Shown: positions 1 to 64,000 of the stretch, piece by piece
How the letters are laid out: each line of letters opens with the position of its first letter
Position numbering within the stretch: position 1 is the stretch's first letter
Source: Gemmatimonadota bacterium
GTDB lineage: Bacteria > Gemmatimonadota > Gemmatimonadetes > Gemmatimonadales > Gemmatimonadaceae
Length of the DNA stretch: 64,000 nt
Direction: 5' to 3'
NCBI GenBank assembly: GCA_026387895.1
Contig: JAPLKT010000147.1
Span: forward strand, 14,625 to 78,624
The notes under the pieces: generated by a model
The model's input: only the letters and a program-made list of their open reading frames with translations
The model's database searches: none
What the model was told of the DNA's origin: nothing
Made by a program: the position numbers and the translations under genes

Positions 1-1
1 A

Positions 2-511
2 ATTCTGGCCGGCCTCGACTACGAAGTGCTCGACAATGGGTTTGAGTCGACGCCGGCCGGCAGAACTGACGTCCTCAGCTCCGCTATGATCCAAGGACGT
101 GCGGGATTCCGCCTGTTCAGTAGCTGGAACCTGACGATTCATGGCGATCTCCAGTTCGGCGGGGGTATCGCCACCATCAAATTCCGCGATCGAACTGGCG
201 GTGCTGGGCTCGCGCCTGCCACCAACCCAACCTGGGACGAAATCCTCGTCAAACCGGGCGCCGAGAGCGAGTTGCGCGGGAGGTTTTACTTTATCGCGCC
301 GGGCGTGGGGTTCGACTACATCTTCCTCACGGACGCCAAGAGCCAGCGCGGATTCACACTGGGCGTGCAGGTTGCCACCTCGCTCGCTCCGCACCGCACG
401 GCGTGGACGTACGGCGGGCACGACGTCTTCGGCGCACCCGATGGCGCCCCTGTGGGTGCGCAGGTTCGCGTCACGTTAGGCTATGGCGGCTTCTCCCTGA
501 AGAAACCGTGA
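2..511 (+). CDS. Hypothetical protein, C-terminal part (5' end lies outside the window)
   Basis: The frame is open from nt 2 through the GTG at 26 to the stop at 509-511. A Gly/aromatic-rich alternating pattern could fit a secreted or beta-barrel protein, but I recognise no family. Confidence 0.35.
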   Translation: MLAGLDYEVLDNGFESTPAGRTDVLSSAMIQGRAGFRLFSSWNLTIHGDLQFGGGIATIKFRDRTGGAGLAPATNPTWDEILVKPGAESELRGRFYFIAPGVGFDYIFLTDAKSQRGFTLGVQVATSLAPHRTAWTYGGHDVFGAPDGAPVGAQVRVTLGYGGFSLKKP

Positions 512-552
512 GAATGGCTGTCCGCGGGCTGTGATTGATGCGAGGTGGTACG

Positions 553-1737
553 CTACACGCGTGCCACCTCGTTCAGTATCGCGTCGAGTGCTCGCCCAAC
601 CTGCGCACACATCACGTCCACATTGAAATGCGCACGGGCGCGTGCCTCGCCGCGGGCTGCCATGGCCGCAGCGGCGGCGGGATGCTCTCGGAGTCCACGG
701 ATTGCCGCGGCAAGCGCAGGAGCGTCGGCGGGAGGCACCAACAGTCCGGTGTCGCCCTCGCTGATGATTTCGGGCACGCCGCCGGCGCGCGTCGCCACCA
801 CGGGGCGTCCGGCGAGCATCCCCTCGACCACGACGCGCCCGAACGGTTCGGGAAGTACCGACGTGTGCGCAATCACATTTGCGGCGCGCATCAGCGCCGG
901 AATATCGTCGCGAAAGCCGAGAAAGTGCACGCGATCGGCCATCCCGAGTTCCCGCGCTCGCTCGTGCTGCGCTGCCTCGAACGCGGTTTCGCCGAACAAC
1001 GCGGCACCGACGATCAGCGCGTGCACGCCAGGAAGTTCGGCAAGGGCCTCGAGCAATACCGGCTGCCCTTTCCACGGGTGAAAGCGCCCGAACATCGCCA
1101 CCACGAACGCATCGGCGGGCAGGCCAAGGGCGCGGCGGACCTCTACAACAGTGCCGGGAGTCAGTGCATCGAAAGGCGTCAGGTCAATGCCGTTGTGCAC
1201 CACATGCACGAGTGCTCGATGCCCACCGGCAGCCACAAACGCATCCGCAGTCGCGTGTGAGTTGGCGATTACCCCAGCAGCCCTGACGTTGGCTAACTGA
1301 GCGGCAGCCATGATATTCGCGCGGCTGAAATGCGGCTCCGCCAGAATGTCGCGGAGATGCCAGACTACGGGGCGCTGGGCAAGGAGCCCGGCCGCCGCCG
1401 CGACGACAAATGCCTTCTGCGAGTTAGCGTACAGCACGTCGTGCGCGCGCGCGCGCCGCGCCACCTTCTTGGCGATCGCAGCGGCATCTACCAGCGCGCC
1501 GAGCGACGGGAGTCCCGCGTCCTTTCGCACCGCACCAAGTGCACCGAGCGGTTCGACCTCTACCCGTACTCCCTTCGCGGCGAGCGCCGTGCGGAACGGG
1601 CCATCGGCGAGCAGCAGCACCTCAGCGCGTTCCCCGAACGACGTCGCAAGATCGAGCAACGACAACTCGGCACCGCCGAGCACGCCGGCGTGATCGACAA
1701 AGAGTATGCGGCGCTGGCTCGCTGAGGTAGCCGTCAT
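553..1737 (-). CDS. Glycosyltransferase, GT-B fold (GT4-like)
   Basis: C-terminal motif 'LPEPFGRVVVEGMLAGRPVVATRAGGVPEII'. Start moved from 1788 to ATG 1735-1737, which overlaps the upstream TGA 1734-1736 (ATGA). Confidence 0.85.
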   Translation of the reverse strand: MTATSASQRRILFVDHAGVLGGAELSLLDLATSFGERAEVLLLADGPFRTALAAKGVRVEVEPLGALGAVRKDAGLPSLGALVDAAAIAKKVARRARAHDVLYANSQKAFVVAAAAGLLAQRPVVWHLRDILAEPHFSRANIMAAAQLANVRAAGVIANSHATADAFVAAGGHRALVHVVHNGIDLTPFDALTPGTVVEVRRALGLPADAFVVAMFGRFHPWKGQPVLLEALAELPGVHALIVGAALFGETAFEAAQHERARELGMADRVHFLGFRDDIPALMRAANVIAHTSVLPEPFGRVVVEGMLAGRPVVATRAGGVPEIISEGDTGLLVPPADAPALAAAIRGLREHPAAAAAMAARGEARARAHFNVDVMCAQVGRALDAILNEVARV

Positions 1738-4700
1738 CGCTGCGTCGTCTCGTAGACGGTGCGGATCTGCGAGACGATGACCGGCCAATCGTAGTTTCGT
1801 CGCGCAAAATCGAGACAGGCTGCTGCATCCGGTAGCGGCAGGGCTCCAGTCAGCGCGCCGACAACGCCATCAGCGATCGACGCGGGATCCGTGCCCTGCA
1901 GGATGAGCGTCGATGAGAGTTTCTCCACGGCTGCCCTTAAGCCGCCGACCGGAGTGACCAAACAGGGCGTGCCAGCCGCAAGCGACTCCGCCACGATCAG
2001 CCCGAAACCTTCGAGTTCCTGCGTGGGGACCACGGTGAGTGATGCCGCGCGATACGCCGCAGGGAGATCGTCATCGGGAACGAAGCCCACGAGACGCACA
2101 TGGTCCTGCAGCCCCAGTGACACGATCTGGTGCTGCAGCTCGGCGCCGATTGGCCCACGTCCGGCAATGAGCACGAGGATGTCCGGAATCTGCGCACGAA
2201 TCGCGAGCGTCGCGGCGATGAGCTTGTCGAGTCCCATGCGGCGCGTGAGGCGTCGGACCGAAAGCACGATGGGACGATCCGTTGGCCAGCCGAGCCGTTG
2301 CCGACAGGATTCTGGCGAGTCGGTGATTGCATAGCGAGGCACATCCACGCCACCAGGAATGACATGGATCTTCTCGCGCGGGATGCCGAACTGCTGCACC
2401 AGGATGTCCGCGAACGGTGGCGAGAGCACGATAAACGCATCAGCGCGCGCGTAGATCCTTCGCTCGATGGTGCGTTTGGTTCTCACGACCAGGTTGGACT
2501 GCCGCTCGATTTTTCCTTCGAGCCCCCATGGTCCGTGAAAGTGGACAACGAGCGGATGATTCCCGAGGGAATTCAGCAGCGGCGCGGTGTACAGCGCAAA
2601 ATGTGAAACGACGACCAGATGAGGATCGGCGCGCAGCAACGGTTTGCCTAGGCGGCGCGCCGCAAGCAGGCGGTGAGCCAGCATTATGGAGTGGGGAGCG
2701 AATGCCTTAATCAGCCCCTGTGATTCACGGGCGACGCGGTCGGTGCCTGCGACGAGTCCGTGCACTTCGACGTTGACGTCGGGGAGATGGCGCGTCAGTT
2801 CGTAGTACACACGGTTCAATCCACCCGCCCTCTCAGGAAACCATTCCATGCCGAGTTGCAGCGTGCGCAGAGGGGCCGGTCGGGCGCGCTCGGGACGCTG
2901 CAGGAACGCTTCCATGCGCGCGTCCCGGTCGAATGATCGGTCGAGCACGAGTCGCGCCCACACTTCGAGCACGAGCATGGTCCAGATTTGCTCGCCCCAG
3001 TCGCGGACGCCGGTGGAATGCTCAGCCAGCACGCGACGCACAAACTCCGGGCGCACCCACCCGCGATCATAAAACGTGCGATTGTCGAGTGCGGCACGCA
3101 CGTACGGCGCCAACTCACCGCGCAACCATCGGGACGCTGGCATCACGAAGCCCCGCTTCCGACGATGGAGCACGAACCCAGGCACGTACCGCTCGGCGAC
3201 CGCCTTCAGCACATGTTTGGTCTGATAGCCACGCAGCCGAATGGCGCTGGGAATCGTCGCGGCGTATTCGATTAGTGCGTGGTCGAGGAGAGGCGAGCGC
3301 GCTTCGAGGCTGTGCGCCATACTCGCGCGATCGGCCTTTGCGAGGAGTTGGTCAGGGAGGTACGTCCGGAAGTCCCCTTCGAGCGCGCGGTCGACGTCGT
3401 CGACACCGTTCGCGGAATCCCAGACCGCGCGATACATGTCGTCGGGCTGCGCGCCGTCGAGCGTGGCGAGGAACGACGACTGATACGCCTCGCTCCGAAA
3501 GTCGCGAAACGCTCGATCGTACACGAATGCGTCGCTCGCAGACCCTGCACCGGCGCTCGCGAACAGGCCAAGCCGACGGAGCGGGCCGGACGGCGGCGTG
3601 CCGATAGCAGCGGCAAATCCACGACGCCACGCCCCGGGTATAGTCGCGCGGTAGGGTACCGTAGCGCGCGCCAACAGTGGACGGGTGTAGCCGCCGAACA
3701 GTTCGTCGCCACCGTCGCCATTGAGCGCCACCGTCATCCACCGACGTGCCGTTTGCGCCAGATAGTGATTCGGCACGATGGACACATCGGCCAGCGGCTG
3801 TCCGTAGTGCCAGACGATCGAGGGGAGATCCGCGACGAGCGCTGGCCGGAGCGTCTCTTCGTGGAGGCGCATCCCGAGTGAATCCGTGACGGCGCGCGCG
3901 TACCGGCGTTCGTCGAACGCGGGGTCATCAAAGCCGAGCGTCACAGCCTCGAGGGGGCGCGAACTCTCTTGGGCCGCCAGCGCGGCGACGAGCGACGAGT
4001 CCACGCCCCCGGACAAGAAAATGCCGACCGGAACATCGGCCTCGAGTCGCCGACGCACCGCCGTGCGCACGAGCGCGTCGGTATGCTCGACCACTTCCTC
4101 CTCAGACTCAGCCGTCTTTTGCGCGTACGACACGCTCCAGTACCGCTCAATCCGGCAGTCGTCGCGATCGGCGTGAAACTCGAGAAAGTGCGCCGGCAGG
4201 AGCTGGCGCACCCCTCGGAAAATTGAGAGCGGCGCGGGCACGCTTTGGTACACAAGAAACGCGTCGATAGCCACCGGATCGACCGCTGGCATTCCTGGCA
4301 GCAACGCCGTCAGCGCATTGAGTGTCGAGGCGAAGTGCATCGTGCGGCCATCGCGGTGAAAAAAGAATGGCTTCTTCCCGACGCGATCGCGCGCGGCGAA
4401 CAGCGTGCGCGTCGATGCGTCCCAAATGGCGAACGCGAACATCCCGTCGAGACGGCGGACGAGCCCTTCTCCACCCCATCGGCGATACCCATGGAGCAGG
4501 ACCTCGAAATCAGTTCCTGAGGTGAACACACATCCGGGTTCGAGTTCCTTGCGCAGGTCGCGATGATTGTAAATCTCGCCATTGAAGACGAGGACCAGCG
4601 TGCCGTCCGCACTCACCATCGGCTGGTGTCCAGCAGCAGACAGATCGATAATCGAGAGTCGCCGCGCCCCAATGCAGGCGCGATCACTGCTCCACACCCC

Positions 4701-4802
4701 GGCATCATCGGGACCGCGATGCCACATCAGGTCGCGCGCGACTACCAGCCGATCGCGGAACTCGGCGGCCCCCTCACGCACCACGCCAATGATGCCGCAC
4801 AT
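1734..4802 (-). CDS. Fusion protein: AsnB-like glutamine amidotransferase (N-terminal ~640 aa) + GT4-like glycosyltransferase (C-terminal ~370 aa)
   Basis: Begins 'MCGIIG' (Cys2 nucleophile of class-II GATase) and carries the 'SGGVDSS' PP-loop. The frame then continues without a stop into a GT-B domain ('LQLGMEWFPERAGGLNRVYYEL' ... 'TQELEGFGLIVAESLAAGTPCLVTPVGG'). 1022 codons. Confidence 0.85.
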   Translation of the reverse strand: MCGIIGVVREGAAEFRDRLVVARDLMWHRGPDDAGVWSSDRACIGARRLSIIDLSAAGHQPMVSADGTLVLVFNGEIYNHRDLRKELEPGCVFTSGTDFEVLLHGYRRWGGEGLVRRLDGMFAFAIWDASTRTLFAARDRVGKKPFFFHRDGRTMHFASTLNALTALLPGMPAVDPVAIDAFLVYQSVPAPLSIFRGVRQLLPAHFLEFHADRDDCRIERYWSVSYAQKTAESEEEVVEHTDALVRTAVRRRLEADVPVGIFLSGGVDSSLVAALAAQESSRPLEAVTLGFDDPAFDERRYARAVTDSLGMRLHEETLRPALVADLPSIVWHYGQPLADVSIVPNHYLAQTARRWMTVALNGDGGDELFGGYTRPLLARATVPYRATIPGAWRRGFAAAIGTPPSGPLRRLGLFASAGAGSASDAFVYDRAFRDFRSEAYQSSFLATLDGAQPDDMYRAVWDSANGVDDVDRALEGDFRTYLPDQLLAKADRASMAHSLEARSPLLDHALIEYAATIPSAIRLRGYQTKHVLKAVAERYVPGFVLHRRKRGFVMPASRWLRGELAPYVRAALDNRTFYDRGWVRPEFVRRVLAEHSTGVRDWGEQIWTMLVLEVWARLVLDRSFDRDARMEAFLQRPERARPAPLRTLQLGMEWFPERAGGLNRVYYELTRHLPDVNVEVHGLVAGTDRVARESQGLIKAFAPHSIMLAHRLLAARRLGKPLLRADPHLVVVSHFALYTAPLLNSLGNHPLVVHFHGPWGLEGKIERQSNLVVRTKRTIERRIYARADAFIVLSPPFADILVQQFGIPREKIHVIPGGVDVPRYAITDSPESCRQRLGWPTDRPIVLSVRRLTRRMGLDKLIAATLAIRAQIPDILVLIAGRGPIGAELQHQIVSLGLQDHVRLVGFVPDDDLPAAYRAASLTVVPTQELEGFGLIVAESLAAGTPCLVTPVGGLRAAVEKLSSTLILQGTDPASIADGVVGALTGALPLPDAAACLDFARRNYDWPVIVSQIRTVYETTQR

Positions 4803-5987
4803 CTAGCGGGTCCTCATCGCACGTGGCGACCGCCGCCCTTCGTCAGCAGCGCGCGTGAACACGGCGAACTGTTCGTCGGCAATCCGATCCCAGTCGTAGC
4901 GTGCCGCGCTCTGCACGGCAGCGGCGGACATGTCCACGAGTAACGCGTGATCGTCGCGCAAGCACAGCAACTTCTCGCGCAGTGCGTCGGGCCCGACAGG
5001 CACGAGCCATCCATTCTCCCCGGGTGCGACGAGCTCCTCGGTGCCGTGTATCGCGTGGGCAATGATCGGTAATCCTGCAGCGGCCGCCTCGAGCGTCACG
5101 AGGGAGAATGCCTCGTAGCGCGAGGGAAAAACGAAACAGTCGCACGCCGCGTAGCACTGCTCCGGCGTGGACGACGGCGGAACAAAGATCACGTGCGCTC
5201 CAGCACCAACGCGCGCGGCATAGGCACCAAACGCCGCGACATCACCGTGTCCCAGCACCACGAGGTGCGCATCGCGAACCCCCGCAACCGCGGCGATGGC
5301 ATCGCGGACCCCTTTGCGTTCCCAGTCACCGCCAACAAACAGGGCGAGAAACGCATCAGTTGGCAGCCCAAGCTTGGTCCGCAGAGCCGCCTTCGCCGCC
5401 GAGTCCGCCGCCGGCCGGAAGACCGAGCGATCCACCCCGTTTGGCACCACGGTGATTCGCTCCTCAGCGACGCCGTAATACTCATGCAACTCGCGCGCGG
5501 TCCCCTGCGACACGGCAATCACCCGCTTCAGGCGCGCGGAGCCATACGCCTGGCGTTCCTCAGCAACAAAACGCGCGCCCGACACCCGCTGATAGAGCGC
5601 CCGTACCCCCCGCCCACCGCGGAGCCCGCCGAAGCGTGCCAGAAACGCCGCATGACAGAACTGCGCGGTAATGACATCGGCATCGAGGGCGGCCGCCCCA
5701 ATCGCATTCGTAATCGTCGCGCCGACCCGCGTCTCGAGGGCACGAGCCGCACGCGCAAACGCCCAGGTGCGCAACACGGCCGGGCGCTGGGGCGCTGACA
5801 CCCGCTCGAATCGGACCGGCGTGCCAGGCATATCGCAGTCACTGGCAATGACCGTGACCGGAATACGCCGTGCGACACGCGACAGCACCTCCGCCGCGGC
5901 CCGCTCCATTCCCCCGCGCCGGTGAACCCCGTGCGCCACAAAGGCGAGGGAAAAGGGTCCCTGATCAGGACGAGGGGCAGCAGTCAT
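4803..5987 (-). CDS. Glycosyltransferase, GT4-like
   Basis: 'FPSRYEAFSLVTLEAAAAGLPIIAHAIHGTEELV'. Its TAG (4803-4805) abuts the ATG (4800-4802) of the next gene. Confidence 0.85.
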   Translation of the reverse strand: MTAAPRPDQGPFSLAFVAHGVHRRGGMERAAAEVLSRVARRIPVTVIASDCDMPGTPVRFERVSAPQRPAVLRTWAFARAARALETRVGATITNAIGAAALDADVITAQFCHAAFLARFGGLRGGRGVRALYQRVSGARFVAEERQAYGSARLKRVIAVSQGTARELHEYYGVAEERITVVPNGVDRSVFRPAADSAAKAALRTKLGLPTDAFLALFVGGDWERKGVRDAIAAVAGVRDAHLVVLGHGDVAAFGAYAARVGAGAHVIFVPPSSTPEQCYAACDCFVFPSRYEAFSLVTLEAAAAGLPIIAHAIHGTEELVAPGENGWLVPVGPDALREKLLCLRDDHALLVDMSAAAVQSAARYDWDRIADEQFAVFTRAADEGRRSPRAMRTR

Positions 5988-6043
5988 CCAAGCAAGATCG
6001 GCCCCGGACCTGCCCAGTCAAGGCACAGCGGGGATAACTTTCG

Positions 6044-6928
6044 GTGTGCCGCTCCCCAGCCGCCCTCGCCGGCCGGGCCCACGACCGTCCCTACCCCCGG
6101 ACCGTGCCTCCTCAGCTCTACACAATCCGACCGTTCAACAGCCGCCTGCTCCCCGATTTCAGGGAGCTCTGGAGGTACCGCGAATTGGTCTGGACCTTTG
6201 CGGCCCGCGATCTCCGACTGCGGTATCGCCAAACAGTGCTCGGCGTGCTCTGGGTGGTGATGCAGCCGATAATCGCGGCAGGGCTTTTCACCTTTGTGTT
6301 CGGCAAGATCGCCAAGCTGGATGACGGCGACGGGCGGTACTTCCTGCTGGCCTTTGCCGGCTATGCGGGATTCCAAGTCTTTCAGTCTACGCTCGCGAAA
6401 GCGGGGTCGTCGCTGCTCGCGAACGCGAATGTCCTGACCAAAGTGTACTTCCCACGGCTCGTGCTCCCGCTGTCGGGGATCCTCTCGACGCTCGTCGATC
6501 TCGGCATCGCGCTCGTGGTATTCGTCGGGACCGCCCTGCTGAAGGGCGTGACCATCGGATGGGCCGTGCTCTTGTTCCCGTGCTGGGTGCTGCTGGCGCT
6601 TCTCCTCGGACTCGGGGCCGGCCTGCTGGTGGCTGCGTGGAGTGTGCGGTTCCGCGACGTACAACACGTGCTGCCTTTTGTCATGCAGTTGCTCGTGTAC
6701 GCGACGCCGGTCGGCTACGCGACGTCCAAGGTTCCGGCCGCCTTCCAGAAGTACCTGGCCATGAATCCGCTCACCGGACTGATGGACGGCATTCGCTGGA
6801 GCCTGCTCGGGATGCACGCGCCATCGGTGGGTGCTCTGGTGTGGCTGTGTTCGGTGACCCTGTTCGCGTTGCTCGCGGGACTCGTGGTGTTCAACCGTTT
6901 CGAGCAGGATCTTGCCGATGTCATCTGA
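6044..6928 (+). CDS. wzm: ABC-2 type polysaccharide/O-antigen export permease (Wzm-like)
   Basis: 'FRELWRYRELVWTFAARDLRLRYRQTVLGVLWVVMQP' followed by about 6 hydrophobic segments. The start is uncertain: GTG 6044 or in-frame GTG 6104. Confidence 0.85.
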   Translation: MCRSPAALAGRAHDRPYPRTVPPQLYTIRPFNSRLLPDFRELWRYRELVWTFAARDLRLRYRQTVLGVLWVVMQPIIAAGLFTFVFGKIAKLDDGDGRYFLLAFAGYAGFQVFQSTLAKAGSSLLANANVLTKVYFPRLVLPLSGILSTLVDLGIALVVFVGTALLKGVTIGWAVLLFPCWVLLALLLGLGAGLLVAAWSVRFRDVQHVLPFVMQLLVYATPVGYATSKVPAAFQKYLAMNPLTGLMDGIRWSLLGMHAPSVGALVWLCSVTLFALLAGLVVFNRFEQDLADVI

Positions 6929-8162
6929 CCAGTTCGCGCTGCGCGCGCAGGGGATCGGCAAACAGTACGACCTCAGTGCGCACACCTCTTCGGCCACCAC
7001 CATGGCCGAGGCCGTGGTGGATCGGGTCCGTGGTCGCACGCGGCGCGATCCACAGATGTTGTGGGCGCTCGACGATGTGAGTTTCGATATCGAGGCTGGC
7101 GCTGCGTATGGCATCATCGGTCGCAATGGCGCTGGCAAGAGCACGTTGCTCAAGATCCTGAGTCGCATTACGCGCCCGACGCGCGGCGAGGTAGAGGTCC
7201 GCGGTCGTGTTGGCAGCCTGCTCGAGGTCGGGACGGGATTCCATCCCGAGTTGACGGGACGCGAAAACATCTTTCTCAATGGCGCGATCCTTGGGATGCG
7301 CCGCCGTGAGATTGTGCGGCAGTTCGACGCGATTGTCGCCTTCGCGGAAACTGAAGCATTTCTCGACGTGCCCGTGAAGCGGTACAGCAGCGGGATGTAC
7401 GTGCGCTTAGCCTTCGCCGTGGCGGCGCATCTCGAGCCCGACATCTTGATTGTCGACGAAGTGCTCGCCGTCGGCGACGCCGCGTTCCAGAAGAAATGCC
7501 TCGGCAAGATGGGGGATGTCACGCGTCAGGACGGTCGCACCGTATTGCTCGTGAGTCACAACCTGGTGGCGGTCACGGGGCTGTGCTCGCGTGCGATGTT
7601 GCTCGATCAAGGACGTCTCGTGAGCGAGGGGCCGGTGCACACCGTCGCGGCAGATTATATGCGATCGCTCGAGCAGCACGGCGCCAACGATCTCGCAACC
7701 CGAACCGACCGGAGTGGCACGGGCAAGCTCAAACTCACGAGTGTTCGCGTGTCTGGGCCGACACTCCACGCGCCGGTGCAGTCGGGTGAGGACGCGGTTA
7801 TTTCCATCGGATACGAAACCGCCGACGGGAAGCCCGCACGGAATGTGTGCTTCTCCTGTGGGATCCGCGGGGCATTCGACGAACGCCTCTTCCACCTGTC
7901 GACAGCGTTCGCGGGCGAAGATTTTCCTGTGGTGCCCGCTACGGGCGTTGTCCACTGTCGCATCGCGCGGCTCCCGCTGCAGCCCGGCAGTTATCGTCTC
8001 GCCCTCTTCACGATGACTGCGCAGGAGGTCACAGACTACGTACCTCACGCCGGGGGGCTCGATGTCGAGGCGGGGGACTTCTTCGGATCAGGGCGACTGC
8101 CGCCCTTAGACGAAGGACAGCTCTTGGTTGGTCACGACTGGAAAATCGACTCCGCGGAGTAG
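6912..8162 (+). CDS. wzt: ABC polysaccharide export ATP-binding protein (Wzt-like) with an extra C-terminal ~150-aa domain
   Basis: Walker A 'GRNGAGKSTLLKIL', signature-like 'YSSGMYVRLAFAVA', Walker B 'ILIVDEVLAVGD'. A beta-rich C-terminal extension (about nt 7704-8162) resembles Wzt carbohydrate-binding domains. Confidence 0.85.
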   Translation: MPMSSDQFALRAQGIGKQYDLSAHTSSATTMAEAVVDRVRGRTRRDPQMLWALDDVSFDIEAGAAYGIIGRNGAGKSTLLKILSRITRPTRGEVEVRGRVGSLLEVGTGFHPELTGRENIFLNGAILGMRRREIVRQFDAIVAFAETEAFLDVPVKRYSSGMYVRLAFAVAAHLEPDILIVDEVLAVGDAAFQKKCLGKMGDVTRQDGRTVLLVSHNLVAVTGLCSRAMLLDQGRLVSEGPVHTVAADYMRSLEQHGANDLATRTDRSGTGKLKLTSVRVSGPTLHAPVQSGEDAVISIGYETADGKPARNVCFSCGIRGAFDERLFHLSTAFAGEDFPVVPATGVVHCRIARLPLQPGSYRLALFTMTAQEVTDYVPHAGGLDVEAGDFFGSGRLPPLDEGQLLVGHDWKIDSAE

Positions 8163-8206
8163 AGCCACACAACGCGACGCGTGAGTCGTACAACGCAATG
8201 TGTGCA

Positions 8207-9325
8207 TCAGCGCGATTCGCTGACCAACTCCCGTACCGCCTGCACCACCGCGTACGCGTAGCGCGATTCCGCAAAGTCCTGCGCGCGCGCGACGGCGTTC
8301 GCACCACATGACCCGGCGAGCACAGGATCATCGAGGAAGCGTGTGACCGCGCGCGCGAGGGCGGCGCTGTCGCCGTAGGGGGCGAGGAGTCCGTCCGCGC
8401 CGTCGGTAATCACTTCAGCCGGACCGCCAGCGGCGCCGGCGATGACCGGTTTCCCGAGCGCCATCGCCTCAATCACCACGATGCCGAACGGTTCGCGATC
8501 CGAGGCATGCACCACGACATCCATCGCCTGCATCCAGCGGGGAATCTCGCGCTGGAACCCGGCGATCGTCACATGCGCACCCACTCCGAGCCGTTCGATC
8601 TGCGCCGCGAGTGCTCGCGGGTATTCCGGTTCGGTCTCATGCGCGCCGCCCACAATCACCAGATGTGCGCCTGGGTGCGCGGCGAGCACCCTCGGCATCG
8701 CCTCGATTACGACGTGCATCCCTTTCCAACGCTGCAACCGGCCAACGATGCCAATGAGTGGTCCGTGCGGTGGCAACCCGAGTTCGGCGCGAAGCTCGCG
8801 TGCGCTCGGGAGTTTTGACGAATCGTATTTCTCGATCGACACCCCGGGGTACACGAGTCGCTGCGGGCGTCGCGGGCGCAGCGCGCGCTGAGCTGCAGCT
8901 CCTGCGTGCGAGAGCACAATCACTCCGCGAGCGGGAAGCATCGTCGCCACGCGATCCAGCAGGTCACCACTCGGCAATCCGACTTGATACCAGACGGCGG
9001 GGATTCCAGTCAGCAGCGACGCCACTCCCACCATCGGCTGTGCGGCGACCATCCACGCGAGCAGCACGTCGGCATGCACCTCGCGCGCAATCGCGACGAT
9101 GCGTTGCACGGCGGCCCAGCGCCGGCGCAGCTCGCGGAAGCGTCCAGCCTCGACGACGCGCACGTCATGCCCCTGCGCACGTGCCTCGGCTACCATCGGG
9201 CCGTCGCGCAGGAAGATTACGGTGAAGGCGACATCAGGAGCGTGGGGCTGTCGCAGCAGCTGTGTGAGCATCAGCTCACCACCCCCCAGCTGCCGACCGA
9301 GCGGCATCACGACGACAATCCTCAC
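8207..9325 (-). CDS. Glycosyltransferase, GT4-like
   Basis: 'SDREPFGIVVIEAMALGKPVIAGAAGGPAEV'. Start set to GTG 9323-9325, overlapping the upstream TGA 9322-9324 (GTGA). The track start at 9496 would overlap the upstream gene by 175 nt. Confidence 0.8.
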   Translation of the reverse strand: MRIVVVMPLGRQLGGGELMLTQLLRQPHAPDVAFTVIFLRDGPMVAEARAQGHDVRVVEAGRFRELRRRWAAVQRIVAIAREVHADVLLAWMVAAQPMVGVASLLTGIPAVWYQVGLPSGDLLDRVATMLPARGVIVLSHAGAAAQRALRPRRPQRLVYPGVSIEKYDSSKLPSARELRAELGLPPHGPLIGIVGRLQRWKGMHVVIEAMPRVLAAHPGAHLVIVGGAHETEPEYPRALAAQIERLGVGAHVTIAGFQREIPRWMQAMDVVVHASDREPFGIVVIEAMALGKPVIAGAAGGPAEVITDGADGLLAPYGDSAALARAVTRFLDDPVLAGSCGANAVARAQDFAESRYAYAVVQAVRELVSESR

Positions 9326-10269
9326 GGGACACCTCGCGGGGCGCGAAGACCATCTACCCGACCGCGCATCGTCGCCCTGAACTCGCGCCAGCGGAGTCCC
9401 TTCCCCATCAGCAGCAATCGCGGCAGCTGGAGGACGCCCGGCAACATGCGCGTCCCGACCAGCACCGACCACAGGAGAAACACCGCCGCACGCCACCAGG
9501 GCAGGAACTCGAGCATGATGGCCGTTTCATTCGACGCACCGATGATCAACTCGTCGGCATTGAAGACACCGCGGTGGTACTGATCGTCGACCTGTCGCGG
9601 TTCAATGTGGTGATCGACACCGAGTGCGGGGTCATACACGAGTCGCCACCCTCGGCGCTGCATCGCCAGACCGACCCGCAGTTCCCATCCCCACTGCGAA
9701 CCAGATCCACGGAGCTGCGTCCCAAAACCGATGTCTCGGAGCGGCGCCGTACGGTACGCACTGCACACACCCTTCAAAAGATCCACCTCGCGCGCGGCGC
9801 CCGCGCCGAGATGATGATTCCCAATCACGCGACCAAACCACTGCACAACGCCGACTGGCTCAGCGTTCCCTCGCTCCCACGGCTGCCAATCACGGCCACC
9901 GAAACCGCCGAGCGTCGCGTCCGCCGCAAAGGCGGTGAGGATCCGTGCGCAGAAATCAGGATGCGCCGTGGCGTCGTCATCGAGTAAGGCGGTGATGTCG
10001 CACGGCGCACTGACCCCACTGAGCGCAGCAGTCATTGCCGCAACAACGCCGGTCGCTTTTGTGGTGACCGCTCGAACCGGAACTCCTCGCTCCGCCGCGG
10101 CCGTAATCACCGCACGCGTCGGCGTGTCGGACTCGCGAACGCCGATCACGACTTCGTCGGGGCGGCGCGTTTGTCTCTCCAGCGAAGCCAGACAGCGCGC
10201 GAGTCCGTCCGGTCGTCGAAAACTTGGCACGATAACCGCAAGACGCAGCGACCCTTGGCCCTCGGTCAT
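9322..10269 (-). CDS. Glycosyltransferase family 2 (GT-A)
   Basis: 'LAVIVPSFRRPDGLARCLASLERQT' and 'LLDDDA' (DxD). ATG 10267-10269 overlaps the upstream TGA 10266-10268. Confidence 0.8.
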   Translation of the reverse strand: MTEGQGSLRLAVIVPSFRRPDGLARCLASLERQTRRPDEVVIGVRESDTPTRAVITAAAERGVPVRAVTTKATGVVAAMTAALSGVSAPCDITALLDDDATAHPDFCARILTAFAADATLGGFGGRDWQPWERGNAEPVGVVQWFGRVIGNHHLGAGAAREVDLLKGVCSAYRTAPLRDIGFGTQLRGSGSQWGWELRVGLAMQRRGWRLVYDPALGVDHHIEPRQVDDQYHRGVFNADELIIGASNETAIMLEFLPWWRAAVFLLWSVLVGTRMLPGVLQLPRLLLMGKGLRWREFRATMRGRVDGLRAPRGVP

Positions 10270-11006
10270 GCGGGTGTCGCGGCTCGCGTTCCACTCTTGG
10301 TTGCGACTGCCGTAATCACCACGGGATAATCAGGATCGTACGGTGCGAGTTCCTGTTCCGTCAGCTCTTCGGCGGCCATTCCCGCAAGATACGCGTGGGC
10401 GGCAATGTGGTTGCCACAGGCCCCGACCTGCACCTGCTCGTCACCGAACTCCGTCGCGAGCAATCGCGTGAGCGACTGCGGCGTGAGATGCCAGAACTCG
10501 CCCCAGCGTTCCACGTCGTACTGGCTTACGGGCGCAATCGCGGGCGCGGTAATGAGCACCGTCCCACCTGGCGCGAGCGCGCGGTGGATCGTGCGCATAG
10601 CCCCCTGCAGATCAAACACACACTGCAGCACCTGCGTCAGGATAATCGTGTCGAAGGCGCCCTCGGGAATCCCGGCACCGGTCTGCAGATCGCCGACAAT
10701 GGTCGCGACGGGATTCCCCTCGACCACCATCAGCACATCAGAGTGCGTGACCTGCGCGCCCCCGTAGCGACGTGTGTATTCGTTGCCCGCGACCTCAAGC
10801 ACTCGGCCTCGTACGCGCCCCGCATGCGATTCGAGGAACCGTGTGATGTACCAGCGACAGATCGGGAGCCCACGATCGCCACCAAACACGCGACTCACGG
10901 GTTCCATGGAACGAAGATCGCCAAGATTCAACGCGCCGCCGCGCCGCCACCAAACGCGGACCGAGAGGGGCACGAATCGGCGCACAATGCGGTCGAGGAT
11001 GCTCAC
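10266..11006 (-). CDS. Class I SAM-dependent methyltransferase
   Basis: 'RVLEVAGNEY' glycine-rich SAM loop and 'FDTIILTQVLQCVFD'. Start set to GTG 11004-11006, overlapping TGA 11003-11005. Confidence 0.7.
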   Translation of the reverse strand: MSILDRIVRRFVPLSVRVWWRRGGALNLGDLRSMEPVSRVFGGDRGLPICRWYITRFLESHAGRVRGRVLEVAGNEYTRRYGGAQVTHSDVLMVVEGNPVATIVGDLQTGAGIPEGAFDTIILTQVLQCVFDLQGAMRTIHRALAPGGTVLITAPAIAPVSQYDVERWGEFWHLTPQSLTRLLATEFGDEQVQVGACGNHIAAHAYLAGMAAEELTEQELAPYDPDYPVVITAVATKSGTRAATPA

Positions 11007-12139
11007 GAGAGGGAAACTATTGGAGCGGTCGCGGCGTGCAACAGGAGATCCGCGTAGGGATCGCGGAGCCGCTCCCAACTGAATCGATCGAACGCATGCC
11101 GATGCCGCGCGTGCCGTGTGAAGTCGTCGGACGTGCGTTCCAGGACGCGGCTCAGAAGCGTGGCCAACACGCCAGTCGTGCGAAAATCACCGTAGAAACC
11201 ATGATCACCGAGCAACTCCCGCGGTACTGCATAATCGTGGGCGAGCACCGGAAGTCCGTGTGCGAGTGCCTCCACATACGCCAAGCCAAACCCTTCGCGC
11301 AGCGACGCCATCACAAACACATCGGCCGCGGCGTACCAACGGGGCATCTCAGGATGTGGTACGCTGTGCCACTGAAACCCATCGGCGCCAAGCAGTTCTG
11401 TCGCGAGCGTGAGCACTGCCGGGGTCTCCGGTGTTGCAGCGCCGAGCAGTACGAGCAACGGGCGAGGCGCCGGGAGCGCGGCGATCTCTCGGAGCACGTA
11501 CGGAAGATTCTTGGTGTGCAAATCGAGCAACCCGACCGACAGCACCACCGGACGATCGGTCGGAAGCCCGAGCGACGTGCGAAGCGCCGCACGAGGAGGC
11601 GCGAACAGTGTACTCGGGATCGCGATCCCATGCGGCAGCACCACGTTCCGCGCAGCGGGCTCGCCACGCACGAGCGCATCGTCGCGGTAGACGGTCGCGA
11701 GGTGTTGCACCATATCGGCGCGCGTGAACGGCTGTGTGGTGGCCCCGCCGTTATAAAACAGCAACCGATAGCGCTGTCCCGAGACTCGGCGCCAGTGCCA
11801 GCAGGCGTTCCCCACGTTGAGATCGGCGAAGTACACGAGGTCCGGACGACCCGTGACGAGATACGGAAGCAGCGAGGTAAAAAAACTCCCCTGCTCCACG
11901 AAGTACGGACTCCGATGCAGCAGCGCACCAATGGCGTCGGCCGCACGCGACGACCGCGCGAGTGACGGGAGCACCGTGTCGCGGCGCTCCGGGGTGGCGG
12001 CACCAGCAAACACGCGGATCTCGAGCCGCGGATCCGTACTGAGTGCATCAGAGACTTCTCGCGTGAAGGTCTCAAAGCCTCGTGCAACGCGTCCCAGCCC
12101 CGAGCAGGGGATGAACACGCGCAGTGGTGCGTGGCTCAC
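11003..12139 (-). CDS. Glycosyltransferase, GT4-like
   Basis: 'MASLREGFGLAYVEALAHGLPVLAHD'. Start set to GTG 12137-12139, overlapping TGA 12136-12138. Confidence 0.8.
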   Translation of the reverse strand: MSHAPLRVFIPCSGLGRVARGFETFTREVSDALSTDPRLEIRVFAGAATPERRDTVLPSLARSSRAADAIGALLHRSPYFVEQGSFFTSLLPYLVTGRPDLVYFADLNVGNACWHWRRVSGQRYRLLFYNGGATTQPFTRADMVQHLATVYRDDALVRGEPAARNVVLPHGIAIPSTLFAPPRAALRTSLGLPTDRPVVLSVGLLDLHTKNLPYVLREIAALPAPRPLLVLLGAATPETPAVLTLATELLGADGFQWHSVPHPEMPRWYAAADVFVMASLREGFGLAYVEALAHGLPVLAHDYAVPRELLGDHGFYGDFRTTGVLATLLSRVLERTSDDFTRHARHRHAFDRFSWERLRDPYADLLLHAATAPIVSLS

Positions 12140-13065
12140 GCGCGCACCCCGGTGATCAATCGCCGAGCGGCGCCGAGCGCCACGCGTGTCGCAAGGCTCG
12201 GCGGATAGCCAGCGACTGCCGCCCGGAACTCGCGCCACCCAGCAGGAGTGCCCTCACGCGCCGCCGCCGCCAGTGCGGCGCCGTAGCGGACGGTGGCGCG
12301 CCGCATCGCCACAAGGTGGCGGACCTGAGGCTGATTGATCCATGGGACCCGCGGCAGATACTGCGCGCGAATGCGCTCCCACTCGCGTTCGAACTTGTCC
12401 CCTTCGGAGACGGTTTTGCTGGTGGCATGAAAACGGTAGCTGGCCACCGGACGCGGAATCACAACGCAACGCTCCCCCGCGGCGAGCAGTCTCGCGTACC
12501 ACTCGATGTCGAACAAATAGCGGAAGCTGTCGTCAAACAACCCGTGTCGGTCAAAAAGCGACTTGCGCCAGAAATGGCCAGGCTGAGCGGCGATGAAGTT
12601 CCCGCCAAGGCACTGGGCCAGCGAACGCGGCGGCTGCGCCATGTGCCACTGGTGCACGGGGGCGCAGGCGCTGCCATCGCTGCCAAAGCCCAGCACCCCA
12701 CCGGCGACCCACTGCACTCCCGGCGCGGAGATCGCGGCAATCGCCGCGTCGAATGCTCCGGGAAGATACGTGTCATCGCTGTTGAGATACGCGATAATCT
12801 CCCCCGTGGCACGCGCGATTCCCTTGTTGATGGCGTGGCACTGGCCGCGATCCGGCTCGCTCACCCACCAGTCAATCCCATCCGAGAGCCGTTCAATCAG
12901 CGCCGCGCTCCCATCCGTGCTTCCGCCGTCCACCACGAAGTGCTCAAGGTTGGCGTAGCCCTGCGCACGAATCGACCGAACCGTCTCCTCGAGGAAGGCG
13001 GCTTGATTGAAGGACGGTGTAACGATTGTAATGCGCGGTACCGTAACCGCTGGGGGATTCCCCAT
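12136..13065 (-). CDS. Glycosyltransferase family 2
   Basis: 'ITIVTPSFNQAAFLEETVRSIRAQGYANLEHFVVDGGSTDGS' and 'YLNSDD'. ATG 13063-13065 is preceded on the minus strand by GGGAGG about 8 nt upstream. Confidence 0.85.
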   Translation of the reverse strand: MGNPPAVTVPRITIVTPSFNQAAFLEETVRSIRAQGYANLEHFVVDGGSTDGSAALIERLSDGIDWWVSEPDRGQCHAINKGIARATGEIIAYLNSDDTYLPGAFDAAIAAISAPGVQWVAGGVLGFGSDGSACAPVHQWHMAQPPRSLAQCLGGNFIAAQPGHFWRKSLFDRHGLFDDSFRYLFDIEWYARLLAAGERCVVIPRPVASYRFHATSKTVSEGDKFEREWERIRAQYLPRVPWINQPQVRHLVAMRRATVRYGAALAAAAREGTPAGWREFRAAVAGYPPSLATRVALGAARRLITGVRA

Positions 13066-13148
13066 GCGCGTAGCCTCCCGAGGCAACCGTGACGTTAGTC
13101 CGCCGGCGACGCGTGGCGCAATGGCTGTGCGGCTCCTAATTTGCCAAG

Positions 13149-13847
13149 GTGCCCATTGCCCGCCGCTACCGACTCGCCGCTGGGCTCGCGCGGCTCTTTC
13201 CGGCAGCTGGGCGCTGGGCCGCGGCACGGCGGCGTTCTCGGGTCTTTGCGGAGATCTTCCAGACGAACTTCTGGGGGAGCCAAACCTCGGTTTCTGGCCC
13301 CGGATCGGAACTCGACCAGACCGCTATCATCCGCGAGGCGCTGCCCGCGCTCCTGGCGGCACACGGTATCGGCAGCATACTCGACGCCCCCTGCGGCGAT
13401 TTCCACTGGTTGCAGCATGTGCCCCTCGCGGGCATCCGATACACTGGCGTTGACATCGTGCCCGCGCTGATTGCGCGCAATCAGGCCACATTCGGGTCGG
13501 CCGTGCGAACCTTCGCGGTGTGCGATCTGGTCGAGGGAGAGCTCCCAAAAGCGGATCTCATTTTCTGCAGAGACTGCTTGGTGCATCTCTCCTACGACGA
13601 GACGCGCCGCGCCCTCGACAACTTCCGCCGCAGCGGCGCCACCTGGTTACTCACGACGACGTTTACGAGCCAGCGCCCCAATTCCGATATCGTCACGGGT
13701 GATTGGTGTCCGATTATGCTACAGCAGGCGCCCTACGGCTTCCCCGAGCCCGTCGCGCTCATCAATGAGGGCTGCACCGAGTTCGGCGGTAGCTATCCGG
13801 ACAAGTCGCTCGGCCTCTGGCGACTCGCCGACCTCCCCCAGTGGTGA
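13149..13847 (+). CDS. Class I SAM-dependent methyltransferase
   Basis: 'ILDAPCGDFHWL' SAM-binding loop and 'DLIFCRDCLVHLSYDE'. GTG start at 13149. Confidence 0.7.
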   Translation: MPIARRYRLAAGLARLFPAAGRWAAARRRSRVFAEIFQTNFWGSQTSVSGPGSELDQTAIIREALPALLAAHGIGSILDAPCGDFHWLQHVPLAGIRYTGVDIVPALIARNQATFGSAVRTFAVCDLVEGELPKADLIFCRDCLVHLSYDETRRALDNFRRSGATWLLTTTFTSQRPNSDIVTGDWCPIMLQQAPYGFPEPVALINEGCTEFGGSYPDKSLGLWRLADLPQW

Positions 13848-15283
13848 GCGCCTCCGGCCGCTTCAGCCCTGTCGGGACACCGCAGGCGCCCCTCCGCGTG
13901 CTCACGCTCAGCACGAGCGATGTGGCCGGGGGCGCCGAGGCGATGGCCCGCAACCTGCACCGGGCGTATCTGGCGGCTGGAGTGCGCGCGGTGATGGCGG
14001 TGGGTACCAAGCACACCAACGACCCATCGGTGATTGACCTCGCCGCGCGAGAACCCGCCTCGGCATGGCGTACCACCTGTGACGCTCTCGCAGGGGCCGC
14101 CAGGCCGTTCGCCGGCAAGGTTCTAGGGGCAGGCGCCCTGACGCGCGCCGCGCGCCGCTGGCGACATCCACAGCGCACGCGCGACCAGCAGGCCGGCATC
14201 GAATCCTGGGACTTCCCCGCGTCGCGAGCGATCCTCGACTTGGCCCGCGAGCCAGGGACCATCGTCCACGCCCACAATCTCCACGGCGACTGGTTCGACC
14301 TGCGCCTGCTCGCCGAGCTCCGAACCATCGCCCCGGTCTTCCTCACGCTCCACGACGCGTGGCTGCTCGCGGGACATTGCGCCCATTCCTTTGCCTGCGC
14401 CCGCTGGCAGTCGGGCTGCGGCCAGTGCCCGGACCTCACGATTTACCCCGCGATCGCCGCCGATGCGACCGCCGAGAACTGGCGGCGGAAGCGTGACATC
14501 CTCGCCGCCAGCCAGCTTCATGTGGCGGCACCCGCGCACTGGCTGATGGACAAGGTGGACGCCTCGATTCTCCGCCCGGCGATTGCCAGTGCACAGGTGA
14601 TTCCCAACGGCGTGGATCTGACCAACTACTGCCCTGGGGACCGCGGCGCGGCGCGGCGCGCACTCGGTCTTCCTGCTGGGGCCGCCGTCGTGCTCGCCTC
14701 CGCGCACATGCTTCGCCACAACATGTGGAAAGATCCCGCGCTGCTACGCGCCGTCATCGAACAGGCGGGGGCGGCCCTTCCGCGCCGCGAGATCATCTGT
14801 GTCGCGCTGGGCGAAAGCGGTCCGACCGAATCGATCGGCGGTGTGCAGTTCGTCGCCGCCACGTACGAGCGCGACCCCGCTCGCCTCGCGCAGTGGTATC
14901 GCGCCGCCGATGTCTTCGTGCATCCTTCGCGGATGGACACGCAACCGCTGGTCGTACTGGAGTCGCTGGCCTGCGGCACGCCGGTGATTGCGACCGATGT
15001 TGGCGGCATCGCCGAAACGCTCGGGAGCGCGTTCGATGCGCACACACTCGAGGCGTGCCGCGACGGCACCGAAGCGCAGAGCGGTGGAGTGCTGGTCCCC
15101 GCAGACGATGCCACAACAATGGCACGGGCGCTGATCACACTGCTTGCGCGCCCACCGCTCCGCGCCGCGATGAGCCGCACGGCGCTCAGCGACGCACGCA
15201 AACGGTTCGACATCACCCAGTGCGCGGGTGCGTATCTGGCGTGGTTCGCTATGCACCGCCACGCCGCCACGGGCGCGCCCTAA
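13844..15283 (+). CDS. Glycosyltransferase, GT4-like
   Basis: 'HPSRMDTQPLVVLESLACGTPVIATDVGGIAE'. GTG 13844-13846 overlaps TGA 13845-13847 of the methyltransferase; GTG 13841 is also possible. Confidence 0.8.
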   Translation: MSASGRFSPVGTPQAPLRVLTLSTSDVAGGAEAMARNLHRAYLAAGVRAVMAVGTKHTNDPSVIDLAAREPASAWRTTCDALAGAARPFAGKVLGAGALTRAARRWRHPQRTRDQQAGIESWDFPASRAILDLAREPGTIVHAHNLHGDWFDLRLLAELRTIAPVFLTLHDAWLLAGHCAHSFACARWQSGCGQCPDLTIYPAIAADATAENWRRKRDILAASQLHVAAPAHWLMDKVDASILRPAIASAQVIPNGVDLTNYCPGDRGAARRALGLPAGAAVVLASAHMLRHNMWKDPALLRAVIEQAGAALPRREIICVALGESGPTESIGGVQFVAATYERDPARLAQWYRAADVFVHPSRMDTQPLVVLESLACGTPVIATDVGGIAETLGSAFDAHTLEACRDGTEAQSGGVLVPADDATTMARALITLLARPPLRAAMSRTALSDARKRFDITQCAGAYLAWFAMHRHAATGAP

Positions 15284-15285
15284 CG

Positions 15286-17214
15286 ATGTGTGGGATCTCG
15301 GGACGCCTCTCCTCGACGCCACTGACCGCCGCTGATCACACGGCCTGTGACGCCATGTCGCGTGCGCTTATACATCGCGGGCCGGACGGCGAAGGACAGC
15401 TCCACGACGCACACATACGACTCGACAATCGTCGACTCAGCATCATCGACGTAGCCGGTGGATGGCAGCCGCTGTATAACGAAGACCACAGCATCGGTGT
15501 GGTGGCGAACGGTGAGATCTACAATGCGCGCGAACTCGCCGCCGAGCTCACCGCGCGCGGCCATTCCTTGCGCACCGGCAGCGACATCGAAGTTATCGCG
15601 CATTTATACGAAGAACTCGGCGACGACTGTGTGCATCGCCTCCGCGGCATGTTCGCCTTTGCGTTGTGGGATGCCACGCGGCAACGCGCGCTCATTGTGC
15701 GCGACCGCATGGGCGAGAAGCCGCTCTACGTGCACGAAGGGAACGGTACGCTGACCTTCGCCTCAGAACTGCGCGCACTCGTGCGCTCCGGCGCGCCCTC
15801 GGGCGCGCTCGACTACGAAGCCATCGATCACTACTTCCATTTCCTGTGGGTCCCTGAGCCGCGCACACCGCTGGCGGATGTGCGGAAGCTCGACGCCGGA
15901 CACTGCATCGTCGTGGAGTTCGCGCCGTGGCGCGTGACCACCTCGCGCTGGTGGAATCTGGAAGACGCGCCCCCCATCGACGCAGCCCCCGCCTCCACGG
16001 TGCGCGGCATGCTCGAGGAGATTGCACCGCTCGTCGTGCGCAGCGATGTCCCCGTCGGCGTAGCACTTTCGGGCGGGCTCGACTCCAGCACGGTGGCCGC
16101 ACTTGCCGCCCCGCAGTGCCCGGGGCTCGTGGCCTTCAGTGTCGGCTACGAGGGACGTCCCGCGTGCGACGAGCGCGCAGACGCTGCACGCTTCGCTGCC
16201 GACCTCAAGATCCCGATGGTCGACATCGAGTGCCGCACCGCCGATGTGGTGGAGAACTTTCCACACCTCTGCCGCGCCAAGGACGACCCAATCGCGGACA
16301 TCGCAAGCTTCGGCTACTGGGCGGTGATGCAGAAGGCACGCGAACACGAGGTGCCCGTCCTCCTGATGGGCCAAGGAGGCGACGAACTCTTTTGGGGCTA
16401 CGGCTGGCCGCAGGATGGACTGCGCCAAACACTCCGCAAGCAGCGTTCACTCGCTCGCGGCCGATTCTCCCTCACCGACTACGTCCAGTTCGAACCACCG
16501 CCGCGCCTCTCCCCCTGGGGACTGCGCAAATGGTGGCACCGCCGCTTCGGCTGGGCCGATGGCTTAGCCGAGCGCGCGCGCGACATGCAGAGCCCCGCCG
16601 GGCAACTCGTCTCCTACGACATCAATCCGCACTTTCAGCAAGCGCGTGCCATGATGTCTCAGGTGTACGGATCGGCCATGCAACACACGCGCGCGCCAGC
16701 CGAGCAGTGGTTCACCTTTGACGCGATTCCCGACCGCGCCGACATCCGCGTGACCAGCCTCATGACGAACCTCTACCTGCGTGAGAATGGCATCACGCAG
16801 GGCGACCGACTCGGCATGGATGCGTCGGTCGAAGTGCGGCTTCCGCTCGTGGATTACCGCCTCGCCGAGACGGTCATCGGACTCCGCAAAGCACAACCCG
16901 ACTGGCAACACCCGCCCAAGACGTGGCTGCGCGATGCCGTGCGCGGCCTCGTGCCCGAGTATGTGCTCACACGACAGAAGCGTGGCTTCGAACCACCGTA
17001 CGATGCATGGCTCGGCGGACTCACCGCGCGCTACGGCGATTCGCTGCACGATGGTGCGCTGGTGCAGGCTGGAGTGCTGAGCGCCGCGGGCGCCGTAACG
17101 CTCTCAGCGCAGACGAACTGGAACGCGACGTGGGGCTACCAACCGTTCGCCGCGCTCGTGTTGGAGTATTGGCTACGCGGAATGATCGACGAAGGACTGC
17201 GCGTCAGCTGGTAA
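15286..17214 (+). CDS. Asparagine synthase (glutamine-hydrolysing)-like amidotransferase, stand-alone
   Basis: ATG 15286 gives 'MCGISG' (Cys2) and the 'SGGLDSS' PP-loop. The track ORF start (14725) is an Arg-rich extension overlapping the preceding GT4 and is rejected. Confidence 0.85.
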   Translation: MCGISGRLSSTPLTAADHTACDAMSRALIHRGPDGEGQLHDAHIRLDNRRLSIIDVAGGWQPLYNEDHSIGVVANGEIYNARELAAELTARGHSLRTGSDIEVIAHLYEELGDDCVHRLRGMFAFALWDATRQRALIVRDRMGEKPLYVHEGNGTLTFASELRALVRSGAPSGALDYEAIDHYFHFLWVPEPRTPLADVRKLDAGHCIVVEFAPWRVTTSRWWNLEDAPPIDAAPASTVRGMLEEIAPLVVRSDVPVGVALSGGLDSSTVAALAAPQCPGLVAFSVGYEGRPACDERADAARFAADLKIPMVDIECRTADVVENFPHLCRAKDDPIADIASFGYWAVMQKAREHEVPVLLMGQGGDELFWGYGWPQDGLRQTLRKQRSLARGRFSLTDYVQFEPPPRLSPWGLRKWWHRRFGWADGLAERARDMQSPAGQLVSYDINPHFQQARAMMSQVYGSAMQHTRAPAEQWFTFDAIPDRADIRVTSLMTNLYLRENGITQGDRLGMDASVEVRLPLVDYRLAETVIGLRKAQPDWQHPPKTWLRDAVRGLVPEYVLTRQKRGFEPPYDAWLGGLTARYGDSLHDGALVQAGVLSAAGAVTLSAQTNWNATWGYQPFAALVLEYWLRGMIDEGLRVSW

Positions 17215-17241
17215 TTTTGGTTGCGCTCACCCAGCGGTTGA

Positions 17242-18105
17242 TCAGCGCCGCTCGAGGCGCCACTGCGCGGCGAACGGATCGTACCGCAACTGCGGCGTGA
17301 GATCACGCAGCCCGAGCCGTTGCTGCCAGTGCCACGTCAGCTGACGACGAAGTCGCGATCCCCACGCGCCATACCGCTGACCACCGGCTGCGTGCAAGCA
17401 CGCCTCCGCTTGCGTCCGGTAGGTTGCCCCTGCCGTGGCAGTTCGCTGCGCGGGCTGCCGACGGAACCCAGCGAGCGGTACCGTCACGCCGACCAAATCC
17501 GTCAGCTCCGAGAACCGTAGCCAGAGCGCAGCGTCCGCTGCCAGTGTCTGCGTCACATCGAGCGCGCCGCCGGCCCGCTCCCAGAGCGACCGCCGCCAGA
17601 AGGTGGATTCCTGCTGGATGAATCCCTGCGCGTAGGATCCCGCGGTCGGAAGAAACTCACCGGCCAGCATCGCCCGACGCGAGAACCCCTGCAACGGCTC
17701 GCACGCCGTGAGCGCGCCATCCGCGTCCCAAAACAGTGGGAAGAGCGACGAAATCCATTCGACTTCAGGGAATCGTGCGAACAACTCACCAACCGTGCGC
17801 AGCGTCCACGGGGTGTGCAGGTCGTCGCTGTTCAGCCACCCCATGATCTCGCCATCGGTATGCGAAAAACCCGTATTGACGGCATCGTACTGCCCAGCAT
17901 CGGCTTGGCTCTCCCAGTGCGTCAATGCTGGTGCGTGGCGTTCGATTGTCGTGACGCTGTGGTCCGTACTCCCGCCGTCCATCACAACGTACTGCAATGC
18001 CGGATAGCGTTGATCGAGGACTGATCGCATCGTCGCGTCGAGCCACGCCCCTTGATTGAACGATGGCGTAACCAGTGAGATGGTCGGCAGCGTGCGATTA
18101 CTCAT
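17242..18105 (-). CDS. Glycosyltransferase family 2
   Basis: 'ISLVTPSFNQGAWLDATMRSVLDQRYPALQYVVMDGGSTDHS' and 'WLNSDD'. ATG 18103-18105 overlaps TGA 18102-18104. Confidence 0.85.
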   Translation of the reverse strand: MSNRTLPTISLVTPSFNQGAWLDATMRSVLDQRYPALQYVVMDGGSTDHSVTTIERHAPALTHWESQADAGQYDAVNTGFSHTDGEIMGWLNSDDLHTPWTLRTVGELFARFPEVEWISSLFPLFWDADGALTACEPLQGFSRRAMLAGEFLPTAGSYAQGFIQQESTFWRRSLWERAGGALDVTQTLAADAALWLRFSELTDLVGVTVPLAGFRRQPAQRTATAGATYRTQAEACLHAAGGQRYGAWGSRLRRQLTWHWQQRLGLRDLTPQLRYDPFAAQWRLERR

Positions 18106-19061
18106 GCGTGTCCTCGCAGTAGGCGCCTGATTCGCGGCAGCAGCGTACGCCATCCGCGGCGCGGCGCAAACCGTTCGCGCAACTCTTCTCCGTGAAACGC
18201 CCAGTCGAACTCGAATATATCCGCGGCTTTGTGCCGCACCATCACTGACGGATGCCGGAGTGCGCCAAGCGGTTCCAGCGGCAGATCATGCAGCCGCGCG
18301 GAAAGATTGGGATGCGTTGGATCGTCGGCTCCGCCGATATTTGTCACCAGGTTCCTGTTCGGGCGCACGCAGAGTGCTCCCTCGGCCACGCAGTTAAACG
18401 ACCACGGGTACGCCCAGGAATTCCGTTCGCCGCGGTACGCCTGCGCGTAGAGATTCGTCCAGTACGATTCTTCGTACGGATCATCGGTCACGGTCGCCAT
18501 CCCACCCGTGGCTACGAACTCCGGCCAACGTGTCATCGCTAAATCGAAATGCTGCCAGGCACGGCGCCAGGAGGCCCATCCCCAGACATGATGGCGGTGC
18601 GAGAAATAGTAGCTCGCCTCGGTTCGGGGCTGACCGCGTTGGAAGTTGGTGCCCGTAATTGAGCTCACCCGGTCGTCCGTCGCGAAGCGATCCAGCAGCG
18701 CTTCGCAAAACGGGAAAAAGCTGGCGTGCGGCAAGCAATCGTCCTCCAGCACAATCAGACGTTCTTCAGCGGCGAACGCCGCCGTGAGTCCGGACGATAC
18801 GCGCTGCCGCAACCCCATATTCTCGTGTGCGTAATCACGGACGATCTCACACGACCAGGGCAACTGATCGAAGAGCGCCCGCACCTCTGCGACCAACCGC
18901 GCATCGTCCGGATGGTCCGCGCGCGGTCCATCGCTCACCACATATAGGCGTTCAGGAGCCGCAGTGGCCACGGCTTCCAGCACGCGACGCGTGAGTGCCG
19001 GCCGATTAAAGGTCAGCAGGACCACCGGCGTGCGGCGTGCAGATGCGCGGGGCGCGGTCAC
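18102..19061 (-). CDS. Nucleotide-diphospho-sugar transferase, GT-A fold (GNT-I-like 'EDD' type)
   Basis: 'VVLLTFNRPALTRRVLEAV', 'LYVVSDGPR' and 'LIVLEDDCLP'. Start set to GTG 19059-19061, overlapping TGA 19058-19060. Confidence 0.6.
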   Translation of the reverse strand: MTAPRASARRTPVVLLTFNRPALTRRVLEAVATAAPERLYVVSDGPRADHPDDARLVAEVRALFDQLPWSCEIVRDYAHENMGLRQRVSSGLTAAFAAEERLIVLEDDCLPHASFFPFCEALLDRFATDDRVSSITGTNFQRGQPRTEASYYFSHRHHVWGWASWRRAWQHFDLAMTRWPEFVATGGMATVTDDPYEESYWTNLYAQAYRGERNSWAYPWSFNCVAEGALCVRPNRNLVTNIGGADDPTHPNLSARLHDLPLEPLGALRHPSVMVRHKAADIFEFDWAFHGEELRERFAPRRGWRTLLPRIRRLLRGHA

Positions 19062-20035
19062 TCGCGGAACCACTGCTCGAGGTTGGTCTGAAAGGTGGCC
19101 GCATCCCAGTTCCGCACAAGATGGCGGGGGAGCCGGAACGGATCGCTCGCACGCCATGCAGCATCTGGAATATTCGCGCAGGCCATCGCATATCCCGCCG
19201 CGCGAACGGCGTCCACCGCAGCACACGAGATATCGTGCGTGGCGCCGTACGGATACGCGAATGCAGTCGGCGCATGCCCGCCGAGCACCTCCGTGAGCTG
19301 CGCACGACAGGCAACCGTTTCGCGCCTCAATTCCTCTGGCGACTGGCGCGACATGACCGAATGAGAAACGGAGTGTCCACCGAGGCGGATCCCGGGGAAT
19401 GAGGCAAGCGCCCGGAGCTCGTCGGTCGTGCATGCACGTGCAACCTGCGCATCTGGGAGCGGACGCCCGAGGGCTGCTGCGATTGTTTCAATCGCGCGGT
19501 CCCGCGATGCCGCGGGTGCGATCCGAAGCCGCTCCGACAGTAATGCATAGACTGCACGCGCCTGCGCCGGAGTGATCCTGACGTGCGACGGTCCGCCGTC
19601 ATCGAGGTGGACCGTGAGCGTCCCCTCGTGATGCGTGGTCGTGAGCAAGAGCGCGGCGAGTTCGTCCCACCAAAATCCGCGCGGCGATCCGATGCGTCCG
19701 GTCGACACAAAGACAGTCGCCGGAACCCGTGCACGCGCCAATGCCGGAGCAGCGTTGGTCAGATTGTCGCGATAGCCGTCGTCAAAGGTCACCGCGATCG
19801 CACGAGCGGGAAGCGTGCCGTCGATACGCCGGCGCTCGAACTCGTCGAGCCCAAGCGGTTCCCCCAGAGCGCTGAGTATTCGCAGCTGACCCTCGAAGTG
19901 CGAAGGCGTTACGGCCAAATCATTGGGATCGAGCGCAGGCGCGTCCACGCGATGGTAGAGCAAGATGACCCCGCGCCGAGCAAAACGGCGGCGAGTAGCC
20001 GTCGCGAACCGATGAAACGAGCCGGCGCCCCGCAT
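19058..20035 (-). CDS. Polysaccharide deacetylase (NodB homology / CE4-like)
   Basis: 'AIAVTFDDGYRDN' and 'GGHSVSH'. ATG 20033-20035 shares one nt with the upstream TGA 20035-20037. Confidence 0.8.
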   Translation of the reverse strand: MRGAGSFHRFATATRRRFARRGVILLYHRVDAPALDPNDLAVTPSHFEGQLRILSALGEPLGLDEFERRRIDGTLPARAIAVTFDDGYRDNLTNAAPALARARVPATVFVSTGRIGSPRGFWWDELAALLLTTTHHEGTLTVHLDDGGPSHVRITPAQARAVYALLSERLRIAPAASRDRAIETIAAALGRPLPDAQVARACTTDELRALASFPGIRLGGHSVSHSVMSRQSPEELRRETVACRAQLTEVLGGHAPTAFAYPYGATHDISCAAVDAVRAAGYAMACANIPDAAWRASDPFRLPRHLVRNWDAATFQTNLEQWFRE

Positions 20036-21609
20036 CAGTGACCGACCGGTGACATCGAGGCCGGCACCGGCACCGAGAGTGTAGGCGGAAATGGTCTCAT
20101 TCCGAGCATCGCGTGCCGCGATTGCGTTGCCTCCCAAGCCCGTGACCGCAACGCTAAACCCGTGGTCTGGTGGTACGCATGCGCGGCAAGACCGAGCCCA
20201 ATCATCGACCACAGCAGTGTGCCCGAGGACCCCGTGAACACTTCACCGATCGGCAGGATCGACACGAGCGCCAACGCGCAGGCGCGAAAGCTTCCCGCGA
20301 ACGGGTCGCGCCTCACGTCTGCAAATCGTAACGACTGAAAGAGGAGACAACTCAACCCAAGGAAAAAGAGAATTCCCCCGACCCAGCCGAATAGAAAGAA
20401 CACTTCGAGGACGCCGTTGTCCAATGAACGTACGCCACCACTCGAGCGAAGCTGGACGGCGCCGCCGGTATTCCCGAGTCCTACCCCCTCGGCATTTTGC
20501 ACGATGTTGTTCGCCGCCTCTTCGCCGAAACTGAGACGTTTCACGAAACTCGCGTCATCCGAAATATTTTTGAGCGACCCAATGCGTGGCAGAATCGTCG
20601 CCTTGAATTGCTGGCTATTCACGATCGGGAGGGCGAGCAACACGACGAACACCATGGTCACCGAGCGTTTCGGCAGGCGCCGGATCGGCTGCGAGGCGAG
20701 TTGCGCGATCAGCCCAAACATGAATGCGATCCACACCGCACGAGTACGGGTGAGCAGCATCGCCACCATAGCTAGCGCAATCGAGGGATACCGTAATACC
20801 CCTTTCCCTTGGACGCCGAGAATGGCCGCGACCATCAGGAAGGCGGCATACGGGCCGGGGGTGTTCAGCGTGCCGAAGACACGAATCAGAAACGGGAACG
20901 GAATGCCAAGACTTCGCATCTGCGCATTCACGAGCCACGCGCGGTCCCACTCAGGCAGAACGGCGAACTGATAAATACCATACACCGCCATAAACGGGAG
21001 GAACCACGCAAAGGCCTTCCGCACCGCGATCGCCATTTCAGGATAGACACGCCACCGCAACCCGAGATGTACACCGAATGAGAGCGGTGCAATCCAGGTC
21101 AGCAGGGCGTACGTCGCTGGAACCAGTCCGCCATTCACCAGCCCGATCGCATAGGAGTACCCGAGGGCAGCCAGGACAAGCACAAATGGCGCAAAAATCC
21201 GTCCGCGCAGCTCACGCGAATATCGAGCAATCGTGATACAGGCCAGCACGGCGACAATTTGCGGTGCCAGCAGCGCGACGTCGGTCGGGTTCCATCCATG
21301 ACGGAGGTTGAGTACCCGTCGAATGAATGGGGTATACCACCAGAGCGTGATGCTAAAGCTGATGTATGCGACCGGCGCCTGTTCGTGCAACAGCACGCCG
21401 ACCAGCACCGCTACCGCCACGAAGATGTAACTGGCGAGCGCGCCGCCCACCCCAAACCACATCGCCACCAAAAACGCGGCCCATCCCGTTAGGACAAGCG
21501 CGGGCAGACTCGAGCGTTGCAGTGGGCGCGCGATGGGGCGCGACGACGGTACAGCCCCTTGAGAGACTGGTATCGGAAACGGAACCACTGGGGCCGCCAT
21601 ACGCACCAA
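20035..21609 (-). CDS. O-antigen ligase/polymerase family membrane protein (Wzy_C-like)
   Basis: About 10-12 hydrophobic segments and a central 'LLTRTRAVWIAFMFGLIA' typical of the Wzy_C region. Confidence 0.7.
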   Translation of the reverse strand: MVRMAAPVVPFPIPVSQGAVPSSRPIARPLQRSSLPALVLTGWAAFLVAMWFGVGGALASYIFVAVAVLVGVLLHEQAPVAYISFSITLWWYTPFIRRVLNLRHGWNPTDVALLAPQIVAVLACITIARYSRELRGRIFAPFVLVLAALGYSYAIGLVNGGLVPATYALLTWIAPLSFGVHLGLRWRVYPEMAIAVRKAFAWFLPFMAVYGIYQFAVLPEWDRAWLVNAQMRSLGIPFPFLIRVFGTLNTPGPYAAFLMVAAILGVQGKGVLRYPSIALAMVAMLLTRTRAVWIAFMFGLIAQLASQPIRRLPKRSVTMVFVVLLALPIVNSQQFKATILPRIGSLKNISDDASFVKRLSFGEEAANNIVQNAEGVGLGNTGGAVQLRSSGGVRSLDNGVLEVFFLFGWVGGILFFLGLSCLLFQSLRFADVRRDPFAGSFRACALALVSILPIGEVFTGSSGTLLWSMIGLGLAAHAYHQTTGLALRSRAWEATQSRHAMLGMRPFPPTLSVPVPASMSPVGH

Positions 21610-21615
21610 CCGTCG

Positions 21616-22284
21616 CTACTGTGGCGTATGCGAGTCGGCGCGCACGGCGCGCGCGGCGTGCTCAGCCGCGATCCGTCGCCGACGCCGATATCCACGGCGC
21701 GCGACCACCACCGCATAACTCAGCAACGAAATCGCCATCGCAGAGAGGCTGCCATGTGCGAACAGGCTGAATGGCGCGAGATCGCTCTCCGGCGTCACGA
21801 TCGGACTTACCGTACGCACCGACGACCCGCCCCTCATTCCATTCAGCTTCGCGAGCCCCTCTACGTCCAATCCAAACATCGATTGCGGGAGCGTGCTGGA
21901 AAAACTCGTCGAGAGGGTAGGATCACTCGCGCGGAATATGAACATGACCGCCAGCCATAGCCCAGCAACGAGCAAGGTGCTCATGTACAGCAACCGCGAG
22001 GTGATGCCGCGCCGCCGCGTGCGACGACGGCGGCCGGACCACGGTTGTTCAAGGAGCCACCATACGAACAATGAGACAATCAGTGTGACGATGAATACTT
22101 GCCACGCGACGTACAGCTCAAACGAGAACAGGAAAAGCCCGGCAATCGTCGCCGCACTGAGCTTCCCGGATGATGGCAACTTCTCACTGTGCACATCCAG
22201 AACATCAGGCACAACGTCCTGACTCGTCCGGGCATTCATGGATGCGGGCGATGACGTCCGAGTATGGATCTGGTCAGCGGGCAT
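21616..22284 (-). CDS. Hypothetical membrane protein
   Basis: Several hydrophobic helices ('IAGLFLFSFELYVAWQVFIVTLIVSLFVWWLL', 'LLYMSTLLVAGLWLAVMFIF') separated by Arg clusters. No family recognised. The start is ambiguous: ATG 22284 (11-nt overlap with the wzc-like stop) or ATG 22239. Confidence 0.45.
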   Translation of the reverse strand: MPADQIHTRTSSPASMNARTSQDVVPDVLDVHSEKLPSSGKLSAATIAGLFLFSFELYVAWQVFIVTLIVSLFVWWLLEQPWSGRRRRTRRRGITSRLLYMSTLLVAGLWLAVMFIFRASDPTLSTSFSSTLPQSMFGLDVEGLAKLNGMRGGSSVRTVSPIVTPESDLAPFSLFAHGSLSAMAISLLSYAVVVARRGYRRRRRIAAEHAARAVRADSHTPQ

Positions 22285-24631
22285 AGTCGTAGTAGTAGCC
22301 GTATCCCAGCCGATACCGCGAACTGCGGCGGAACTCAACGTCGTTGAGGATCGTACCGGCGAGGGTCACATTCACATTCCGGAGCTGCTGCACTGCAAAC
22401 CGGAGCTCCTCGCGGTCGGTCTTATCCGCGCGCGCGACAAGCAACAGCGCGTCGGCGTGTGCGCCAATCAGGGCACCGTCGGTGAACAGATTGAGCGGGG
22501 GCGTATCGATCAGCACGTAGTCATACTGTCCGCGCAGGCGCTCGAAGAGCGGCTGCAGTCGACCTGCCACGAGCAGGTCGGCGGGATTGACGCTGGGCGC
22601 ACTGCCGAGCGGTAGCACGTCAAGCGTACCGCCGCCTTCCATCTGTACCCGCCGAATGCACTCACCCGGCGAAGCCTGGCCGTACATCAGGTCAAAGAAT
22701 CCAGGCGCCGGCGAAATGCTAAATACGTCGTGCACCGTCCCACGGCGTGTTTCGGCGTCAATCAGAATGACGCGCTGTCCGGCATGGGCCAGCGCGACGG
22801 CGAGGTTCACCACGGTCGTCGTCTTCCCGTCACCAGGCAGCGCACTCGTGACAACAATCACACGCGGCGGACGTGGCGGCGTCAGATAATTCAAGTTCGT
22901 GCGCAGTGTTCGATAGGCCTCGGCGGCCGGCGTTTGGTACTCGCGCCCCGCAGTCAGCGTGGCCTCGCCACCGTCGCTCGGAGTCGGTAATCGATATCCC
23001 ACCGACCGTGCCTGTTGCTGCAAATTGGGGATGATCCCGACCACCGCGACGCCGACAATAGTCGCCAAATCAATCTCGGTCCGAATGGTCGTGTCGAGCC
23101 ACTCGCGCATAAATGTGACCGCGAGGCCTACGAAGAGCCCGGAGAACACGGCGACCGTGAAGATCACCGTCGTCGACAAGGTCGCCTGCCTCGTGGCCGC
23201 CAACGCCTCATCCAGCACCGTAGCGGAACTATCCGTCACCGCCGCGCTCACCTCCGCCTCCTTGAGGCGTGACTGCACAAGCTCGATCAGCGTCTCCACG
23301 ATCTTCTGGCTGCGAACCAGTTTATTCAGCGTCGCCGACTGCTCTGGAATGCGCAATAACTTGGCGTTCAGGACCCGGATGCGCGGTTCGATAGCCGTCA
23401 TCGATGCGTCGAGGTTACTCAGATACGTGAGCGTACGAATCCGTACGGATTCGTAGCGTTCGGTAATTTTCTTATCGACATCGCGGATCTGTTGGTTGTT
23501 CGCGTAGATCTTGAGCATCAGCTCGTTCCGCGCCGTCAGGAGCTGGTCCACCGCAGAAGCGTCTTGCGCGGCCGCACCGGCCTTCAAAAAGTCTGGCGTC
23601 GCCTGCAAACGGCGAAGCCACCGCTCCTTGATGCCCACCGTGTCGGCCTCGCGCAACGTCTCCATCGCACGGGAAATATTGTCTCGCTGCGACTGCAGAT
23701 CGCGGCGTGCCATCTCGAGCTGCTGCAACTCAGTCGAGAGCGTCGCCTGGTGCTGTTGGATGCTGGGGATCCCTTGTTTCTCTAAAAATTCTTGAACCTG
23801 CGCTTCGTATCCCGCAGCGTCTGTTTCGAGCGCAAGCTCTTGGTCTCTGAGGTATCGGCTCTGCGCCTTCGCTGCCGATACCTGATCTATTCCCCGAGCG
23901 GTCACGAATCGATAGGCGACCGCATTCGGGATCTTCAGCACATTGAGCGAGTCTGGACCGGCGTAGCCAATCGCGATGACATTCGCTTCCTTGTTCGTCT
24001 GCTCTACGGTGATGGAGTGGCGCAGCGCCTCGGACATCTCGAGGCGCGACCGGACCTGCAGAATCATGCGCTCCGTAGCACGTCCGGTCGCGGTGAGGCG
24101 TAGCGTCCCGCCGGGTAACTGAATCTCCGCGGTATCCGGATATACGCCATACAGCGTATCCTCGCCGACCAGCGGATGGACTTGGAAACTGTTGTCGACC
24201 TTCAGGAGTCGGTACCCCTGCGACGGCGCATCCGGTCGAGTCGACGCGGATTCCACCAACGTGCCCAACTGCGTGCGCAACGGCGCATCGACACTTAACC
24301 GAAGGCCGAGTTCGTCCACCACCAACTGGGCAAGCGAACGGCTGCGAATAATCTGCTCGGCGACCGCAATCGACGTGGAATAGTCCTGCCCACCGAGAAA
24401 CGTGACGGCGTTTTTTGACGTGGACTTTGTCTGGTTTTCAATCCGAACCGTCGCCTGCGCGCCATAGGTCGGTCGCACGCGTTGTACAGCTACGACCGCT
24501 GCCGCGAGCGCAAATCCAACACACACAACGATAATCCACGCACTCCGCGATACCGTGATCCACGCACCCCGCAAATCGATCTCGGCGTTTGGCTCGGCGA
24601 ACGGGGACTGGACGGCTGGAAGGTTCTGCAC
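22274..24631 (-). CDS. Polysaccharide co-polymerase / bacterial tyrosine autokinase (Wzc/GumC-like)
   Basis: N-terminal TM plus a long coiled-coil periplasmic region and a second TM. Walker A 'SALPGDGKTTTVVNLA', 'VILIDAETRR', 'YDYVLIDTPP', and a C-terminal Tyr cluster 'LGYGYYYDYAR'. Confidence 0.9.
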   Translation of the reverse strand: MQNLPAVQSPFAEPNAEIDLRGAWITVSRSAWIIVVCVGFALAAAVVAVQRVRPTYGAQATVRIENQTKSTSKNAVTFLGGQDYSTSIAVAEQIIRSRSLAQLVVDELGLRLSVDAPLRTQLGTLVESASTRPDAPSQGYRLLKVDNSFQVHPLVGEDTLYGVYPDTAEIQLPGGTLRLTATGRATERMILQVRSRLEMSEALRHSITVEQTNKEANVIAIGYAGPDSLNVLKIPNAVAYRFVTARGIDQVSAAKAQSRYLRDQELALETDAAGYEAQVQEFLEKQGIPSIQQHQATLSTELQQLEMARRDLQSQRDNISRAMETLREADTVGIKERWLRRLQATPDFLKAGAAAQDASAVDQLLTARNELMLKIYANNQQIRDVDKKITERYESVRIRTLTYLSNLDASMTAIEPRIRVLNAKLLRIPEQSATLNKLVRSQKIVETLIELVQSRLKEAEVSAAVTDSSATVLDEALAATRQATLSTTVIFTVAVFSGLFVGLAVTFMREWLDTTIRTEIDLATIVGVAVVGIIPNLQQQARSVGYRLPTPSDGGEATLTAGREYQTPAAEAYRTLRTNLNYLTPPRPPRVIVVTSALPGDGKTTTVVNLAVALAHAGQRVILIDAETRRGTVHDVFSISPAPGFFDLMYGQASPGECIRRVQMEGGGTLDVLPLGSAPSVNPADLLVAGRLQPLFERLRGQYDYVLIDTPPLNLFTDGALIGAHADALLLVARADKTDREELRFAVQQLRNVNVTLAGTILNDVEFRRSSRYRLGYGYYYDYAR

Positions 24632-24641
24632 AGAAATTCCC

Positions 24642-25301
24642 TTACTTAATGAATATTCCGATCACGCTCACCACTACTCCGATCGCGGTCCAGAACGTCG
24701 AGATAGTCCCTACTTTTTGAATGTTTCGAAAAAGAAAGTCTGAGGGTTCGACGTAAATGCCGTCCGCGCTCGTGACGTTGATGCTGCCGATTCGCGCATC
24801 ACGGGGTATGAGTTCGCGTGACCCGTCTGGATGCAGCAACGACACAATCGGTAGTTGTCCTGCTTGGTTGCCAGCTTTTGCTAGCACGGCTAACACCGTC
24901 AAGCTTGGATCAGCGAGCACCAACGCCATCGGACGATTGGGTCCGATGATCACGAGATCGCGTTGGACCCCTACCACCACCGCCGCGTCGCGAATGATTT
25001 TGTCGTAACGTTCCGCAAACAGTGTGTTGAGCGAGTCGAAATTGAGTCCATCCACCTGGACGCGTCCAAGGCCGATCGCATACACGGTCCCGTCTGCCGC
25101 AACGGTGCCGGTCCCAGACAGCGACACGTCGTTGTAGACGCGCCATGTTACGACATCGCCTTCACTGACACGCCATGTCACGCCACGCGCGACAACCACC
25201 TGAGGCGCGAATGTCTGCGGATCGCGTGTCGCACAGCCCGCGAGTGAGAGCGACAGGAGAAGACCCAGCGCGAGGGCACGATGCATCGCTAAACCGGACA
25301 T
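24642..25301 (-). CDS. Polysaccharide export protein (Wza-like Poly_export + SLBB), short form, lipoprotein
   Basis: Lipobox 'LSLAGC', then 'GDVVTWRVYNDVSLSGTGTVAADGTVYAIGLGRVQVDGL'. 10 nt upstream of the kinase start. Confidence 0.8.
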   Translation of the reverse strand: MSGLAMHRALALGLLLSLSLAGCATRDPQTFAPQVVVARGVTWRVSEGDVVTWRVYNDVSLSGTGTVAADGTVYAIGLGRVQVDGLNFDSLNTLFAERYDKIIRDAAVVVGVQRDLVIIGPNRPMALVLADPSLTVLAVLAKAGNQAGQLPIVSLLHPDGSRELIPRDARIGSINVTSADGIYVEPSDFLFRNIQKVGTISTFWTAIGVVVSVIGIFIK

Positions 25302-25405
25302 AAAACACAGGGCTGAAAGTACGACGCGCAGGGACCGCGGTCGCGGCCCAGTGTCGACACGCGTCGCGAGGTCTATTGGAATAGGGAAGCCCGCTCTGAG
25401 ATGCG

Positions 25406-26926
25406 TCAGAACGCCCCCCGCATGCTGAGCACGACTGGGATTGTGCGCGACAAAATGACGAAGTCCCGCCAGACGGTCCAGCCGCGCAGGTAGGACGATT
25501 CCAAGCGCACGACTTCCTCAAAATCACGGATAGCATTGCGCCCACCCACTTGCCACGGACCCGTAATCCCAGGGAGCGCCTCAAAGCGGACGAAATGATG
25601 CTGGTGATACCGTGCGACTTCCTTCGGCAGCGGCGGTCGTGGTCCCACGAGCGACATCTCACCCCGGAGCACGTTGAACAGTTGCGGCAACTCGTCCAGG
25701 GAGGACGTCCGAAGAAAGATCCCCAGCGCGGTGTTGCGTGGATCGTGGGGATGCTTGAAGAGCGGGTCGTTCGAATAGACGTTGTCGTTCTCGAGCTGCG
25801 CTTGCTGCGCTTCGGCGTCCTGCACCATCGTGCGGAACTTGTACATCAAGAACGGTTCGCCCCCCAAGCCGACACGCACCTGCTTGAAGATGGCCGATCC
25901 CGGCGAGGTGAGCCGCACCGCAATCGCGACCATCGCAAGCACCGGCGAGAGCACCACAATGCCCAACGTGGCGCCCACGACATCGATGACGCGCTTGGCC
26001 ACTAACTGCGATCCCACCAACGCCGGGCGCGACAAGAGCGCCAACGGTTCCGCACGCCGCAACACGAAACTCAGTTCGTCGAGCTGTCGGAACGCGTCCC
26101 GGCGCGTCGCGTACACGCTCACGCCAGCGCTGGAGGCGGCAATCATGACGGCCTGAAGCGCCGAGTCCGAGACGACCCCGACCACCACGATCGCGTCGGT
26201 CGCAGACTCCGCGATCGCTTCATAGAGATCTCGCAGGCTATCCGCGGTGTCGATCGGCCACGACGGAGCCAACACAAAGGTCGGGCTCGCCGTCGCCATC
26301 GGACGGTCCATCAAGTCAGGATCGCGCGTCACAGCAGCCACATCGCTCGCCGGCCCAACCATAAGTGTGCGCGACGGATCAAACCGGCGCGGATCGATGG
26401 GACGCAGAGCCTCGGTTAGCCAACGACGCTGCAGCACCATCGCCAGCCAACTTGCCACTAGGACGGCTCCGATCGTCAGCCACCGCGCATGAATATTCAC
26501 CGTCCACGTCTCGGCCCAGCGCGGGAGCACGAGCCCCAGCAATAACGCGGCAAAGATTCGCTCGGCATGCAACTGACGCTCCGTTTGGGCGTACGAGCGT
26601 GTGACGACCAGGCAAAAGACCAGCGAGGTCACGCGACGAAGCAACGCGGACGGTGTCTGCGGGATCAGGCCACGAAGAAAGGACTCGGCGCCGTCCCCGA
26701 GTGCCGGCAACAACCCATCCAATGGGAGCATGGCCGCGATGACAAAAATCGTGGACACCGTCAGCACGTCGGCGAACACCAGGAGGGACCCGAAGGTCAG
26801 CTCCCGCCAAAAACGCCGACGCTGCAGCCCGAGGGCGCGGTGTCGGAGTTCAAGACGTGTGATGTAGCTCGGTGCGGCCAAGGGGACGGTTGCGGTTCTG
26901 AGACGTGGAAAAACGGGGTCCTTCAT
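25406..26926 (-). CDS. Polyprenyl glycosylphosphotransferase (WbaP/EpsB-type initiating sugar transferase)
   Basis: N-terminal TM block and a C-terminal bacterial sugar transferase domain: 'GGEPFLMYKFRTM', 'DELPQLFNVLRGEMSLVGPRPPLP'. Confidence 0.9.
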   Translation of the reverse strand: MKDPVFPRLRTATVPLAAPSYITRLELRHRALGLQRRRFWRELTFGSLLVFADVLTVSTIFVIAAMLPLDGLLPALGDGAESFLRGLIPQTPSALLRRVTSLVFCLVVTRSYAQTERQLHAERIFAALLLGLVLPRWAETWTVNIHARWLTIGAVLVASWLAMVLQRRWLTEALRPIDPRRFDPSRTLMVGPASDVAAVTRDPDLMDRPMATASPTFVLAPSWPIDTADSLRDLYEAIAESATDAIVVVGVVSDSALQAVMIAASSAGVSVYATRRDAFRQLDELSFVLRRAEPLALLSRPALVGSQLVAKRVIDVVGATLGIVVLSPVLAMVAIAVRLTSPGSAIFKQVRVGLGGEPFLMYKFRTMVQDAEAQQAQLENDNVYSNDPLFKHPHDPRNTALGIFLRTSSLDELPQLFNVLRGEMSLVGPRPPLPKEVARYHQHHFVRFEALPGITGPWQVGGRNAIRDFEEVVRLESSYLRGWTVWRDFVILSRTIPVVLSMRGAF

Positions 26927-27026
26927 GAGAAAGGCGGCTCGCAGGTGGCTCCTTCGGACTGAGCCCCCTTCCCACCCACTTGAAATATCGTCACGTAGTG
27001 CTCATTTTTCAAGCAGTGTCAAATAA

Positions 27027-28351
27027 GTGACGGTCTATTGTGTCGTTTCGTCAATTGAGGCGACTACGACAGACGTCATCCCTTTCGTCGGTATTGTGGC
27101 AACCTCTAGTCTTCCCGTGGGCACTCCGTTGCCATCCATTCCATCGCCGGGCGAAGGGATTTTCAACGCGAGCGCTGCGAGCGCTGGAGCCTCAAGTGGC
27201 GCGAGCGCTACGGGCGCTACGGGCGCTGCGGGCGACGTGCGTCGTTTCCGGCCCGAGACTGCCACACTAGAGATCGACAAGCTCCGGCACTGCCTCATCG
27301 AGGCAATCCAGCGCGGCGCGTCAGATGTTCATATCCGAGCTGGCGACGTCGTCTACGCCCGTATCGCGGGACAGCTGACCGCGCTCGACACACCGGTCCT
27401 CACAGCAGTCAGCACGTACGAGATGGTCGCCCACATCCTCGGCACTTCCAATCACGCGCCGCTCATTGACGAGGTCCGTGACTACACGGGTCCCTGGAGC
27501 GCACCGGGCATCGCACGATTCCGCGTCAGCGTTCTCCGCCAGCGCTCCAGCTTCGCGATCGTGATGCGCGTCATCCCGGATGTCCTGCCATCACTCGCTT
27601 CACTGGGACTTCCCGTGCAGGTCGGACAGGCGTTGCTCAGCGATTTTGGTCTTGTCTTCGTTACCGGCGTCCAGGGCTCCGGTCGCGCCAGCACGATCGC
27701 CGCGCTGATCAACCACCTCAACAAGCACTCGCCACGTCGCCGTCACATTGTGACGATCGAGTCCTCGATCGAATTCCTGCATCGGAATGACCGTTGCGCG
27801 ATCACGCAGCGCGAGGTCGGCGTGGACACGGCGAGCTTTGCCCGTGGCATGGACGCAGCCCTCGAGCAAGACGCCGACGTCATCGTGGTGGGCGAGATGG
27901 ACGAACCGGAGCTGCTCGAGATCGCCGTGCGCGCCTCGGAGGCAGGACGCCTCGTGATTGGAAAGATGACCGCCCCCGACTGCACGTCCGCGTTGCGACA
28001 GTTCTTCAATGGCCTTCCGCCCCAGTCCCAGGACACGGCGCGGCTGAACATTACGGAAATGCTCCGCGCGGTCGTCGCCCAGCGGCTCCTCCCACGCGCC
28101 GATGGTCACGGTCGTGTCTTGGCTGCTGAATCGCTGTTCATGACGCCCATCGTTCGCGACGTCCTCGGCGACCCGGGACGCCTCTCCGAGATTCGCATGG
28201 CGCTGTCCACTGGACGCGCCGAGTTCGGGACGCAGACCTTCGATCAGAATCTCGCCGATCTCGTGATCAGTGGTCAGGTGTCGTTCGAAGTCGCCCTCAC
28301 GCTGGCGACCAACTCGCTCGACTTCGAACTGCAGCTCCGCGGCCTGCGGCG

Positions 28352-28355
<4 letters not shown>
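27027..28355 (+). CDS. PilT/T2SSE-family ATPase-like protein with degenerate catalytic motifs (probable pseudo-ATPase)
   Basis: PilT-like from about aa 81 ('IEAIQRGASDVHIRAG', 'IARFRVSV', 'TQREVGVDT', 'VIVVGEM'). The Walker A position reads 'GVQGSGRAS' (Arg codon CGC 27684-27686). The N-terminal ~80 aa are low-complexity and the true start is uncertain. Confidence 0.7.
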
Positions 28356-30090
<1,735 letters not shown>

Positions 30091-30156
30091 TTACAGGAAC
30101 GCCAAGCGTGGGCGCTATGGCTCGGCGCAGACCACGCTCCGTCCGGGTGTCACACG

Positions 30157-31047
30157 TCAGCCGAGCATTGCCGCGAGCGCATCCGGCAGCCGCGGAAAAC
30201 CGAACCGGAATCCGGCATCCGTGAGTGCACGTGGGCGAACGCGCTGGCTCGCGAGCAGCGTCCCCTCCGCCATTTCACCAAACATCGCGCGCAACACGAA
30301 CGTCGGAACCGGTGGAAGGAATGCGGGCCGATGCACCGCTGCCGCGACGTCGCACGTGAACTCAGCGTTCGTCACAGGCTCCGGGCTCACCGTATTGACC
30401 GGACCCTGCAGGGTTGGCGTGTCAATCGCGAAACGCAGGGCGCGCACCACGTCGTCCAACGAAATCCAACTCATCCATTGGCGCCCAGTCCCGAGCGCCG
30501 CGCCGCCGCCGAGTTTGAACACCGGAAGGAGTTTGGCCAGTGCACCACCCTGCGGCGTCAGCACGACCCCAATCCGGGGATGCACGACACGAATGCCTGC
30601 GTCGCGCGCCGGCGTCGCCGCACGCTCCCAATCGAGCGCAGTATGCGAAAGGAAGTCGCTCCCCGCGGGCGTTGATTCCTCAAGCCAGGCGTCGCCGCGG
30701 CTTCCGTAGATTCCGACGGCCGATGCGCTGACGAAGACGCGAGGCTTCTGCTCGAGCCCCGCGATAGCCCGTGCGATGCATCCGGTGCCCTGCACGCGAC
30801 TATCGACAATGGCCCGCTTGTGCGCCGGAGTCCACCGCTCGCCTACGTTGGCGCCGGCGAGATGCACAACGCCGGTGACTCCCGCAAGTTTCGCACGGTC
30901 AATCCGGTCCGTTGCCGGATCCCACGCGATGTCGTTTGATCCGCCGCGCCCGATCGACACCACCTGGTGTCCATCAGCGCGCAACGATGCGGTCAGCGCG
31001 CGGCCGATTAAGCCGCTCGCGCCGGTAATGGCGATACGGTCACTCAT
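30157..31047 (-). CDS. TIGR01777/YfcH-like NAD-dependent epimerase family protein (with DUF1731-type C-terminus)
   Basis: 'IAITGASGLIGRAL', 'RVFVSASAVGIYG', C-terminal 'RVRPRALTDAGFRFGFP'. Confidence 0.7.
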   Translation of the reverse strand: MSDRIAITGASGLIGRALTASLRADGHQVVSIGRGGSNDIAWDPATDRIDRAKLAGVTGVVHLAGANVGERWTPAHKRAIVDSRVQGTGCIARAIAGLEQKPRVFVSASAVGIYGSRGDAWLEESTPAGSDFLSHTALDWERAATPARDAGIRVVHPRIGVVLTPQGGALAKLLPVFKLGGGAALGTGRQWMSWISLDDVVRALRFAIDTPTLQGPVNTVSPEPVTNAEFTCDVAAAVHRPAFLPPVPTFVLRAMFGEMAEGTLLASQRVRPRALTDAGFRFGFPRLPDALAAMLG

Positions 31048-31163
31048 ACAACACTCACTCGCAGCGGGGGCATACCCGATAAAGTCAGGGTGGAGCGCAG
31101 TTGTTCCCGGTCAGATCGACTAGCGCCCACGGCTGTTCCGCTGGTGGCCCTACGGTATGCGCC

Positions 31164-32564
31164 TCAGTACCAATACCCGAAAATAATATCCATTTCATCG
31201 TCCGAGGTCAGTCCGAACCTGACGGTTTTATTCGGGTCGGCACGATACGTCACCTCAGACGTCAGTCCCTCGCCCGGCTGGAGAACAATGGGGACATCAA
31301 ATCCAATAAATGGCGGATGATCCCACGACGTGTTGGTGAACACGATTTCGCCATTCCGCGCACCGCCGGCAATGCGAATCACAAACTTCTGCCCGCGCGC
31401 ATGCATGTGCGACGTCAGCGCGACAATGCGCGTAAGCGTCGTAAACCGGAAGGTCTTGGTGATGGTGGTATCGCGCCCTTTCTGAATCGTCAGATCAGAG
31501 TTCGCAAGATTCAAGCTGCTCGCCGCCTGCGTCACCTGCGATGCCGGCACGGTCCACAGATTCGCCTCGGCCTCGCCCGTCACGTCCTGCGCGCTCGCGT
31601 TCACGTAGTGCGAGTTCAGGTCGATCGCTTGCCCCGCAGGAATCTTGAGGGCCACGCCAGCGGGAAAACGGAAATCACTACTGGTCGCCTGCGTACCCGC
31701 GAAAAATACGTGGTACTCCATAGGCGCCATGTTCAGAATGCTGTACGTTCCATCGGTGTTCCGGATGTCACGCACCGCCCCGAGCGAGGGCAGGAGCGCC
31801 GCGGGTGTGTTCGGGGCGAAGGTGTACAGCACAAAGTGGTGACTTCCCGTGCGCATCTGCGTTTGAATCCTGTTCACCCATACGTCCGCTGTGTTGCCGA
31901 CGGGCTTGTAGTTGAAGAGTTCGCGTTCGAAACTTGATCGAACGGCGAACGAACTCAGCTTCACCTGGAACCCTGCTGATGGCGGTGCGAGCGGTGTGTA
32001 CGGTGCCGCCTCCGGACGCGTCGTCCCGGTCAGGAGTGCGGGGTCCACATCGTCGGCCGTTGGGCTCGCGCCATTCTCGATCCACTGCCGTACGAAGTTC
32101 AGCTGCTCCACCGACAACGATGGCGCGGCCTGTGGCATCGCCCCGCCGTAGTTATGCGCGTGATGTCCCGCGAGCCACTGATTCAGCTTGTGCCACAGCA
32201 GGCTCGAGTCCGGCTTCCCCGCGACCACGAGCTTCAGGCCGTCGCCTCGCGCGACACTGTTCACAGGAAGCACACTCACCAGGCGCGCGTGTACTCCGCT
32301 TCCAGACAACACCAGCGACGTCGTCGTGCTTCCTGGCGCGTGACACGAGTTGAACGCACAGGATTTTTCAAACAGCTGCGACTGGATTCGCTGAAACGAC
32401 GTGCTCGCCCCGAGCGAGACCGTCGGTGCGGGGGTCGTACCACTCTTGTCGCTCCCACCACACGCGGCAGCGAGTACGAGCGTCAGTGTGACGGCGAGCA
32501 TGCTCACGCGGAGCGGCGCCGAGAAGCGCGGGCGCCGACTGGCGCTCAAGTGATTGGTCGTCAC
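31164..32564 (-). CDS. Lipoprotein with a PHM/DBH-like copper monooxygenase domain
   Basis: Lipobox 'LAAAC'. Candidate Cu ligands sit at PHM-like spacing: H255/H256 ('GSHHFVLY'), H332 ('NSHY'), H399/H401 ('SHMHARG'), M471 ('SDDEMD'). Start set to GTG 32562-32564, overlapping TGA 32561-32563. Confidence 0.6.
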   Translation of the reverse strand: MTTNHLSASRRPRFSAPLRVSMLAVTLTLVLAAACGGSDKSGTTPAPTVSLGASTSFQRIQSQLFEKSCAFNSCHAPGSTTTSLVLSGSGVHARLVSVLPVNSVARGDGLKLVVAGKPDSSLLWHKLNQWLAGHHAHNYGGAMPQAAPSLSVEQLNFVRQWIENGASPTADDVDPALLTGTTRPEAAPYTPLAPPSAGFQVKLSSFAVRSSFERELFNYKPVGNTADVWVNRIQTQMRTGSHHFVLYTFAPNTPAALLPSLGAVRDIRNTDGTYSILNMAPMEYHVFFAGTQATSSDFRFPAGVALKIPAGQAIDLNSHYVNASAQDVTGEAEANLWTVPASQVTQAASSLNLANSDLTIQKGRDTTITKTFRFTTLTRIVALTSHMHARGQKFVIRIAGGARNGEIVFTNTSWDHPPFIGFDVPIVLQPGEGLTSEVTYRADPNKTVRFGLTSDDEMDIIFGYWY

Positions 32565-34846
32565 TTGGCCGTTCCCGCCGGTCCGAGATACTTGGCATAC
32601 CAATCCAACACACGCTGATGATAATCCATAAAATCAGACTCCGTCGTTTGCGGGACACCATGCCCGCTGTTCGCGTAGTTAACCCACGTCACCGGCTTTC
32701 CGAGCCGACGCATCGCATAATACATCTCACGGGTATTCAGCGCTGGCACATTGTGGTCCTCGCCACCAGTCATCAACAACAACGGCGTCGTAATCCGATC
32801 GGCGAACATCACCGCGGAGTGCTGCACGTACTTCTGCGGTTGCTGCCACATCGTGGCGCCGATCCGGTCTTGGCTCTTCTCCGCGGCGTGAATATTCCGC
32901 ACACCGAGGCGTGGGCTGTCGGTGTAGAAGGAGATGAAGTCCACCTTCCCGCTCATGTTGATCGCCGCCTTGAAGCGGCCGGTCTGCGTGATCAACAAGT
33001 TCGTAGCATAGCCGCCGTAACTCGTGCCATGTACCGCCAGTCGCGCACTATCGGCGAGCCCCATCGAAATCACGGCGTTCGCGGCGGCCGTGACGCCTTT
33101 GATCCACGCTTCTCCCGGATACCCAATGTCAAAGCCGACGCTCGGATTCACCACCGCGTAGCCGTGCGCCGACAGCAAATTGGCGACGGCATCGAACGTG
33201 TCGTCATAGAAATCTTCGTAGATAATGAACACCGTGGGATAGCGCGTTCCCTTCACGTAGTTCGCCGGATACCGCACCACACCGTAGCGCCCTTTGCCGT
33301 CGGCATCGAGGTACGGCAAGAGCTCGGTCTTCGCGATCGGCTTTCCGGCGAGCTGCGGATTCGACTCGAGCAGCTTTCGCGGTGCCGTGCCCGCCAGATC
33401 GGTCACAAAGAGATCCGCCGGATGATTTCCCGCCGCAATCGCGAGCACCATCGTGGCTCCATCACGCGCGAGGCGCGGGCCCGTGTAGAGCTCACCACCC
33501 TTGACGATGGTCCGCGACGACTTCGCCTGTAGATCCTGCACCACAAACGAGCGGTCCCACTCGCGGCGCGAGTTCACCGCGGTCACGAGATACCGCCCAT
33601 CGCGACTCCAGGTCACGAGCATCGGGCGCGGAAGGGTGGAGGTCGAATCGGGATACGTGACGACGTGCTCCTTGTTGCCCGTCACGACATCCACCACCCA
33701 GAGTCCGGTGCGATTCTCCGCCAACAGTTTACTCGCATCACTCGTAAGCGACATCGGCGTAAAACGTTCGGCGTCGCGCTTCGCTCGCGCGGCGGCACTG
33801 GTGTCGGCGTCGGTCGCGGCAGGCGCTGTCGCACCCAGCAGCTGACGTCGCGCGGTGTCGGCGGTGGTACCCATCCAGACTTTCCCATCACGCGCGACCG
33901 CATAGTGCACGCCGTCCTCGGCCCACACAAACTGCTGCCCCTTCATAGTCGCCGCGAGTGTACGCGGCACACCAGCCCCATGCGCCACGAGCTTCCACTC
34001 ACGACCGCCAATCACGTCGTAATCCGTCTTCTTGGTGATATCCTCCTGAATCGTCACCGACCGACCATCCTCGGCGAGCGTCCATGCGCCAATTCGCGCT
34101 TCGGGAACAAGCGTCTGCACGGCCCCGCTCGCGGGATCCCACGAGACAATCGAGCGCGTCGCCGAGAGGCGGTTCATCCCGTCCCACTCGAGGAAATCAT
34201 CTTTTCCGTCGAGTGCAACGATTGGCGCCGAGGTGAGCGCCGCGAACTTCGCTTTCGCATCAGCACGCCAGGCGTCCGTGCGAGTAGCAAACACGAGCGC
34301 ATCGCCGCGCTTGGTCCATCGCAGTTCACTATTCTCTGCGACGTAGCGCCCCGCGGGGATCTTGGCCGTGGTGAACTTCCCACTCGCACGATCCCAGATG
34401 GTGACCTGCCAGGTGTCGTTCTCGAGCAGCAGGAGCGCAAGCCGCGCGCCGTCGGGCGACCAGGTTGGGCCACGGAAGGTGCGCTTGGTGGGCCAGACCG
34501 GGCGCTGCGCGCCGGACTTGGTGTCGATAATGAGCAACCGCGCGACCGATGCGCGGAGATAGGTCTGATCGCCGTCTCGTGTGAAATCAGCGCCCAGCGC
34601 GTCCCGTCGGGTTGCGACCGATGCGGCGAGCCATCGTCCGTCGGCGGAAAGATCCGCAACGGAGATGCTGGCGATATCGAGGAGATCGCGAATACCGAGT
34701 GTGTCCGCCGCCACTGTGGACGCGTGTACGACCCGCGGCGATTCAGGCAGCACCCGTCGCGGCGCTGGCTTGCGCGGCGGAGCAAAAGCCGGTACAAGTG
34801 CAACGCTCAGTGTGAGGGCGCGAACGAGCGCGGGAATGACACTCAT
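32561..34846 (-). CDS. S9 family serine peptidase (prolyl oligopeptidase / dipeptidyl-peptidase-like), secreted
   Basis: Signal-like N-terminus, a beta-propeller-like N-terminal half, and the C-terminal nucleophile elbow 'HGTSYGGY' with 'YANSGHGV'. Confidence 0.85.
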   Translation of the reverse strand: MSVIPALVRALTLSVALVPAFAPPRKPAPRRVLPESPRVVHASTVAADTLGIRDLLDIASISVADLSADGRWLAASVATRRDALGADFTRDGDQTYLRASVARLLIIDTKSGAQRPVWPTKRTFRGPTWSPDGARLALLLLENDTWQVTIWDRASGKFTTAKIPAGRYVAENSELRWTKRGDALVFATRTDAWRADAKAKFAALTSAPIVALDGKDDFLEWDGMNRLSATRSIVSWDPASGAVQTLVPEARIGAWTLAEDGRSVTIQEDITKKTDYDVIGGREWKLVAHGAGVPRTLAATMKGQQFVWAEDGVHYAVARDGKVWMGTTADTARRQLLGATAPAATDADTSAAARAKRDAERFTPMSLTSDASKLLAENRTGLWVVDVVTGNKEHVVTYPDSTSTLPRPMLVTWSRDGRYLVTAVNSRREWDRSFVVQDLQAKSSRTIVKGGELYTGPRLARDGATMVLAIAAGNHPADLFVTDLAGTAPRKLLESNPQLAGKPIAKTELLPYLDADGKGRYGVVRYPANYVKGTRYPTVFIIYEDFYDDTFDAVANLLSAHGYAVVNPSVGFDIGYPGEAWIKGVTAAANAVISMGLADSARLAVHGTSYGGYATNLLITQTGRFKAAINMSGKVDFISFYTDSPRLGVRNIHAAEKSQDRIGATMWQQPQKYVQHSAVMFADRITTPLLLMTGGEDHNVPALNTREMYYAMRRLGKPVTWVNYANSGHGVPQTTESDFMDYHQRVLDWYAKYLGPAGTAK

Positions 34847-34918
34847 AAGTGTTCCTTATCAGACGGGTGATGACACCACACTTAGAATGTGTAGCGCGAG
34901 CCTAAAATGCGCCAGCAG

Positions 34919-35986
34919 TTACACAGCGAACGCGACGTCTTCTGCCACTGACGCGACAATATTCGCCGCATCTGGGCCGGCGAGGAACAGGTATTCGCGA
35001 TTCATCAGGTGGCCCACCTGCCCCACTTTCTTGCCTTGCTGATTGTGAATCCCAATCTGCGCCCCCACGTAGCGCTTGAACGCCACTGGCACGGCGGCAA
35101 CTTCTCCGCGCACCTCCTGCAAGAGCTGCAAGAGATCGTCCTGCGCAAAGAATCCTTCGTTGCTGAATGAGATGAGCAAGTGCGTCGCGCGAACGTCACG
35201 AATCAACTGCGAGAAAGCGGCCCACGCGCGCGGCTTGGCGTTGAACTCGCTTTTCACGATGCGACAATCTTCGCGTTTCCGCGCAACGCCATACGCCGGC
35301 GGTGCATCGTTGCGTACGATGGTCTCCCACACGTGGTAGTTCGAGAAATAGCTATGCTGGTTGTACGGCGGATCGATGTACGCGATGTCCACCGGATCCA
35401 TCGTGCGCGCGAAGTCGTTGGCATCCGCGCGCGCGACAGTGCCGGTGCCGGAAATGAGCACCGGAACTCGCAGCGCCAACGCGTTGTGCGAACGCGGCGC
35501 CCACCCCTTGAGATAGGCCATCTGAATCCCAGTGGTTGAGTCCACGCGATCCGCCGCTTCAAGGAGCGAGGTCAACAGAATCGCGTGCTCCATTGGGTCG
35601 CGCGCCAGCGCATCAATCGCGGCGCGAATCGCGTCAATGCGCCGCCCGTTTACTGGCTGGAAATAGCGCGCCTCCTCACAGAAGGTCCGCGTCACATAGC
35701 CATCGACACCTGGCAGCGCATTCAACTGTTCCACCAGGTAGGCGAGGCGCGCCATGTCAGCCGTTGCGCCGTCGCACGCGATATACGTGGTGGCCAGCAC
35801 CTCGGAATAGCTCGCGAGATCGTTGGCGGTCACCGCAAATCCCGCTCCCTTCAGCGCCTGCGCGACTCGCGTCGTACCGGTGAACAGATCCACAACGGTT
35901 CGCGCACCGGTTGCGGCTCGTACCGCGTTCGCGAGTGCCACAATCCGTGGCATAAGCGTGCGCTTCGAGCCGATGTACTTAATCAC
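34919..35986 (-). CDS. Site-specific DNA adenine methyltransferase (D12/Dam-like class), apparently orphan
   Basis: 'IKYIGSKRTLMPRI', motif I-like 'DLFTGTTRVAQAL', motif IV 'IDPPYNQHSY', C-terminal 'ISFSNEG'. Confidence 0.8.
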   Translation of the reverse strand: MIKYIGSKRTLMPRIVALANAVRAATGARTVVDLFTGTTRVAQALKGAGFAVTANDLASYSEVLATTYIACDGATADMARLAYLVEQLNALPGVDGYVTRTFCEEARYFQPVNGRRIDAIRAAIDALARDPMEHAILLTSLLEAADRVDSTTGIQMAYLKGWAPRSHNALALRVPVLISGTGTVARADANDFARTMDPVDIAYIDPPYNQHSYFSNYHVWETIVRNDAPPAYGVARKREDCRIVKSEFNAKPRAWAAFSQLIRDVRATHLLISFSNEGFFAQDDLLQLLQEVRGEVAAVPVAFKRYVGAQIGIHNQQGKKVGQVGHLMNREYLFLAGPDAANIVASVAEDVAFAV

Positions 35987-36131
35987 GTCGCGATCGTGGC
36001 GCGTTCGCGCGGTGCTTCGGGAAGCACGACATCCGGAAACTGGCTACGAAAGATCATGCGTGGCACTCGGCTGGAGTGTAGGGCGAGACTCGCAACCTAT
36101 CCGACCCGGTTCGCGGGCGCGAGCGGTCCCC

Positions 36132-36437
36132 CTATTTTTTCTCCTCCAACCGTTCGGCGGCAGATGCGCTCGCCGCGAGCGGCCGTGCGGGCGCGTTCGC
36201 CAGCACTTGCGTCACAAAGCGTTGCCCTTCGCCCACGCGTTCCACCTCGATCGCCACGCGTTCTATGGCTTGCTCCATTCGGTGGAGCCGTTCGTCGAGC
36301 TCAGCGGACATTTCGTGCGGCGCTGGCGCGGAGATTTTGTTTTGCATCCGCCGAGCGATGGCGAGGGACACGGGTAGAACGACCGCGGTCACCATGGCGA
36401 GGGCCATCATTGCTACTACAGCTTCGTTTATGGGCAT
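36132..36437 (-). CDS. Small membrane-anchored coiled-coil protein, hypothetical
   Basis: N-terminal TM 'AVVAMMALAMVTAVVLPVSLAIA' followed by a charged helical segment. No family recognised. Confidence 0.45.
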   Translation of the reverse strand: MPINEAVVAMMALAMVTAVVLPVSLAIARRMQNKISAPAPHEMSAELDERLHRMEQAIERVAIEVERVGEGQRFVTQVLANAPARPLAASASAAERLEEKK

Positions 36438-36573
36438 ATCCTGTTCTCCTCGCGATGTGGGAACCCCTCACTGCGGTGCGACCTCCCACCCCAGCTGGTA
36501 CCGAGCTGCAGTCTCCCTACGGCCGGCGACAGGGCCAAGATTCATCAATAGCCACCCCGGCCGCGTGAACCGA

Positions 36574-36615
36574 GTGCCGACCGGGTGCCGACCGGGTGCC
36601 GACCGGGTGCCGACC
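36574..36615. repeat. 11-bp tandem repeat (GTGCCGACCGG) x3.8 in a divergent intergenic region
   Basis: Perfect copies at 36574-36584, 36585-36595 and 36596-36606, plus a 9-nt partial copy at 36607-36615. A degenerate copy ('gtgaaccgag') lies immediately upstream. Confidence 0.95.
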
Positions 36616-36682
36616 ATAGTTCCCCCCGCCCTCTCCCCGAACTGGGGTCCGAGAGCGAAGTTTAAGCTGGACCTCTCAACGG

Positions 36683-39600
36683 ATGCCCCGAATGCCCCGA
36701 CACGCTCGCCCCGCCCTCCGACTCGGCGTCTCCACCTGCGCCGCCCTTGCCCTCGTACTCGGCGCCTGGCGCGTCGGCGACTCGGCACCCTCTGGCTCCC
36801 CAGCGCTCAGCACGGTGGACTCCACCGTACTGAAGACATTCCGTTGGCGCAGCATCGGCCCCGACCGCGGCGGCCGATCGATTGCCGCGAGCGGCGTCAA
36901 GGGACGCGCCAAGGAAGCCTACTTCGGCGCCGTCGGCGGCGGTCTCTGGAAGACCACCGATGGCGGTGAAAACTGGGCCCCCGTGACCGACGGCCAGATC
37001 AAGAGCTCGTCGGTTGGCGCCGTGGCGGTGAGCGAGTCGAACCCGGATATCGTCTACATCGGTACGGGCGAGACCTGCATCCGCGGCAACATCATGGCCG
37101 GCGACGGCGTCTATAAGAGCGCCGACGCCGGCAAGACCTGGACGCACATCGGCTTTGAGAAGTCGGAGAATATCTCCAAGATCCGCATCCACCCGACCAA
37201 CCCCGACATCATCTTTGTCGCCGCCTTCGGCAAGCACTCGGCGCCGAACGAGGACCGTGGTGTCTACAAGAGCATCGACGGTGGCAAGTCGTGGAAGAAG
37301 GTGCTGTATCGCGACGACAAGACCGCCGCGATCGACATCAGCATCGACCGCAACAACCCGAACATCATGTACGCCGCCATGTGGGAGGCGTACCGCAAAG
37401 AATTCACGATGTCGAGTGGTGGCCCCGGCAGCGGACTCTTCAAGAGCATCGATGGCGGTGAGAGCTGGACCGAGATCACCCGCAACCCCGGCATGCCCAA
37501 GGGGCTGATCGGGCGTATCGGCGTGAGCGTGAGCGGCGCGAACTCCAAGCGCGTGTATGCGCTCGTGGAGAATGAAGACGGCGGGCTCTTGAGCTCTGAC
37601 GACGCAGGCGCCACGTGGAAGCTGATCTCCACCGATCGCAATGTTCGCCAGCGCGCGTTCTACTACACGCACGTGTTTGCGGATCCGAAGGACGAGAACA
37701 CGGTGTACATGCTCAACACGAGCGCGTACCGCTCGACCGACGGCGGCAAGACGATGGTGAGCATCGGCAACGGCACCCACGGCGATCACCATGATCTCTG
37801 GATTGATCCGGACGACACCAAGCATCTCGTGAACGGCAATGATGGCGGCGGCGCCGTCTCGATGAACACCGGCGCGTCATTTAGCGCCCAGACGTTCCCG
37901 ACTGAACAGTTCTATCACATCGCGGCGACGGCGCACTTGCCGTACCATGTGTGCGGGTCGCAGCAGGACAACACGACGCTCTGCGTACCGTTCAACTGGA
38001 ACTACACGCAGGGCGGCGGACGCGGTGGACGTGGCGGCGGCGGTGGTGGACGCGGTGCAGCACCGACGGCGGCGCCGTCGTATCAGGCGGGCGGCGGTGA
38101 GCCTGGCTATATCGCACCCGACCCGCTCGATCCGGACGTGTTCTACTCCGGCACCAACAACGGCGGCTATCTCGACAAGTTTAACCGTCGCAACGAGCAG
38201 CACCGTGAAGTGAACCCGTACCCCTGGTTCTACTCGGGCGAGCCCAGCTCTGAGATCAAAGAACGCTGGCAGTGGACCTACCCGATCGTCTTCTCGAAGC
38301 TCGACCCGAAGTTGCTCTTCGTGTCGTCGCAGCGCCTCTGGAAGACGCGTGACGGTGGGCAGAACTGGACGGCGATCAGCGGCGACCTCACGCGCCATGA
38401 CCCCAACACCATGGGGACCTCGGGCGGTCCGATCACGGGCGACATGAACGGCCCCGAAGTCTACGGCGTGATTTTCTCTGTTGGACCGAGCAAGAAGGAT
38501 ATCAATGTCATCTGGACCGGCTCGGACGACGGGCTCGTGCATGTGACCAAGGACGGCGGCAAGACGTGGACGAACGTCACGCCAAAGGGAATGCCGGATT
38601 TCGGACGTGTCTCGCAGATTGACGCCTCGGCGTTCGATGCTGGCGTCGCGTACATCTCCGTGCGTCGCCCGCTCATGGATGACAAGACGCCGTATTTGTT
38701 CAAGACGGCCGACTACGGCAAGACCTGGACGAAAATCATCAACGGCATCCGCGCTGACGACTGGATGCACGCGATCCGCGAAGATCCCACGCGCAAGGGG
38801 CTGTTGTACGCGGCCTCGCAGCACGGCGTGTACATCTCGTACGATGACGGCGCGAAGTGGGAATCGCTCTCGCTCAATCTCCCCGACGTGCCGGTCAGCG
38901 ATTTGATTGTGCAGGACAACGAGCTCGCGATCGCAACGCATGGACGTGGCTTCTACATCCTCGACAACATCGGTCCGCTCCGTCAGACGGGCGCTGCAGT
39001 CGATGCCGCCGATGCCTGGATTTATGAACCGGCTGCCGCGTATCGCACTGGCCCGGGCGCGACCTTCACCTATTTGCTCAAGAAGGCCGCCAAGCAGGTC
39101 ACGATCGACGTGCTCGACAGCGCGGGCAAGCTCGTGAAGTCGTTCGGTCCGGATACTGCACCGCCGGCTCCGGCCGGTCGTGGCGGTGGACGCGGCGCTG
39201 TGCCAACGCCAGCTCCTGCGACCACCGTTGGCATGAATCGCTTGAACTGGGACATGCGCTACGAGGGGGTCACCTCATTCCCAGGGATGATTCTCTGGGG
39301 TGCCAGCACGCAGGGACCTGTCGCGCCGCCAGGCACGTATCAGGTGCGCCTGACGGTCGATGGAAAATCGCAGACGCAGAAGTTCAAGGTCAAGCGCAAC
39401 CCGATGATCACCGATGTGAGCGACGCCGATCTCCGCGCGCAGTTTGCGCTGGCGATCAAGGCTCGCGATCGTGCGAGCGAGGCCAACCAAGCGGTGATCG
39501 ATCTGCGCAACGTGAAGGCGCAGGTTGCCGACCGTCTCAAGAAGGCGCAGGACGCGAAGCTCAAGGAGACGGGCGACAAGCTGAGCGTCAACAGCGCCGA

Positions 39601-39904
39601 TGTCGAAGACGACATCTACCAGGTGAAGAACCAGGCGGGCCAAGATCCGCTCAACTTCCCGATCCGCATCAATAACCGATTGGCGAATCTCCTGCGCATG
39701 GTCACGGCGGGCGAAGGACGCCCGACGAACAACCTGCCGGCGCTTTACGACGAATACGTCAAGCTCCTCAAGGTACAGACGGACCGGAAGGACAAGGTCT
39801 TCAGCATCGACCTCAAGGCGTTCAACGCGGAGCTGAAGCGACTCGGAATGATCCCGGTCGATCCGAAGTGCGCGAAGGCCGACGGGTGCAGTTTCGTACC
39901 GTGA
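36683..39904 (+). CDS. Secreted BNR/Asp-box repeat protein, sortilin/VPS10- or GH74-like double beta-propeller
   Basis: Signal peptide and about 10 Asp-box motifs (SxDxGxTW): 'TTDGGENW', 'SADAGKTW', 'SIDGGKSW', 'SIDGGESW', 'SDDAGATW', 'TRDGGQNW', 'TKDGGKTW', 'TADYGKTW'. Confidence 0.8.
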   Translation: MPRMPRHARPALRLGVSTCAALALVLGAWRVGDSAPSGSPALSTVDSTVLKTFRWRSIGPDRGGRSIAASGVKGRAKEAYFGAVGGGLWKTTDGGENWAPVTDGQIKSSSVGAVAVSESNPDIVYIGTGETCIRGNIMAGDGVYKSADAGKTWTHIGFEKSENISKIRIHPTNPDIIFVAAFGKHSAPNEDRGVYKSIDGGKSWKKVLYRDDKTAAIDISIDRNNPNIMYAAMWEAYRKEFTMSSGGPGSGLFKSIDGGESWTEITRNPGMPKGLIGRIGVSVSGANSKRVYALVENEDGGLLSSDDAGATWKLISTDRNVRQRAFYYTHVFADPKDENTVYMLNTSAYRSTDGGKTMVSIGNGTHGDHHDLWIDPDDTKHLVNGNDGGGAVSMNTGASFSAQTFPTEQFYHIAATAHLPYHVCGSQQDNTTLCVPFNWNYTQGGGRGGRGGGGGGRGAAPTAAPSYQAGGGEPGYIAPDPLDPDVFYSGTNNGGYLDKFNRRNEQHREVNPYPWFYSGEPSSEIKERWQWTYPIVFSKLDPKLLFVSSQRLWKTRDGGQNWTAISGDLTRHDPNTMGTSGGPITGDMNGPEVYGVIFSVGPSKKDINVIWTGSDDGLVHVTKDGGKTWTNVTPKGMPDFGRVSQIDASAFDAGVAYISVRRPLMDDKTPYLFKTADYGKTWTKIINGIRADDWMHAIREDPTRKGLLYAASQHGVYISYDDGAKWESLSLNLPDVPVSDLIVQDNELAIATHGRGFYILDNIGPLRQTGAAVDAADAWIYEPAAAYRTGPGATFTYLLKKAAKQVTIDVLDSAGKLVKSFGPDTAPPAPAGRGGGRGAVPTPAPATTVGMNRLNWDMRYEGVTSFPGMILWGASTQGPVAPPGTYQVRLTVDGKSQTQKFKVKRNPMITDVSDADLRAQFALAIKARDRASEANQAVIDLRNVKAQVADRLKKAQDAKLKETGDKLSVNSADVEDDIYQVKNQAGQDPLNFPIRINNRLANLLRMVTAGEGRPTNNLPALYDEYVKLLKVQTDRKDKVFSIDLKAFNAELKRLGMIPVDPKCAKADGCSFVP

Positions 39905-39946
39905 TCGAGCGGTAGCTGTGCGCTGATTGCACGAGTAGCAGATTGT

Positions 39947-39979
39947 AAACCGGCGACGTGGTAACCACGTCGCCGGTTT
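39947..39979 (+). terminator. Probable intrinsic terminator downstream of the BNR gene
   Basis: Perfect 15-bp stem (aaaccggcgacgtgg / ccacgtcgccggttt) with a 3-nt loop (taa). It lies 43 nt after the stop, and a T-rich stretch ('cgcttttt') follows about 10 nt later. Confidence 0.65.
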
Positions 39980-40063
39980 GCGTATCTCGCTTTTTGCGTC
40001 GCGAAGAACAGGCGTGGGGCGACCCTTGCCCTCGCGCCGCGTTACGAACATCTTAGAACTAAG

Positions 40064-40600
40064 ATGAAATCCCCCCAGCCGTCGCCTGCTCCCGCCCGAA
40101 CCGATCACGACCTCCCGACCGCCACAGCGCTCAAGCTCTGGGTTGTCCTGAGCCGTGCGCAGTGGGCGGTGCAACAAGTGTCGATCAACGACATCGAGAG
40201 CCACGGACTCAGCCCCGCCGAGTTCGCGATTATCGAAGTGCTCTTCCATAAGGGACCGCTGCTCCTGGGCGAAGTGCAGCGAAAGGTGCTCGTGTCGAGT
40301 GGTGGCATCACCTTCCTCGTGGACAAGCTCGCGAAGCGCGGGCTGGTCGAGCGCCGCGAGTGCCCGAGCGACCGGCGGGCCCGCTATGCCGCGCTCACCC
40401 CAGAGGGTGAAGCGCTCATGCATGAGATCTTCCCGGCGCATGCCGCCGCGATCCGCGACGCCCTGGCCGGACTTCCCGTCGACGAACAAAAAACCCTGAT
40501 CTCAGCGCTCAAGGCGCTCGGGAAAGAGGCCGAGCGGGTCGCCTCGGAGACCCCGCGCTGCAAGAAAGCCGTGGCCGAACTGAACAACTCCGCTTCGTAA
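40064..40600 (+). CDS. MarR family transcriptional regulator
   Basis: Winged-helix region 'LSPAEFAIIEVLFHKGPLLLGEVQRKVLVSSGGITFLVDKLAKRGLVERRECPSDRRARYAALTPEG'. Confidence 0.85.
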   Translation: MKSPQPSPAPARTDHDLPTATALKLWVVLSRAQWAVQQVSINDIESHGLSPAEFAIIEVLFHKGPLLLGEVQRKVLVSSGGITFLVDKLAKRGLVERRECPSDRRARYAALTPEGEALMHEIFPAHAAAIRDALAGLPVDEQKTLISALKALGKEAERVASETPRCKKAVAELNNSAS

Positions 40601-40641
40601 TCCTTGGGGCAATCAGCGCGCGGCCCCTTTTCCCTCTGGAA

Positions 40642-42183
40642 ATGCCTATGCACCGCTCTTTCGCCTGCCGCGCCGCCGTCGCCCTCGCCCTCCTCGCGAC
40701 CGCCACCACCCTCGCCGCGCAGCAGTTCCCCACCAACGCCACCCACGGCAAGCGCCCCACGCGCCTGGTGATCCGCAACGCCACCATCATTGATGGCAAC
40801 GGCACCCCAGCGCGCGGCCCAGTCGACATCGTGGTCGAAGGGAACACGATCACCGATATCGTTGCGCTCGATCCGGTGGCCACCGGACGCGGGCAGTCAC
40901 GACGGCCAGCCGGCGACGTGAACATCGACGCCACGGGCAAGTACGTCCTCCCAGGCCTGATCAACGCACACGCGCATCTCCAGAGCCAACGCTCGGGCCA
41001 CTCGCTCGACGGCTATGAGTACAATCTCAAACTGTGGTTGGCCAACGGTATCACCTCGGTGCGCGAAGTGGGCTCCGAGAGTGACACCGGAATCGTCAAC
41101 ATCCGCGATCGCTCCGCCAAAGGCGACATCGTCGCACCGCGCATTTTCGCCTACCCGATGCTTATGGGCGGCGGTGCCCGCATCAAAACGCCAGCCGATG
41201 CCCGCGCCCGCGTGCAGTACCTCAAGAAGATCGGCGTCGACGGCATCAAGATCACCGGCATCGAACGCGACTTGATGGCGGCGATGGAAGATGAAGCGAA
41301 GAAGCTCGGCCTCCCAATCGCGCACCATGTTGGCGTCGAAGAAACCAACGCCTGGGACGACATCGAGTTCGGCACTCGCTCCATTGAGCACTGGTACGGC
41401 ATCCCCGACGCCGCGATCCCCGACCTGCGCCAGCACTTCCCGAGCAACTACAACTACGCCAACGAAACGGATCGCTTCCGCTGGGCGGGCCGTCTCTGGC
41501 GCGAGGCCGACCCGAAGCTGCTCGACAGTGTCCTCACCATGATGGTGAAGAAGAATGTCGCCTGGGTCCCCACGATGGACATCTACGAGGCGAGCCGCGA
41601 CCTGCAGCGCGCACAAACGCAGCCCTGGTTCTCCGAATACCTGCACCCGTCGCTCGCCTGGTACTTCAAGCCAGATCCGGCGAACCACGGCTCCTACTTC
41701 ATCGGCTGGAGCTCCACCGACGAAGTCTACTGGAAGGAAAATTATCGCCTCTGGATGTCGGCCCTCCGCGACTTCGAACGCAAAGGCGGCACGATCGGTT
41801 GCGGTGACGATGCGGGCTTTATCTACCAGCTCTACGGCTACGGCCTGATCCGAGAAATGGAACTCCACGCCGAAGCCGGCTTCAACCCGATCAAAATCAT
41901 TCAGCACTGCACCGGCAACAACGCAAAAATCCTGGGCCACGAAGACAAACTCGGCCGCGTGCGCGCCGGCTGGCTCGCCGACCTGATCGTGGTGGACGGC
42001 AACCCGCTCGAAGACCTCAAGGTCCTCTACGCGGGTGGCACGACGGGACTCAAAGACGGTAAGGAAATCCGCACCCACGGCTCCGAGTGGGTCATCAAGG
42101 ACGGCATCCCTTACAACGGCCCGCAGCTCCTGCGCGAAGTGAAGGCAATCGTCGATAAAGCCAAGGCTACCGGAGCGAAGTAA
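40642..42183 (+). CDS. Amidohydrolase family protein, secreted/periplasmic
   Basis: Signal peptide, the 'LPGLINAHAHL' metal-binding HxH, and later 'GCGDDAG'. Confidence 0.75.
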   Translation: MPMHRSFACRAAVALALLATATTLAAQQFPTNATHGKRPTRLVIRNATIIDGNGTPARGPVDIVVEGNTITDIVALDPVATGRGQSRRPAGDVNIDATGKYVLPGLINAHAHLQSQRSGHSLDGYEYNLKLWLANGITSVREVGSESDTGIVNIRDRSAKGDIVAPRIFAYPMLMGGGARIKTPADARARVQYLKKIGVDGIKITGIERDLMAAMEDEAKKLGLPIAHHVGVEETNAWDDIEFGTRSIEHWYGIPDAAIPDLRQHFPSNYNYANETDRFRWAGRLWREADPKLLDSVLTMMVKKNVAWVPTMDIYEASRDLQRAQTQPWFSEYLHPSLAWYFKPDPANHGSYFIGWSSTDEVYWKENYRLWMSALRDFERKGGTIGCGDDAGFIYQLYGYGLIREMELHAEAGFNPIKIIQHCTGNNAKILGHEDKLGRVRAGWLADLIVVDGNPLEDLKVLYAGGTTGLKDGKEIRTHGSEWVIKDGIPYNGPQLLREVKAIVDKAKATGAK

Positions 42184-42274
42184 GTGAGCGCCTCAGCGCT
42201 GCTCACAGGCGAAGCCATCCTCTCGAAGGACTGGGGGGGGGCATCTTCCACACCCACACATGCTGGAGTTGCCC

Positions 42275-42799
42275 ATGTTCGTCCGTTCGCTGTTACTCCT
42301 TTGCATGGCCACCGCCTCGGCGGGCGCGCAGGTGACGTTGCCCACTCAGGGTGGTCAGGCAGCGTTCGCGGCGATCCAGGAGATTGTGCGGATCTTGGAT
42401 GCGGACCCGAAGACGGACTGGTCGCGTGTGAACCTCGAGGGGCTGCGCCGGCATTTGCAGGACATGGACGAGGTGACCATGCGTGCCGCGGTGTTGCAGC
42501 GGTCTGTCGCCGGTGGATTTCAAGCCGACGTGACCGGGGTTGGCGCGACGGTGGGTGCAATCCAGCGGATGGTGGTGAATCACGCGAAGATGATGGATGG
42601 GGTGGACGGATATCTTGTGCGTGCGGACTCGATTGCCGGTGGGGTGCGGGTGACCGTGCGTACGGCGGCAGCCGGTGATGTGAAGGCCGAGGCGCGGGTG
42701 CGAGGACTGGGGGTGATCGGGTTCCTGACGGAGGGGACGCATCATGTGCGGCACCATCTGACGATCGCGCGTGGGGAAGCGGGGGCGCACGGGCACTGA
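42275..42799 (+). CDS. Hypothetical secreted protein with a His-rich C-terminus
   Basis: Signal peptide 'MFVRSLLLLCMATASAGAQ'; GGAG lies 6 nt before ATG 42275. C-terminal 'GTHHVRHHLTIARGEAGAHGH'. No family recognised. Confidence 0.5.
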   Translation: MFVRSLLLLCMATASAGAQVTLPTQGGQAAFAAIQEIVRILDADPKTDWSRVNLEGLRRHLQDMDEVTMRAAVLQRSVAGGFQADVTGVGATVGAIQRMVVNHAKMMDGVDGYLVRADSIAGGVRVTVRTAAAGDVKAEARVRGLGVIGFLTEGTHHVRHHLTIARGEAGAHGH

Positions 42800-42986
42800 A
42801 TGCGATTGAGTTCGAATCGGGCATCGAGTGGCTCCCTTTCGCGGCATTCGAGCTCACGGCAATGTATACCGTTTCCGATCGCCTGACCGAGGACTTCGGA
42901 CATAAGGGGAATCGTCAGAAGGGCAGTTTCGTTAGATTGCAGGCACAGTTCAACTATTGATCCGCACCACGACCCTGGAGCCCCGC

Positions 42987-43403
42987 ATGGACAGCAATCT
43001 GATTTCTAATTCTGCCAGTGGCGTTGGTGCGCACGCGCTGTACTTCGGCGTCGCCATCGTCGCGGTGGTGCTTTTCGTGGCTATCTATGTCATGGTCACT
43101 CCCTACCGTGAGTTCGCGCTGATCCGCGACGGCAATACGGCCGCTGCGATCTCCTTGGGCGGCGCGATCCTCGGCTACACGATTCCGCTGGCGAAGGCAG
43201 TGGCGCAGAGCGAGGGATTGGGGGACATGCTGTTGTGGAGTGGAGTGGCGCTACTGGCGCAGCTCGTCGCCTACGGCGTGACACGGCTCGTCCTGAGCCG
43301 GTTGGCGTCTGATGTCGCAGAAGGGAAGACGGCACCCGCGGTCTTCCTGGCATCGGTTTCCCTCGCCATCGGGTTGCTGAACGCGGCGGCAATGACGGTG
43401 TAA
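42987..43403 (+). CDS. DUF350 domain membrane protein
   Basis: 'YREFALIRDGNTAAAISLGGAILGYTIPLA' and four hydrophobic segments. ATG 42987 has GGAG 6 nt upstream. Confidence 0.55.
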   Translation: MDSNLISNSASGVGAHALYFGVAIVAVVLFVAIYVMVTPYREFALIRDGNTAAAISLGGAILGYTIPLAKAVAQSEGLGDMLLWSGVALLAQLVAYGVTRLVLSRLASDVAEGKTAPAVFLASVSLAIGLLNAAAMTV

Positions 43404-43883
43404 ATGGCGCTCCGCTGGTCATCGGCCAGCGGTGTGTCACCCGTCCGAGCGATGGTCTGCGGTCGCCGGCCCCGGTATTCCTCCGAGTGCGGCCTCGCGT
43501 GCACGGCGTCTTCGACGCCGGCTGCCGAGTCGAGAGCATCATCGGGGGCATGCCGGTCGTGACCACCCACTTCAGCGTGAAGGACCGACTCCCGCAGCGC
43601 GGGCGGGCGCGGGCGCGTCGGCCATGAGGTCGATGCACGCGGACATGGGGAGCAGGCGTTCCACATCGACGTGGGAGACAATGCGCCTGCGGGCGTCAGT
43701 CATGGGGCAAACATTACCGTGTGGCGTTCTCGTCCGCAAACGCGGCGTACGCTTCACCGCTGCTCGATGGATCGGCCGGACATCATAGCGACTGCCCAGC
43801 ATCGACCCGTACATTACAAGCCGTTGGAGCGATGTCACCGTTGGGGCACGCCGCCACTTCACGTTCTCAATACAAGGTACTCA

Positions 43884-44696
43884 ATGACCCCGTCTCAGAC
43901 TCCCGCGCCGCGCTCGGGCAGCTCCCTTCCCGGGCTTGGGCTCCTCGGCCTCGGACTCTTCGCGAACTTCTTCGACACACTGGGCATCGGGTCGTTTGCC
44001 ACCACGACGAGCGTGCTCAAGCTCGGCAAGATGACCGAGGACGAGAAGATTCCCGGCACACTCAATGTCGGGCACTTGATTCCGACATTGCTCGAGGCTG
44101 GGCTCTTTCTGAGCGTGATTCAGGTGGAGATGCCCACGCTGCTTTCGATGATCGTCGCGGGAGGGCTCGGCGCCTGGTTCGGGGCGGGCCTCGTGGTGCG
44201 CTGGCCTCGCCGCACCGTACAACGCGCGATGGCACTGGCGTTGCTCTTCACCGCCGCCGTCATCACGCTGCGGCAGATCGGGATCTTTCCGCAGGGTGGA
44301 AACGCTGCCGGACTCGCCGGCATGGCGCTCATCGCTGCCGTGCTCGCCAACGCACTGATTGGTGCGCTCATGTCGCTCGGCATCGGTAACTACGCGCCGT
44401 GCATGGCGGTCATCTACTCGCTGGGGGTGAGCCCACGCGTGGCGTTTCCTATCATGGCCGGCTCGGCCGCCATCATGATGCCGGTTGCCGCACTTCGATT
44501 CTGGAAGTCGGGGCGTTTCGATCGTCGCATATCGCTCGGCCTGGCGGTGGGCGGCATTCCCGGCGTCCTCATCGCCGTCTACATCGTGAAGGAACTTCCC
44601 GTGCAATACCTCCTCTGGATGGTGGTCGGCGTGCTGGTGTACACATCGGCGACACTGTGGTCCTCATCGAAGGCTGATGCGCCGGTGGCCGCATGA
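43884..44696 (+). CDS. TSUP (TauE/SafE) family membrane transporter
   Basis: About 8 hydrophobic segments and '[14 protein letters not shown]'. ATG 43884 chosen because the upstream part of the track ORF is Arg-rich and non-membrane. Confidence 0.55.
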
Positions 44697-45796
44697 AGAT
44701 CACCGGCATCCGCATGTTCCAGATTGACCTCCCGCTGCACGAGGGGAGTTACAAGTGGTCGGGCGGCAACTCGGTTTCGGTGTTCGATGCGACCGTCGTC
44801 GGTGTCGACACCGACGACGGCATCACGGGGTGGGGCGAGGTGTGCCCGCTCGGGCCGGCCTATCTTCCCGCGTACGCCCGCGGCGCCCGCGCAGGCATCG
44901 CCGAGTTGGCACCGCAGTTGATCGGCGCCGATCCACTCGCGCTCGGGTTGCTCAACGAACGGATGGACAGCGCGATGCGCGGCCATCCCTACGTGAAGTC
45001 GGCCATCGACATGGCCTGCTGGGACCTGCTCGGCAAGGCGAGCGGACTGCCCGTCGCCACGCTCATGGGCGGCCACGTCGGTGATGACTTTGCGCTGTAC
45101 CGTGCCATCTCGCAGGAGTCGCCCGAAGCGATGGCCGCGCGTATCGCCCATTACCGCGGCGAGGGATATACGAAGTTCCAGCTCAAGGTCGGCGGCAATC
45201 CCGACACCGACATCCAGCGCATCCACGCCGCAGCAGAAACGCTGCAGGCCGGCGACGTGCTGATTGCCGACGCCAACACCGGGTGGACGCAGCACGCCGC
45301 CATGCGCGTGGCCGACGCCGTACGCGACGTCAATGTGTACATCGAGCAGCCCTGCATGACGTACGAGCAGTGCCTTTCCGTGCGCCGGCACACGAACCGG
45401 CCGTTCATTCTCGACGAGGTCGTGGATGGCATCGACATGCTCGTGCGTGCGGTGTCTGATCAGGCGATGGACGTCATCAACCTCAAGATTTCAAAGGTCG
45501 GCGGACTCACCAAGGCGCGGCAGATCCGCGACCTCTGCGTGTCGCTGGGCATCGCGATGACCATTGAAGACACGTGGGGCGGCGACATCATTACGGCGGC
45601 GATCGCGCATCTGGCACATAGTACGCCGGATCGGTTCCTCTTTTCGGCGACGGATTTCAACTCGTACGGGACGGTGGCATTCGCCGAGGGCGCCCCGCAG
45701 CGCAAGCACGGGCGGCTGGCGGCGTCGCGTGAGCCGGGGCTCGGCGTGCGGCCGATGATGGACGTGCTCGGCAAGCCGCTGCAGGTGTGGAGCTAA
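44693..45796 (+). CDS. Enolase-superfamily enzyme, muconate-lactonizing-enzyme subgroup (racemase/epimerase/dehydratase; specificity unknown)
   Basis: 'KFQLKVGG' (KxK), metal ligands in 'IADANTGW', 'YIEQP' and 'ILDEV', and a second base in 'NLKISKVGG'. ATG 44693-44695 overlaps TGA 44694-44696. Confidence 0.8.
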
Positions 45797-47427
45797 TGCT
45801 CGGCATTCTCAGCGCGTTCTTCCTTCTCATTGCGGCGGGCACCCCGCGTCCGGCCGACACGTATCCACGCCAGCCGGTCGACGTCGAGCACTATCGTTTC
45901 GCGCTGACTCTCTCAGACAGCACCGATCGCATCGTCGGCGAGGCCACCGTGCGCATGCGGCTGCTCGCCGCTGACATTCGGTCGGTGACGCTCGACCTTG
46001 CCGACGCGAGTGCCGCCAAGACAGGTCGAGGCATGCGGGTAAGCGCGGTAACGCGCGGCGGCGCGGCGCTCGTCTTTTCGCACAGCGCGGACCGGCTCGC
46101 CATTACGCTCGATCATCCGTCCACCGCTGGCGAGGTCATCGAACTCGTGGTGCGCTATGCAGGCATCGCCGCGGACGGGCTGCAGATCAAGCCGAACAAG
46201 TACGGCGACCGGACGTTCTACTCGGATGACTGGCCCAACAAGGCGCATCAGTGGCTACCCACCATTGACCACATTGCGGACAAGGCAACGATGGAGATGG
46301 ATGTGGTGGCGCCCGCGCACTATCAGGTGATTTCGAACGGGCGTCGTGTGGAGCAGACGGATTTGCCGGGCGGCACGCGTCGCACGGTGTGGCGTGAGTC
46401 GGTGCCCATCGCCCCGTGGCTCTACGTGTTAGGCGTCGCCCGATTCGCCGTGCAAACGGTCGGAGACTACGCGGGAGCCCCGATTGAGACGTGGGTATAC
46501 GCGCAGGATCGCGATGCCGGTTTCTTCGACTTTGCCGTGCCGTCCCGCGACGTTTTGGCGTTCTATAGTGAGCGCATTGGGCCGTTCGCATATGAGAAAC
46601 TCGCCAACGTCCAATCCAATGTTGGCGGCGGCGGTATGGAGGCAGCGTCCGCCATCATGTACGGCGCCAACAGTGTCACCGGCACGCGCACCGTGCGGTG
46701 GCGCAACGTGGTGATTCACGAGATTGCGCATCAGTGGTTTGGCAACGCGGTGACCGAGAGCGATTGGAACGACGTCTGGCTGAGCGAGGGTTTCGCGACG
46801 TACTTCACGCTGCTCTTCATTGAACACGCCTATGGCCGAGAGGAGTTTGCGTCGGGGCTCCGCGACTCGCGAAAGACGGTGCTCGATTTCTACGCCAAGA
46901 CACCGGACTACCGCGTGGTGCACGAGAACCTGGCGGATATGGCGCAGGTGAGCAACGGGATGACGTACCAGAAAGGCAGCTGGGTGCTGCACATGCTGCG
47001 TCAGCGCATGGGGGACGATCGGTTCTGGGCGGGCATTCGCGACTACTACGCACGATACCGTAACGCGAACGCCTCGACGAACGACTTCAGGCTCGCGATG
47101 GAACGCGCGTCGGGTCTGGAGCTGTCCGCGTTCTTCAAACAGTGGCTGTATCGTGGCGGCATTCCGCGCATCGAGGGCACGTGGCAGTGGGACGCGACCG
47201 CCAAGCAGGTGGTGGTGGAACTCACACAGACGCAGCCCGGCGAGCCATTCGTACTGCCGGTGGACGTTGGCATCACGCTCACCGACGGCAAGGTGCGCGT
47301 GGAGCGAGCCGACCTCGCGGGGCATGCGGCGCGGTTCAGCTTCGCGTGCGAGCAGGAGCCATCGAGCGTTGCACTCGACCCGAATGTGCGATTGCTGTTC
47401 GAAGGGCGGCTGGCGCGCCGACCGTAG
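45796..47427 (+). CDS. M1 family metallopeptidase (aminopeptidase N-like)
   Basis: 'VIHEIAHQWFGNAV' (HExxH) followed by 'WLSEGFATY'. ATG 45796 shares one nt with the upstream TAA 45794-45796. Confidence 0.85.
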   Translation: MLGILSAFFLLIAAGTPRPADTYPRQPVDVEHYRFALTLSDSTDRIVGEATVRMRLLAADIRSVTLDLADASAAKTGRGMRVSAVTRGGAALVFSHSADRLAITLDHPSTAGEVIELVVRYAGIAADGLQIKPNKYGDRTFYSDDWPNKAHQWLPTIDHIADKATMEMDVVAPAHYQVISNGRRVEQTDLPGGTRRTVWRESVPIAPWLYVLGVARFAVQTVGDYAGAPIETWVYAQDRDAGFFDFAVPSRDVLAFYSERIGPFAYEKLANVQSNVGGGGMEAASAIMYGANSVTGTRTVRWRNVVIHEIAHQWFGNAVTESDWNDVWLSEGFATYFTLLFIEHAYGREEFASGLRDSRKTVLDFYAKTPDYRVVHENLADMAQVSNGMTYQKGSWVLHMLRQRMGDDRFWAGIRDYYARYRNANASTNDFRLAMERASGLELSAFFKQWLYRGGIPRIEGTWQWDATAKQVVVELTQTQPGEPFVLPVDVGITLTDGKVRVERADLAGHAARFSFACEQEPSSVALDPNVRLLFEGRLARRP

Positions 47428-47477
47428 CGTGGTGCTGTCCAGCTCTCGGCGCGTTACGATTTCGTCGCCGGAACACG

Positions 47478-48110
47478 CTAGGTCGACTGGCGCGGCGTGA
47501 GGCGCTCGGCCAAATCAGGGAAGAGGATCTGCGGCAGTGACAGCCGCGACCTGGATGCGCCGGCGAAACCGGTTGCCCGCTCAAAGCGCTCAATCGTCGT
47601 CAGGGCCGTCGCCATCGACTCCTTGCGCGTCGCCTCGAACTCGACGCAGCGGACGGCACGCGACGAGGTCGAGGCCTCGTAGTACACGACTTCGCAGTCG
47701 GCAAAGTACCACACCTCTAGGTCCTTGTGCAGCGTGCCGCTCCAGAGGACACCGAGCCGATCCATGAAGGCGTCGACCTGCGCATCCTGGTTGCCCGCGT
47801 GCTGTCCGAGATCGAGGTTGACCTCGACCCGAACCTCGGTGTCGGCTTCGAGCGCCTTGATCGTCAGGTGATGGAGCTCGGCATCGTAGCGATGCCGCAT
47901 CAGGAACCGGCGGGCGCTGCCACCCTCGGTCAGGAAGTAGCGGTCGCGCACGCGAATCACGCCACTCCTGGTCGGACCCAGCGCGTTGACCAGCTGCCGA
48001 AAGCGCGGCACATCGAACTGGTCATCGACGATGTACTTGTGCTCGATCTCCTTGAATCGCAACTCGTCTGTCGACACCAGGGCTCCTTTGCCATCGGTGA
48101 GGGAACTCAC
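47478..48110 (-). CDS. CYTH (triphosphate tunnel metalloenzyme) domain protein
   Basis: N-terminal 'FKEIEHKY' (ExExK) and alternating charged beta-strand pattern ('RVRDRYF', 'LMRHRYD', 'LTIKALE', 'RVEVNLDL'). Start set to GTG 48108-48110, overlapping TGA 48107-48109. Confidence 0.7.
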   Translation of the reverse strand: MSSLTDGKGALVSTDELRFKEIEHKYIVDDQFDVPRFRQLVNALGPTRSGVIRVRDRYFLTEGGSARRFLMRHRYDAELHHLTIKALEADTEVRVEVNLDLGQHAGNQDAQVDAFMDRLGVLWSGTLHKDLEVWYFADCEVVYYEASTSSRAVRCVEFEATRKESMATALTTIERFERATGFAGASRSRLSLPQILFPDLAERLTPRQST

Positions 48111-49258
48111 ATCCACCGCTTGAACCAGCCGAGCAGCCAGCGCCTGGCCTTCAGCCGCGCGGGCAGGTCGTCGAGAGTCTGCCGAGTCACCAGCCCGTTG
48201 TCCGGATGCTGGCCGAGCTCGGCGAAGATGGCCGCTGCGGGCTGCGTCGCACGGACATCGCGGCTGACCAGCATGGCCTCGGCCAGCCGATCGTGGGCCG
48301 CGTGCTCGAAGTTGTAACTCCCGAACGCCACCCACTCGTCGTCGATCAGCACGATCTTCGAGTGCTCGCCGCGGCGGTTCTCATAGATGCGCACGCCCGC
48401 ATCCAACAGGCGATGGTAGTGCGCGGCCGCCGCGATCCAGGCCAGGTCCGTGGCCGGCAACGCGTCGCGATGCGAGTGATGCACCTCGACTCGCACTCCC
48501 CGGCGCGCGGCATCGACCAACGCCGTCAGCAGGAGCTCAACTGGCTTGAAATAGAAACTGGTGATCCGGACCGATCGCCGCGCGGCGCGAATCCGATCGG
48601 CGAGGCCGTCGGTCACCAGGTTGCGGCCGCGCCAGCCCAGGGGGCCGAACCGCCCCTGTTCGGTGTTCGGGTTGCACAGCCAGTATTCGAGCGCGAGATC
48701 CGCGACGCCGGTCGCCGCGACTTCATCCAACTGACGGAGATGTGACTCGTGCACCGAGCCGCCGATGTCGCGGTAGCTTTCGAGCAGCGTCCGCACCACC
48801 GGGCCACGCACCGCGACAGCGTACTCGTTCCAGCCATCGAACGACGACCGCGTCAGGTTGCTGCTGGCGAAGATCGCCTCACCCGTTTCCGATACCTGGA
48901 TTTTGACGTGCTGGCCGCCGCCGAGCCACCGCTGCAGCCATCGCCCAGGTTGGTAGGTCGTCACCACGCCGCCTGCGCGGCGCAGCTCATCCAGCATTGC
49001 GGCCAAGGCCGCCTTGTGCTCGCCGGACATCACCAGGCCACCCAGGCGCTGGCCGAATCCGTCGATCAGCAGATTCACCGCCACGCCGCGGCGCTGGGCC
49101 GCCACCAGTTCCGTCAGCATCCCGACGCCGTACCAGTCATGCTCGATGTAGAAGGTCGACAGATAGAGGAATGACCGTGCCTCCCTGACCATCGCGAGCC
49201 GGCGCTCCCATTCAGCGGCGCGGTTCCAGAGCGGCAAGAACGCAGAAGCGCTGGTCAT
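48107..49258 (-). CDS. Phospholipase D superfamily protein with two HKD motifs (cardiolipin/phosphatidyl-transferase-like)
   Basis: 'HVKIQVSETGEAIFASSN' and 'HSKIVLIDDEWVAFGSYN'. Confidence 0.8.
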   Translation of the reverse strand: MTSASAFLPLWNRAAEWERRLAMVREARSFLYLSTFYIEHDWYGVGMLTELVAAQRRGVAVNLLIDGFGQRLGGLVMSGEHKAALAAMLDELRRAGGVVTTYQPGRWLQRWLGGGQHVKIQVSETGEAIFASSNLTRSSFDGWNEYAVAVRGPVVRTLLESYRDIGGSVHESHLRQLDEVAATGVADLALEYWLCNPNTEQGRFGPLGWRGRNLVTDGLADRIRAARRSVRITSFYFKPVELLLTALVDAARRGVRVEVHHSHRDALPATDLAWIAAAAHYHRLLDAGVRIYENRRGEHSKIVLIDDEWVAFGSYNFEHAAHDRLAEAMLVSRDVRATQPAAAIFAELGQHPDNGLVTRQTLDDLPARLKARRWLLGWFKRWM

Positions 49259-49264
49259 CGACCG

Positions 49265-49996
49265 CTACAGCCTGTAGCCACCGGCCACGTCGATGTTGGC
49301 GCCGGTCACATAGGCGGCATCGAGCAGATATGCCACCGCCTGGGCAACCTCGTCCAGCGCGCCTGCCCGTCCGAGCGGCACCGTGCGTCCGATTTCATCG
49401 GGTGGCGGCAGATCGACAGAGTTGTCGAGCTGACCGGGCGACACCATGTTGACCCGGATGTTGCGCTCCGCGTACGCCGCCGCCAGCGACCGTGTCAGCG
49501 CGAGGAGTCCGATCTTGCTGACGAAGTAATCGGCGCCGAGCACGTTGGCGCGAGCGCCCTCAAGGCCGGCCATCCCGATGTTGATGATGTTGCCGCTTGA
49601 CGGCATCAGCCGAAGCGCATGGAAGCAGCAGTAGTACGCGCCGGAGAGGTTGGCGGCGAGCGTGGCATCCCACACCGCCGGGTCGAGATTGGTGATGTGC
49701 TGCGGGTTATAGTTGCCGACATTGTTCACCAGTAGATCGACACGACCTTCCCGCTGTGCGATCTCCGCGAAGACCTCGGCCACCTGGGTCTCGACACCCA
49801 CATCCACCACTCGGGCCCGGGCCTGCCGGCCACTGGCAATGATCTGCCGCTCCAGCTCGCGCGCAGCGTCCGCAGAATTGCGGTACAGAATCACCAGGTC
49901 GTAACCACGCGCGGCGAGCGCCGTGCACAAATGTCGGCCGAGTCGGATGGCGCCGCCGGTGACAACGGCAATCGGGGCGGACCGGGGGTGGCTCAC
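49265..49996 (-). CDS. Short-chain dehydrogenase/reductase, FolM/PTR1-like (putative pteridine reductase)
   Basis: 'VVTGGAIRLG' (TGx3RxG variant), 'NNVG', catalytic 'YFVSK'. Start set to GTG 49994-49996, overlapping TGA 49993-49995. Confidence 0.7.
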   Translation of the reverse strand: MSHPRSAPIAVVTGGAIRLGRHLCTALAARGYDLVILYRNSADAARELERQIIASGRQARARVVDVGVETQVAEVFAEIAQREGRVDLLVNNVGNYNPQHITNLDPAVWDATLAANLSGAYYCCFHALRLMPSSGNIINIGMAGLEGARANVLGADYFVSKIGLLALTRSLAAAYAERNIRVNMVSPGQLDNSVDLPPPDEIGRTVPLGRAGALDEVAQAVAYLLDAAYVTGANIDVAGGYRL

Positions 49997-50352
49997 GGCC
50001 GGACGCGCTCCACCCGAACGAAGGAGCACGCGGCGGCCGGGACGGCGGCCGGCTTGCGAATCTCGAGCCGAACCCGTCGCACCTGGGGAAACCGGGCGAG
50101 CAACATCGCCGCGGTCTCTTCGGCCATGGTCTCGATCAGTTGAAACGCCCTGTGGTGGGCCAGCTCGGTCACTCCCTTGGCCACGCCGTCGTAGTCGAGG
50201 GCGTCACCAATCGCATCCGAGGCCGCCGCCGCCGCAAAGTCGTAGTCGAGATCGATGTCGATGATCACGGACTGCCGAGCCTCGCGCTCGTGCTGGTAGA
50301 TCCCGACGATGCACTCCACCCGGAGGCCCTGAAGGCCTGTAGTTCCGATCAT
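49993..50352 (-). CDS. Dihydroneopterin aldolase family protein (FolB/FolX-like T-fold)
   Basis: 119 aa: 'LRVECIVGIYQHEREARQSVIIDIDL', 'LDYDGV', 'LIETMAEE', 'EIRKPAA'. ATG 50350-50352 is preceded by GGAGGAG on the minus strand. Confidence 0.75.
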   Translation of the reverse strand: MIGTTGLQGLRVECIVGIYQHEREARQSVIIDIDLDYDFAAAAASDAIGDALDYDGVAKGVTELAHHRAFQLIETMAEETAAMLLARFPQVRRVRLEIRKPAAVPAAACSFVRVERVRP

Positions 50353-50369
50353 AACGGGGTTCTCCTCCT

Positions 50370-51152
50370 CTACTCGGGTCGGCGAGCGATCCAGACCTGC
50401 TCGCGCGCGGTGTTGTTCGCGAACGGCGTGCGCGCGAAATCTCCGAAGCAAGATTCAATCACGAAGCCGGCTTCCTGGAGCAGGGTCCGTGCCTGCGACG
50501 GTTCGAGCCAGCTGAGGCTCAGCCGGCGGTACTGCCGCCGGACCAGCACGCCCTCGGCGTCGAGTGTATCCTCCCACGTCACGACCCTGATCGACTGCGA
50601 GGCCTCATCCACTAGGGACGTGACCCACAACAGGGTCTCCGCGCCTGCCGCGGTTCGGTACGCGGCGCGCAGTTGCACACGCCGCATGTGGTCGATGAGG
50701 GCCGGCGTCATCAGGAAATCGTCAAAGACGAAACGACCGCCGGGCTGGAGCTGGGAGAAGATGTGGGCGATGGCGCCGCGCTTGTCGTCGAGCGTCGGCA
50801 GGTGGCCGAGGCTGTGATAAGGCAAGGCGACGAGTCCGGCGGGCTGGTCGAGCTTGAAGTGCCGGAAGTCGGCGTGTTGCAGCGTCAGCTGCTCAAGGAC
50901 GCCGGCGTCCGCCGCGCGGCGGCGGCAGCGTTCGAGCATGGCGGCAGACAGATCAATGCCAATGACGGCTCGTCCCCGGGCTGCCGCCGGCACGGCAATG
51001 CGGCCATCGCCGACGCCAAGCTCCACGACCGGACCGGCCGCTTGCAGGTACGCGTCCACGTAGAACGCCAGGTTGGCGCGCGTGGAGGCGGCGGTATCGG
51101 TCCACACCGCGTAGATGTCGGCAAAACTGTCGTACTCGCTTGTCGGGAGCAT
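50370..51152 (-). CDS. Class I SAM-dependent methyltransferase
   Basis: 'VVELGVGDGRIAV', 'IGIDLSAAML', 'LQPGGRFVFD'. ATG 51150-51152 chosen because the upstream part of the track ORF is Arg/Pro-rich. Confidence 0.7.
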   Translation of the reverse strand: MLPTSEYDSFADIYAVWTDTAASTRANLAFYVDAYLQAAGPVVELGVGDGRIAVPAAARGRAVIGIDLSAAMLERCRRRAADAGVLEQLTLQHADFRHFKLDQPAGLVALPYHSLGHLPTLDDKRGAIAHIFSQLQPGGRFVFDDFLMTPALIDHMRRVQLRAAYRTAAGAETLLWVTSLVDEASQSIRVVTWEDTLDAEGVLVRRQYRRLSLSWLEPSQARTLLQEAGFVIESCFGDFARTPFANNTAREQVWIARRPE

Positions 51153-51662
51153 CGGGCTAACCGAGCTTGACGATCGTGGCGGCCTCACGGGCACCAACCG
51201 CGGCCACCGCCAGTACTTTGCGGTTCCACGAGTCTCGGCGCGCGCTGCCGGCAAGGGCGAGATACGGTTGCAGTGGTCATGTACCACCGATCTTAGCGCA
51301 CGTCGCTTCCGCGCTTTTTTGTGCAAAACGACCTATTCCACGGTTGAATGACACAAGACTCTGTCGGGATAGGAAATTCAATCGGGGTGGGTCGGCGAAC
51401 CTTGGAACGTACCGCGCGATCGTCGTCCGCGCTAGCGCAGCAGAACGGGCGGCGGCGTGCCGGCTGACTCGAGCGCGCGCCTCGTGTTGGAGCGCCCGCT
51501 GCAGAAGCTGGCGTTAGGCCGACGCCGCGCACATGCATGGCTACGCAGCTAAGTGCTGGTAGTTACGTTCTCGTGATCGAACGCGCCTTGCGAGCGAGTC
51601 GCCCCATGCAAGACCGGATCGGTTTGGCGGCGACATCCTGATCAAGCGGAGGGAAGAAAACG

Positions 51663-51851
51663 ATGAACAACACACTGCTAGGATTCGGAATCGTATTTCT
51701 TGTCGGCGCGGTGCTGATGGTGTTTGGCTTGACGCCGACCGAGCTTACCGTGTCGGATTTGTCAGTCTTGGTCTTCTTCTTTCCGGGGGTCGTTGCGCTT
51801 GTCGCGCATCTGGAGATCGCAAGACTTAGGAAGCAGGCTGGAAAACCCTGA
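51663..51851 (+). CDS. Small hypothetical two-TM membrane protein (62 aa)
   Basis: GGAGGG at 51648-51653, 9 nt before ATG 51663. Two hydrophobic helices ('LLGFGIVFLVGAVLMVFGL', 'LSVLVFFFPGVVALVAHL'). It lies in a gene-poor segment. Confidence 0.4.
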   Translation: MNNTLLGFGIVFLVGAVLMVFGLTPTELTVSDLSVLVFFFPGVVALVAHLEIARLRKQAGKP

Positions 51852-52192
51852 CAAGGTTGAAGCCATCCTCGTCCCGAACTCCGCGTTCCATCAGGCGTGG
51901 GCTGTGCTGACCGGTGGGCGAACACCAATCGCTGTCCCGGACCGAGTGTCGGTATCTCTGCTTACACGGACGCAACCGTTGGCGCGCCCGCGGCATAACC
52001 AGCGCTTGCTGCCGACGAGCCTGGTCGCGGGGCGTCGGGGGGGGCCGTCCTCACGCGAAGGTCGTGGTGTCTCGCGCGGCGTGCAGCGCCTCGCCATACT
52101 TCCATAACCCCGATTGCATGTCCTATCCCGGGAGCGCATTGACGTTTAGAGGTGCGGGTGCCGCTGCGACGCCGCTGACCTAGGGAATCTCG

Positions 52193-55100
52193 ATGACCGA
52201 CGAAATTGCGTTCAAGTCTGATGCTGCTCTCCTGGATCTGACCTTTGCACGGGCAGCACTCAGTCAGCACTGGGGTATCGATGCCCAGCTCACAGTGCTG
52301 CCGGGCGAGTACGACCAGAATTTCATGGTCGCCGTAGCGGGCGTGCGCACCCATGTACTGAAGATCATGCGCCCGGATTGCACCGAGACTTTCGTCGACT
52401 TGCAGTGCCGCGTATTGCGACATGTCGCAAAAATTGATCCTGCGGTGCCAGTGCCTGGAGTGGTCGCGAGTCGAGAAGGCGCTGACTACGTGCGCCTCGT
52501 CGCCCCAGATGGGGCTGTTCGTTTGGTCTGGCTGATTACCGTATTGCCAGGGCATGTCTATGCGCGCGAGCGACCCAAGACCGTGACGCTCGCGCAAGCG
52601 GTGGGTGTGGCGCATGGTCGGTTGGGTCTGGCGTTGGCTGATTTCACGCACGTCGCCTTAGCGCGCCCGACCAAGTGGGATCTGGAAGTGGCAGACTGGA
52701 TCTGCGCACATCCCGATGCGATTCCGGAACCGTCACGGCGCCAGTTGGTGGATGCCATCGCGGCGCGCTTCGTCGATGACCTCAAGGAACGCCTGGCGGC
52801 TTTGCCGCATGCGGCAATCCACAACGATCTGAACGATCACAACTTTCTGGTCGAGGCGACTGGCGATTCGGTCCGGGTTTCCGGGCTACTCGACTTTGGT
52901 GACCTCATCTCGGGTGCGCGTGTCGCGGACTTGGCTATCGCGGCGGCGTATATCGTTTTGGATCAGCCGCGACCGCTCGAGACGCTGGAGACGCTCGAGA
53001 CGCTGGAGACGCTGGCCGCGTATGTCGCCGGAGTGCATGCAGTGGCCCCGCTCAGTGAGGAAGAACTGGCGCTACTCTGGCCACTGCTGCTCACACGGCT
53101 TGCCGTTAGCGTCACCAATAGTGGGCTGGGTAAACTGGCACGGCCGGAGGATCCGTACGTCGTCGTGTCTGAACGCAGTGCGTGGGCGTTTCTCGAGGCG
53201 ATGGGGGCTTACCCAGAGGACTACGTGCACGCGCGCCTGCGTCTCGCCTGTGGACTTGCGGCGCACCCGTCGGGGGAGGCTGTTGCTGCGCATATCGCCG
53301 CGGTACCGGCAGCGGCGGTCTTGGCGGTCCGTTTGGTGGAGGCGCCCGTACTGGACCTGTCGATTGGCGGCGCCGGTTCTCCGGATGACCCACAGCGCTT
53401 CGATATAGCGGCATTGGAGCGTCACATTGACACTGTGGCGCGCGACGGTGTCGCGCTGGGTCGCTATGCGGAACCGCGCCTGATCTATACCGCACCCGCC
53501 TTCGTCACCGAGACGTGCACCGGTCGCGAGCGGCGCACCGTGCACCTTGGGCTGGACGTGTTCGTCCCTGCGGGCAGCGTGGTCTGTGCGCCATACGACG
53601 GCACCATTTTTGATATCGCCATTCGATCGGATGATCTCGACTATGGCGGCGTGATCGTGCTTGAGCACCGGACCGCTGGTGACGTACCGTTTTACACGCT
53701 GTATGGACACCTTGCGCACACCGTAGGCTTGCATCAACAGCTCGGCAGTCGCGTGGCGGCAGGCGACCCCATCGGTAATGTCGGTGCGGCCGATGAGAAC
53801 GGTGGCTGGCCGCCCCATCTGCACCTGCAGTTGGGTTTGACGACCCTGGACCGGGGGAGTGATTGGCCGGGAGTGGCCGCGCCGGATGAGTTGGCGACTT
53901 GGCTTGCGCTGTACCCAAATCCAGCAGCGTTGCTCGGCGTTGATGCGCAGCACGTGGATGGGCGGCCTGTGGCTGAATCGGCACGGATCGATCGGCGTCG
54001 ACACCGTTTTAGCCGCAACCTCAAGACGTCCTACCAGCAACCGATCACTGCCGTGCGAGGGATTCGCCATCACTTGTACGATGTATGGGGCCGAGAGTAC
54101 ATCGATGCGTATAACAATGTCCCACAGGTCGGGCATTGTCATCCGCGTATTTTGCGCCGCATGGCCGAACAGGCGCGGCTGTTGCAGACCAACACCCGTT
54201 ACCTGCAGGACGTGCATTTAGCCTACGGCGATGCCCTTGCCGCGCATTTTCCGGCGCCATTAGAAGTGTGTTTCTTTGTCAACTCTGGCTCCGAGGCGAA
54301 TGAACTGGCGATTCGCTTGGCGCGCGCTTATACCGGCGTGCGCGATACCGTGGTGCTTGAGGAGGGGTACCACGGCAATACCAATACAGCGGTCGCATTG
54401 AGTCATTACAAATTTGCCGGACGTGGCGGCACGGGTCAGGAGTCTTGGGTCCATGTTGCGCCGCTGCCGGATCCTTATCGCGGCCGATATCGCGGGCCGA
54501 ACTCGGGTGCGGACTACGCCGCACAGGTCGGCGTCATCCTCGACCATCTTGCAGCTGCCGGGCGACGACCGGCCGCATTTATTGCAGAGACCTTGCCCTC
54601 GGTGGGTGGGCAGATCGTGCCGCCGAGTGGTTATCTGGCCGACGTCTATGCCCGTATCCGCGCGGCGGGGGGGCTGTGTATAGCCGATGAGGTGCAGACG
54701 GGCTTTGGTCGACTCGGGGACTGGTTCTTCGGCTTTGAAGGGCAGGGCGTGGTACCCGATATTGTGGTGCTGGGCAAGCCGATGGGTAATGGACATCCGA
54801 TCGGTGCGGTGGTCACCACGCGTGCGATTGCCGATGCATTTGCCAATGGGATGGAATTTTTCAGCACCTTCGGAGGCTCATCGGTCGCCTGCGCCGTGGG
54901 TAGCGAAGTGCTCTCCATCGTCGCCGACGAAGGGCTGATGGCCCATGCCAAGCGCACGGGCGACCAACTCCTGCATGGATTGCGATCGCTCGCGCAGACC
55001 TATCCGTTGATCGGGGATGTGCGCGGTCATGGGCTTTTTCTCGGCGTCGAATTCGTCAATGACCGCGACGCGCGCCATCCTGCGACCGTGCAGACGGCGT

Positions 55101-55273
55101 ATCTGGTCGAACGGCTACGCGAGCAGCGCATCCTCGTGGGGACTGAGGGTCATGACAACAACATCATCAAAGTGCGCCCGCCGCTGACTTTTGACGCTAC
55201 CGCGGTTGACCGTATTCTGGCAGCGCTGTCGACTGCACTGGCAGAGCGGCCTGCGCAACCCACAGGCATTTGA
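52193..55273 (+). CDS. Tri-domain protein: APH-type kinase + M23 peptidase-like domain + class-III aminotransferase-fold (PLP) domain
   Basis: Kinase: '[14 protein letters not shown]' and 'LLDFGDL'. M23: 'VHLGLDV', 'LYGHL', 'PPHLHLQL'. PLP domain: '[17 protein letters not shown]', '[12 protein letters not shown]', '[16 protein letters not shown]'. 1026 codons without a stop. Confidence 0.85.
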
Positions 55274-55359
55274 GCTAGACCGCCGCATGCGCCCTCGCAG
55301 CTGATACGCAGGTCGTGAGGCTTTCAGTAAAACCAAACATCAATCATTCACAGGGAACT

Positions 55360-55947
55360 ATGCATTCATCGTTACAACTCAATCACTTTTTCGTAAAAGA
55401 ACACGTCGGGCTGTTCAAAGCATCAAACAACTACGACATCTTCGATCCGACCACACAACAGAAAATACTTGAGTGCAGAGAGCCCAACCTCGGCATCTTT
55501 GCGAAGCTGTTTCGCTTCACCGATTACAAGCGCATGACGCCCTTCAACATCGAAATTCGAACCCCAGAAGGCGCAAAGGTTCTTTCCATGAAGCGGGGCA
55601 TTTCGCTCTTCGTCTCGAACGTTGACGTTCTGGACGAGAACGACAGAGTCGTCGGTCATTTCAAGCAAAAGTTTTTCTCGATTGGGGGCAAGTTTGACGT
55701 CCTCGATTCAGAAGACAACCCCGTCTGTACGCTACAGGGAAAGTGGACAAGCTGGGACTTTCGCTTTTTGCAAGACAACACTGAACTCGCCAGTGTCTCC
55801 AAAAAGTGGGCAGGCCTCGGAAAAGAGCTGTTCACCACCGCCGATAACTACATGCTGTCAATCAACAGCACCGTTGGCGCTTCAGACGGTAGTCGAATGC
55901 TCATCGTTGCCGCAGTAATGTGCATTGACATGGTGCTGAAAGAGTAA
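55360..55947 (+). CDS. Phospholipid scramblase (PLSCR) family protein
   Basis: 'VSKKWAGLGKELFTTADNYMLSI' and the C-terminal hydrophobic tail 'RMLIVAAVMCIDMVLKE' parallel the eukaryotic PLSCR 'SKxWSGxxxExFTDADNFGI ... FLIDFMFFE'. ATG at 55360. Markedly lower GC than the flanks. Confidence 0.7.
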   Translation: MHSSLQLNHFFVKEHVGLFKASNNYDIFDPTTQQKILECREPNLGIFAKLFRFTDYKRMTPFNIEIRTPEGAKVLSMKRGISLFVSNVDVLDENDRVVGHFKQKFFSIGGKFDVLDSEDNPVCTLQGKWTSWDFRFLQDNTELASVSKKWAGLGKELFTTADNYMLSINSTVGASDGSRMLIVAAVMCIDMVLKE

Positions 55948-55991
55948 CGCAGTCGCCAAACGCCTGTACACGCTGTAGGGCCAGCCGCGAC

Positions 55992-56591
55992 TCAGGACGC
56001 CAGCGCGCGCTCGATCGCCGCACGCAATGACGTGTCATTGGGCGCAATCGGTCCCGTTTTTCTCCACACCAGAATCCCCTGCTTGTCGATAAGAAAGGTG
56101 GCCGGTACGCCGAGCGTGAGGAACAACGACGAGATCCGCTCGTCGGGATCGCGCCAGATGGGGAACGTCATCTGAAATTCGCGCATGAACCCGCGAATGG
56201 CGTCGTCGGTACCGTCCGTATCGACACTCACGCCCACCAGTTCCAATCCTTTCGCACGATATCGCGCATGCAGTTGACGCAGCTCTGGGATTTCCGTGCG
56301 ACAGGGATGACACCAGGTGGCCCAGATGTTGAGCAGCACAACCTTGCCACGCTCTCCCGCCAGCGACACGGAATCACCGTCCAGCGACACCGTGGCATAC
56401 GCGGGAGCTGGTAGGCCGATTTCGACGCGACCATCATTCGCTGGAGCGCCATCGGTGCGTGTGCCGCAACTGCTCAGCGTGATGCTATTCACGAGTGCCA
56501 GCGCGAGGCCCAGCGCGTACCGCTTGGACTCTCTCCTGGTTTTCCCTGTACTTCCGACGGCCGACCCTCGACTGCCCACTGCGTGGGTCAC
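55992..56591 (-). CDS. TlpA/ResA-like thiol-disulfide oxidoreductase lipoprotein
   Basis: Lipobox 'LSSCG' and thioredoxin motif 'WATWCHPCRTEIPEL'. GTG 56589-56591 overlaps TGA 56588-56590. Confidence 0.85.
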   Translation of the reverse strand: MTHAVGSRGSAVGSTGKTRRESKRYALGLALALVNSITLSSCGTRTDGAPANDGRVEIGLPAPAYATVSLDGDSVSLAGERGKVVLLNIWATWCHPCRTEIPELRQLHARYRAKGLELVGVSVDTDGTDDAIRGFMREFQMTFPIWRDPDERISSLFLTLGVPATFLIDKQGILVWRKTGPIAPNDTSLRAAIERALAS

Positions 56592-57871
56592 CGGAACTCC
56601 GTGAGCGGTGCGCGTGCCACGCGAATACTGGATGGCTTACCAGGAACCGTCCACGCGAACACTGCGTTGGAACCGGTCAACACCATTTTCGGGAATCCGC
56701 TGGCCCGTGCGACCGACGACGATGCGATCGTGGTGGCAGTTCCCGCTTTGCCGTCACGCGAGAAACGGCGCGCGCGCACCGCGGCCACATCGCCTCCAAC
56801 ACGTTCCACCCACGTGACCAGCGCCCCGCCATCGGGCAGCAAGGCCACGTCCACGCGTCCGGCGGGAGTGCCGCCGTCCACACGCACTGGTGCGCTGAAC
56901 GTGGCGCCGGCATCGTCGGAAAACGCGAGATTCACGCGAGCACTGTCGCCTGGCGCGGTGAACCAGGCCAACGCCACGCGCCGTTCCCGCGCGGCAAGCG
57001 CCGGTCCGTTCACCGGGCACGCGGCAATCTTCCAGTTGTCGTTGTTCACCGGAACGCCCACAATCCATTTTCCACTGACGCGACGCGTAACGTAAATGTC
57101 GCGAATCTCCTCTGTGGAGCGATTGCGATAGGCCACAATGGGGCCGTTGGCCGTAACGGCAGCGGCATTCTGGCAGCAGTCACAGGTGCGCTCGTCGAGT
57201 CGCACTTCAGGACCGAGCGTGCCGTCGGGCTGCAGTGTGGTTGACACCAGCATCATCTCGTTGCCCGCGTCGTGTCCGTCTTTTTTGAATTTCCGGCCGT
57301 CCAACCACACGGTACCCAGCGCCCCACGTTCGCGCCACATGGCGACAAACCCGTGCTCGGTTTGCGTGGAGTCACGATGGGGAGTGACGGGCGCGCTCCA
57401 GGTGGCGCCATTGTCGCGTGATTGCGCGATACGGACGCCGTAGGTGAAGGTGCCTCGACCATTCCGCTGCAACCAGTGCGCGGCTAGGCGACCACCGTCC
57501 AACACCTCGATGGATGGAAAGTCCGCCCAGTTCACAAAGAAATCGCGACTTGACGCGATCGTGCGCGCATCCGACCAGGTCGATCCGTCGTGCGATGCAA
57601 AGCGTACCGAGTATCCGGAATCGGCCGGCTCCAGCCACGACATGAACACGCGCCCGTCGGGGGCCACACTCAAATTCGGTTCTGCACTTCCGGGCCGGGC
57701 CGGACTGGCAATGCTGTCAACGGCGAATCGCGAGATGCCCGCAGGCACAGTACCGCGCATCGCAAACGCCGAAACGGTCGTCGCGCCGACGGCCACTACG
57801 ACGAGCATCGCGGCGACGCGCCCACGTGCCGCGCGAATGTGCCAACCACTGGTCAACTTGGACAACACCAT
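56588..57871 (-). CDS. Secreted BNR/Asp-box (sialidase-fold-like) protein
   Basis: Signal-like N-terminus and Asp-boxes 'SRDNGATWS' and 'SDDAGATFS', with repeated beta-propeller-like segments. Confidence 0.6.
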   Translation of the reverse strand: MVLSKLTSGWHIRAARGRVAAMLVVVAVGATTVSAFAMRGTVPAGISRFAVDSIASPARPGSAEPNLSVAPDGRVFMSWLEPADSGYSVRFASHDGSTWSDARTIASSRDFFVNWADFPSIEVLDGGRLAAHWLQRNGRGTFTYGVRIAQSRDNGATWSAPVTPHRDSTQTEHGFVAMWRERGALGTVWLDGRKFKKDGHDAGNEMMLVSTTLQPDGTLGPEVRLDERTCDCCQNAAAVTANGPIVAYRNRSTEEIRDIYVTRRVSGKWIVGVPVNNDNWKIAACPVNGPALAARERRVALAWFTAPGDSARVNLAFSDDAGATFSAPVRVDGGTPAGRVDVALLPDGGALVTWVERVGGDVAAVRARRFSRDGKAGTATTIASSSVARASGFPKMVLTGSNAVFAWTVPGKPSSIRVARAPLTEFR

Positions 57872-57975
57872 GCGCTCGGCCCGGGTTCAGTGGTGAGGCG
57901 ATACCGCTGTTGCGATATTACAAGCCGCAAAGGGCTAGGGCAAGCACGAGCCGGGCTTCGTGAACTACCGACGGC

Positions 57976-60900
57976 CTAGTCGGAGTCCTTCCAGGCGCGC
58001 TTCCACGCGTCCAGGATTGGCTTGAAGCGGCGCGTGGCGTCAGCGCCCCACCAGCTTGTCATGTCGGTCGAATCCGTGTTGTTCGCACCCCGCTTGAAGC
58101 GGAAGTGGATGGTGCGGGCCGTGCCGTCAATCAGCGTCGCGGTGAAGAGGCGGCAGGTGCCTGCCCAGCTTCGCTGTGTGGTCCAGTTCACGTGGTAGTA
58201 TCCACGGCGCGCGTCGTAGCGTCCGTAATCGTCGCTCACGTCTTCGTCGTCATCGGTGAACGAACCGCGCGAGTGGTCGTCCCACTTTTTGCCACTGCCG
58301 TTCCACGGATGGTCGAGAAGCGTGGGCACAGCGCACACTTCTTGCACCGAGGTGAACGACTGGACCACCGTGGTGCCAGCCGTCACGCCGGACGCCACCG
58401 AATATCGAAGCGGAATCTCGCGCCCTGCCTCGATCACATTCACGCGCCCCATATCGATTGGGGAGAGGAAGCCGGTGAACACCAGCGAGGAGGTGCCGGC
58501 GAACGAAACCGTGGACGATGTTATGCTCGACGCGCCCGACAGGCTAAAGACGAGCGTGTAGCTGCCGGTCCCGTTCAACGCCAAGTTGGTAAAGGTGGCG
58601 CGCCCTGCGGTTGCAGTCACAGGGTTGATGCCCGTGAGCGTGCCGGCCGTGCCACTCCCGATCGAGGCGGTCACAGCGCCAGTTCCGGTGGCGACCGCGA
58701 GCCCAGCGGCATCCCGCAGTTCGACCACAGGCTGGACCGTCAGGGTGCTGGCGAGACGCGGCGTTCCGGGCTGCGTCACCAGCGCCAACTGACGGACCAC
58801 CTGGGTCACCGTAACGGCACTGCTTGTCATTGAACTCAGACCAGACGACGCGAACTGCACCCGCACCGTTCCGGCCGTCGACCCGACACGCAGGTTGGTG
58901 AAGGTTGCCACACCATTTACGCTGGTCGCGCTGGTGGTGCCCTGCAACACGCCGGAGCTCCCGCTCGCAATCGTCGCACTGACGGTCACGGCTGCGTTCG
59001 ACACGAGTACGCCGTTCACGTCCCGAATCTCAACGCGGAACGGTGTCGACATCGCCGCGCCGCTCTCGACGGTGGTTGGCGCGGAGGTAATCGCGACCTG
59101 CGTAGCCGTAGAGCCCGGATTCGTTCCGCCACCCGTTGTGGTGAGCAGCAACGTGAGCGGTGTGGTGGTGCCGCCGGCGCTGAACGAGACCGTGAACAAC
59201 CCAATCGTATTCAGCGAGAGATCGGTAAACGTTGCGACGCCGTTGACGACCGGTACAGTGGTCGTGCCGCTCAGCGACGTTGGCGAGCTGGCCACCGAGG
59301 CCGTCACCGTTCCGCTCGTCATTGGCTGTCCCGCGTTGTCGAGCACGCGGATCGACGGCTGCGGGCTCCATACAACGTTGAGGCTCGCCGAGGTCGGCTG
59401 CGTTACAAACGATGCCGTGGCGGCGGTTTGTGTGATCGCGATCGAAAGCGGGACACCCGCGAACTGCGAAGCTGACACCGTCAGGGTCACCGGCGTGGCC
59501 GGCGTGCTGCTGGTGATGCGCAACCCAGCAAAGGTCGCGACACCATTCACTGCATTCACCGTCGTCGTTCCGGTGACGGTTCCGTTTGTAGCCGAGACAG
59601 TGACCGGCGCGGTAGACGAGCTGGCCTTCGCGCCGGTGGCATCAGCCACGCGCACCGCGAAGGTGCTCAGCGTTCCGCCATTCACCACACTGGTTGGCGG
59701 CACGTCGACCAGCAGCTGCGTACCCGTCGACACCACAAAGATCCCGGCGGTTACGGCGCCACTGCTCAGCGCGATCGTGTAGGAGCCGAGGCTCGTGGCG
59801 ACACCGAGGTTGGTGAAGGTTGCAACGCCATTCACAGAGGTCGCGCTCAGCGTTCCGGTGAGTGTACCGCCCGCTGGACCGTCAACGATGCTGGCGGTGA
59901 CCACATTCCCGCTGTTCGCCATGCGCAATCCGGCGGCATCGAGCAGCTCGACACTTGGCTGCGGCGCGAGCGTAGCGCCCAACGACGTCAGCCCCGGGGC
60001 AGTAAGCAAGTTCATGTGACGCACGACCTGCGTGACCGTGATCGGTATTGTCACGATATCGACAACTTCGGTGGAACTGAACACGAGCGTCGTGCCGGTG
60101 CTCGCGCCCGCGAGAATCAAGTTGGTGAACGTCGCGCGGCCGCTGTCGGCGCTGACTGTCGTCGTGCCAAGTAATGCGCCACTGCCGCTGTAGAGCTGCG
60201 CGGTGACATTGTTGTAGCTGCGGGCACGAACACCGGCTGCCGTAATCAGGTCGAAGGTTGCCGTGAATGGCACGCCAGATTCGACAGCCGTTGGCACACT
60301 GACCGCGCGGAGTACGATCGGCTTCGGATGGCAGATCGAGGACGTTGATGCCGTCAGCGCAACGAGTTCGTCTTTGGTCAGCGCGCGATTGAAGATCGCT
60401 GGCTCATCGATGATGCCATTGAACGCGTACTTGTCCGGGCCGAGGTTCGGAGAGGTGATGCGCGAACCGATGTGGACTGGACCCGACGTGAGCGGCGTGA
60501 TGTCGCCAACATAGGCACTGTCCTCCACGAAGCCGTTCGACCAGATCTTTTCATAGCCCGTCGCACGATCGTACGTCACGGCAACATAGGTCCAGGTCTG
60601 GAGCGGCACGACATTCTGTTGCATCACGATATGCCACGTGCCGTTCACATCGATCAGGTTCGCGAACTCGGCCATCCTGGGATCCATCCATTGGTGATGG
60701 CTCCAGAGGTGCGCCCCATTCCAGAACTCAAGAATTGGGCCGGACCCCTTGGCGGGATCGTTTGGGAGAGAGCTGAACCAATCGCCACGTGTGTTGACCC
60801 ACGCGGCCATCGTCATGCCCAACCCAGGACCAACATCAAGCACCGCGTCAGACGCGGTCACAATGTCGGCAGTGAGATCGTTGAAGCTGAACCCTGTGCC

Positions 60901-61185
60901 GATGCGCCCTGGCACGAAGGTCACGTTCCCTGTGATCTGACCCAAGCGACTGGCGACAGAATCCACCGCACTCCCTTCTCCACCCCAGCACGAGATCAAG
61001 CCTGCCGGGGTTGCCCGATTGTCGAGCGACGCGACGAGCGAACTCCGACCGACCAGTGTGGCGAGGCGGGGCGCGACCCCACGAGACGCACTCGACGCGC
61101 GAGGTCCCGTGACGTCCGCGAGCTTGCTGCACGCCGCGACCACGAGCAACGTGGCGAGTATTGACTTGAGGATACGACGGTTCAT
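57976..61185 (-). CDS. Large surface/secreted lipoprotein: LamG/concanavalin-like domain + six tandem Ig-like modules + PxKF-like C-terminal domain
   Basis: Lipobox 'VVAACS'. LamG-like 'MTMAAWVN ... WTYVAVTYD ... IDEPAIFNRALT'. The 'ATF(T/A)xL' motif recurs at aa 351, 455, 550, 651, 760 and 862. C-terminal 'FTGFLSPIDMGRVNVIEAGREIPLRYSV'. Confidence 0.75.
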   Translation of the reverse strand: MNRRILKSILATLLVVAACSKLADVTGPRASSASRGVAPRLATLVGRSSLVASLDNRATPAGLISCWGGEGSAVDSVASRLGQITGNVTFVPGRIGTGFSFNDLTADIVTASDAVLDVGPGLGMTMAAWVNTRGDWFSSLPNDPAKGSGPILEFWNGAHLWSHHQWMDPRMAEFANLIDVNGTWHIVMQQNVVPLQTWTYVAVTYDRATGYEKIWSNGFVEDSAYVGDITPLTSGPVHIGSRITSPNLGPDKYAFNGIIDEPAIFNRALTKDELVALTASTSSICHPKPIVLRAVSVPTAVESGVPFTATFDLITAAGVRARSYNNVTAQLYSGSGALLGTTTVSADSGRATFTNLILAGASTGTTLVFSSTEVVDIVTIPITVTQVVRHMNLLTAPGLTSLGATLAPQPSVELLDAAGLRMANSGNVVTASIVDGPAGGTLTGTLSATSVNGVATFTNLGVATSLGSYTIALSSGAVTAGIFVVSTGTQLLVDVPPTSVVNGGTLSTFAVRVADATGAKASSSTAPVTVSATNGTVTGTTTVNAVNGVATFAGLRITSSTPATPVTLTVSASQFAGVPLSIAITQTAATASFVTQPTSASLNVVWSPQPSIRVLDNAGQPMTSGTVTASVASSPTSLSGTTTVPVVNGVATFTDLSLNTIGLFTVSFSAGGTTTPLTLLLTTTGGGTNPGSTATQVAITSAPTTVESGAAMSTPFRVEIRDVNGVLVSNAAVTVSATIASGSSGVLQGTTSATSVNGVATFTNLRVGSTAGTVRVQFASSGLSSMTSSAVTVTQVVRQLALVTQPGTPRLASTLTVQPVVELRDAAGLAVATGTGAVTASIGSGTAGTLTGINPVTATAGRATFTNLALNGTGSYTLVFSLSGASSITSSTVSFAGTSSLVFTGFLSPIDMGRVNVIEAGREIPLRYSVASGVTAGTTVVQSFTSVQEVCAVPTLLDHPWNGSGKKWDDHSRGSFTDDDEDVSDDYGRYDARRGYYHVNWTTQRSWAGTCRLFTATLIDGTARTIHFRFKRGANNTDSTDMTSWWGADATRRFKPILDAWKRAWKDSD
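58501..60318 (-). repeat. Six ~100-aa tandem Ig-like coding repeats inside the surface protein gene
   Basis: Periodic 'T(L/V)xGTxxxxxVNGVATFTNL' blocks roughly every 100 residues. The repeats are diverged at the nucleotide level. Confidence 0.7.
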
Positions 61186-61506
61186 AGAAAAGCTGCCATG
61201 TCATGAGGAACAGCAGATCGCGGACCCTGCGTGCGGTCGCGATCGCTTGTGTGTCAAATGGATTCCAACGCACCAACTATCAATAACTACGACAGTGTAT
61301 ATCTTCTTGATAATAATAACTACAAGCTTGTCATATTTGCAATAGGATTCAGCAGAAGCTTGTCTGATCTCCACGCCGGTGAGCATCGGCACATGGCACC
61401 CGTTTATAAACCGGTACCCAGGGGTCGACGATGCCAGAGAGGCCGGTCGCGGGAGCGATCGGCCTCTAAAGTAACTGCTTTAAATCTACTGAATGGTTAC
61501 TATTAC

Positions 61507-61538
61507 AAAAGCCTGTGCTTCTGTGGTTTTACACAGGC
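61507..61538 (-). terminator. Possible intrinsic terminator of the DinB-family gene
   Basis: On the minus strand, GCCTGTG (61538-61532) pairs with CACAGGC (61517-61511) around a 14-nt loop that contains the TAA stop. TTTT (61510-61507) follows. Confidence 0.45.
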
Positions 61539-62023
61539 CTCGAACGCATAACCTTCTTCAGCATAGCGATTTGCGCCATGTGGTAGATATCGTGATCGAT
61601 CAGTCCTGCGACTGTTTGCGCTCGTGTCATGCTGGATCCACCCTCTCCGGACACCGATTTTGGGACCTGTAGGAACAGCTCTTCCTCGTGCGCCTTCTCC
61701 AATGCGGCGAGTAGGGCATATCGGGCAGCCTTGAGTGACTCTAGAGTGGCCGCCCAGGCGGCATCATTGGTTTCGGCCACGGTTGGCCAGTCGCCGCGCG
61801 TGGGAACTGGTCCGCCGCCACCGGTGAGGCGGGCGGCGACCTCTTCAGTCCACGCCAACTGGTGGAGTGTCCCCTCCCAAATGGTCTGCGCGCCGGGAAT
61901 CACGCGCGTGGCCGCTTCAGCAGCCGTGACATCTGCGAGAATCGCCTTGCTCGACTTCCCGTGCCAGGGCTCGCCGGCCCACACCACCATCATCCGTTCC
62001 CGCAACGTTACGCGCAGACTCAT
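61529..62023 (-). CDS. DinB superfamily protein
   Basis: About 160 aa, four-helix pattern with conserved His positions ('WEGTLHQLAWTEE', 'IDHDIYHMAQI'). Confidence 0.6.
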   Translation of the reverse strand: MSLRVTLRERMMVVWAGEPWHGKSSKAILADVTAAEAATRVIPGAQTIWEGTLHQLAWTEEVAARLTGGGGPVPTRGDWPTVAETNDAAWAATLESLKAARYALLAALEKAHEEELFLQVPKSVSGEGGSSMTRAQTVAGLIDHDIYHMAQIAMLKKVMRSRPV

Positions 62024-62079
62024 GGTCGTTCCTCGTCAGGTGGTTTGCCGGTTATTCGGCATCCAGAGGACTCGTACGG

Positions 62080-64000
62080 TCAATGCGGGCCCGGCGATCC
62101 AGATGCGCGCTGTGCGCCCTTGAGAATCTCGAGCCGTAGTTCTGTCCATCCGTCCACCTGCACATACTGCACACGGAGCTCGTGTTTCCCTGCAGAAATC
62201 GGCACCGCATCGACGGTCGATTCGTGTGGCACCCAGTTGTCGATCACGAGAGCGCCATCAACCCACACGCGCACGGCATCGTCGCTGATTGTGCGGAGGG
62301 TGTGGGTTCCCGCGGGGACGGTGACGTTGCTGATCGCTTCGAGCGCCCATTTGGACGATGGCAGCCCGATGATGGTAGGCCGAGCCCAGATGTAGTCGAG
62401 TCGCGAGGTGCGATCGGTGGTGAGTGGCGTGGTCTTCAGCAGAGCATTGAAGGCATCGCTCTTGGTGCGCGGGTCGGTCGTGTCGGCCCACGCGTAGAAT
62501 TTCACGTTCCAGTCGGTGGCGGGCTCGAACATGCGATACGAGAACCGCTGCGCGACATTCGCCGCCTTGGACTCGCCACGCGGTGACAGGGTGGCGGCGC
62601 CTTTGTACTCGAGGACGAGTTCCCAGTCGCCCGCGCCGTCGGGCGCTGGTGTCACGGTGATGGTGTCACTCATGATTCCTGCGGTGGCAGAGATTCCCGC
62701 GAGACCGCGACGCGAGACGACACTCCACTTTCCGTCGGGTCCCAAGACGGCGAGACGCACGGTAGCGCTGTGGGTGCTGTCGACGGGCCAGAGTTTGGGA
62801 GCGCGCCAGTCAAACGGGCCCCATTCATCCACGACAATCGCGCTGCGTGGGCGCTGGCTCATCGGCGACACGGGGATCGTGCGGGCGATCCCTTCGACGG
62901 CCGGTGCGAGTCGATCGAATTCGGCGGGGATTGCGCCCATTGTGGCGCACGGATCGGCGGCGTCTTCGACCGCTTGGACGGGCGCGTTGCCAGTGTTGCG
63001 GAGGCCCAGTGTGTCCTTCATGACGAAGGCCGTGTCGACCGCGGCGAGCGTGTTGTTGGCGAGTTGCAGGCCGCGGGCGTTGGCGATGTTGAAGCCCACC
63101 TGGCTGCGGCTCAGCATGTTACCGGTGATGCTGTTGTTGCGGTTCTGCGTGTCTTTCTTTTTCGGGTACATCCAGTCTGACGGTTCGACTTTATCGGCCC
63201 AGAGTCGCACGGCGGTGCGCTCGCCTTCGAAGCGGTTGACGGCGATGAAGTTGTCTTGCCCGTGTTCGATGGCGATGCCCGTGCGGTTTCGCACGAAGCA
63301 GTTGCTGACGATTTTCGTGTCGAAGCTGTAGCCGCCCCAGAGACCGTAGTCACTCCCTTTGGCCACATTCGCGATCAGCGTGTTGCGGCTAAAGGTGAGT
63401 TCCATGGCATTGGTGGGCGCGTAGGAGAAATCGTTGGCGAAGAAGAGATTGTCGTTGGCACCGCCGATACCGGTGTCCATGGTGCTTTGGCCGGCCCAAA
63501 GGAAGAGTCCGTCTCCGCCGTGGGTGGCGGAGTTATAGGCCACGATGTTGCGGCTGGACTGTTCGAACATGAGCAAGTCGGCGGAGTCTTGGCCGCGGCG
63601 GTAGAAGCCCTCGGAGAATCCGCGGACGTTGTAGTCGAGGGTGTTGTGGAGGAGTGTGTTGTCGGTGGCGCGGTACATACCGACACCGAGTCCGGAGTTG
63701 TAGGCGAAGGTGTTGTCGTGGACCATGAGGTGATCGGACTTCACCATCATCAGTCCATTCATCCCGTGTTCGGCGGTGACGTTTTTGATGTCGCCGCCGC
63801 TGACGCCGTCGAGATAGAGGGCGGCGCCGAAGCGGAGCCACTCTTTTTGTTCGCTGTGATGGAAGGAGAGCCAGTCGGCGAGCGACTCGTGTTCGACCGT
63901 TGAGTAGAGGCGCGGCTTCCAGGTATAACTGATGTTCGCGTCGGCGACGGTGAGCGTTTTGGTGTTGCGCGCGATAATGCCGACGCGGAACCCGTGGATT
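62080..64000 (-). CDS. Right-handed parallel beta-helix repeat protein with a C-terminal PA14-like domain (N-terminus outside the window)
   Basis: The frame stays open upstream of the track start (63762) to nt 64000. Repeated 'N(T/N)L..N' beta-helix rungs. C-terminal 'GTHTLRTISDDAVRVWVDGALVIDNW ... GKHELRVQYVQVDGWTELRLEI'. Confidence 0.7.
   Translation of the reverse strand, partial: IHGFRVGIIARNTKTLTVADANISYTWKPRLYSTVEHESLADWLSFHHSEQKEWLRFGAALYLDGVSGGDIKNVTAEHGMNGLMMVKSDHLMVHDNTFAYNSGLGVGMYRATDNTLLHNTLDYNVRGFSEGFYRRGQDSADLLMFEQSSRNIVAYNSATHGGDGLFLWAGQSTMDTGIGGANDNLFFANDFSYAPTNAMELTFSRNTLIANVAKGSDYGLWGGYSFDTKIVSNCFVRNRTGIAIEHGQDNFIAVNRFEGERTAVRLWADKVEPSDWMYPKKKDTQNRNNSITGNMLSRSQVGFNIANARGLQLANNTLAAVDTAFVMKDTLGLRNTGNAPVQAVEDAADPCATMGAIPAEFDRLAPAVEGIARTIPVSPMSQRPRSAIVVDEWGPFDWRAPKLWPVDSTHSATVRLAVLGPDGKWSVVSRRGLAGISATAGIMSDTITVTPAPDGAGDWELVLEYKGAATLSPRGESKAANVAQRFSYRMFEPATDWNVKFYAWADTTDPRTKSDAFNALLKTTPLTTDRTSRLDYIWARPTIIGLPSSKWALEAISNVTVPAGTHTLRTISDDAVRVWVDGALVIDNWVPHESTVDAVPISAGKHELRVQYVQVDGWTELRLEILKGAQRASGSPGPH

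Follow-up and report, generated by a model that had tools for sequence, protein, structure and literature searches.

A conserved operon joining FolB- and pteridine reductase-type proteins to phospholipase D-family and CYTH proteins in Vicinamibacterales, a possible pterin branch outside folate synthesis

In a 64,000-nucleotide stretch of DNA (the window), we found five minus-strand genes packed closely together. In the order of transcription, they encode a class I SAM-dependent methyltransferase (MT; 50370..51152, 260 aa), which is the first gene of the unit in the window, a FolB-type dihydroneopterin aldolase/epimerase with a T-fold (49993..50352, 119 aa), an SDR with the pteridine-reductase motif TGx3RxG (49265..49996, 243 aa), a ClsB-like phospholipase-D-superfamily protein with two HKD motifs (PLD; 48107..49258, 383 aa), and a CYTH protein or triphosphate tunnel metalloenzyme (TTM; 47478..48077, 199 aa). 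The tight packing described in the earlier note was borne out when coordinates and junctions were re-read from the sequence, all junctions being overlaps or spacers of at most 29 nt. The MT stop codon TAG (50370-50372) is followed by 17 nt (50353..50369) that include the ribosome-binding site AGGAGGAG and then by the FolB start codon ATG (50350-50352). The FolB TGA and the SDR GTG overlap in GTGA at 49993-49996, and 6 nt separate the SDR stop codon TAG from the ATG of the PLD gene. Upstream of the MT gene, on the same strand, lies a 36-codon remnant of an NADPH-dependent FMN reductase gene (51163..51261), where residues 7-42 of the FMN_red protein of locus L085 match the window at 61 % identity in tblastn.

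Regarding the last junction, the CYTH gene had been thought to start at a GTG overlapping the PLD stop codon TGA. This codon (48108-48110) does exist and would yield a product of 210 aa, but a later GTG at 48075-48077 is preferred. It is preceded by AAGGAG 5 nt upstream, orthologues have their ATG start at the aligned position (MSTD.., MSLD..), and it yields the 199-aa product that the gene caller gives on an identical contig. Judging from the ribosome-binding site and the orthologue starts, the CYTH gene most likely begins at this GTG, which would separate it from the PLD gene by a spacer of 29 nt.

The five family assignments held in Pfam and NCBIfam profile searches, with the CYTH protein borderline in Pfam and backed by its predicted fold. 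The FolB-like protein scored 108 bits with Pfam FolB and passed the TIGR00525 folB equivalog model (83.7 against a cut-off of 72.15). Its PDB matches were FolB of Vibrio (68 bits), FolB of E. coli (60.8) and FolX (35.6), and the catalytic E, Y, E and K of FolB align in the protein and are conserved in 76 orthologues. It had been described as FolB/FolX-like; the FolB part stands, but FolX identity was rejected because the FolX model failed (56.5 against a cut-off of 152) while the folB model was passed, and because E. coli FolB outscores FolX.

The SDR matched adh_short_C2 in Pfam (155 bits). Its best NCBIfam model was the TmpR dihydropteridine/dihydrofolate reductase, annotated as bifunctional (181.6 bits, under the cut-off of 325), and it scored 129 with the pteridine reductase model PRK09135. 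Conservation across 79 orthologues includes the stretches TGGAIRLG and YFVSK, and TGx3RxG is invariant. The arginine of this motif is treated as specific to pteridine reductases (PMC1971073, PMC13259868), and its presence together with the best NCBIfam model supported the reading of the motif proposed earlier. Compared with reference sequences entered by hand, the SDR shares 33 % identity with PTR1 of L. major, 34 % with FabG and 23 % with FolM of E. coli, so overall it is no nearer to PTR1 than to FabG and is distant from E. coli FolM. The protein seems to lack the catalytic-triad Asp/Ser (IGMAG).

The PLD protein contains two PLDc_2 domains (120 bits, Pfam), and its top NCBIfam model was ClsB with 98 bits, far under the cut-off of 281. 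Its AlphaFold model (pLDDT 81.5) matches PLD 7e0m, vaccinia F13, PssA, PLD3, Streptomyces PLD and PPK1. Both HKD motifs are invariant in orthologues, and the C-terminus forms a conserved basic-aromatic tail, FKRWM. We found no transmembrane segment in this protein, its peak hydropathy being under the transmembrane range, and no clear amphipathic segment. The CYTH protein scored 23.6 bits in Pfam against a cut-off of 23.2 and had no sequence match in NCBIfam or the PDB, solved TTMs included. However, the fold of its AlphaFold model (pLDDT 86.8) is that of triphosphate tunnel metalloenzymes, with TM-scores of 0.85 for PH1012 and 0.79 for SaTTM. The EIEHK motif and the tunnel Arg/Glu residues are invariant in orthologues. 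The subfamily is small, with 199 clusters at 50 % identity.

The MT matched Methyltransf_25 (58 bits), Methyltransf_11 and Methyltransf_31 in Pfam, and its top NCBIfam model was the daptide N-methyltransferase (92 bits, under the cut-off of 175). The top PDB match was 9SOT (CorZ, 105 bits), a free-amine N-terminal methyltransferase (PMC12951456), followed by MtfA, YunM, CcbJ and CypM. Phospholipid N-methyltransferases scored only 19-26 bits, compared to 92-105 bits for small-molecule/peptide amine methyltransferases. Judged by its closest relatives, the MT resembles free-amine N-methyltransferases and not O-methyltransferases, so the suggested analogy with methylated monapterin (2'-O-methylmonapterin) is not favoured.

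Gene-order conservation in relatives had been set beforehand as a test of the unit. MT-FolB-SDR-PLD-CYTH is the gene order found in 61 of the 80 species-level genomes, nearly all from Vicinamibacterales, and it recurs in about 66 of 80 metagenome loci. The unit is kept together in about 80 species of this acidobacterial order of soil and freshwater. As the genes flanking the operon vary between genomes, the shared order is not due to chance. Order and short junctions persist down to about 60 % protein identity. The arrangement is restricted to one order and was not inherited across Acidobacteriota. FolB is present in 74/76 loci, the SDR in 78/80, CYTH in 72/78 and the MT in 68 of the 74 loci with room for one. 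In nearly every locus the SDR gene is translationally coupled to that of FolB (median gap about -3 nt), and PLD directly follows both in 78 of the 80 genomes. The cited motifs (TGGa.RlG, Y..VSK, both HKD motifs and EiEHK) are conserved across 67-83 orthologues. While the order of the five-gene unit proved to be conserved, the MT is not a fixed member; it is missing from six of the 74 loci and from a whole sister clade, in which lgt and a pseudouridine synthase gene precede the four-gene core on the same strand. The core is thus FolB-SDR-PLD-CYTH, with the MT and an upstream FMN reductase as accessory genes. The latter (Pfam FMN_red, 133 bits) precedes the MT in the closest relatives and is intact in L003, L005-L007, L009, L011, L018, L019, L083 and L085. 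Rare genomes carry PLD alone (L071) or PLD and CYTH without FolB-SDR (L057).

The placement of CYTH at a pterin-triphosphate step gained independent support from gene context. GTP cyclohydrolase I adjoins the operon itself in one locus (L078). In other lineages, the CYTH subfamily also forms a single ORF with PTPS, followed by FolE (L087), overlaps QueD/PTPS by 4 nt beside FolE and a queuosine-precursor transporter (L089, L090), is separated from FolE by one hypothetical gene (L095, L097, L098), follows a FolB::cupin-like protein (L147), or adjoins Vut_1 (L175). These fusions and neighbours, namely QueD/PTPS, GTP cyclohydrolase I and a FolB-domain protein, tie the subfamily to dihydroneopterin triphosphate. 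Members were found also in non-pterin contexts (pyruvate kinase-CYTH-YqeY, or beside an amylase), and the protein may act more generally on inorganic triphosphate. In triphosphates, TTMs attack the gamma-phosphate (PMC8233210), and NeuTTM, E. coli YgiF and SaTTM prefer inorganic triphosphate (PMC3440374, PMC8233210).

The joining of two pterin enzymes to a PLD, a triphosphatase and an MT points to undescribed processing of a GTP-derived pterin precursor, and we found no earlier description of such an operon in the literature. From family membership and gene context we infer, with about even confidence, that the operon is self-contained and encodes a non-folate pterin branch specific to Vicinamibacterales. 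This branch would start at 7,8-dihydroneopterin triphosphate (DHNTP), which GTP cyclohydrolase I makes, and end in a reduced pterin. FolB releases no triphosphate itself. The CYTH tunnel enzyme would hydrolyse the triphosphate, either that of the pterin or inorganic triphosphate derived from it. The ClsB-like enzyme could then cleave or transfer the remaining phosphoester, which is the weakest step of the scheme; HKD enzymes are phosphodiesterases or phosphotransferases and not monoesterases, so plain dephosphorylation by PLD would be chemically awkward. Once dephosphorylated, the dihydropterin would have its trihydroxypropyl side chain epimerised or cleaved by the FolB-type enzyme, and the PTR1/FolM-type SDR would reduce the 7,8-dihydropterin to the tetrahydro form. 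In most members the amine-type N-methyltransferase would then methylate the product, and one sub-clade adds the FMN reductase. Points against this reading are the overall identities of the SDR and its apparent lack of triad residues, the non-pterin contexts of the CYTH subfamily, and the rare genomes with an incomplete unit. If true, the operon would bring new phosphate-handling enzymes to pterin metabolism. The earlier note held that triphosphate removal has no dedicated enzyme, which agrees with a 2026 review of the monapterin branch, where the phosphatase is still unidentified (PMC13259868), but not with the folate branch, where the Nudix enzyme FolQ is known (PMC1971073).

A housekeeping folate route, of which the operon would cover the first pterin reactions in Vicinamibacterales, seems an unlikely alternative. 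In place of the Nudix enzyme FolQ/NudB and the unspecific phosphatase there would be CYTH, perhaps with PLD; FolB would serve the genome as its dihydroneopterin aldolase, and the SDR would be a FolM/TmpR-type dihydrofolate reductase. Such a route would fit the passed folB model and the proximity to bona fide aldolases, the bifunctional annotation of the top SDR model, and the position of the sister-clade core genes behind housekeeping genes; moreover, most genomes lack FolQ, and its replacement by non-orthologous enzymes is expected (PMC1971073). However, none of about 170 loci had folK, folP, folC or folA at a distance of up to 10 kb, nor were homologues of folK, folP, folA or nudB found in 2.0 Mb of fetched loci. 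The restriction to one order also speaks against it, the MT, FMN reductase and HKD enzyme would be of no use in folate synthesis, and enzymes of the FolM type are not regarded as primary folate reductases (PMC1971073).

We consider it still less probable that the operon is centred on lipids, with PLD making or remodelling an ordinary phospholipid of the membrane such as cardiolipin or swapping a head group, the MT modifying a head-group amine, and the pterin genes being merely co-transcribed or providing a lipid enzyme, encoded outside the operon, with reduced pterin as its cofactor. Cardiolipin synthases are the nearest characterised relatives of PLD, its fold also resembles phosphatidylserine synthase, synthases of the PLD type accept primary alcohols promiscuously (PMC8141893), and PLD stands alone in L071. 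Nevertheless, the ClsB cut-off is widely missed, PLD lacks a transmembrane or clear amphipathic segment and sits directly behind FolB-SDR, and the MT scores poorly with phospholipid enzymes. A mobile or defence cassette, or lineage-specific co-transcription of genes with no shared pathway, is very improbable. In its favour, the flanks differ, the L071 orthologue of PLD lies on a contig of different GC content, and PADLOC gave weak DrmC-like PLD matches, but these hits are generic PLD and MT matches, there is no integrase, transposase or defence partner, order and junctions are retained in divergent relatives, and two genes are pterin enzymes with CYTH linked to pterin genes in other lineages.

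The proposed pterin branch can be compared with several known systems. Common to the operon CYTH and the inorganic triphosphatases NeuTTM, YgiF and SaTTM are ExExK, a tunnel fold of eight strands, and basic as well as acidic residues in the tunnel; the operon protein differs in lacking a sequence-level match to a solved TTM and in its neighbours (PLD/FolB/SDR, QueD/PTPS and FolE). Like the phosphatidyltransferases ClsB and PssA, the operon PLD is bilobed, with both HKD motifs intact, and like ClsB, annotated examples of which it matches at 28-30 % identity over about 90 % of its length (tblastn), it is soluble and without N-terminal membrane helices. Unlike them, it falls below the ClsB equivalog cut-off, lies in a pterin operon and carries the FKRWM tail.

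The tetrahydromonapterin branch uses FolX and FolM in E. coli and Pseudomonas and PruA in Agrobacterium, and methylated monapterin is known (PMC13259868, PMC4488946, PMC1971073). It shares with the proposed route the DHNTP start and the pairing of a T-fold enzyme of the FolB family with an SDR carrying TGx3RxG. However, the operon has a FolB-type and not a FolX-type enzyme, its SDR shares only 23 % identity with FolM of E. coli, and it unites in a single operon CYTH, HKD enzyme and amine-type N-methyltransferase, all foreign to that branch. The folate branch (FolE, FolQ/NudB of the Nudix family, an unspecific phosphatase, FolB, FolK and FolP) likewise has a FolB-type aldolase acting after triphosphate removal from DHNTP (PMC1971073). 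In contrast, the operon has no Nudix enzyme and no folK/folP linkage, its SDR is translationally coupled to FolB, and the task of removing phosphate would fall to a TTM and an HKD enzyme. The archaeal route to 6-hydroxymethyl-dihydropterin (MptA, MptB, MptD) passes via dihydroneopterin 2',3'-cyclic phosphate, and has a dedicated phosphodiesterase and a FolB-like aldolase. The families differ fully, with the GTP cyclohydrolase IB-like MptA and the HD-type MptB in place of CYTH and HKD enzymes. A hypothetical cyclic intermediate of this phosphodiester kind, adopted by analogy and followed by the FolB-like aldolase, would give the HKD phosphodiesterase a natural role in the operon pathway.

We propose that the operon MT-FolB-SDR-PLD-CYTH is a lineage-specific branch leading from 7,8-dihydroneopterin triphosphate (DHNTP), the product of GTP cyclohydrolase I (FolE), to a reduced non-folate pterin, and we give this proposal about an even chance of being right. 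Its observed basis is the family membership of the five proteins, the conservation of their motifs, the translational coupling and kept order of the genes, and the genomic contexts in which relatives of the CYTH gene occur.

The ORF table and a direct reading of the sequence place the five genes consecutively on the minus strand: the SAM methyltransferase (MT, 50370-51152), the FolB-like protein (49993-50352), the SDR (49265-49996), the two-HKD PLD protein (48107-49258) and the CYTH protein, the ORF of which ends at 47478 and likely starts at the GTG at 48075-48077 (199 aa). The TAG stop of MT is followed by 17 nt containing AGGAGGAG and then by the ATG of FolB, the stop of FolB and the start of SDR share the bases GTGA, and 6 nt separate the SDR stop from the ATG of PLD. 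The gene order and these three junctions are as described in an earlier note made from the sequence alone, but the 4-nt overlap of PLD and CYTH which it also described has to be revised. The GTG overlapping the PLD stop is present (48108-48110), but the second in-frame GTG at 48075-48077 is better supported: it is preceded by AAGGAG 5 nt upstream, it matches the position of ATG starts in many orthologues in the alignment, and it gives the 199-aa protein that was called on an identical contig. From these signals CYTH more likely starts at the second GTG, and the PLD-CYTH junction is most likely a 29-nt spacer.

Both neighbours of the operon are located on the opposite strand, an M1 peptidase convergently and a kinase/M23/aminotransferase fusion divergently, so the five genes form a self-contained unit. 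The fusion (52193-55273, plus strand) has 1026 aa with APH-type kinase, Peptidase_M23 and class-III aminotransferase parts and carries a (Leu-Glu-Thr)x4 repeat in a linker; it is followed by a Scramblase-family gene (55315-55947, plus strand), also divergent from the operon. The GC content dips to 0.57 at 54001-56000 and to 0.59 at 60001-62000, compared with about 0.64 in the window background. Scanned against Rfam at E<=1, the stretch 47000-52400 yielded no riboswitch or other RNA family, and a scan for promoters and terminators gave no signal above the shuffled background.

The earlier note had suggested checking whether the gene neighbourhood is conserved, which turned out to be the case. 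When one genome from each species was scanned with a PLD alignment, 129 relatives came up, and the best 80 of them, almost all labelled Vicinamibacterales or Acidobacteriota, were searched by tblastn with the five window proteins. The full order MT-FolB-SDR-PLD-CYTH is kept in 61 of these 80 loci, though the flanks vary. The SDR is present in 78 of the 80, FolB in 74 of 76, CYTH in 72 of 78 and MT in 68 of the 74 loci with room for it. The median FolB-SDR gap across the loci is about -3 nt, and conservation of the operon extends to approximately 60% protein identity. Besides an FMN reductase in one sub-clade, the fetched loci revealed no further conserved flanking genes. This NADPH-dependent FMN reductase stands directly upstream of MT, as a sixth gene, in the closest relatives of the window. 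The window itself retains a remnant of 36 codons (51163-51261, minus strand; 61% identical to residues 7-42), and most of the gene has evidently been deleted.

Several loci depart from the full set. The sister clade displays lgt, a pseudouridine synthase and then FolB-SDR-PLD-CYTH, without MT; as a rare exception, one locus (L057) has PLD and CYTH only; and where CYTH is missing, unrelated genes (Stig1-like, amine oxidase and a Pyr_redox/AIRS fusion) take its place. The conserved set and its variants thus define FolB-SDR-PLD-CYTH as the core, with MT and the FMN reductase as accessory genes. In locus L071 (10001-11152, contig GC 54.6%), another rare exception, a lone orthologous PLD, 59% identical, has unrelated neighbours (a 7TMR-DISM/AraC regulator, a lamin-tail-domain protein and BacA), which suggests that either PLD was horizontally transferred on its own or the contig was mis-binned. 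In locus L078 (2614-3192, minus strand) GTP cyclohydrolase I, which makes the precursor, adjoins the operon and is divergent from MT, the only case of such proximity in the 80 genome loci.

Pfam searches confirmed all five family assignments of the earlier note, but not the likeness of the T-fold protein to FolX. The protein scored 108.3 with PF02152 (cut-off 31.8) and passed the folB equivalog model TIGR00525 (83.7 against a cut-off of 72.15), while it stayed below the FolX equivalog NF008418 (56.5 against 152). Among solved structures the best matches are dihydroneopterin aldolases of gammaproteobacteria, with about 60.8-68.3 bits, compared with 35.6 bits for FolX (1b9l). The active-site residues (Glu, Tyr, Glu, Lys) match those of E. 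coli FolB (2o90) at HERE, DY, LIE and RKP and are kept across 76 orthologues. Judged by these similarities, the protein is an aldolase/epimerase-type FolB and not FolX.

Both motifs previously pointed out in the SDR are present and conserved. TGGAIRLG fits the pattern TGX3RXG, in which Arg replaces the usual Gly, and its T, G, R and G are kept in 79 orthologues; the catalytic YX3K motif is YFVSK, conserved in the orthologues as Y..VSK. The Arg of TGX3RXG is treated as specific for pteridine reductases in the literature defining the motif (PMC1971073, PMC13259868). The top NCBIfam model was TmpR, a bifunctional dihydropteridine/dihydrofolate reductase, with 181.6 bits (under the cut-off of 325), followed by FabG (152.8) and PRK09135, a model for pteridine reductase (129), and the best 60 PDB matches were FabG-like. 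Against provisional reference sequences, the identity was 33% to PTR1, 34% to FabG and 23% to E. coli FolM. Overall, the SDR appears no nearer to PTR1 than to FabG and far from E. coli FolM. PTR1 and FolM have an Asp at the position of the catalytic Ser of SDRs. We noticed IGMAG at the classical Ser site of the window protein (residues ~139-146 of the gene at 49265-49996, minus strand), where the alignment to the provisional references is uncertain, and an invariant Asp immediately before the catalytic Tyr. The active site may be differently arranged.

An aldolase-type FolB would also fit a housekeeping folate route, in which CYTH replaces the Nudix enzyme FolQ and the SDR acts as dihydrofolate reductase, and the core genes of the sister clade do have housekeeping neighbours. 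However, tblastn searches for FolK, FolP, FolA and NudB found none of them in the 2.0 Mb of fetched loci, the distribution of the operon is narrow, and its extra genes are without a role in folate synthesis. We therefore regard the folate route as unlikely.

The CYTH protein is borderline in Pfam and has no NCBIfam model, and neither its single sequence nor its profile matched any solved structure. Its AlphaFold model (pLDDT 86.8) was aligned by Foldseek to PH1012 (TM 0.85), SaTTM (0.79) and YpAC-IV (0.76), and the predicted fold is clearly that of an eight-stranded triphosphate tunnel metalloenzyme. EIEHK represents the ExExK motif on the first strand, and R57, R72, R74, K85, E92, R94, E96, E157 and E159 are invariant tunnel residues in the orthologue alignment. 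The earlier assignment based on EIEHK is thus sustained by the conserved motif, the modelled fold and the tunnel residues.

Among 1.84 billion representative proteins, searched exhaustively, only 199 clusters proved to be related to this CYTH. The locus scan was run with a narrower alignment, the wide one being too diverse, and contexts were read for distant members, 41-60% identical; several of these relatives are on contigs below 2 kb with little context. In two fetched loci of another lineage (L089 8001-10143, and L090) CYTH shares 4 nt with a QueD/PTPS-like gene; a queuosine-precursor transporter precedes the pair, and behind it come a small gene and then a bona fide FolE. In three others (L095, L097 and L098) CYTH is followed by the same small gene and then FolE. 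CYTH occurs together with PTPS in L099 and adjoins a gene of the queuosine-precursor transporter family in L175, and in L147 (1711-3096) the gene immediately upstream of it encodes a 252-aa protein that joins an N-terminal FolB domain to a cupin-like C-terminal half. Finally, L087 (7687-8766) contains CYTH and PTPS domains in a single ORF, followed by GTP cyclohydrolase I; as the contig name suggests 1x coverage, this fusion could be an indel artefact.

QueD and PTPS use DHNTP and release inorganic triphosphate. The contexts with QueD/PTPS, FolE, FolB and the transporter place the CYTH subfamily at the node of DHNTP and triphosphate, which supports the part of the earlier note that put CYTH at a pterin-triphosphate step. 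The substrate would be either the pterin triphosphate or free triphosphate, and the gene contexts do not discriminate between the two. Nor is the subfamily exclusively pterin-linked, since in lower-GC lineages (L100 and L127, also L091 and L092) CYTH follows pyruvate kinase and precedes YqeY, with phosphatidylserine decarboxylase nearby, and another member adjoins an amylase. The bacterial CYTH enzymes that have been characterised act specifically on inorganic triphosphate, the physiological source of which was left open (PMC3440374), and tunnel enzymes attack at the gamma-phosphate (PMC8233210).

The PLD protein is a two-HKD member of the PLD superfamily, as the earlier note had it: both motifs (H117-K119...SSN and H299-K301-D306...GSYN) are intact and invariant in orthologues, and the AlphaFold model (pLDDT 81.5) was recognised by Foldseek as a bilobed PLD fold, with probability 1.00 to PLD, PssA, F13 and PLD3. 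As PLD, vaccinia F13, phosphatidylserine synthase, PLD3 and polyphosphate kinase all fit the model to a similar degree, the fold does not reveal the substrate. The closest characterised family is the cardiolipin synthase ClsB, with 28-30% identity over ~90% of the length, and the protein stays below the ClsB equivalog NF008427 (98.4 bits against a cut-off of 281). Neither a transmembrane segment nor a convincing amphipathic helix emerged from hydropathy and hydrophobic-moment tests. The C-terminus of every orthologue is a conserved basic-aromatic tail, G-[R/P]-F-K-R-W-M (48107-48130, minus strand), which is not strongly amphipathic. A search of a plasmid collection returned only ClsB-like PLD relatives and one weak CYTH match. 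A lipid-centred reading of the operon, which has the resemblance to ClsB as the sole point in its favour, seems to us very unlikely. Readings as a defence system (DISARM DrmC etc.) or a random cassette were rejected, as the PADLOC matches were only generic ones for PLD and MT, and no defence-system partner genes were found in the operon flanks.

The MT contains a Rossmann SAM-binding domain (Methyltransf_25, 58.5 bits) with a GxGxG-type motif, ELGVGDGR, conserved in orthologues, in agreement with the class-I methyltransferase recognised before. Its closest relatives are CorZ of myxarylin biosynthesis (105 bits), a daptide methyltransferase (92 bits, below the cut-off of 175), MtfA, CcbJ and CypM. 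CorZ is a free-amine methyltransferase (PMC12951456). By similarity, MT is probably nearest to enzymes methylating free amines, and these relatives do not favour the analogy to O-methylation.

For the branch from DHNTP to a reduced non-folate pterin, we infer the following chemical steps. CYTH would hydrolyse the triphosphate, and the HKD enzyme would handle the phosphoester that remains. The side chain of the dephosphorylated dihydropterin would then be epimerised or cleaved by FolB, the SDR would reduce the product to the tetrahydro form, and, where MT is present, an amine of the product would be methylated. The HKD step is the weakest, because HKD enzymes cleave or transfer phosphodiesters and anhydrides and not monoesters. 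Chemically reasonable tasks for the enzyme would be to open a neopterin 2',3'-cyclic phosphate, to cleave the diphosphate left once the gamma-phosphate is removed, or to act as a transferase, with an alcohol accepting either a phosphatidyl or a pterin-phosphoryl group.

That the HKD enzyme builds a pterin phosphodiester and the CYTH subfamily is a dedicated triphosphatase of the DHNTP node is a long shot. In one version, a phosphatidyl group from a membrane phospholipid would be transferred to the primary hydroxyl of a neopterin, monapterin or 6-hydroxymethyl side chain, giving the phosphatidyl-pterin of the earlier note. Many primary alcohols are substrates of PLD-type cardiolipin synthases (PMC8141893). 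Neopterin, monapterin and 6-hydroxymethylpterin carry such a hydroxyl on the side chain, so by analogy this product is possible, but it is unsupported. In the other version, DHNTP would be the activated donor, as CDP-diacylglycerol is for PssA. If such a conjugation took place, it would yield a compound class of its own, new to pterin chemistry: a conjugated or membrane-anchored, N-methylated reduced pterin. A CYTH subfamily dedicated to the DHNTP node would in addition provide bacterial tunnel triphosphatases with a physiological triphosphate source, which has long been missing.

Taken together, the earlier interpretation is supported in part: the pterin link and the triphosphate role of CYTH gained evidence, and the FolX and O-methylation analogies did not. 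Our literature searches on the gene combination, on CYTH with DHNTP and on TmpR, which were not exhaustive, brought up no prior description. Bacterial pterins beyond folate and molybdopterin are poorly mapped. The Nudix enzyme FolQ is absent from most genomes (PMC1971073), and a 2026 review leaves three features of the monapterin-type signal pterin unassigned, namely its phosphatase, its methylation step and an 'unknown sidechain' (PMC13259868). For those steps the operon supplies concrete candidates that can be cloned, from a soil and freshwater order which is abundant but little cultured, and the coupling of CYTH to QueD/PTPS and FolE suggests a cellular origin of inorganic triphosphate. Compared with the known systems, the operon would represent a pterin branch from DHNTP whose set of partner enzymes is unprecedented, in a bacterial order that is widespread but poorly studied.

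Follow-up and report, generated by a model that had tools for sequence, protein, structure and literature searches.

The gene at 52193-55273 of the window (the whole stretch of 64,000 nucleotides of Gemmatimonadota DNA that was analysed) raises the question of what a small-molecule kinase, a zinc peptidase domain of the M23 type and a class-III-fold PLP domain do together in one polypeptide, and whether the peptidase-like module in the middle is itself an enzyme. The gene is a single unbroken frame of 1026 codons on the forward strand. An in-frame TAG lies four codons before the ATG at 52193 and an AGGGA sequence 6-10 nt before it, so the start codon is unambiguous. The first-pass annotation, made from the letters of the sequence, had read one frame coding for three domains (APH, M23 and class-III PLP); Pfam and the open reading frame agree with it, and all of the motifs that it quoted (HNDLNDHN, DFGD, HLGLD, HLHLQL and VLGKPMGNG) are found where it placed them. 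The parts of the gene are as follows.

52193..55273, + strand: the whole gene, a kinase / M23 / PLP phospho-lyase-type fusion of 1026 aa (open reading frame, translation, NF004799 match).
52193..53272, + strand: APH-fold small-molecule kinase domain, residues 1-360 (Pfam APH, conservation, model, Foldseek).
52976..53011, + strand: in-frame tandem repeat of four LET units, residues 262-273, in a surface loop of the kinase (alignment gaps).
53273..53962, + strand: M23 module, residues 361-590, consisting of an N-terminal extension, the M23 core and short C-terminal helices (gap in two-domain relatives).
53540..53833, + strand: M23 core, which carries the zinc ligands H451, D455 and H544 together with the catalytic H506 and H542 (Pfam Peptidase_M23, alignment).
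53990..55252, + strand: class-III-fold PLP domain of the ETNPPL / phospho-lyase type, residues 600-1020 (Pfam, PDB matches, tree).

The three domains follow one another in the order APH (residues 34-265, E 1.3e-20), Peptidase_M23 (residues 450-547, E 4.5e-13, 49.6 bits versus a cut-off of 28.7) and Aminotran_3 (residues 617-1016, E 1.6e-72). The complete protein matches NF004799 (PRK06148, "hypothetical protein", 1015 positions) with 1252.8 bits, compared to a curated cut-off of 1128, residues 14-1018 being aligned with profile positions 11-1010. Among the 120 best homologues, PF01551 and PF00202 occur in all 120 and PF01636 in 118 (994-1105 aa), the exceptions being two shorter proteins (P0018, 753 aa, and P0020, 652 aa). 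The three-domain relatives form two deep clades, both within NF004799, for which NF004800 (PRK06149) is the sister model. The APH, Peptidase_M23 and Aminotran_3 architecture is carried by protein clusters numbering in the thousands and by no fewer than 599 species representatives, and the best 80 loci of the family cover 10 named phyla. The product of 52193-55273 is thus an ordinary member of a known, catalogued and widespread bacterial family, identical to NF004799 / PRK06148 in domain content and order. The novelty that had been implied for this gene does not extend to its architecture; it survives in so far as no functional assignment or assay of any three-domain family enzyme was found in the literature searched. 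What distinguishes this copy is a private insertion of nine residues in the LET repeat of the kinase loop: the alignment shows gaps at positions 262-267 in 118 of 119 homologues and at 268-270 in 117 of them, and a protein 99% identical to this one (P0002) is shorter by 6 aa.

In the kinase domain, HNDLNDHN occupies residues 210-217 and DFGD residues 234-237. The catalytic residues, i.e., K57 (the ATP-binding beta-3 Lys), H210, D212, N217, D234 and D237, show no variation in the 119 homologues of clade A and almost none in the 115 of clade B, and the catalytic loop HxDxxxxN, the metal-binding DxGD and the ATP-binding Lys are all present. The AlphaFold model of the domain has the bilobal APH fold with a pLDDT of 91.4, which falls to 63 across residues 261-270, where the LET repeat lies. 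Foldseek ranks three kinases highest for this model, those acting on amicoumacin (6sui), homoserine (2ppq) and aminopropanol (6ef6), with a probability of 1.00 and TM values of 0.63-0.77; phmmer detected no similarity between the sequence of the domain and those of solved kinases. Of these three, 6ef6 comes from a mycobacterial microcompartment; it matches the model with 21% identity and TM 0.66-0.74, and none of the other ten top-ranked structures has a higher identity. Homology supports a kinase that is predicted to be competent on small molecules and whose fold places it with homoserine kinase II and aminopropanol kinase. Animal hydroxylysine kinase (HYKK / AGPHD1, EC 2.7.1.81), which uses GTP to phosphorylate 5-hydroxy-L-lysine, is likewise an APH-fold small-molecule kinase, acting upstream of a class-III-fold phospho-lyase. 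Unlike HYKK and 6ef6, the kinase described here is covalently joined to its presumed lyase by way of the M23 module. The Atlas neighbours of the kinase domain carry the automatic name hydroxylysine kinase, which we regard as a lead only.

The PLP domain contains the Schiff-base Lys K862 (codon 54776-54778) within VLGKPMGNG (residues 859-867), and this residue, together with the PLP-binding D832 and Q835, is invariant in the alignments of both clades. Its best matches in the PDB are human ETNPPL / AGXT2L1 (6tor, 403 bits, aligned over residues 615-1017 with about 47% identity by a count of the first 100 columns) and an Arthrobacter phospholyase (5g4i, 294 bits); the next class-III match, at about 198 bits, lies some 95 bits behind the latter. 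With ETNPPL the domain has in common the Schiff-base Lys, DEVQxG, GSEAN and a segment of the form NNVxxVGH, which reads NNVPQVGH at residues 641-648. This segment is common to 6tor and 5g4i only, and is two residues shorter than its counterpart in ornithine aminotransferase. In an AGXT2-like paralogue it is replaced by GIVTxxxGH; our domain has neither this longer, transaminase-type segment nor its highest similarity to transaminases. In a tree built without animal PHYKPL and AGXT2 sequences, the NNV-type domains all fall into one clade (SH-aLRT 100), and long branches lie between them and the AGXT2-like enzymes. The phospho-lyase proposal of the first-pass annotation fits this picture, in which the domain sides with both solved phospho-lyases and not with transaminases. 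We consider the PLP domain to be of the phospho-lyase type, as supported by homology, and we take the NNV segment as a putative phospho-lyase marker. A match to ETNPPL is not diagnostic in its own right, because the AGXT2-like probable transaminase of the relatives also has 6tor as its best match (340 bits). An Atlas search with the PLP domain returned generic aminotransferase names only.

The known phospho-lyases differ from the present protein in their organization. Animal ETNPPL and its paralogue PHYKPL / AGXT2L2 are stand-alone enzymes with neither kinase nor M23 module. The bacterial class-III-fold phospho-lyase of Arthrobacter aurescens TC1 (A1RDF1, PDB 5g4i; cited in PMC6750192 as Cuetos et al. 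2016) is also a stand-alone protein, of 446 aa; although it carries a segment of the same type (NNVPHVGH), it is more distant from our PLP domain than is human ETNPPL. Stand-alone homologues of 450 aa, encoded beside aldehyde dehydrogenases in relatives, were considered as support for a lyase and dehydrogenase pair and were rejected: the neighbour is a methylmalonate-semialdehyde dehydrogenase, the segment is of the GIVT type and the identity is only 41%, and these proteins are therefore assigned to the AGXT2-like transaminases.

The M23 motifs HLGLD (residues 451-455) and HLHLQL (542-547), which had been noted as retaining the zinc ligands, indeed do so, here and throughout the family. H451, D455, H506, H542 and H544 line up with the corresponding residues of solved M23 peptidases, and are kept in all 119 homologues of clade A and in 114-115 of the 115 of clade B (233-234 of 234 in total), down to about 48% identity. 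The model of the core has a pLDDT of 85-94, and its M23 fold is recovered by Foldseek with a probability of 1.00 (LysTt72, EnpA, LytM, lysostaphin and others), almost all of the matches listed containing M23 / LytM domains. With LytM, lysostaphin, EnpA, ShyA and LysTt72 the module has in common the fold, the HxxxD, H and HxH residues and a lysostaphin-like HLHxQ ending. It is set apart from the LytM enzymes by private invariant residues (R447-R448, DYGG at 483-486 and GGW at 537-539) and by its restriction to this architecture, the subfamily being found essentially only at about residues 400-600 within proteins of about 1000 aa. M23 peptidases normally act on peptidoglycan, outside the cytoplasm, and we know of no cytoplasmic M23 substrate. 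In contrast to the peptidoglycan endopeptidases, the present module is embedded in a cytoplasmic enzyme: inspection of the N-terminus revealed no evident export signal, and the N-terminus leads straight into the kinase domain. Since its zinc-binding and catalytic residues are all kept, we think it most likely that the module is an active zinc hydrolase and not just a spacer.

Some rare relatives of about 800 aa, which account for 5 of 120 hits, consist of kinase and lyase fused directly, with a gap over about residues 356-593 and with the kinase and lyase residues intact. Such direct fusion indicates that kinase and lyase are tied together independently of M23, and the persistence of these proteins implies that the M23 module is not indispensable to the pair. 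In the tree of PLP domains, however, separation of all three-domain from two-domain proteins is rejected (p-AU 0.0098), which argues that loss of the module is secondary and rare. The M23 module thus appears to be ancestral to the family, and the forms of about 800 aa would represent secondary losses.

Taken together, these features are best explained, in our judgement with somewhat better than even confidence, by a cytoplasmic multifunctional catabolic enzyme with a kinase, a phospho-lyase and an M23 module that is probably a working zinc hydrolase. From homology and from the fusion itself, we infer a two-step kinase/lyase chemistry, in which the APH-fold kinase would phosphorylate a small primary amino alcohol on its hydroxyl, the candidate substrates being ethanolamine, 5-hydroxylysine and 1-amino-2-propanol. 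The PLP domain, as a homologue of ETNPPL and the Arthrobacter phospholyase, would then eliminate phosphate and ammonia to leave an aldehyde, whereby the cell would gain ammonium and a carbon skeleton. This sequence of reactions had been put forward in the first-pass annotation, and it is consistent with the homology of both domains; the phospholipid link attached to it is not sustained, as described below. The vertebrate kinase/phospho-lyase pair was found by means of comparative genomics, according to PMC5714238. As to markers of the individual substrates, this genome, which is 96% complete, yielded no EutB match, and 1 of 41 relatives did. A model of piperideine-6-carboxylate dehydrogenase had no match in this genome, 1 of 41 genomes being positive, which tells slightly against a route from hydroxylysine to aminoadipate here.

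For the M23 module, our best guess would be that it cleaves an amide or peptide conjugate and so sets the amino alcohol free to be phosphorylated. It may constitute a third catalytic site, a zinc amidase or peptidase of the cytoplasm from which the substrate would pass to the fused kinase and lyase. We hold this only tentatively, at well below an even chance, and both the substrate and any activity of the module are what we infer. Examples of such release would be hydroxylysine from small collagen-type or other peptides and ethanolamine from an amide conjugate. The same kinase/phospho-lyase chemistry could be retained with the module as a non-catalytic zinc-binding scaffold, which would tether a monomeric kinase to a PLP domain that forms dimers, or would serve as a binding site for the phosphorylated intermediate. 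That proteins without residues of about 361-590 keep intact kinase and lyase residues would agree with such a role, as would the lack of any conserved neighbour suggestive of a peptidase substrate and the lack of a visible N-terminal export signal in a relative of enzymes that act on cell walls. Non-catalytic LytM domains, e.g., that of EnvC, have lost their zinc ligands. Unlike these, the module described here has kept not only its ligands but also the non-ligand catalytic H506 and H542 in nearly every homologue of both clades, and its loss is rare and derived; we therefore regard the scaffold role as possible yet doubtful.

The two remaining alternatives concern the chemistry as a whole and the genes that surround the fusion, of which two are relevant here.

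48107-49258, - strand: PLD-family gene, about 3 kb upstream, within a five-gene pterin-type operon.
55315-55947, + strand: scramblase-family gene, starting 42 bp downstream on the same strand.

If the C-terminal domain were a true class-III transaminase (AGXT2- or GABA-AT-like), the kinase would act on something unrelated. The names given to relatives by NCBI and JGI ("aminotransferase class III-fold PLP-dependent enzyme" or "4-aminobutyrate aminotransferase-like") point in this direction, and the AGXT2-like transaminase too has ETNPPL as its best solved relative. Against this stand the 154.6 bits of the domain to E. coli GABA-AT (1sf2), compared to 403 bits to ETNPPL, the NNVxxVGH segment, which both characterised phospho-lyases possess and which neither the AGXT2-like paralogue nor ornithine aminotransferase has, the separate and strongly supported clade, and the constant fusion to a kinase, all of which make a transaminase improbable. 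Even less credence is due to a phospholipid head-group salvage unit, to which the presence of the PLD and scramblase genes, both confirmed, had given rise, and for which it may be said that a kinase/lyase could serve ethanolamine use in a genome where EutB was not found. The PLD gene, however, is on the opposite strand and belongs to the separate pterin-type operon, and the scramblase gene adjoins the fusion elsewhere on a single near-identical contig of 2.3 kb, the ~90 other loci showing no such adjacency; the G+C content of the 1-kb segment that holds it (55000-55999) is 0.536, compared to 0.61-0.65 in three 1-kb segments inside the fusion gene (52000-52999 and 53000-54999). The remaining neighbours are no better conserved. 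Among BLAST clusters of 2823 flanking open reading frames, the most frequent reached 9 of 80 loci, all of them Rhodobacterales, and in a Pfam tally of 65 same-strand adjacent genes no family exceeded 5 (ferrochelatase and a 3-hydroxyisobutyrate-dehydrogenase-like family); neither search (80 loci, 65 neighbours) revealed a conserved transporter, aldehyde dehydrogenase or regulator that would hint at a substrate. In a small sample of three Bacteroidota loci, the scanned neighbours were GH18, TPR, M1 and M61 peptidase, AraC and FtsX genes, with neither beta-galactosidase nor GH63 among them; a Rhodothermota locus offered no flanking gene fit for such a scan. With the PLD gene assigned to a different operon and the scramblase adjacency limited to this genome, the phospholipid theme is unsupported, and the salvage unit is already largely refuted by its non-conserved neighbours.

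For this stretch of DNA alone the significance of the gene is small, in that it adds one more member to a large catalogued family. The family itself is found in hundreds of species of ten or more phyla and is very common in soil and marine bacteria, and it poses the questions of which amino alcohol is consumed by such common enzymes and why a fully conserved zinc peptidase domain of cell-wall type resides within a cytoplasmic metabolic enzyme, possibly as a new use of the M23 fold. If the M23 module were indeed a third active site, a single polypeptide would carry out three successive catabolic steps, and an M23 domain would for the first time have a metabolic role unconnected with the cell wall.

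The gene at window positions 52193-55273 (+) is real, and its domains were correctly read in the first-pass annotation. It comprises 1026 open codons in a single frame, and the start is not in doubt, since a TAG stop lies in frame four codons 5' of the ATG and AGGGA occurs 6-10 nt before the ATG. The ORF call, the translation and the Pfam assignments all bear out an uninterrupted three-domain frame, and the motifs quoted for the kinase (HNDLNDHN, DFGD), the M23 domain (HLGLD, HLHLQL) and the PLP domain (VLGKPMGNG) were all located in the 1026-aa protein where they had been placed. Its features, encoded on the + strand, are as follows:

Residues 34-265: APH, the kinase domain (Pfam, E 1.3e-20)
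Residues 450-547: Peptidase_M23 (Pfam, E 4.5e-13)
Residues H451, D455 and H544: zinc ligands of the M23 module
Residues H506 and H542: catalytic histidines of the M23 module
Residues 617-1016: Aminotran_3, the PLP domain (Pfam, E 1.6e-72)

The PLP domain had been proposed to be of the phospho-lyase rather than the transaminase type. Among solved structures its best relative is 6tor, human ethanolamine-phosphate phospho-lyase, which aligns end to end at 403 bits. The second is 5g4i, a phospholyase of Arthrobacter aurescens (identity confirmed by PMC6750192), with 294 bits, and the next class-III enzyme has about 198 bits. The ranking of 6tor in first place is not diagnostic by itself, because a 450-aa paralogue in related genomes also has 6tor as its first match (340 bits), and this paralogue is probably an AGXT2-type transaminase, since its gene adjoins one for methylmalonate-semialdehyde dehydrogenase. 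The two types are separated by a short segment, which reads NNVxxVGH in the window protein, 6tor and 5g4i, whereas in the ornithine aminotransferases and the AGXT2-like paralogue it is two residues longer (GIVTxxxGH or similar). In a maximum-likelihood tree without an animal PHYKPL sequence, all domains of the NNV type group in a single clade (SH-aLRT 100), at a long distance from the AGXT2-like enzymes. Residues K862, D832 and Q835 are invariant among the homologues. The scores, the segment and the separate clade together argue for a phospho-lyase-type domain, as proposed.

In three relatives of the window genome (loci L096, L099 and L100 of genomes G009, G039 and G015, respectively), the AGXT2-like class-III transaminase gene directly adjoins that of a CoA-acylating methylmalonate-semialdehyde dehydrogenase, likely a catabolic pair for beta-alanine or beta-aminoisobutyrate. 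The pair is common in the genus, but none turned up in the genome to which the window belongs.

In the kinase domain, K57, H210, D212, N217, D234 and D237 are conserved without exception, or almost so, across 234 relatives. Sequence searches with this domain detected no solved kinase. Its structural model is confident (pLDDT 91.4), and by fold comparison the predicted structure is closest to amicoumacin kinase, the Agrobacterium homoserine kinase II and the mycobacterial microcompartment aminopropanol kinase. The last of these also acts ahead of a class-III-fold phospho-lyase. A surface loop of the kinase, modelled with low confidence, carries a perfect, in-frame LET x4 repeat (window 52976-53011). 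Nine extra residues of this loop are missing from at least 117 of 119 homologues, and a protein 99% identical to that of the window (P0002) is six residues shorter; the repeat has the look of a recent slippage event within this population.

Homology and the fusion itself thus make a kinase-then-phospho-lyase mechanism a well-supported prediction, and this part of the earlier reading stands. The substrate could be ethanolamine, a tentative candidate; EutB was found neither in the window genome nor in 40 of 41 relatives, a result that is compatible with ethanolamine use by way of a kinase and a lyase and proves nothing. A hydroxylysine-type compound is an equally plausible, and equally tentative, choice. 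"Hydroxylysine kinase" is the automatic name on Atlas neighbours of the kinase, a lead and not a test, and the route from hydroxylysine to aminoadipate is slightly disfavoured by the lack of a match to the piperideine-6-carboxylate dehydrogenase model in the window genome. At the three Bacteroidota loci with scanned neighbours, no beta-galactosidase gene, a possible sign of glycosylated hydroxylysine, turned up. Another amino alcohol is a somewhat less likely substrate.

The part of the earlier reading that found no support is a phospholipid head-group theme, suggested by neighbouring PLD and scramblase genes. The PLD gene (48107-49258, -) lies on the opposite strand, in a separate methyltransferase/SDR/PLD/CYTH operon. 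The scramblase-family gene (55315-55947, +) begins 42 bp downstream of the fusion gene, in a 1-kb stretch where G+C drops to 0.536, and is probably a recent arrival, since it adjoins the fusion gene solely in the window genome and in a near-identical 2.3-kb contig (L045). Nor is any neighbour conserved: the largest BLAST cluster of flanking ORFs covers 9 of the 80 best loci, and of the 65 adjacent genes on the same strand, at most five belong to any one Pfam family.

Contig L045, titled "Pseudomonadota bacterium", encodes 100% identity to residues 621-1026 of the window protein, with the same scramblase, and a second contig (L007), titled "Gammaproteobacteria bacterium", encodes a 75%-identical copy of the fusion protein. 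In a few unrelated genomes the fusion gene has genes for cytoplasmic or exported aminopeptidases nearby (M61 glycyl aminopeptidase, L081:7878-9785; M1 aminopeptidase, L072:14562-17117), and the window has an M1 aminopeptidase gene about 5 kb upstream (45787-47427). The cases are too few for an association.

The fusion does not stand out within its family, which is known and widespread, and its architecture is already catalogued and very common. NF004799 (PRK06148), named only "hypothetical protein" in NCBIfam, matches residues 14-1018 with 1252.8 bits (curated cut-off, 1128). A search of 5.8 billion proteins gave at least 7935 clusters with E < 1e-10. All 120 best matches listed contain the M23 and PLP domains and are named by NCBI solely "aminotransferase class III-fold PLP-dependent enzyme"; 118 of them (994-1105 aa) also contain APH, which the other two (652 and 753 aa) lack. 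Scanning one genome per species yielded at least 599 confirmed relatives, and the best 80 of these loci span ten named phyla, mostly Alphaproteobacteria, followed by Acidobacteriota, Gemmatimonadota, Chloroflexota, Bacteroidota and others. The family scores above the cut-off in none of 14 model organisms, which is probably why it has gone unstudied. Within the window's own order its distribution is patchy: 6 of 41 genomes score above the cut-off, a count that rests partly on an unpublished genome (G006), and four of the six, including the window's own, belong to the genus.

The M23 module aligns with true M23 peptidases and is modelled with an M23 fold, the top Foldseek matches of the model being nearly all LytM-type domains or proteins containing one. 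Its five zinc-ligand and catalytic residues are kept in 119/119 clade-A and 114-115/115 clade-B relatives, and are under strict selection. Searched alone against 1.84 billion representatives, the module gave 215 matches below 1e-30; it represents a subfamily particular to the fusion, since these matches lie overwhelmingly at about residues 400-600 of roughly 1000-aa proteins, or in fragments thereof. Two-domain kinase-lyase forms seldom occur: they make up five of the 120 top database hits, the remainder being three-domain. In the PLP domain they share 72-81% identity with one clade of three-domain proteins. In a maximum-likelihood tree the two-domain forms nest among three-domain proteins, and a topology grouping all three-domain proteins was rejected (p-AU 0.0098, for a group named after the tree was seen). 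The module therefore appears to be ancestral to the family, and it is seldom lost. One genome of the same genus (G002) encodes an 800-aa kinase-lyase fusion without exactly residues ~361-590 (L101:6173-8575), a naturally occurring deletion of M23 that can serve for comparison. The kinase-lyase pair can survive without M23.

What the strictly conserved M23 module does in a cytoplasmic enzyme is the one real puzzle here, a puzzle of the whole family and not of this window.
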